NCBI GenBank assembly: GCA_040905425.1 | Contig: JBBDRO010000072.1 | Location: 1-25,989, forward strand | DNA from: Gemmatimonadota bacterium | Lineage (GTDB): Bacteria > Gemmatimonadota > Gemmatimonadetes > Longimicrobiales > RSA9 | Direction: 5' to 3' | DNA length: 25,989 nt | Notes under the pieces: model-generated | Database searches by the model: none | Seen by the model: only the letters and a program-made list of their open reading frames with translations | What the model was told of the DNA's origin: nothing | Translations under genes and position numbers: made by a program | In this document: piece by piece, positions 1-25,989 of the stretch | Position numbering within the stretch: position 1 is the first letter of the stretch | How the letters are laid out: every line of letters starts with the position of its first letter

Positions 1-187
1 CCCGGTGTCGGGGGGCTTCGCACGTCCGGCAACCACCAGAACGGTGGCCGCGCCCGCACCACCGGCTACCTCCGGCACGGCGACCCAGCCCGTCCGGCCG
101 CTGCCCGATGCACGGCCGCGCCCGCTTTTCCTTCCGGGTCGCGGTGCGTACATTGCCCTCCCCTGCCTCACAGCCACCCTGGATTCC

Positions 188-1621
188 ATGATCGAAGCTG
201 CCGCGGCGGACGGCCCCCTCCACGTCCTGGTGGTGGATGATGAAGAACTGCTGCTGCGCAGTGCCACCCGGATCCTGGAGGCCGAGGGGTACGTGGTCAC
301 GGCTGTGACCCGCGGGCAGGAAGCGCTGGATCGCCTCCAGCGCCGGCCGTTCGATCTGCTGCTCACCGATCTGGCGCTGCCCGACGTGGACGGCATGACG
401 CTCCTGCGTGAAACGCGCTCCCTGGATACGCCACCGCTGGTGGTCATCATCACCGCGTTCGCCAGCGTGGAATCCAGCCTGGAAGCCGTCCGGAGCGGCG
501 CCTACGATTACCTGCCGAAGCCCTTCACGGCCACGCAGCTACAGGTGGTGATGGGTCGCGCCGCGGCGCAGGTCCGGCTCGAGCGGGACGTGGCGCGCCT
601 GCGCCACCAATTGAGTTCCCGCGACGGTCTGATGGGCGTGGTGGGCACCAGTGAGCCGATGCGCGCCGTGGCGGACATCGTGAGCCGCGTGGCCCCGAGC
701 AGCGCCAGCGTGCTCATCACGGGAGAGAGCGGCACGGGCAAGGAACTGGTGGCCCGCGCGCTCCATCGGGAGAGCCGCCGCGCGCAACGGCGCTTCGTTG
801 CCATCAACTGTGCCGCATTGCCCGGGCATCTGCTCGAGTCCGAACTCTTCGGCCATGAGAAGGGGGCCTTCACGGGCGCCGACAACCAGCGCCAGGGCCT
901 CCTGGAGTATGCTTCGGGGGGTACCTTCTTCCTGGACGAGATCTGCGAGATGAGCCTGGATCTGCAGGCCAAGCTGCTGCGCGTGCTGCAGGAAGGGGAG
1001 GCGCGGCGCGTGGGCGGGGAGGAGGAGCGGGCGTTGGATGTGCGCTTCATTGCCGCCACCAACCTGGATCCACGGCGGGCGGTGACGGACGGTCGGCTCC
1101 GCCAGGACCTGTTCTTCCGGCTGAACGTCGTGCCTCTGGCGCTGCCCGCACTGCGGGAGCGCCGCGATGACATTCCTCTCCTCGTGGAGCATTTTCTGCG
1201 GCGCGCGGGCGAACGCTACGAGCGGCCGGGGATGCGCGTGCTACCGGCGGCCATGGATCGGCTGATGGCCTATGGCTGGCCCGGGAACGTGCGGGAATTG
1301 CAGAACGCCGTCGAACGGATGGTGCTCATGGCCAGCCAGGAGACGCTGGGCGTGGCGCTCCTGCCCGCGGAGATCCGCGGCGGGGATGCCGCCGACGCGG
1401 CCGGCACGTCCACGTTGCATGAGCAGCCCTACCACGAGGCCAGGGGCGCGGTGGTGGCCAGCTTCGAGCGCCGCTACCTGGCGGCCCTACTGGAGGAAAC
1501 GGAGGGCAACGTATCGGAGGCGGCGCGGCGGGCTGGGATCGATCGCAAGACCATCCACCGCATGCTGGATCGCCATGGCCTGACCCGCGCGCTGGAGCCG
1601 CGGGGAGATCCGTCCATGTGA
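188..1621 (+). CDS. Sigma-54-dependent response regulator (NtrC/AtoC family; REC-AAA+-Fis-type HTH)
   Basis: REC motifs VLVVDDE, LLTDLALP, YLPKPF. Walker A GESGTGKE, intact ESELFGHEKGAFTGA, Walker B LDEI, WPGNVREL. C-terminal HTH GNVSEAARRAGIDRKTIHR. ATG at 188 chosen over the ORF's GTG at 5 because the first 61 codons are low-complexity. Confidence 0.95.
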   Translation: MIEAAAADGPLHVLVVDDEELLLRSATRILEAEGYVVTAVTRGQEALDRLQRRPFDLLLTDLALPDVDGMTLLRETRSLDTPPLVVIITAFASVESSLEAVRSGAYDYLPKPFTATQLQVVMGRAAAQVRLERDVARLRHQLSSRDGLMGVVGTSEPMRAVADIVSRVAPSSASVLITGESGTGKELVARALHRESRRAQRRFVAINCAALPGHLLESELFGHEKGAFTGADNQRQGLLEYASGGTFFLDEICEMSLDLQAKLLRVLQEGEARRVGGEEERALDVRFIAATNLDPRRAVTDGRLRQDLFFRLNVVPLALPALRERRDDIPLLVEHFLRRAGERYERPGMRVLPAAMDRLMAYGWPGNVRELQNAVERMVLMASQETLGVALLPAEIRGGDAADAAGTSTLHEQPYHEARGAVVASFERRYLAALLEETEGNVSEAARRAGIDRKTIHRMLDRHGLTRALEPRGDPSM

Positions 1622-1622
1622 G

Positions 1623-1637
1623 GTGCCGCCGCGGCAC
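1623..1637. terminator. Possible short hairpin between convergent genes
   Basis: GTGCCG-ccg-CGGCAC (6-bp stem, 3-nt loop) in the 36-nt gap between convergent stops. Only a weak T tract (gggtttc) follows. Confidence 0.2.
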
Positions 1638-1657
1638 GGGTTTCAGGTTAGCCACGG

Positions 1658-4615
1658 TCAGCGCAGCCACGCCAGCTGGAGCGCGAACAGCTCCCCGCCC
1701 ACGTCGCCGGGCAGGCCCTCACCCCGGTCGAGCAGCGCCTCGCCGCGTAGTTCCAGCGCCTGCGCCAGGCGCATCCCACCGCCCACCTGGACCCGATACA
1801 CGTCGTAATCCCAGGCCGCCGTGGTACCGTCGGAGCGATGGACCGGCAGAAAGTGCATCCCGCCGATGCGGCTGGCTACCCACGCGCCCGGAGCCACCTT
1901 GGCCTTCACCTCGCCATACCATCCGATCTCGGTGGGGTCATCCACAACGTTGGGCACTTCCCAGCGATCCATCAGGGCCTCCGCACGCAGTTCGATCCAT
2001 CCCCGACTCCAGCGGGCCTGGAGCGCAACGATCTCCTGATCGTAATCCCCCGCGTCGAAGTAGGCGCCAGCGTAGCCCGCGGGGACGGCCGCCTGCGGAG
2101 CCATGTAGGGCCCCCGGTTCCACGACACACCGAAATTCCAGGCCGCCGCGGGCGCGAAGCCCACATGGGCAACCCAGGAGGGTCCGGGTGCGCCGCGGCG
2201 GCCGGGATTCCACTCGGGCGGTGCGCTCGAGGGGGCAGAGTTCACCACGGCCCCGTGCAACTCCCACCGCCCGAGCGCGCCCGTTGCCAGCGCGCCGGTG
2301 GGATAGGGGACCTGCCAGACGGCGGGAGCGCCGAAGGGCCGGAAGCGGGCGGGGTCGTTCTTCCACTCGATGAACGCATCATTGGCAGCCGGCGGGAGTG
2401 CGGCCGCCACCATGGTGCGGTGATCGTAAGCCAGAGGCGGACGCAGGAGCGGATCCCCCGGTCCCAGATGGCGTGCCGCGTAGCCGCCGAAAGGAGTGGC
2501 GAATTTGCCGATCTGCAGCGTCAACGGCACACCCCTGATCGGCGTCGCGCGGATGAAGGCCTGGTCGATGCGGAGTTCGAAGGGCCGCGCCCCCGGCGTT
2601 TCGCCCCGATCCAGCCGGGGCTCCACGAGGACATAGACCCGGTCGCCCGCGAACATGTCCACGAAAAGACGCACCCGCGGTGCCAGGAACGGATCCCGTT
2701 CGGCCAGCAGCCCGGCAGGTGCGGCGCGGGCCATGTAGGCCTGCACTTCCAGGGTACCCGAGACGGCCGCTTCGAACATGCCATCCGGAGACCGCACGCG
2801 GACCTCCGGCGGGGGCGGGAGCTGGGCGGTCGCGGGGACCGCGCCCAGCAGGGCGAGCACCAGCGTGGCCACAGCAATGCCCCTCACCCCGGCGGTCGTG
2901 CCGGCGCTGGCCTGCGTGCCGTCTACCGCGAATACGTGTACCACACGGGACAGGCCCTTGAGCGTGCGCTGCGGCATGGGGCGCGTGCGGATCCCGCTTA
3001 CGCGTTCGCAGGTGGCCGCGGAGGCCAGGATCTCGCCGGGCGCCGCCGCGGAGCAGAGGCGCGCGGCCACGTTGACCGCTTCGCCCAGAACGGTGTAGTT
3101 CAGCCTGCGCTCGGAGCCCATGTTGCCGGCCACCGCCACACCCGTGTTCACACCGATGCCCACGTCGATACCGGCCTCGCCTCGCGCCTCCCGGCGGCGT
3201 GAGATCTCGGCCACGGCCGCACGGATGCGCAGGGCGGCGCGGAGCGCGCGCGCGGGATCATCCGGGCGCGCGATGGGCGCGCCGAAGATGGCCATCACCT
3301 CGTCGCCTACGTACTTGTCCACCACGCCACCCTCTGCCTCCACGGCGGCGCTCGCGTGCTCCATGATCTCGTTCAGCATACCGATGACCGCCTGGGGCTC
3401 CATGCCCTCGGTGATGGTGCTGAAGCCGCGAATATCGGCGAAGACGGTGGTCACCTCCCGGTTCTCACCCCCCAGCACGATGTCTCCCTTCAGCATCTCC
3501 GCGGCCACGTCGGGAGAGACCACCTTGTCCAGCACACCCCGGTACTGCTCCTTGAGCATCAGGCCCTCGGCCATCTCGTTGAAGGAGGCGGCCAGGTCCC
3601 CGAGTTCGTCGCGGGAGCGGACGTTGACCCTGGCGGCATAATCCCCCGCTGCCACCCGGCCGGTGGCCGCCACGAGCGCCCGGACGGGCCGGGCCAGGCC
3701 GCGGGAGATGACCGTGGCGAAGAGCGCGGCAAAGAACAGCGCCGCCACGGCGGCCAGCCGGATGGCGCCGCGGATGCGCTCGAAGGGGGCCAGGATGGCA
3801 TCCAGCGGAATGGCCAGCACCCGCCAGGCGTCGCCCGCCGGCGGCAGGGAATCCGCCACCAGGGTCCACGCCGAGCCGTCCGGCCCCTCCACCTCGGAGC
3901 GCCCCCCGGTGCGGGACGCCGCCACCAGAGCGTCCGCCGTGATGGGATCCTCGGGGCCGAGCGTCCCGGCTACGCAGGCGCTCCCCGCCACGAAGCAGAC
4001 CTCGCCACCGAGCGCCTGTCCGAGCGAGGCCGCGGCCCGGTCGTCGATCGCGGTGCCGAGGGCCAGAAAGCCGATCGGCTCCTCCACCACGCGCATCAGC
4101 GTGGCGTGCACGCCGTAAACCCGGCCGTCCACCACGTGGAAGCCGAACCCCACCGTATCGCCGCGTGCCACCATCCCATCCAGGAGCGCCAGGGGCACCG
4201 CGGGGGCGGCGTCATCCATGGCGTGCAGCCCCTCCACCGCGGCCACGGGGGCGCCGTCCAGTCCGGCGAACGCCACCAGCGCGGAGTCCAGGTCGGCCAG
4301 CCCCAGCTCATAGGCCGTCTCGAGGCGGAAGAAAGCGGTGTCGGGATCCAGCAGCATGGCGCTGAGCAGGGCGGGGAAGCGGTTCGAGGAGGTGAAGCGG
4401 CGGCCCACCTGCTCGAGCTGTTCCCGGCGGATGCGCACCAGTTCGTCGAACGCGCTGCGCGTGCGTGCCACGGAAGCGTCCACGAAGAGGTCCACCTGGC
4501 GGTCGGTCTCCCGGCCCACCACGGCCAGCCCCACACCCACGAGGAGGGCCACCGAGCCCAGCAGGGCGGTCAGCAGCTTCAACCGGAAGGTGGTGCGGGG
4601 GAGGCGCATCAGCAC
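1658..4615 (-). CDS. Membrane-bound class III adenylate cyclase (TM-periplasmic domain-TM-HAMP-cyclase) fused in frame to a signal-peptide-like segment and a predicted outer-membrane beta-barrel
   Basis: TM1 about aa 14-33, TM2 about aa 287-303, HAMP (PVRAL...RDELGDLAASFNEM). Cyclase residues D394 (FADIRGFS), K434 and D438 (DKYVGDE), T508, N515 and R519 (YTVLGEAVNVAARL). aa 577-597 are hydrophobic and end A-T-A. aa 598-985 have alternating amphipathic strands, a LQIGKFATPFG motif and many aromatics. Start is GTG 4615 or ATG 4609. Confidence 0.85.
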   Translation of the reverse strand: MLMRLPRTTFRLKLLTALLGSVALLVGVGLAVVGRETDRQVDLFVDASVARTRSAFDELVRIRREQLEQVGRRFTSSNRFPALLSAMLLDPDTAFFRLETAYELGLADLDSALVAFAGLDGAPVAAVEGLHAMDDAAPAVPLALLDGMVARGDTVGFGFHVVDGRVYGVHATLMRVVEEPIGFLALGTAIDDRAAASLGQALGGEVCFVAGSACVAGTLGPEDPITADALVAASRTGGRSEVEGPDGSAWTLVADSLPPAGDAWRVLAIPLDAILAPFERIRGAIRLAAVAALFFAALFATVISRGLARPVRALVAATGRVAAGDYAARVNVRSRDELGDLAASFNEMAEGLMLKEQYRGVLDKVVSPDVAAEMLKGDIVLGGENREVTTVFADIRGFSTITEGMEPQAVIGMLNEIMEHASAAVEAEGGVVDKYVGDEVMAIFGAPIARPDDPARALRAALRIRAAVAEISRRREARGEAGIDVGIGVNTGVAVAGNMGSERRLNYTVLGEAVNVAARLCSAAAPGEILASAATCERVSGIRTRPMPQRTLKGLSRVVHVFAVDGTQASAGTTAGVRGIAVATLVLALLGAVPATAQLPPPPEVRVRSPDGMFEAAVSGTLEVQAYMARAAPAGLLAERDPFLAPRVRLFVDMFAGDRVYVLVEPRLDRGETPGARPFELRIDQAFIRATPIRGVPLTLQIGKFATPFGGYAARHLGPGDPLLRPPLAYDHRTMVAAALPPAANDAFIEWKNDPARFRPFGAPAVWQVPYPTGALATGALGRWELHGAVVNSAPSSAPPEWNPGRRGAPGPSWVAHVGFAPAAAWNFGVSWNRGPYMAPQAAVPAGYAGAYFDAGDYDQEIVALQARWSRGWIELRAEALMDRWEVPNVVDDPTEIGWYGEVKAKVAPGAWVASRIGGMHFLPVHRSDGTTAAWDYDVYRVQVGGGMRLAQALELRGEALLDRGEGLPGDVGGELFALQLAWLR

Positions 4616-4621
4616 CGCGCG

Positions 4622-5281
4622 TCAGAGCTCGATGTCCACGCGCACGCTACCCTGGGCCGGTACCGTCACCCGCACCTCACGCGGCTCGGTGTCCACGTTC
4701 CACGCCACCAGCGTGTAGCTCCCGGCCGGCACGTCCGGGAGGGTGAACGTGCCGTCTTCACCGGGCACCACCCAGAAGAGATTTTCCACCACCAGAATGA
4801 CGCCGCGCATGGACTTGTGGACCTCGCAGAAGACGTGCACCACACCGGGGGCATCGAACACCATGGCCTTCGACTCGGGGTTCGGGTACCGACCGAGGTC
4901 GAAGCGCTTGGGCCTGGAATAGGAGAACACGTTGTGGTAGAAGGAGTCCTCATTGGGGAAGGTCACCTCCCCACCGATCGGCACCACGAGGAGCGGGGGC
5001 ACGAAGGCCGTGTCCCGCTGGGCCATCACTTGCGAGGCCCCCCGGGCGGGCGTCGCGCCGGGTACCACACCTTCGAGATACACCACCGTGGGGATGGCCA
5101 CCATGGTCCGCGCCGGGGCCCCGCCGTAGCGCGCCGCCACGCGGGGCGGCGGCTCGGGCGTGTAGCGCACGGTGCCGGTGATCGAGCCGCGCGGCGGGAG
5201 CTCGCGCACCGCCATCGGCCCCGCGCCGCCGAGCGTCAGGAGGGCAAGGCCGAAGATATTGAGGGACCGGGTCGTGGACAT
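4622..5281 (-). CDS. Secreted cupredoxin (type-1 copper) domain protein within a carboxypeptidase-regulatory-like beta-sandwich
   Basis: N-terminal signal-like segment. Cupredoxin pattern AFVP...GGEVTFPNED..H116NVFS...FC152EVH155KSM158. Flanking GSITGTV and DGTFTLPDVPAGSYTLVAW. GAAGGAG RBS upstream of the ATG. Confidence 0.85.
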   Translation of the reverse strand: MSTTRSLNIFGLALLTLGGAGPMAVRELPPRGSITGTVRYTPEPPPRVAARYGGAPARTMVAIPTVVYLEGVVPGATPARGASQVMAQRDTAFVPPLLVVPIGGEVTFPNEDSFYHNVFSYSRPKRFDLGRYPNPESKAMVFDAPGVVHVFCEVHKSMRGVILVVENLFWVVPGEDGTFTLPDVPAGSYTLVAWNVDTEPREVRVTVPAQGSVRVDIEL

Positions 5282-5320
5282 GCCAGACGCTCCTTCGCGC
5301 CGGGGTTCGTGGTGCCGATG

Positions 5321-5956
5321 TCAGCGTAGCCGGGGCCGATCCGGAAATGGAGCCAGGAGTGCGCGCACCGCGGCCGCCGGATCGGCAGCCGCCATGACGG
5401 CGCCCACCACGGCGGCACCGGCCGCGGCCGTGGCGGCCACCTGCGCCACGTTGGCGGGCGTGATCCCGCCGATGCCCACCACCGGAACATCGACTGCGCG
5501 GGCCACGCTGTCCAGCCGCTCGGTCCCGATACCCTCCTGGCCGGCTTCGGCTTTGGTGGTGGTGCCGAACACCGCGCCGCAGCCGATGTAGGCGGCACCG
5601 TCGGCCACGGCGCGGCGCGCCGTCTCCGGATCGTCGGTGGAATAGCCGATGAGGAACCCGGCGGGTGCCGCACGGCGCGCGGCTGCCACGGGCAGGTCAT
5701 CCGGGCCGAGGTGGGCGCCGTCGGCGCCGGCGGCGAGCGCCGCGTCCAGGCGGTCATTCACGAACAGGAGCGCGCCGTACTCCCGGATGCGCGGCAGGAG
5801 AGCCGTGGCCTGCTCGAAAAGCTCGCGCGCGGTGGCCGTCTTGTCCCGCAACTGCACGGCCGGCGCTCCCGCCGCCAGCGCCGCCTCCACGATCTCGCGC
5901 ACCTTTCGCGGTGCCGCCAGCCCTCGGTCGGTCACTACGATGAGCCGCAGGTCCAT
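5321..5956 (-). CDS. thiE: Thiamine-phosphate synthase
   Basis: QLRDK, VNDRLDAA, GAHLGPDD, YIGCGAVFGTTTK and VGIGGITP motifs; 211 aa. Confidence 0.92.
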   Translation of the reverse strand: MDLRLIVVTDRGLAAPRKVREIVEAALAAGAPAVQLRDKTATARELFEQATALLPRIREYGALLFVNDRLDAALAAGADGAHLGPDDLPVAAARRAAPAGFLIGYSTDDPETARRAVADGAAYIGCGAVFGTTTKAEAGQEGIGTERLDSVARAVDVPVVGIGGITPANVAQVAATAAAGAAVVGAVMAAADPAAAVRALLAPFPDRPRLR

Positions 5957-5962
5957 GGCGCG

Positions 5963-6967
5963 TCAGCGGTTGCCGCTGGTGGCGGCCTGCTCACGGCGTA
6001 TCTCGGCGCGCGCCCGGTTGTGCTCCTCCAGGGAGCGCGTGAAGACGTGGCTGCCGTCCGGCCGCGCCACGAAGTAGAGCGCCGGGTCATTCGCCGGATT
6101 CAGCGTGGCGTCGATCCCCCGCGCGCTCGGCGAGGCAATGGGGCCGGGCGGCAGGCCGGCAATCCGATACGTGTTGTACGGGTGATCGGCCACACTGTCG
6201 ATGTGGGCGTAGAGGAGGCGCGCCTGGTGCTCGCCGAGCGCGTACTGCACAGTGGGATCGGCCTGCAGGGGAAGGCCGATGCGGAGCCGGTTGTGGTAGA
6301 CCGCCGCGATACGGGGCATCTCCACCGCCAGCTTGGCCTCCCATTCCACGATCGAAGCCAGCGTGACCACCTCGCGCTCGCTCATGCCCAGTGAATCGGC
6401 GCGGGCGCGGCGCTCCGGCGTCCATACCTGCTTGTAGGCGGCGACCATGGCGTCCACGACGGAGGCGAGCGGCGCGTCCACGGGCACGGTGTACGTGGCG
6501 GGGTAGAGATAACCCTCCAGCGTGGGGCCGGGGACGTCCCAACGCCGGGCGGCCGCCGTATCCATGAGGACGGCGAAGACGCTGTCCTCCTCCAGCCCGG
6601 TGGCCAGGGCAATGCGCGGGGCAATGCGCTCCAGGTCGGATGCCTCGGGCACCACCACGCGCGCCGTCAGCACGTCGCCCGCCTCCAGCCTGGTCAGGAC
6701 CTGCCCCCAGGTGGTGCCTGGACGGAATTCGTAGGTGCCCGGTTGGATGCGCGTGGCCGCGCCACTCAGGCGCGCGTAGACGCGGAAGAGCGGGGGCGCC
6801 TCCACGATGTCGTGCGCGGCCAGCGAATCGGTGACCTGGCCGAAGGAAGCGCCCTGCGGCACGAGTATGCGTACGGGTTCCCCCTGGCCCTGCCCGCTGC
6901 ACCCGGTCACGAGAAGCCCGACGGCCACGCATACACCCGCCGTGACATGTCTGATGTTCTGCTGCAC
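5963..6967 (-). CDS. mltG: Endolytic peptidoglycan transglycosylase MltG (YceG family)
   Basis: LEGYLYPATY, LASIVEWEA (catalytic Glu), NRLRIGLPLQADPTVQY, PYNTY, GLPPGPIASP, LYFVA. GTG at 6967 has GGAGG upstream and avoids overlap with ruvX. Confidence 0.95.
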   Translation of the reverse strand: MQQNIRHVTAGVCVAVGLLVTGCSGQGQGEPVRILVPQGASFGQVTDSLAAHDIVEAPPLFRVYARLSGAATRIQPGTYEFRPGTTWGQVLTRLEAGDVLTARVVVPEASDLERIAPRIALATGLEEDSVFAVLMDTAAARRWDVPGPTLEGYLYPATYTVPVDAPLASVVDAMVAAYKQVWTPERRARADSLGMSEREVVTLASIVEWEAKLAVEMPRIAAVYHNRLRIGLPLQADPTVQYALGEHQARLLYAHIDSVADHPYNTYRIAGLPPGPIASPSARGIDATLNPANDPALYFVARPDGSHVFTRSLEEHNRARAEIRREQAATSGNR

Positions 6968-6974
6968 GATGCCG

Positions 6975-7394
6975 CTACCTCCGGTCCAACCAGCTCTGCA
7001 GGATGAGCACGGCCGCGGCGGTATCGACCCGCTCCTTGCGCTCGCGCTCGGTCTTGGACAGCCCCAGGGAACGAACCGCCCGCTCGGCCGCCGCGGAGGT
7101 GAAGCGCTCGTCGATGTAGTGCACGGGAACGCCGGCCCGCTCGCCCACCCGGTCACCGAAGGCACGCACTTCAGCCGTCCACGCGTCCTCCTCACCCTGG
7201 CTGTCCAGCGGCAGGCCCACGACCACCGCCGCCGCGCCGTGCTCCTCCACCAGCTCCACCAGCGTCCCTACCGGCGGCCGCTTGCCGCGGCGCCGCAGCA
7301 GAAAGGGCAACGGCTGCGCCAGGGTGGCGGTGGGATCGCTCACCGCCAGCCCGATGCGTCGCAAGCCGTAGTCCACGCCGAGAATGCGTGCCAT
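6975..7394 (-). CDS. ruvX: YqgF/RuvX RNase H-like nuclease (pre-16S rRNA nuclease / putative Holliday junction resolvase)
   Basis: ILGVDYGLRRIGLAVSD, VVVGLPL, IDERFTS, VDTAAAVLILQSWL; 139 aa; adjacent to mltG. Confidence 0.95.
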   Translation of the reverse strand: MARILGVDYGLRRIGLAVSDPTATLAQPLPFLLRRRGKRPPVGTLVELVEEHGAAAVVVGLPLDSQGEEDAWTAEVRAFGDRVGERAGVPVHYIDERFTSAAAERAVRSLGLSKTERERKERVDTAAAVLILQSWLDRR

Positions 7395-7416
7395 GAGAGC
7401 GGCTGCGGAGCCGTGC

Positions 7417-7970
7417 TCAGCGGAGGGCGGCGATGGCGGCGTCGGCGTCGCGGCCTGCCAGGATACGACGGTGGATGGCCTGCATTGTCTCGGGAGCGCC
7501 GAAGAGGAAGCGGCAGCGCTCGGCGCCTGCGGAGCGGCACGCCACCTCGAGCACGGCGGTGTCCCGACCCGCGGCCCGCGTGAGCAGCGCCGCCAGGATG
7601 CCGGTCGTGAAGAAGCAGCTGGGACGGGCGGCGCCGCTGTCCACGTCCGCTTCCAGCCAGCTGTCGGCGCTCAATTCGCCCACGCCGGGGTGCAGCGCGG
7701 CGTGGCGCAGGCGCCCCCACCCGCGGGTGGAGAGGAGCTGGTCCAGCCGGGCAAAGAAATGGCCCATGCCCAGCGCCGCCGGCGCCTGGTCCGCGGCCAT
7801 GGCCGGAAAGAGCGCGTGGCCGGCCGCACAGCCGGCTACCTGTAGCGCCCGGGCTGCGGTGTCCCCGTCCAGCTCCGCCGCGAGTGTGCGCCGCAGCGCC
7901 GCCAGCGCGCCCGCCGGCAGGGCCACTTCACGTGCACGTATGGGTCTGGGCTGCGTGGTCTGGGGCTGCA

Positions 7971-7971
<1 letters not shown>
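7417..7971 (-). CDS. Standalone V4R (4-vinyl reductase / XylR-like sensor) domain protein
   Basis: RGWG motif followed by SCFFTTGILAALL...VLEVACRSAGAERCRF (C/E/C/C pattern of V4R). ATG overlaps the ligA stop (TGATG). Confidence 0.85.
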
Positions 7972-11035
<3,064 letters not shown>

Positions 11036-11189
11036 TGTGCGGCGCCGCGGGGGCGCTGGGCGTCAGGACCCGGCCGTGCGACCGTGCCCGGATCTGCTGT
11101 CCGGGTGCGTGCGAGCATCCCGGCGAACCCTGCTGCCGTCTGCACGGAGGGTGCCATCCGCTGGCGGAGAGGAGAGCGGGCACGGCCGT

Positions 11190-11219
11190 TTGACGCCGAT
11201 CGCGCGCCGAATGTATGAT
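11190..11219 (+). promoter_or_regulatory. Candidate sigma-70 promoter for the ytxH-otsA run
   Basis: TTGACG (11190-11195), 18-nt spacer, TATGAT (11214-11219); each box 5/6 to consensus in a GC-rich intergenic region. Confidence 0.55.
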
Positions 11220-11239
11220 CCGGGCACGGGACGGGGCAA
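11210..11239 (-). promoter_or_regulatory. Candidate sigma-70 promoter for the diguanylate cyclase-ligA run
   Basis: On the minus strand: TTGCCC (11239-11234), 18-nt spacer, TACATT (11215-11210). Confidence 0.3.
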
Positions 11240-11254
11240 CCAGCTCTCGTGGCC

Positions 11255-11270
11255 CGGCATGGCCGTTGCA
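11255..11270 (+). promoter_or_regulatory. Candidate sigma-54 (-24/-12) promoter upstream of ytxH
   Basis: CGGCATGGCCGTTGCA versus consensus TGGCACG-N4-TTGCW. GG at 11256-57 and GC at 11268-69 with exactly 10 nt between; about 50 nt before the ytxH ATG. Confidence 0.6.
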
Positions 11271-11319
11271 CGGCGGAGGGCAACCAATCACGTACCGCTT
11301 CGCCCAGGGGGTTCGATCC

Positions 11320-11553
11320 ATGTATTACGATGATGACACCGCAGCCGTGACCTTCATGAGCGGCGTGCTCTTCGGCGCCCTGCTCGGCGCTAGTGTGGCG
11401 CTTCTGCTGGCGCCGAACGCGGGCAAGAAGACCCGCCGCAAGCTCATCCGTGGACTTTCCAACGCGCGCGACGAGGCCACCGGTCGCTGGGATGACATCA
11501 GCGACGATGTCCGCTCCGCCGTGGAGGCCGGCCGCAAGAAAGTACGCATCTGA
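11320..11553 (+). CDS. YtxH-domain small membrane-anchored protein
   Basis: FMSGVLFGALLGASVALLLAPNAGKKTRRKL matches the YtxH signature; 77 aa from ATG 11320. Confidence 0.9.
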   Translation: MYYDDDTAAVTFMSGVLFGALLGASVALLLAPNAGKKTRRKLIRGLSNARDEATGRWDDISDDVRSAVEAGRKKVRI

Positions 11554-11590
11554 GCATGCGCCTCCGCACCTCCACCACGGGCCGGGTGCG

Positions 11591-13147
11591 GTGACGGTGG
11601 AGGAGAGCGGACCGCGGCGGCTGGGCCCGGCCGACCTGGGCCCGGCTTTGCGCGCGGCGTTTCCCCGCCGGCGGTTCCTGGTGGTGAGCAACCGGGAGCC
11701 CTACGAGCACGTCTGGACGGACGAGGGTGACGTGGAGGTGCGGCGGCCGGCCGGCGGACTCACGTCCGCCCTCGACCCGCTCATGCGGGCCGTGGGCGGC
11801 ACCTGGATTGCCTGGGGGAGCGGGGATGCGGATCCCGAGGTCGTGGACGAGCGCCAGCGCGTGCGCGTGCCGCCCGAGGATCCCGCCTACACCCTGCGCC
11901 GGCTCTGGCTCACGGACCGTGAGGTACACCACTACTATTTCGGCTACGCCAACCAGTTCCTGTGGCCGCTCTGCCACCTCCGCCCGGAGCTGACGCGCAC
12001 CCGCGCGCGCTACTGGGAGCGCTACGTGGAGGTGAATGACCGGTTTGCCGCCGCCGTGGCCGACGAGGTAGAGGACATTCCCGAGGAGGGTCGGGCCGCC
12101 GTGTGGACCCAGGACTACCACCTGGCGCTGGCGCCGCTCGGCATCCGGGCGCGCACCCTGCGCGCCACGCTCGCCCACTTCTGGCACATCCCCTTTCCGC
12201 CGCTCGAGATCTTCCGCATCTCCTCCCACGGCAAGGAACTCCTGGAGGGGTTGCTGGCCAACGATCTGCTCGGTTTTCATCTGCCGCTCTTCTGTGACAA
12301 CTTCCTGCGCTGCGCCGAAGCCATCATAGAGGCGGAGGTGGACTGGGAGCGGCGCTGCGTACGCTTCGACGACCACATCTGCTACGTGCGAGCCTTCCCC
12401 ATCTCGATCGATACCGCGTTCTTTCGGGAGGCGGCCACGGTGGACTCGGCGCCGGCGCGGGTCAAGCGCATCCGCAGGCGCTATCTGCCCGACGGCGGCT
12501 TCCTGGGCGTGGGCGTGGATCGCGCGGACTATTCCAAGGGCCTGGAGGAGAAGTTCGCCGCGCTGGACATGCTGTGGGACCACAACCCGGACCTGCGCGA
12601 GCGCTTCACCTACGTGCAGGTGGCCGTGCCCAGCCGCACGGACATCGAGGCCTACGACTGGCTGAACGAGCGCATCAAGCGCCTGGTCTGGGGGATCAAC
12701 GACCGCTTCGGCACGGCCAACTGGCGCCCCGTCCACCTCATCACCGACGCCCGGCCCGCGGAACGCCTGGCCGTGCTGTACCGCGCGGCGGACGTGTGCA
12801 TCATCTCCTCCCTGCAGGACGGCATGAACCTGGTGGCCAAGGAGTTCGTGGCCAGTCAGGCGGAGGATCCGGCGGGCGTGCTGGTGCTCTCCAAATTCGC
12901 CGGCGCGGCGGAGGAGCTGGATGGGTCCGTGGAGGTGAACCCCTTCGACCCCGAGGATTTCGCGGACCGCATCCGCGACGCGCTGGCCTTCTCCCCGGAG
13001 GAACGCAACCGGCGCATGGCCCGACTGCGCCAGAACATGCGCACCATCTACGACTGGATGGCGGAGGTCTTCCTGGTCTGGGGCGCGGTGGCCCATGGTG
13101 AGGAAGTGCCGCTCTCCGATGCCGACCGGTGGAGCCGCTTCCGGTGA
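11591..13147 (+). CDS. otsA: Trehalose-6-phosphate synthase family glycosyltransferase (GT20)
   Basis: VVSNREP, AGGLTS, YYFGYANQFLWPLCH, QDYHL, FWHIPFP, GVDRADYSKG, DGMNLVAKEF, LSKFAGAA. Start uncertain (GTG 11591 or 11597); no fused phosphatase domain. Confidence 0.88.
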   Translation: MTVEESGPRRLGPADLGPALRAAFPRRRFLVVSNREPYEHVWTDEGDVEVRRPAGGLTSALDPLMRAVGGTWIAWGSGDADPEVVDERQRVRVPPEDPAYTLRRLWLTDREVHHYYFGYANQFLWPLCHLRPELTRTRARYWERYVEVNDRFAAAVADEVEDIPEEGRAAVWTQDYHLALAPLGIRARTLRATLAHFWHIPFPPLEIFRISSHGKELLEGLLANDLLGFHLPLFCDNFLRCAEAIIEAEVDWERRCVRFDDHICYVRAFPISIDTAFFREAATVDSAPARVKRIRRRYLPDGGFLGVGVDRADYSKGLEEKFAALDMLWDHNPDLRERFTYVQVAVPSRTDIEAYDWLNERIKRLVWGINDRFGTANWRPVHLITDARPAERLAVLYRAADVCIISSLQDGMNLVAKEFVASQAEDPAGVLVLSKFAGAAEELDGSVEVNPFDPEDFADRIRDALAFSPEERNRRMARLRQNMRTIYDWMAEVFLVWGAVAHGEEVPLSDADRWSRFR

Positions 13148-13182
13148 GGTCCGCTGCCGGTGAGGGCCGGGTGGCCGCGCGC

Positions 13183-14505
13183 GTGAACCCCTACGACATC
13201 ATCCGGCAGAAGCGCGACGGTGGCGCGCTCCCCCCGCAGCGGCTCACGGCCTTCCTGCGCGGCTACGCGGACGGGGCGGTGACGGACTACCACATGGCGG
13301 CATTCCTCATGGCCGTCTTCTTCCGCGGCATGGAGGCGGCCGAGCTGGACGTCCTGGTGGACGTGATGCTCCATTCCGGTGAGGTGGTGGATCTCTCCGA
13401 CGTGCCGGGCGTGAAGGTGGACAAGCACGCCACCGGCGGGGTGGGGGACAAGGTCTCCCTGGTGCTGGCGCCCCTCGTGGCCTCGCTGGGCGTGCCCGTA
13501 CCCATGATGAGCGGGCGCGGCCTGGGGCACACGGGCGGCACGGTGGACAAGCTGGAATCCATCCCCGGCTTCCGGGTGGAGCTGGACATCGCCGCGTACC
13601 GCGCGCAGGTGGCCCGTCTGGGCTGCGCCCTCATTGCCCCCTCGGCGCGCATCACGCCGCTGGACCAGCGCCTCTACGCGCTGCGTGATGTGACGGCCAC
13701 GGTGGAGTCCATTCCTCTCATTGCCGCCAGCATCATGAGCAAGAAGCTGGCGGAGGGCATCGACGCCCTGGTGCTGGACATGAAGCTGGGCTCTGGCGCC
13801 TTCATCCCCGACGCCGCACGCGCGGAGGAGCTGGCGCGCACCATGATCCGCATCGGCGCGGCGCGGGGCACCGAAGTGGTGGCGCTGTTCACCGCCATGG
13901 ACCGCCCGCTCGGCCGCGCCGTGGGCAACGCCCTGGAGGTGGAGGAGGCGGTGCTGGCGCTGCGCGGGGAGGGGCCGGCGGATCTGCGGGAGGTGACGCT
14001 GGCGCTGGCCGCCGAGATGCTGGTGGCGGGCGGCGCGGCAGCGGACCCGGCCGAAGGCAGTCGGCGTGCGGCCGCCGCCCTGGATGATGGGCGTGCGCTC
14101 GAGAAGATGGCGGCGGTCATCGCAGCCCAGGGGGGCAATCCCGCCATCCTGGATGACCCCGCGCTCCTGCCGCAGACCGACCTCCAGCACGTGGTGCACG
14201 CACCGCGCGCCGGCATCGTGGGCGCCATGGACGTACGCGCCATCGGCGCCGCCATGGTGCGGCTGGGCGCGGGACGCGCCACGCTGGAGGACCGCATCGA
14301 CCCCGCCGTGGGCAGCTACATCACCTGCAAGCCGGGGGACACGGTGGTGGCGGGAGAGCCGCTGGCCACGGTGCATGCCCGGGACCGCGCGGGCGCGGAG
14401 GAGGCCGCGCGGGCGCTCCTCCAGGCCATCGTCATAAGCGACGAGGCGCCGAGCACGCTTCCCCTCGTGGGCCGCCGCCTCGGCCCCGCGGACCTCGCGG
14501 ACTGA
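13183..14505 (+). CDS. pdp: Pyrimidine-nucleoside / thymidine phosphorylase
   Basis: IIRQKRDG, DKHATGGVGDK, MSGRGLGHTGGTVDKLESIPGF, YALRDVTATV, SIMSKKLA, GNALEV, LGAGR; GTG start at 13183. Confidence 0.93.
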   Translation: MNPYDIIRQKRDGGALPPQRLTAFLRGYADGAVTDYHMAAFLMAVFFRGMEAAELDVLVDVMLHSGEVVDLSDVPGVKVDKHATGGVGDKVSLVLAPLVASLGVPVPMMSGRGLGHTGGTVDKLESIPGFRVELDIAAYRAQVARLGCALIAPSARITPLDQRLYALRDVTATVESIPLIAASIMSKKLAEGIDALVLDMKLGSGAFIPDAARAEELARTMIRIGAARGTEVVALFTAMDRPLGRAVGNALEVEEAVLALRGEGPADLREVTLALAAEMLVAGGAAADPAEGSRRAAAALDDGRALEKMAAVIAAQGGNPAILDDPALLPQTDLQHVVHAPRAGIVGAMDVRAIGAAMVRLGAGRATLEDRIDPAVGSYITCKPGDTVVAGEPLATVHARDRAGAEEAARALLQAIVISDEAPSTLPLVGRRLGPADLAD

Positions 14506-14519
14506 GCGGGCATGCCGCC

Positions 14520-14738
14520 GTGACGCTGCTCTTCGTCTTCGAGACCACGCATCACGCGCTGTGGGCAGAGGAGGTGGCGGCCGACGCCGGGCTCCCGGCG
14601 GAACCCGTGCCGGCGCCGGCCGAGGCCGGCGCGGGGTGCGACCTGGCGCTGGAGGTGCTGGTGGCCGATGCGGACGCGTTGGAGGCCGCGCTGGAGAAGG
14701 CGGGCGTGGCGTGCCGGCGCTTCATCCCACGGGGGTAG
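14520..14738 (+). CDS. DUF3343-family small protein (putative S/Se carrier-like)
   Basis: 72 aa; FETTHHALWAEE...PVPAP....AGCDLAL resembles the DUF3343 pattern (F..T..A...E...P.P.....CG.AL); 14 nt after the phosphorylase stop. Confidence 0.75.
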   Translation: MTLLFVFETTHHALWAEEVAADAGLPAEPVPAPAEAGAGCDLALEVLVADADALEAALEKAGVACRRFIPRG

Positions 14739-14786
14739 CGCCGCGCGCGCCCCGCGCCGCGCCGGGAGGTGGAGACGCGTCGTCGC

Positions 14787-17030
14787 TTACCGCTGTACGA
14801 CGCTGGTGGTGTCCGGCGGTGCGGTGGTGTCGGGCGGCAGGCGCAGGCGGAAGCGGCCGCGGAGGTCTGACGTATCGGGATCCGTGCGGCGCACCCGGCC
14901 GCGGAAGAGGCCGCGGTCGTAGGGCGAGCACACCTCCGTGGGCTCGGTGCCCGGAATGAAATACTCCAGGTAGGACTGCTCGGGATCGCACCAGTCGGAC
15001 GCCAGGGTGCCGGTGGCGCGGTCGATGACGCGGGTGGAGAGCCCGCGCGGCATGCTCCACTCCTCCGGCGTGGGCAGGACGGGCTCGTCACCCGCGTAGA
15101 GGCTGGTGGCGAATTGGCCCCACACGGGCGCCGCGAAGCGCCCGCCGCTGGCCCTGTTGATGATGCGCCGCGGCTGGTCGAAGCCGAACCACACGGTGGC
15201 CAGCAGGTTGGGTGTGAAGCCCATGAACCAGACGTCCGTGTAGTCGTTGGTGGTGCCGGTCTTGCCTGCCGCCGGCACGCTGTAGGGCAGGCCGCCCTCA
15301 TTGCGCACGGCGTTGTTGGCCGTGCCGGACGCCACCACGCTGCGCAGCATGTCCCGCACGATGGCGGCCGTGAGCGAATCCAGCACCACCTCCCGCTCAG
15401 GCCGGGTCTGCCACAGGACCCGCCCCTCGGCGTCCTCCACACGAATCACCGCGCGCGGCCGCACCGCCACGCCGGCGTTGGCAAAGGCCGTGTAGGCGGT
15501 GGCCAGGTCGAGGGGGAGGATGTCCGCGGCGCCGATGGCCGTGGAGGGGTAGGGTGGGATCTCCGTGCGCAGGCCCATCTGCCGGGCGGTGCGCGCCACG
15601 TTCTCCATGCCCACCTCCTGGCCGAGCTGCACGGCAATGGTGTTGACGGAGAACTTCATTGCGTCCCGCAGCGTGAGCGGGCCCCGGAACTCGGGGTCGT
15701 AATTGCGGGGGGCGTACTCGCCACCCTCAGGCAGCTCGATCATCACCGGCGCGTCGTGCATGACGTGCGACGCCGGGATGCCCTGGTTGATGGCCGTGGC
15801 GTAGACGAAGGGCTTGAACAGGGAGCCGGGCTGGCGGAGCGCCTGCGTCACGCGGTTGAAGCGCGAGTGGCTGAAGTCGCGCCCGCCGATGAGCGCCAGC
15901 ACGTCGCCACTGTCGGGGTCCATGGCCAGCAGCATGCCCTGCACATAGGGGATGCGCGTCAGCTGCGCTCCCGCGGCCTCCTCCGCCACGGACGCGTAGG
16001 TGGGGTGCCGATAGCCCGGGGCGTTCTCGATGCGCGCGAAGCCGCTGTCCAGCGCGGCGGCCGCCCGCCGCTGCACCTGCAGGTCCAGCGTGGTGTGGAT
16101 GGTGAGGCCGCCGCTGTAAAGCGTTTCCCCGTACCGGTCGTCCAGGTCGTCACGCACCCACTCCACGAAGTACGGCGCCAGATCGCCCTGACTCTCCGCC
16201 GCGTGGGCTCCCTCGGGCAGCGGGTGCTCGCGCCAGCGCGCCACCTCCTCCGCGCTCAGGTAGCCCTGCCGGCCCATGAGGGCGAGCACGGTGTTGCGGC
16301 GGCTCAGCGCGCGGTCCGGGTGCCGGAACGGTGAGTAGTGCGATGGCGCGTTGATGACCGCCGCCAGCAGCGCGGCCTCGGCGGGGTTCAGCTCCGGCGC
16401 CGTCCGCCCGAAGTAGTACACCGCGGCCGTTTCGATGCCGTACTTGCCGTGGCCGTAGTTGACCTGATTGATGTAGGCTTCGAGGATCTGCTCCTTGCTG
16501 TAGACCGCCTCCAGCTGGCGGGCCACGTGCATTTCCTTGAGCTTGCGCGTGAGCACCTGGTCGAAGCCGATCTCGTCGGAGAACATCCAGCGGGCCAGCT
16601 GCTGCGTGATGGTGCTGCCACCGCCGGTGATGCGCATGCTGATCACGTTCTGGACGTTGGCGGAGACCAGGCGTCGGTAGTCCAGCCCCTCGTGCTCGTA
16701 GAAGCGCTTGTCCTCGACGGCCACGAACGCCTGCGGCACGTGGTCAGGCAGGTTCTCGATGCGGATGGGGGTGCGCCGTTCACGGAAGAACTCGCTGATG
16801 AGCAGCCCGTTGCGGTCCAGGACACGGCTGGCGCGCAGCGGCTCCCAGACGCTCAGCTGCGCGATGGAAGGGCACTCCGCGCAGATGTTGCGCCAGGTAC
16901 CGATGAACATCCCGCCCGCGCAGGCGCCGAGCGCCAGGAAGGCCAGCAGGATGCCCGCCAGCAGGCCGCCATGGCCGCGCAGCCAACCGACCACGCGGCG
17001 GGGCACGCCGGGCTTGCCCGCGGCGCTCAC
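14787..17030 (-). CDS. Class A bifunctional penicillin-binding protein (PBP1A family)
   Basis: N-terminal TM. GT51 motifs EDKRFYEHEG, GGSTITQQL, RKLKE, KEQILEAYIN. Transpeptidase motifs SLFK, SVN, KTG. GTG start overlaps the suhB stop (GTGA). Confidence 0.96.
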   Translation of the reverse strand: MSAAGKPGVPRRVVGWLRGHGGLLAGILLAFLALGACAGGMFIGTWRNICAECPSIAQLSVWEPLRASRVLDRNGLLISEFFRERRTPIRIENLPDHVPQAFVAVEDKRFYEHEGLDYRRLVSANVQNVISMRITGGGSTITQQLARWMFSDEIGFDQVLTRKLKEMHVARQLEAVYSKEQILEAYINQVNYGHGKYGIETAAVYYFGRTAPELNPAEAALLAAVINAPSHYSPFRHPDRALSRRNTVLALMGRQGYLSAEEVARWREHPLPEGAHAAESQGDLAPYFVEWVRDDLDDRYGETLYSGGLTIHTTLDLQVQRRAAAALDSGFARIENAPGYRHPTYASVAEEAAGAQLTRIPYVQGMLLAMDPDSGDVLALIGGRDFSHSRFNRVTQALRQPGSLFKPFVYATAINQGIPASHVMHDAPVMIELPEGGEYAPRNYDPEFRGPLTLRDAMKFSVNTIAVQLGQEVGMENVARTARQMGLRTEIPPYPSTAIGAADILPLDLATAYTAFANAGVAVRPRAVIRVEDAEGRVLWQTRPEREVVLDSLTAAIVRDMLRSVVASGTANNAVRNEGGLPYSVPAAGKTGTTNDYTDVWFMGFTPNLLATVWFGFDQPRRIINRASGGRFAAPVWGQFATSLYAGDEPVLPTPEEWSMPRGLSTRVIDRATGTLASDWCDPEQSYLEYFIPGTEPTEVCSPYDRGLFRGRVRRTDPDTSDLRGRFRLRLPPDTTAPPDTTSVVQR

Positions 17031-17896
17031 GTGGGGGACTCTCCCCCCGAATGTTCAGCTGTCATGGATCCCGTGGTATGCCCTGGAGCGCTTGAGGTTC
17101 CCTCCGCCACCAACTGGCCCAGGCGGGGGTGCAGCCCGGGATTGCCCGCCAGCACCGACCCGGCGCCCAGCATGTCGGGCGAGCCGTCCAGGCGGGTGAC
17201 CACGCCGGCGGCCTCGCGGATGATCAGGGTGCCGGCCGCGATGTCCCACGGCGCCAGCGAGAGCTCCCAGAAGCCGTCCAGCCAGCCGCTGGCCACGTGG
17301 CAGAGGTCGAGCGCCGCGGCGCCCGCCCGGCGCACACCTGCCGTTGCCGCCATGACCCGGCCCAGCTGATGGAGATAGGCGGGGATCTCATGGGGCGTGC
17401 GAAAGGGAAAGCCGGTGCCGATGAGCGCCTGCGGAAGCGCGGCGCGAGCCGACACGCGGGTCGGCGCGCCGTCCAGGTACGCGCCCGCGCCGCGCGCCGC
17501 CGTCCATGCCTGTCCGGTGGCGCCGTTCACCACCACGCCCGCCACGAGCTGGCCGCGGCGGGCCACGGCAATGGAGGCCGCGTACATGGGATAGGCGTGC
17601 AACCAGTTGGTGGTACCGTCCAGCGGATCGATGATCCACACCCAGTCGGCACCGGCCAGGTCGGGGCGCTCGCCGTCGTCGGCACTCTCCTCGGCCAGCA
17701 CGGCGTGGTCGGGAAAGGCGTCCCGCACGCGCGCCAGTATAGCGGCTTCCGCCTCGCGGTCCACATCCGTGACGAAGTCCGCGGTGGCCTTGGTCTGCCA
17801 GGCATCCGTGCCCACCCGCCCCAGCTGCCGCCGGTGCACCTCCGCGGCCGCCCGGGCCGCGTCCAGCGCCACCTCCACCAGCCTGCCTTCGTCCAC
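17027..17896 (-). CDS. suhB: Inositol monophosphatase family protein (SuhB-like)
   Basis: VTDVDREAE, LAEES, WIIDPLDGTTN, GAAALDLCHVASG, PWDIAAG; GTG at 17896 preceded by GGAGG. Confidence 0.9.
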   Translation of the reverse strand: MDEGRLVEVALDAARAAAEVHRRQLGRVGTDAWQTKATADFVTDVDREAEAAILARVRDAFPDHAVLAEESADDGERPDLAGADWVWIIDPLDGTTNWLHAYPMYAASIAVARRGQLVAGVVVNGATGQAWTAARGAGAYLDGAPTRVSARAALPQALIGTGFPFRTPHEIPAYLHQLGRVMAATAGVRRAGAAALDLCHVASGWLDGFWELSLAPWDIAAGTLIIREAAGVVTRLDGSPDMLGAGSVLAGNPGLHPRLGQLVAEGTSSAPGHTTGSMTAEHSGGESPT

Positions 17897-17953
17897 ACTG
17901 CCTCCGTTCAGGGGTCGGGGCCGTACGCCGCGGCCCATCGGGTGCGGCGCCCC

Positions 17954-17982
17954 AATCTAGACGGGCGGCGCGCACAGCCCAA
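17954..17982 (-). promoter_or_regulatory. Candidate sigma-70 promoter for suhB-PBP1A
   Basis: Minus strand TTGGGC (17982-17977), 17-nt spacer, TAGATT (17959-17954), in the divergent suhB/dapA gap. Confidence 0.3.
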
Positions 17983-18077
17983 GGGCGCAGCGGATCCGCG
18001 GCGGTGCGCCGCGCGCCGGCGGCAGACAACTTGCTCCGGGAGCGCGGCGTGGCGCACCCCCCGTGCAAGGAGATACC

Positions 18078-18983
18078 ATGGAGCCCATGGCCGATGTGCG
18101 ATTTTCCGGATCCGGCGTGGCCCTGGTCACGCCCTTCGACGAACGGGGCGTCAACCAGGAGGCGCTGCGCGCCCTGGTCCGCTTCCACCACGCCGAGGGC
18201 ACCGATGCCCTGATCGTCTGTGGCTCCACCGGCGAGGCCGCCGCCATGAGCGCGGCTGAGCAGCGCACGGCCGTGGAGACCGTGGTGGACGAGAACGCCG
18301 GCCGCCTGCCGGTGATCGTGGGCTGCGGCGGCAGCGGCACGCGGGAGGTGGCCGCGCTGGCGGAAGCGGCCGCCCGTGCCGGCGCCGACGCCGTCCTGGC
18401 CAGCGCGCCGCCGTACAACAAGCCGCCGCAGGCGGGCCTCACGGTGCACTTCCGGGCGCTCATGGAGGCCTCCGACCTGCCGCTCATCGTCTACAACGTG
18501 CCGGGCCGGAGCGCCGTGAACATCCTGCCCGCCACCATCGCCGACCTGGCCGCCGCCGACGAACGCGTGGTGGGGGTGAAGGAGGCCAGCGGGGACATCT
18601 CCCAGGTGGCGGAGCTGGCGCGGCTGACGGCGGGGCGGCTGGCGCTGTGGAGCGGCAACGATGACCAGGTGATTCCCCTCATGGCGCTGGGCGGGCAGGG
18701 CGTCATCAGTGTGCTGGGCAATGTGGTTCCGCGGGAGACGCACAACATGGCCACGGCGTTCCTCGAAGGCGACGTCGCTGCTGCCCGTAACCTGCAACTC
18801 CGCTTCCTGCCGGCCATCGCCGCGCTCTTCGCCGAGTCCAATCCCATTCCCGTGAAGACCGCGGTGGGCTGGCTGGGCTTCGACGTGGGGGAGCTGCGCG
18901 CCCCGCTCGTGCCGCTTTCCTCCGGCGGCGCGGAGCGCCTGCGGACGGCGCTCACGGAACTGGGTGTGGAGCTGACGTCGTGA
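18078..18983 (+). CDS. dapA: 4-hydroxy-tetrahydrodipicolinate synthase
   Basis: ALVTPF, GSTGE, PPYNKP, YNVPGRS (Tyr and Arg retained), GVKEASG (Schiff-base Lys), SGND, ESNPIPVK. AAGGAG RBS before ATG 18078; followed by dapB. Confidence 0.95.
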   Translation: MEPMADVRFSGSGVALVTPFDERGVNQEALRALVRFHHAEGTDALIVCGSTGEAAAMSAAEQRTAVETVVDENAGRLPVIVGCGGSGTREVAALAEAAARAGADAVLASAPPYNKPPQAGLTVHFRALMEASDLPLIVYNVPGRSAVNILPATIADLAAADERVVGVKEASGDISQVAELARLTAGRLALWSGNDDQVIPLMALGGQGVISVLGNVVPRETHNMATAFLEGDVAAARNLQLRFLPAIAALFAESNPIPVKTAVGWLGFDVGELRAPLVPLSSGGAERLRTALTELGVELTS

Positions 18984-19789
18984 GCCGCCCGGGGGTGCTC
19001 CGGGTGGCGGTGTGCGGCGCCACGGGGCGCATGGGCGGCGAGTTGGCCCGCGTGGCGGCGGCGGACACCAGCGTGGAGCTGGTGGGCGGCGTGGCGCACA
19101 GCGTCCTGCAGGACCTCGCCGCGCGCGGCACGGGCTATCCACGCCTCTGTCCCCCCGGCGAGGCCGGTGGCATCCTGCGTGACGCGGACGCCGTGGTGGA
19201 CTTCTCCTCACCCGACGCGCTGGCCCATCTGCTGGAGCGCCACGCCAACGCGCTGGCGGAGCGAGCGCTGGTGGTGGGCACCACGGGGCTCGGCGCCAGG
19301 GAGGAGCAGCGGCTGGACGCCGCGGCGGAGCGTGGCCCGGTGCTGGTGGCGGCCAACTTCAGCGTGGGCGTGAACGTGCTGCAGGCGCTCGTGCGCCGTG
19401 CGGCAGGCGTGCTCGCGGACTATGACGCGGAGATCGTGGAGGCCCACCACGCGGGCAAGACGGACGCGCCCTCGGGCACCGCGCTGGCGCTGGGTCATGC
19501 GCTGGCGGACGGCCGCGGCGTGCGTCTGGAGGACGTCCGTCAGGACGGCCGCAGCGGCAACACCGGCGCCCGGCCCGCCGGCCAGGTGGGCTTCCACGCC
19601 CTGCGCGGCGGCGGGGTGGTGGGCCAGCACCACGTCCATTTCCTGGGCGCGGACGAGCGCCTGGAACTGGCCCACGTGGCGCTGGACCGGGGGCTCTTTG
19701 CCCGCGGCGCGCTGGTGGCCGCCCGCTGGCTGGTGGGCAGGGCGCCGGGCCGCTACACCATGGCCGAGGTCCTCGGCCTGGACGACTGA
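18980..19789 (+). CDS. dapB: 4-hydroxy-tetrahydrodipicolinate reductase
   Basis: GATGRMG, VVDFS, VVGTTG, AANFSVGV, EAHHAGKTDAPSGTA; GTGA overlap with dapA. Confidence 0.96.
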   Translation: MSRPGVLRVAVCGATGRMGGELARVAAADTSVELVGGVAHSVLQDLAARGTGYPRLCPPGEAGGILRDADAVVDFSSPDALAHLLERHANALAERALVVGTTGLGAREEQRLDAAAERGPVLVAANFSVGVNVLQALVRRAAGVLADYDAEIVEAHHAGKTDAPSGTALALGHALADGRGVRLEDVRQDGRSGNTGARPAGQVGFHALRGGGVVGQHHVHFLGADERLELAHVALDRGLFARGALVAARWLVGRAPGRYTMAEVLGLDD

Positions 19790-19807
19790 GCACACAAGGG
19801 GCGCACG

Positions 19808-20524
19808 ATGGACTATCAGGAGATTCGCGACCGCATTTCGAACGCCCGGAAGCGCACGCCCGTCACGGTATGGGTGCGCCACGACGGCCAGCTCAAAGCC
19901 GCGTCCGACGCCGAGGAACTGAAGGTCTTCCCGGCGGGCCCGGGCACCACGCTGCTGGCGGGCGAGTGGGCGCGCGTGCGGGACGTGCTGGAGGCCAACG
20001 CGGCGGCCATCCACTACACCCACACGGAAACGGATCGGCGCAATTCGGCCATTCCGCTGCTGGATCTCAAGGACGTGAACGCCCGCATCGAGCCGGGCGC
20101 GGTGATCCGTGAGCTGACGGCCATCGGGGACAACGTCATCGTCATGATGGGGGCCACCGTGAACATCGGCGCCGAGGTGGGCGCCGGCACCATGCTGGAC
20201 ATGAACTGCGTGGTGGGCGCGCGCGCCCTGGTGGGGCGGGACTGCCACATCGGCGCGGGCGCCGTGCTGGCGGGGGTGCTCGAGCCGCCCAGCGCCGATC
20301 CGGTGGTCATTGAGGATGAGGTGCTGGTGGGCGCCAACGCCGTGGTCCTGGAGGGCTGCCGCGTGGGCAAGGGGAGCGTGGTGGCTGCTGGCGCCGTGGT
20401 GACGAGCAGCGTGGAGCCGGGCGTGGTGGTGGCGGGCCAGCCTGCCCGGCTGATCAAGAAGGTGGACGCCGCCACCCGGGACAAGACGGGCCTGCTGAAG
20501 GAGCTGCGCAGGCTGAACGACTGA
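19808..20524 (+). CDS. dapH: 2,3,4,5-tetrahydropyridine-2,6-dicarboxylate N-acetyltransferase (DapH type)
   Basis: N-terminal K.TPV.V.V and DRRNSAIPLLD....ARIEPGAVIR, characteristic of DapH/YkuQ. Hexapeptide repeats and HIGAGAVLAGVLEPPSA; 238 aa. Confidence 0.88.
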   Translation: MDYQEIRDRISNARKRTPVTVWVRHDGQLKAASDAEELKVFPAGPGTTLLAGEWARVRDVLEANAAAIHYTHTETDRRNSAIPLLDLKDVNARIEPGAVIRELTAIGDNVIVMMGATVNIGAEVGAGTMLDMNCVVGARALVGRDCHIGAGAVLAGVLEPPSADPVVIEDEVLVGANAVVLEGCRVGKGSVVAAGAVVTSSVEPGVVVAGQPARLIKKVDAATRDKTGLLKELRRLND

Positions 20525-20531
20525 GGGCGCC

Positions 20532-21221
20532 ATGGAAATCATGATCAGCGCGCTGCTGGCACACAGTGACATGCTGCTGCGCATGACACTCGCCGCGGCA
20601 CTGGGCGGCGTCATCGGGCTGGAACGGGAGCTCAGCGGCAAGCCGGCCGGCTTCCGCACGCACCTGCTCATCGCGCTCGGCGCCGCGCTCTTCACCGAGA
20701 TCTCCCTCTCCGTGGCCGCGAGCTCCCAGGGCCGGCCGGGCCTGGTCTCCGACCCGGGCCGCATCGCGGCGCAGGTCGTGACCGGCATCGGCTTCCTGGG
20801 GGCCGGCACCATTCTGCAGACGCGCGGCAGTGTGGTGGGGCTCACCACAGCGGCCACCATGTGGGTGGTGGCGGGCATCGGCATGGCGGTGGGCGCGCGG
20901 GCCTACTTCGAAGCCGCCGCCGCCACCACCGTGGTGCTGGTAGCGCTCGCAGTGCTGGTGCGCTTCGAGCGCCTGGTGGAGCGCCGCGCCCCGGTCCATG
21001 CCATGCTGCACGTGCGTTTCACCGGTGCCGTGAACCAGGTGGACGAGCTGCGCGACGCGGCCAGCGAGTGCGGCGTGCGCACGGAGCGGGTGGACATGGA
21101 GCACCATGCCGACGGCACCTACGGGCTGCACATGCGTGGCTCGGCGCGCGCCGAGGCGTGGCAGCGGGTGGTGCCCGCGCTGCTCGGCCGCGAGGGGGTC
21201 GTGCGGGTGGACGTGGGGTGA
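20532..21221 (+). CDS. MgtC/SapB family membrane protein
   Basis: IGLERE...PAGFRTH, DPGRIAAQVVTGIGFLGAG, GLTTAATMW; soluble C-terminal domain. Confidence 0.93.
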   Translation: MEIMISALLAHSDMLLRMTLAAALGGVIGLERELSGKPAGFRTHLLIALGAALFTEISLSVAASSQGRPGLVSDPGRIAAQVVTGIGFLGAGTILQTRGSVVGLTTAATMWVVAGIGMAVGARAYFEAAAATTVVLVALAVLVRFERLVERRAPVHAMLHVRFTGAVNQVDELRDAASECGVRTERVDMEHHADGTYGLHMRGSARAEAWQRVVPALLGREGVVRVDVG

Positions 21222-21237
21222 GGGCGAGCGATATACT
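21208..21237 (+). promoter_or_regulatory. Candidate internal sigma-70 promoter for the PilT-like gene
   Basis: TGGACG (21208-21213), 18-nt spacer, TATACT (21232-21237); about 40 nt before ATG 21278. Confidence 0.4.
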
Positions 21238-21277
21238 TGCAGCATCCACTCCACGCCCCCCACACACTGCGGGTTCG

Positions 21278-22342
21278 ATGATCGAGATCTTCAAGGCCGC
21301 CATCCAGCGCGGCGCCTCGGACATCCACATCAAGGCCGGAGATTTTCTCCGCGCCCGGATCGACGGCGCCCTGCAGCCGCTCACCAAGGAACGGCTCAAC
21401 CCGGAACAGGTGCAGAAGATCTGTCTGCAGCTCATCCAGGAGCCGGAGGTGCGGGAGCAGATCAACAAAGTCAACGACTACGACTGCTCATGGGGAGCGG
21501 CTGGGGTGGGGCGCTTCCGCGTCAACATCCTGCGGCAGCGGGGGACGCTCATGGCGGTGCTGCGCGTCATCCCCATCGAGATCCCCGATTTCGAGGCGCT
21601 GAACCTGCCGCCGGTGCTGGCGCAGGTGGCCGCGGCGGAGCGCGGCATGGTCCTCGTGACGGGGGTGACGGGCTCGGGCAAGAGCAGCACGCTGGCCGCC
21701 ATGATCGGTCACATCAACAAGACCCGTAGCAAGCACGTGCTCACGCTGGAGAATCCCATCGAGTTCCTGCACCGGGACATCAACAGCTCCATCACCCAGC
21801 GCGAGGTGGGCTCGGACACGGAATCCTTCGAGCAGGGGCTCAAGTCCGCCCTGCGTGAGGATCCGGACGTCATCCTCATCGGTGAGATGCGTGACACCAT
21901 CACCATCGACACGGGGATGAAGGCCTCCGAAACCGGCCACCTGGTGCTCTCCACGCTGCACACGACCAACGCGGTGCAGACCATCTCCCGCATGATCGCC
22001 GTCTTCCCGCCGCACGAACAGGAGATGGTGCGCATCCGCCTGTCGGAGAACCTGGTGGCCGTATGTAGCCAGCGGCTGCTGCCCAAGAAGGATGGTAAGG
22101 GGCGGGTGGCCGCGGTGGAGATCATGGTGGCCACGCCCACCATCAAGGACGCCATCCTGGACAAGGACCGCGTGGGTGAGATCTCCGACTTCATCGCGGA
22201 AGGCAAGGACCAGTACGGCTCGCAGACCTTCGATCAGCACCTCATGGAACTGGTTGCCGGTGACATCGTGGACTTCCAGGTGGCCATGGCGGCGGCCAGC
22301 AATCCCGGCGACTTCGAGCTCAAGGTGCGGATGCTTGCGTAA
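21278..22342 (+). CDS. PilT/PilU-family type IV pilus retraction ATPase
   Basis: ASDIHI, GRFRVN, Walker A GVTGSGKS, Asp-box TLENPIE, QREVGSDT, ALREDPDVILIGEMRD, His-box TGHLVLSTLH, QTFDQ. Confidence 0.93.
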   Translation: MIEIFKAAIQRGASDIHIKAGDFLRARIDGALQPLTKERLNPEQVQKICLQLIQEPEVREQINKVNDYDCSWGAAGVGRFRVNILRQRGTLMAVLRVIPIEIPDFEALNLPPVLAQVAAAERGMVLVTGVTGSGKSSTLAAMIGHINKTRSKHVLTLENPIEFLHRDINSSITQREVGSDTESFEQGLKSALREDPDVILIGEMRDTITIDTGMKASETGHLVLSTLHTTNAVQTISRMIAVFPPHEQEMVRIRLSENLVAVCSQRLLPKKDGKGRVAAVEIMVATPTIKDAILDKDRVGEISDFIAEGKDQYGSQTFDQHLMELVAGDIVDFQVAMAAASNPGDFELKVRMLA

Positions 22343-22360
22343 CTCCAGGGAATTCGCATC

Positions 22361-23266
22361 GTGACCGATACGCTCGCTACCCGCATGGGCGGCGTGCTGG
22401 TGCCCGCCACAACCCCCTTTGATCCCGTCACCGGCGAGGTGGCGCCGGTGAGCATGCGGGAGAACCTGCGCCGCTGGCTGGCGGATGGCGCGGACGGCAT
22501 CGTTCTCTTCGGCTCCACCGGAGAGGGCGTGCTCCTGGACGACGACGAGAAGCGCCGCCTCACCGCCCTGGCGCGCGAGGTGGTGCCGGCGGGCGTGCCG
22601 CTGCTGGGCGGCGCCGGCGCGGACTCCCTGCGCGCCACGCTGCGCCAGTGTCACATCCTGGCGGAGAGCGGGGTGGACGCGGTGCTCATCCACCCGCCGC
22701 CGTACTTCGGGCCGTATCTCAGCGCGGAGGCCATGCGCGTCTACTTCGAGGCGGTGGCGGACGGGTCCCCCGTGCCGGTGGTGCTCTACCACATGCCCAA
22801 GTTCACCCATGTGACGCTGGAGCCGGCGCTGGTGGCCGAGCTCGTGCGCCATCCCAACGTGGTGGGGCTCAAGGATTCCTCCGGTGACCTGAAGCGCCTG
22901 GCCGAGTACAGCGACGCGTGCGGCGAGCGCTGCCGCCTGCTGGTGGGCAACGGCACGCTCATGTACACCGCCCTGGAACTGGGCTGCGCCGGTGGCATCC
23001 TGGCCGTGGCCCTGCTGGCCATGAAGGACTGCGCCGAGATCGTGCGTCACCACCGGGCCGGGGAGAGTCAAGCCGCGGGCAAGGTGCAGGAGCGCATTGC
23101 CCCCGTGCATCGTGAGGTGGTGGCCACCTGGGGCGCCGTGGGCGTGAAGGCCGGGCTGGACCTCCTGGGGCTGGCGGGCGGCCCCCCGCGGCCGCCGCTC
23201 CGCCCCCTCGGCGCCCGCGAGCAGAAGCAGGTGGCCCGGGTGATGCAGGGGGCCCACCTCCTGTAG
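22361..23266 (+). CDS. DHDPS/NAL-family class I aldolase (non-DapA paralog)
   Basis: TTPFD, GSTGE, PPPYF, LYHMPKFT, GLKDSSGD; lacks the DapA Arg after YxxP and the NPIPVK motif. Confidence 0.88.
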   Translation: MTDTLATRMGGVLVPATTPFDPVTGEVAPVSMRENLRRWLADGADGIVLFGSTGEGVLLDDDEKRRLTALAREVVPAGVPLLGGAGADSLRATLRQCHILAESGVDAVLIHPPPYFGPYLSAEAMRVYFEAVADGSPVPVVLYHMPKFTHVTLEPALVAELVRHPNVVGLKDSSGDLKRLAEYSDACGERCRLLVGNGTLMYTALELGCAGGILAVALLAMKDCAEIVRHHRAGESQAAGKVQERIAPVHREVVATWGAVGVKAGLDLLGLAGGPPRPPLRPLGAREQKQVARVMQGAHLL

Positions 23267-23359
23267 CGCGGGCCGCTCCCCGGATTGCCCGCGCGGCGGC
23301 CACCCGCCCGCCCGGCGCGGCGGTGATCCGCCGGGGGCCATGGCTCGAACGGGACACGC

Positions 23360-24541
23360 ATGCACTTCGACATCGACGAGATCCGTGCGCGGCTGCAGGC
23401 GAGCGCGCCCCGGGAGGCGTACGACACCGGCGCTGCGTTGCGCGCGTTGGCCCGCCCCCGCATGAGCGGCACCGACGACGCCGCGGAGGTACGGGCGGAC
23501 GTGCGCGAGCGCCTCGAGGGCATGGACTACCGTGTGCAGTCCATGCCCTTCCGCTTCTCCGCCTGGCCCGGCCGCTTCGCGCTGCCGGCGGCCGGGGTGA
23601 TCCTCCTGCTGGGCATCGTGGGCGCTACCGTGCTGCTGGCTACCGGCCTGGCGCTCACCGCTCTGGTGGTCCTCCTCCTGGCCGGCGCCCTGGTGGGCGG
23701 TGTGGCCTACGGCGGGCCGCGCCTCATCGACCGGCTGCCCTGGGGGCGCGTGGAGGGTGAGAACCTCCTGGCGCAACCGGGGGAGCGGCGGCCGCGCTGG
23801 CTGGTCGTGGCGCACGTGGACACCAAGTCCCAGCTGCTGCCGCTCTCGTTGCGCGCCATCGGCCCGGTCACCGGGGTGCTGGCGTGGCTGGTGCTGGTGG
23901 TGCTGAGCGCGCTGGCCGCCGCGGGGCTCGGCGTGCCCGGCTGGCTCCTCTGGGTGAGCGCTGCGGTGGCGGCCGGAGGGGCGCTGTTGACGGCGCTCTC
24001 GTGGGCTGCCAACGCTTCTCCCGGCGCCCTGGACAACGCCAGCGGCGTGGCGGCGCTGCTGGCCGTGGCCGCTCGCGAGCGCGCCGCGGGGGACGTGGCC
24101 TTCCTCATCACGGACGGTGAGGAGCTGGGGCTGTGCGGCGCGCGCGCCGCCACCGGCGATCTGCCACGCGTGGCCGGCGCCGTCAACCTGGACGGCCTGG
24201 ACGACCACGGCACGCTGTACGTGGTCGAGCGCTTCGGCTGGCCGCGGCGCGGCCTTGCGGCGCACCTAGCGGTGGCGGTCATGAGCGCGGCCACGGCCAT
24301 GGACGAGCCCGTGCGGCGGCGGGATCTGCCGCTCGGCATGGCGCTGGACCACATCGCGCTGGCCCGCGCCGGCATCCCCGCCATCTCCCTCCTGCGCGGT
24401 GACAAGGCCTCGCTCGGTCGCGTGCACCGGCCGAGCGACGACGTCAGCCACCTGGACGGCAGCGGCGCCGCGCGCGTGGCCGAGGTGGTGAGCGTGGCGC
24501 TCGAGTCCCTGCGCGTGCGCGAGGCGGAGCTCAGCCGCTAG
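23360..24541 (+). CDS. Membrane-embedded M28-family zinc metallopeptidase
   Basis: Zinc and catalytic motifs AHVDT, PGALDNASG, DGEELGL, NLDG, VHRPSD; two long hydrophobic insertions. Confidence 0.85.
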   Translation: MHFDIDEIRARLQASAPREAYDTGAALRALARPRMSGTDDAAEVRADVRERLEGMDYRVQSMPFRFSAWPGRFALPAAGVILLLGIVGATVLLATGLALTALVVLLLAGALVGGVAYGGPRLIDRLPWGRVEGENLLAQPGERRPRWLVVAHVDTKSQLLPLSLRAIGPVTGVLAWLVLVVLSALAAAGLGVPGWLLWVSAAVAAGGALLTALSWAANASPGALDNASGVAALLAVAARERAAGDVAFLITDGEELGLCGARAATGDLPRVAGAVNLDGLDDHGTLYVVERFGWPRRGLAAHLAVAVMSAATAMDEPVRRRDLPLGMALDHIALARAGIPAISLLRGDKASLGRVHRPSDDVSHLDGSGAARVAEVVSVALESLRVREAELSR

Positions 24542-24548
24542 CGCGCTC

Positions 24549-24592
24549 GGGGCGCTGCGGGGCGCTTCGGGGCGCTGCGGGGCACTTCGGGG
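24549..24592. repeat. 10-bp tandem repeat GGC(G/A)CT(G/T)CGG x4 giving five phased GGGG tracts
   Basis: Units at 24551-60 GGCGCTGCGG, 24561-70 GGCGCTTCGG, 24571-80 GGCGCTGCGG, 24581-90 GGCACTTCGG. GGGG starts at 24549, 24559, 24569, 24579 and 24589. Confidence 0.9.
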
Positions 24593-24695
24593 TGGCGACG
24601 CCCGCGCCCGCGGGCTAATCTTTACGCCTACGCAATGCCTTGCCCGCCTCGCGCTCCGGCGCGGGGCGGAATCGTGTCCGGACTACAGGTGAGTG

Positions 24696-25982
24696 ATGGA
24701 GCAGAACCGCTGTCTCGTGGTGGTCGGCGCCCAGTGGGGCGACGAGGGGAAGGGTAAGATCGTGGACGTGCTGGCGGCGCGCGTGGGGGTGATTGCCCGC
24801 TATCAAGGCGGCGCGAACGCCGGCCACACCGTGCACGTGGGCGGCGACGAGTTCATCCTCCACCAGATTCCCTCGGGCATCCTGCACCCCGGGCGTCGCT
24901 GCCTGCTGGGCAACGGCGTGGTCCTGGACCTGGACCAGTTCTTCCACGAACTGGACGGGCTGGAGGCACGCGGTATCGACACCGCCGGCCGCATCGGCAT
25001 CAGCGGCCGCGCGCACCTGCTCCTGGAGCACCACAAGCGCCTGGACGCCGCGCACGAGGCGGCCCGCGGCGTGGAGAAGATCGGCACCACCGGCAAGGGC
25101 ATCGGCCCCGCCTACGAGGACAAGATCGCCCGCGCGGGGGTGCGCGTGGCGGACCTCATGGACCCGGAGCGCGGCCACCGCCTGATCACGGCCGCCGTCG
25201 AGCGCGCCAACCGCCGCCTGCGGGGCGCGGGCGCCGAGGAACTGGACGCCACGGCGCTGGCCGACGCGGTGCTGGAGCGGCGCGAGCGGCTCCTGCCCAT
25301 GATCACGGACACCGGCCGGGAGATCACCGCCACGCTGGCCGATCCCGACGGCCGCGTCCTGCTGGAGGGCGCCCAGGGTGCCATGCTGGACGTGGACCAC
25401 GGCACTTATCCCTACGTCACCTCCTCCTCCACCACCGCCGCCGGGGCCGCCGCGGGCGTCGGCATCGGGCCCACCGTCATCACCGGCGTGCTGGGCGTGG
25501 TCAAGGCCTACACCACCCGCGTGGGCAGCGGCCCTCTACCCACCGAGCTGCCCGACGGCGAGCAGGAGCGCCTCCGCGAACTGGGCGGCGAATACGGCGC
25601 CACCACCGGCCGCCCACGCCGCTGCGGCTGGTTCGACGCGGTGGTGGTGCGCTACGCCGCCCAGGTGAACGGCCTCACCGGCCTGGCCATCACCAAGCTG
25701 GACGTGCTGGACACCTACCCCGAGGTGCAGATCTGCACCGGCTACCGCGCGGACGGGGAGGTGCACGAGTACTTCCCCTACGACCTGGCGCTGCTGGACC
25801 GTGTGGAGCCCGTCTACGAGACGCTGCCCGGCTGGGAGACGAGCACCGCCGACACGCGCGCCTTCGACGACCTGCCCGCCAACGCCCGCCGCTACCTGCG
25901 CCGGCTGGAGGAACTCACCGGCGTGCCCATTGCCCACGTCTCCGTGGGTACGAAGCGCGAGGAGATCATCCGCGTGGTGTGA
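24696..25982 (+). CDS. purA: Adenylosuccinate synthetase
   Basis: GAQWGDEGKGK, GGANAGHT, IGTTGKGIGPAYEDK, EGAQGAMLDVDHGTYPYVTSS, EYGATTGRPRRCGWFD, TKLDVL. Start is ATG 24696 or GTG 24693. Confidence 0.98.
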   Translation: MEQNRCLVVVGAQWGDEGKGKIVDVLAARVGVIARYQGGANAGHTVHVGGDEFILHQIPSGILHPGRRCLLGNGVVLDLDQFFHELDGLEARGIDTAGRIGISGRAHLLLEHHKRLDAAHEAARGVEKIGTTGKGIGPAYEDKIARAGVRVADLMDPERGHRLITAAVERANRRLRGAGAEELDATALADAVLERRERLLPMITDTGREITATLADPDGRVLLEGAQGAMLDVDHGTYPYVTSSSTTAAGAAAGVGIGPTVITGVLGVVKAYTTRVGSGPLPTELPDGEQERLRELGGEYGATTGRPRRCGWFDAVVVRYAAQVNGLTGLAITKLDVLDTYPEVQICTGYRADGEVHEYFPYDLALLDRVEPVYETLPGWETSTADTRAFDDLPANARRYLRRLEELTGVPIAHVSVGTKREEIIRVV

Positions 25983-25989
25983 GGCTGGC

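Follow-up and report, generated by a model that had tools for sequence, protein, structure and literature searches.

A conserved fusion of a predicted class III nucleotidyl cyclase to a porin-type beta-barrel, joined by an internal signal-peptide-like segment, in Gemmatimonadota and related gene modules

The window analysed here, a stretch of 25,989 nucleotides of Gemmatimonadota DNA, carries on its reverse strand a single open reading frame of 985 codons plus a stop (1658..4615, GTG start), in which a putative membrane-bound cyclase is followed by a signal-peptide-like segment and a porin-type barrel. This ORF is probably a maintained fusion within an envelope gene module, and signal peptidase I would split its product into a cyclase of the inner membrane and a porin of the outer membrane. 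The first-pass annotation had offered such a polyprotein reading on the grounds that the topology was self-consistent, and it is supported here by the barrel fold, the conservation of the fusion and the favourable signal-peptide features; since many relatives share the layout, a single polypeptide is probably cleaved into two products destined for different membranes. A literature search returned no described cyclase–porin or sensor–porin fusion and no internal signal peptide preceding a barrel.

The reading frame was borne out as uninterrupted over its whole length, and a public record (P0002, 983 aa) that is 99% identical starts at an ATG two codons further in. The third-position GC content remains between 0.77 and 0.93 in the same frame throughout aa 481-720. 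The junction lies where it had been placed, with V577 at nt 2885-2887 and Q598 at nt 2822-2824, and aa 577-603 read VRGIAVATLVLALLGAVPATA/QLPPPP, the slash standing for the predicted cut. Between positions 1400 and 5600 no promoter-like site was detected, and three weak terminator-like hairpins (1.2 expected), none of them at the junction, were judged to be chance occurrences.

The N-terminal part of the protein has the layout of a transmembrane sensor, encoded, like all features of the ORF, on the reverse strand. A first transmembrane helix (about aa 14-34, 4514..4576), presumably oriented with its N terminus in the cytoplasm, was recognized from the sequence and falls inside helix 10-76 of the full-length AlphaFold2 (AF2) model; a second (about aa 284-304, 3704..3766), presumably running outside to inside, is part of an unbroken helix 272-322. 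The putative periplasmic domain between them (aa 35-283, 3767..4513) is modelled as a long helix followed by two alpha/beta modules. It had no match in Pfam or NCBIfam and only a chance match (E 2.5) in a sequence search of the PDB, and its look-alikes by language model, which serve as a lead only, fall in dCache_1, dCache_3, sCache and CHASE4 clusters; together with the modelled secondary structure, this tentatively suggests a dCache-like sensor. A HAMP domain follows (aa 303-352, 3560..3709; PF00672, E 1.5e-15; score 57.6 bits, cutoff 25).

The cytoplasmic catalytic domain (aa 386-553, 2957..3460) matches the class III cyclase family PF00211 (Guanylate_cyc) well above the curated cutoff (E 1.2e-21; 77.6 versus 21.9 bits). 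The complete catalytic set previously read from the sequence, D394, K434, D438, T508, N515 and R519, is present and is invariant in 44 aligned fused homologues. In class III enzymes the two Asp residues bind metal, Lys and Thr specify the substrate in subclass IIIb, and Asn and Arg act in the transition state. Profile and residues together assign the domain, as judged from its sequence, to subclass IIIb, and this half of the protein would be expected to synthesize cAMP. The best solved match in Foldseek was CyaC of Spirulina platensis (1wc1; 32% identity, TM by target 0.88), which we take to be a IIIb enzyme, with Cya2 and CyaB among the further matches. The window protein resembles CyaC in its HAMP domain and its catalytic domain with complete catalytic residues, and mycobacterial HAMP cyclases are likewise HAMP-linked class III enzymes. 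However, known HAMP-linked class III cyclases stop soon after the catalytic domain, as do the cyclases of the split relatives, whereas the window protein runs on into a signal-peptide-like segment and a porin. The intervening cytoplasmic linker (aa 554-576, 2888..2956) is modelled at low confidence, with pLDDT below 50 at aa 570-581, and in relatives its length varies from about 8 to more than 90 aa.

The remaining 388 residues (aa 598-985, 1661..2824) had been proposed to form a beta-barrel, and AF2 folds them into a closed 16-strand porin-type barrel (pLDDT 94.5, pTM 0.92), the nearest solved structures being OprP/OprO and general porins. The top Foldseek match was OprP (2o4v, E 3.6e-15, TM 0.66), followed by OprO (4rjx); the OprP/OprO matches as a whole (2o4v, 4rjx, 4rjw) span E values of 3.6e-15 to 7.7e-14 and TM scores of 0.62-0.66, at a sequence identity of only 13-14%. 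The barrel shares with these phosphate- and diphosphate-selective porins of Pseudomonas aeruginosa its 16 strands, a similar size and a weak similarity to Porin_O_P (PF07396), which remains below the cutoff (E 0.18, 11.5 versus 20.9 bits). OprP-type porins are trimers in which an arginine ladder and a lysine cluster line the channel, and many Arg residues are conserved in the alignment of the 44 fused homologues. To our knowledge, neither OprP nor OprO is ever fused to an inner-membrane protein. In NCBIfam the barrel hit only LbtU_sider_porin (E 0.019), far under the cutoff of that model. The family comprises 563 representatives; any one porin model is matched by just 6-7 of 83 members, Porin_O_P itself at E ≤0.01 by six of them, and one relative (P0028) scores 23.6 bits on it. 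Polyphosphate kinase genes adjoin some unfused paralogues of the barrel.

The barrel is predicted to lie in the outer membrane. Outer-membrane barrels usually end in an aromatic residue, mostly Phe, and a terminal Phe is found in 35 of the 44 fused and 55 of the 82 stand-alone family members; the window protein ends in LQLAWLR, that is, in a non-aromatic Arg, and so departs from the beta-signal. It also lacks the LPTLxxLG motif that most relatives carry just past the cut site, and no other terminal branch of its clade in the barrel tree is as long as its own (0.98). The window copy is atypical of its family. A Cyc2-like cytochrome–porin was considered and discarded: no Cys was seen by eye in aa 598-985, and therefore no CxxCH haem motif is possible there.

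What joins the two halves is a segment with the character of a signal peptide (aa 577-597, 2825..2887), which was called from counts of n-region charge, hydrophobic core and residues at positions -1 and -3. In the window protein it consists of R578, a 15-residue hydrophobic core and the small residues A595 and A597 at the end of P-A-T-A597, and it thus displays the features expected of a signal peptidase I substrate (a positive n-region, then some 7-15 hydrophobic residues, with small side chains at -1 and -3). Net positive charge precedes the hydrophobic run in 36 of the 44 fused proteins, and position -3 is small or aliphatic (Ala in 23, Leu in 11, Val in 4). The signal-peptide character ascribed to this segment by the first-pass annotation is kept across the fused relatives, in which the sequence otherwise varies, and stand-alone family members, 74 of 82 of which begin with a hydrophobic leader, have their N-terminal signal peptides at the aligned position. 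A Sec signal peptide is expected at the N terminus; this one follows a folded cytoplasmic domain and begins only at residue 577, and its internal position is its unusual feature. Cleavage after A597 is predicted, and pyroglutamate formation would be expected.

The same segment could instead be an uncleaved third transmembrane anchor, so that the barrel would stay covalently tied to the cyclase, either spanning both membranes or lying in the periplasm or near the inner membrane. The full-length AF2 model would fit such an anchor in that aa 577-591 are helical (pLDDT falls below 50 at aa 592-599), and the hydrophobic runs of some relatives reach 23-32 residues. However, the median run among the 44 fused proteins is 15 residues, versus about 21 in the first and second transmembrane helices, and is followed in nearly all copies by P-x-x-A-x-A and then Q; Ala at -1 is kept in 41 of the 44 and Gln at +1 in 40, while the rest of the segment varies. 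Moreover, only some 7-20 residues separate the core from the first barrel strand, which we infer to be far too few to cross the periplasm, and orthologues use separate genes, even on opposite strands. We therefore regard a permanent anchor as unlikely.

A second rival to cleavage holds that the barrel arises mainly from an internal start before the signal segment, as a nested gene, with the read-through fusion a minor or discarded product. In-frame GTG codons exist at window codons 577 and 582, the latter with GGTGA 11 nt upstream; in one relative (L018), and only there, GGAGG stands 9 nt before an ATG, and some in-frame start-like codon is found at 13 of 18 junctions, at which additional internal initiation may occur. 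On the other hand, the GTG at 2887 is preceded by no Shine–Dalgarno-like string of at least 4 nt at a distance of 4-18 nt, in agreement with what had been noted earlier, and the GGTGA before codon 582 lies within background, because 195 of 674 internal start-like codons carry an SD-like 4-mer upstream; such strings are no commoner at the junctions than before internal start-like codons of the cyclase part. The position of a start codon is conserved nowhere, and at five of the 18 junctions (L001, L003, L004, L009, L015) neither ATG nor GTG nor TTG occurs within the stretch inspected, so internal initiation is not a general route. Without a stop codon between cyclase and barrel, each ribosome that translates the cyclase also translates the barrel, and a fusion protein is therefore made in any case. 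The nested start, raised as an alternative in the first-pass annotation, thus fares poorly, and we give it little chance as the main source of the barrel.

Processing of a fused precursor gains weight from the distribution of the fusion, which is not confined to one assembly. Of 51 related loci, 17, drawn from different metagenome-assembled genomes (MAGs), carry it, 16 of them as a single ORF, and so do more than 40 clusters of proteins with 35-47% identity; the 44 aligned fused proteins share 38-48% identity. A cyclase domain was present in all 22 barrel matches among proteins of 541-1724 aa, and HAMP plus cyclase in all 17 matches of a search of 'longer' proteins. Among the best 150 of the 563 representatives, 26 are 939-1032 aa long and match at their C-terminal end. 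Public annotation lists the fused proteins as plain cyclases or kinases.

An error of assembly or sequencing, a stop codon lost only very recently or a functionless pseudogene might be suspected from the metagenome-type appearance of the contig and from L009, which keeps the same frame at the junction and has an in-frame stop earlier, within the sensor domain, so that damaged copies do exist. However, the fusion recurs in independent records (the 99% identical P0002, the 17 loci of different MAGs, the 44 aligned proteins), functional residues remain invariant in both halves, GC3 is continuous over the junction, and fused forms occupy deep branches of the barrel tree. As the fusion occurs in 17 of 51 loci and in dozens of clusters, it is neither an assembly artefact nor the recent stop-codon loss that had been offered as an alternative; judged from these sequences, artefact is refuted as a general explanation, and for the window itself we consider it extremely improbable.

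The fused gene represents one of several ways in which a conserved set of genes is arranged. Separate-gene forms include nine loci in which the two genes abut in the same direction (among them Calditrichota, Balneola and a Chlorobi-like MAG), six convergent loci and one divergent locus. In the barrel tree, a quick reconstruction with midpoint root and SH-aLRT values only, from which L020, L031 and L051 were omitted as truncated and L052 for want of a match, the basal Gemmatimonadota grades are fused, and a nested clade of 19 (SH-aLRT 100) is entirely unfused. Because close relatives encode cyclase and porin separately, the fusion is not needed for function. In Opitutaceae-type proteins a histidine kinase takes the place of the cyclase as output of the barrel and sensor pair, and an internal A-x-A signal segment is present there as well. 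That histidine kinases, too, are found fused to this barrel means that function does not depend on covalent 1:1 synthesis.

A third member of the set is encoded directly upstream (4622..5281, reverse strand), its stop lying 6 nt before the cyclase GTG. It is a predicted secreted protein of 219 aa in which weak Pfam matches suggest a cupredoxin-like domain and a CarboxypepD_reg-like sandwich; the cupredoxin matches remain below cutoff (Copper-bind, 18.1 versus 21.2 bits; Cupredoxin_1, 16.7 versus 27), as does the amicyanin profile (15.7 bits versus 110). H116, C152, H155 and M158 are invariant in 31 homologues, and this His...Cys-x2-His-x2-Met spacing is presumably an amicyanin-like type-1 copper ligand set, so that the protein carries the ligands of a type-1 cupredoxin while scoring under the profile cutoff. 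A homologue was found in 35 of 52 loci and immediately precedes the sensor gene in every locus that extends far enough. The best reading of these loci is a conserved cupredoxin–sensor–porin envelope module. The convergent sigma-54 activator gene (5..1621, forward strand) was rejected as a further part of it, with weak matches in six loci at varying distances, and so were thiE and mltG, which lie upstream in L002, L015 and L033 only.

On the polyprotein reading, two neighbouring genes of the module would have fused such that the N-terminal signal peptide of the porin was retained and became internal. The two transmembrane helices would insert via Sec/YidC while HAMP and cyclase fold in the cytoplasm; aa 577-597 would then enter SecYEG in an N-in/C-out orientation, and the 388-aa barrel polypeptide would be translocated. 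Signal peptidase I would cut behind A597 and expose Q598, the freed barrel would pass to BAM and the outer membrane, and the cyclase (aa 1-597) would remain in the inner membrane, where the spent signal peptide would serve as its third transmembrane helix, at the C terminus. The fusion would in this way couple synthesis only, through the same message, the same translocon and a 1:1 ratio. As to function, the porin may admit or present a signal, the cupredoxin-like protein and the dCache-like domain may detect it in the periplasm, and the cyclase may turn it into cAMP; phosphate or another anion, copper and redox state are candidate signals. A bolder version is a physical trans-envelope complex of a new kind, with the porin as 'antenna', a blue-copper protein as periplasmic co-receptor (for redox state, copper or an anion) and an interchangeable cAMP or kinase output, made as a polyprotein in many Gemmatimonadota and some Opitutaceae-type lineages, in which launching the barrel from the translocon of the sensor fixes stoichiometry and place of assembly. 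It would be the first natural example in which signal peptidase frees, from a single precursor, both a protein of the inner membrane and a barrel of the outer membrane; we regard this version as speculative, with perhaps one chance in a few of being right.

The closest precedent is FbcH, the cytochrome b/c1 precursor of Bradyrhizobium japonicum, for which Thony-Meyer and co-workers reportedly described, in about 1989-1991, one gene giving two proteins by way of an internal signal peptide; leader peptidase is said to release two polypeptides 1:1, both inner-membrane subunits of one complex. All elements of that architecture are found here, namely a single ORF, a membrane protein, an internal signal-peptide-like segment and a predicted exported second protein. 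The window protein differs in that its second product is a predicted outer-membrane barrel delivered via BAM and its first a signalling enzyme with a large cytoplasmic domain before the internal signal. In FecA-FecR-FecI and LuxP-LuxQ, an outer-membrane barrel and/or a periplasmic binding protein is encoded with an inner-membrane sensor, and the module resembles them in the conserved linkage of three envelope layers, here known from genes. It differs from them in the absence of a TonB box, plug and anti-sigma factor, and in having a porin-like barrel, a cupredoxin-like partner and a cAMP or histidine-kinase output. Cyc2 of iron oxidisers, a fused cytochrome–porin (PMC10654088, PMC12016527), likewise combines a porin barrel with a functional partner domain in one polypeptide. 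The two parts of Cyc2, however, share a single N-terminal signal peptide and remain together in the outer membrane, whereas here the partner is a predicted inner-membrane protein and the signal is internal.

Cleavage, if it takes place as proposed, would imply that a signal peptide can be handled by Sec and signal peptidase I even when some 570 residues, a folded cytoplasmic enzyme among them, have emerged before it, that an outer-membrane barrel can be launched from within a polytopic inner-membrane protein, and that bacterial polyprotein logic couples proteins of two different membranes. The loci also point to a widespread, uncharacterised module of three parts (a cupredoxin-like protein, an OprP-like porin and a dCache-like sensor whose output is a cyclase or a kinase), which ranges over Gemmatimonadota, MAGs labelled Calditrichota, Balneola and Chlorobi-like, and Opitutaceae-type proteins. 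Pfam has no home for this porin family, and the fused genes serve as its 'Rosetta stone' by pointing to a partner and a likely role in signalling.

The gene at 1658..4615(-) is a single open frame of 985 codons with a GTG start, lying in a window of about 70% G+C whose remaining genes are ordinary chromosomal ones (thiE, mltG/YceG, ruvX, ligA, PBP1, dapA/dapB and purA). A public protein with 99% identity (P0002, 983 aa) starts at an ATG two codons inside the GTG of the window and is recorded as 'adenylate/guanylate cyclase domain-containing protein [Gemmatimonadota bacterium]'; in public annotation, the fused proteins are named merely cyclases or kinases. Pfam places a HAMP domain at aa 303-352 and a class III cyclase domain at aa 386-553, both on the minus strand, and the six catalytic-type residues pointed out in the first-pass annotation are all present and invariant across 44 fused homologues. 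That annotation placed V577 (nt 2887) and Q598 (nt 2824) correctly, and the intervening sequence matches its quotation. GC3 in the frame of the ORF stays at 0.77-0.93 across aa 481-720, so there is no sign of two stitched frames. A weak terminator-like hairpin (5-bp stem and T-rich tail) lies within the barrel coding sequence at 2671-2683(-), about 140 nt past the signal segment, and is probably there by chance, because the region has three such sites against 1.2 expected. Nearby, a sigma-54-dependent response regulator (REC, AAA+, Fis-type HTH) at 5-1621(+) is convergent with the fused gene, and a response regulator with a GGDEF domain is found at 10046-11035(-); neither adjacency is conserved in the related loci. 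The window also carries two DHDPS-family (DapA-like) paralogues within 4.5 kb, one at 18063-18980(+) in a dapA-dapB-dapD/H-like run and the other at 22361-23263(+) after a T2SSE-type ATPase gene.

The C-terminal part of the protein had been proposed to be a porin-like barrel, and the structural models bear this out. A phmmer search of 1.84 billion representatives with aa 577-985 matched 563 proteins at E<=0.001, including 96 at E<=1e-30; the best 150 of these 563 matches comprised a long class of 26 proteins (939-1032 aa) matching C-terminally and a short class of many proteins of about 370-460 aa matching over their full length. The AlphaFold2 model of the barrel, built from an alignment of 82 short proteins (A1), has a mean pLDDT of 94.5 and a pTM of 0.92, with 16 long strands and a helical insert at domain residues 131-164. 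Foldseek against the PDB returned OprP first (2o4v, E 3.6e-15, TM 0.66) together with OprO, followed by 16-strand general porins. The window barrel scores only E 0.18 on Porin_O_P in Pfam, no single porin model was matched by more than 7 of 83 family members, and by sequence the barrel family has no Pfam home. The high-confidence model was obtained despite the divergence of the window barrel, which is the most divergent in its clade (terminal branch 0.98 in a quick tree). Its last residue is R instead of F, and LPTLxxLG, a motif present just past the cut site in most relatives, is missing from it.

Sequence is not conserved between the cyclase and the barrel, where the linker ranges from about 8 to >90 residues. 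Nevertheless, comparison of 18 fused junctions from DNA (the window and 17 loci) and of 44 fused proteins indicates that the junction keeps the features of a signal peptide at the site of the N-terminal leaders of its homologues. The hydrophobic run has a median of 15 residues in the 44 proteins and is usually followed by Pro; 36 of them carry net positive charge within the 8 residues preceding the run. Position -1 is Ala in 41/44, position -3 is Ala, Leu or Val in 38/44, and position +1 is Gln in 40/44; few columns of the alignment outside the two catalytic and structural domains are near-invariant, and A597 and Q598 belong to them. The first mature residue of the window barrel aligns just past the leaders of the stand-alone members, 74 of 82 of which open with a hydrophobic leader, with [AGS]-Q soon after the hydrophobic core in 32 of these 74. 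In the full-length AF2 model (pLDDT 85.9), a short helix at 577-591 is flanked by stretches of low confidence at 570-581 and 592-599, the only ones in that part of the protein. Most leaders of the cupredoxin-like proteins encoded upstream end in A-Q too, and A|Q is very frequent at the predicted signal-peptidase sites of both barrel and cupredoxin-like homologues in Gemmatimonadota (alignments A1, A3 and A4; window 2822-2827). In Bacteroidetes, Gln is preferred after signal-peptidase I sites and is cyclised to pyroglutamate, the 'Q-rule' (PMC5837995); that source describes the rule for Bacteroidetes only and does not mention Gemmatimonadetes (PMC5837995). The predicted A|Q sites of the Gemmatimonadota proteins resemble this rule.

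Alternatively, the barrel could be made separately from a nested internal start, as the first-pass annotation had considered. Start codons were scanned from at most 25 codons before the hydrophobic core through 3 codons into it, the span being shorter where cyclase homology ends nearer (L004, L015, L019 and L007). No in-frame ATG, GTG or TTG was found in the scanned span at 5 of the 18 junctions (L001, L003, L004, L009 and L015), and no start-codon position is conserved across the 18. An ATG with GGAGG 9 nt upstream occurs at one junction only, that of L018. Inside the cyclase part, Shine-Dalgarno-like strings precede 195/674 start-like codons, a background frequency that also accounts for the few at the junctions. 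Internal initiation is not the general route to the barrel. As no stop codon follows the cyclase, ribosomes translating it must continue through the barrel.

A further alternative, recent loss of a stop codon, was weighed by counting fused and split homologues. A motif scan (G[KRL]F[AV][ST]PFGxY) of GTDB, with one genome per species, yielded 52 loci, 51 of which have a barrel homologue by tblastn. Cyclase and barrel share one continuous frame in 17 of the 51, as a single ORF in 16 and with an extra in-frame stop in L009. That stop lies within the periplasmic sensor domain (L009:726-3722; the stop-to-stop ORF from 1452 shares its frame with the cyclase match from 726) and may mark this copy as a pseudogene or stem from a sequencing error or codon recoding. 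In nine abutting loci, the cyclase stops about 6 to 30 residues past the conserved KGF/KGL motif, and the barrel is encoded by a second gene that has a Met and a leader of its own and begins within a few to about 100 nt (4 nt in L014, judging from the reading frames); three of these are MAGs labelled Gemmatimonadota or Acidobacteriota and six are distant (Calditrichota, Balneola, Chlorobi-like and unclassified). The barrel gene faces the end of an opposite-strand cupredoxin-cyclase operon in six loci and diverges from such an operon in one; another (L049) has a weaker cyclase-like match farther upstream, and 17 have no detected cyclase in their 7-kb flanks.

In a quick maximum-likelihood tree of 49 barrels, rooted at the midpoint, the distant split forms make up one clade of 7; in the Gemmatimonadota clade of 42, fused forms occupy the basal grades and a nested clade of 19 (SH-aLRT 100) holds unfused forms exclusively. 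The fused label requires five changes on this tree, at least three of them forced by well-supported branches. Because of the midpoint root, the direction of change is one that we infer: adjacent genes, then early fusion, then later fissions and relocations. Present in 17 loci and long retained on the tree, the fusion is old and maintained, though not obligatory, which argues against recent stop-codon loss. Fused or abutting copies labelled Acidobacteriota (L008 and L019), Planctomycetota (L029) and Terriglobia (L005) nest among Gemmatimonadota, and this placement could be due to mis-binning or lateral transfer.

The output domain can also be replaced. In P0088 (939 aa, from an Opitutaceae MAG) and the protein clusters P0184-P0186, all of them Opitutaceae-type records, HisKA and HATPase_c take the place of HAMP and cyclase; an internal A-x-A leader comes next, and then a barrel of the same family. 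Between P0088 and the cyclase-barrel protein P0188, the N-terminal sensor region and the barrel align while the output domains do not. These kinase-barrel fusions make the periplasmic sensor and barrel the constant pairing and the cytoplasmic output the exchangeable part.

A third partner is the 219-aa gene at 4622..5281(-), which ends 6 nt before the cyclase start. A cupredoxin-like homologue lies directly upstream of the sensor gene in 16/17 fused loci (the 5' end of L019 is cut off), 9/9 abutting loci, 5/6 convergent loci (L026 is cut off), the divergent locus and L049; with L027 and L028, where it is directly upstream of the barrel, and L052, the total is 35/52 loci. In L027 (6022-8044) and L028 (6240-8248), it abuts the barrel gene with no cyclase in between, perhaps through loss or relocation of the sensor gene; at both, integrase/transposase (rve) genes are found 0.3-1.3 kb upstream. 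The protein has an N-terminal leader and seems to be a CarboxypepD_reg-like sandwich interrupted by a cupredoxin domain, in which H116, C152, H155 and M158, arranged like the ligands of type-1 copper sites, are invariant in 31 sequences. Clusters of look-alikes carry either no name or the label 'putative plastocyanin'.

In four of the 17 cyclase-less loci, the barrel gene comes immediately or shortly after one for polyphosphate kinase (PPK1, all on the plus strand: L013:155-3310, L017:3386-6541, L022:902-5690 and L023:162-3323), with a MshEN/DUF4388 protein in between in L013 and L023. The PPK1-linked unfused paralogues lie in one well-supported clade, and these neighbours, together with the OprP/OprO-like fold, hint at a phosphate or polyphosphate role for this branch.

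The polyprotein reading rests on comparative evidence, which argues for it strongly. Each of its parts is of a familiar type (a HAMP cyclase of class IIIb type, a porin, a Sec signal peptide), and there is a precedent for the split: FbcH, the bacterial precursor of cytochromes b and c1, is reportedly split at an internal signal peptide. Our literature search, in a library with few subscription journals, turned up no account of a single precursor that joins an inner-membrane protein to an outer-membrane barrel, and none of the three-gene module of cupredoxin-like protein, sensor and barrel. The protein would insert N-in, with a periplasmic sensor domain, cytoplasmic HAMP and cyclase, and a third hydrophobic segment running N-in/C-out; the barrel would then be translocated via Sec, cut by signal peptidase I after A597 and assembled by BAM. 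With no more than about 7-20 residues between the hydrophobic core and the first strand, the barrel could hardly, on topological grounds, reach the outer membrane unless it were cleaved off.

The weakest step of the explanation, offered here as a proposal, is the role of the module: the porin may give a signal access, the cupredoxin-like protein and the dCache-like domain may sense it, and cAMP would be the output. The OprP/OprO likeness and the PPK neighbours of the paralogues hint at phosphate-type anions as the signal, and the predicted copper site hints at redox state or copper. The fusion itself likely brings coupled, equimolar and co-localised synthesis of its two parts, and, because relatives do without it, it would be an optimisation rather than a requirement.
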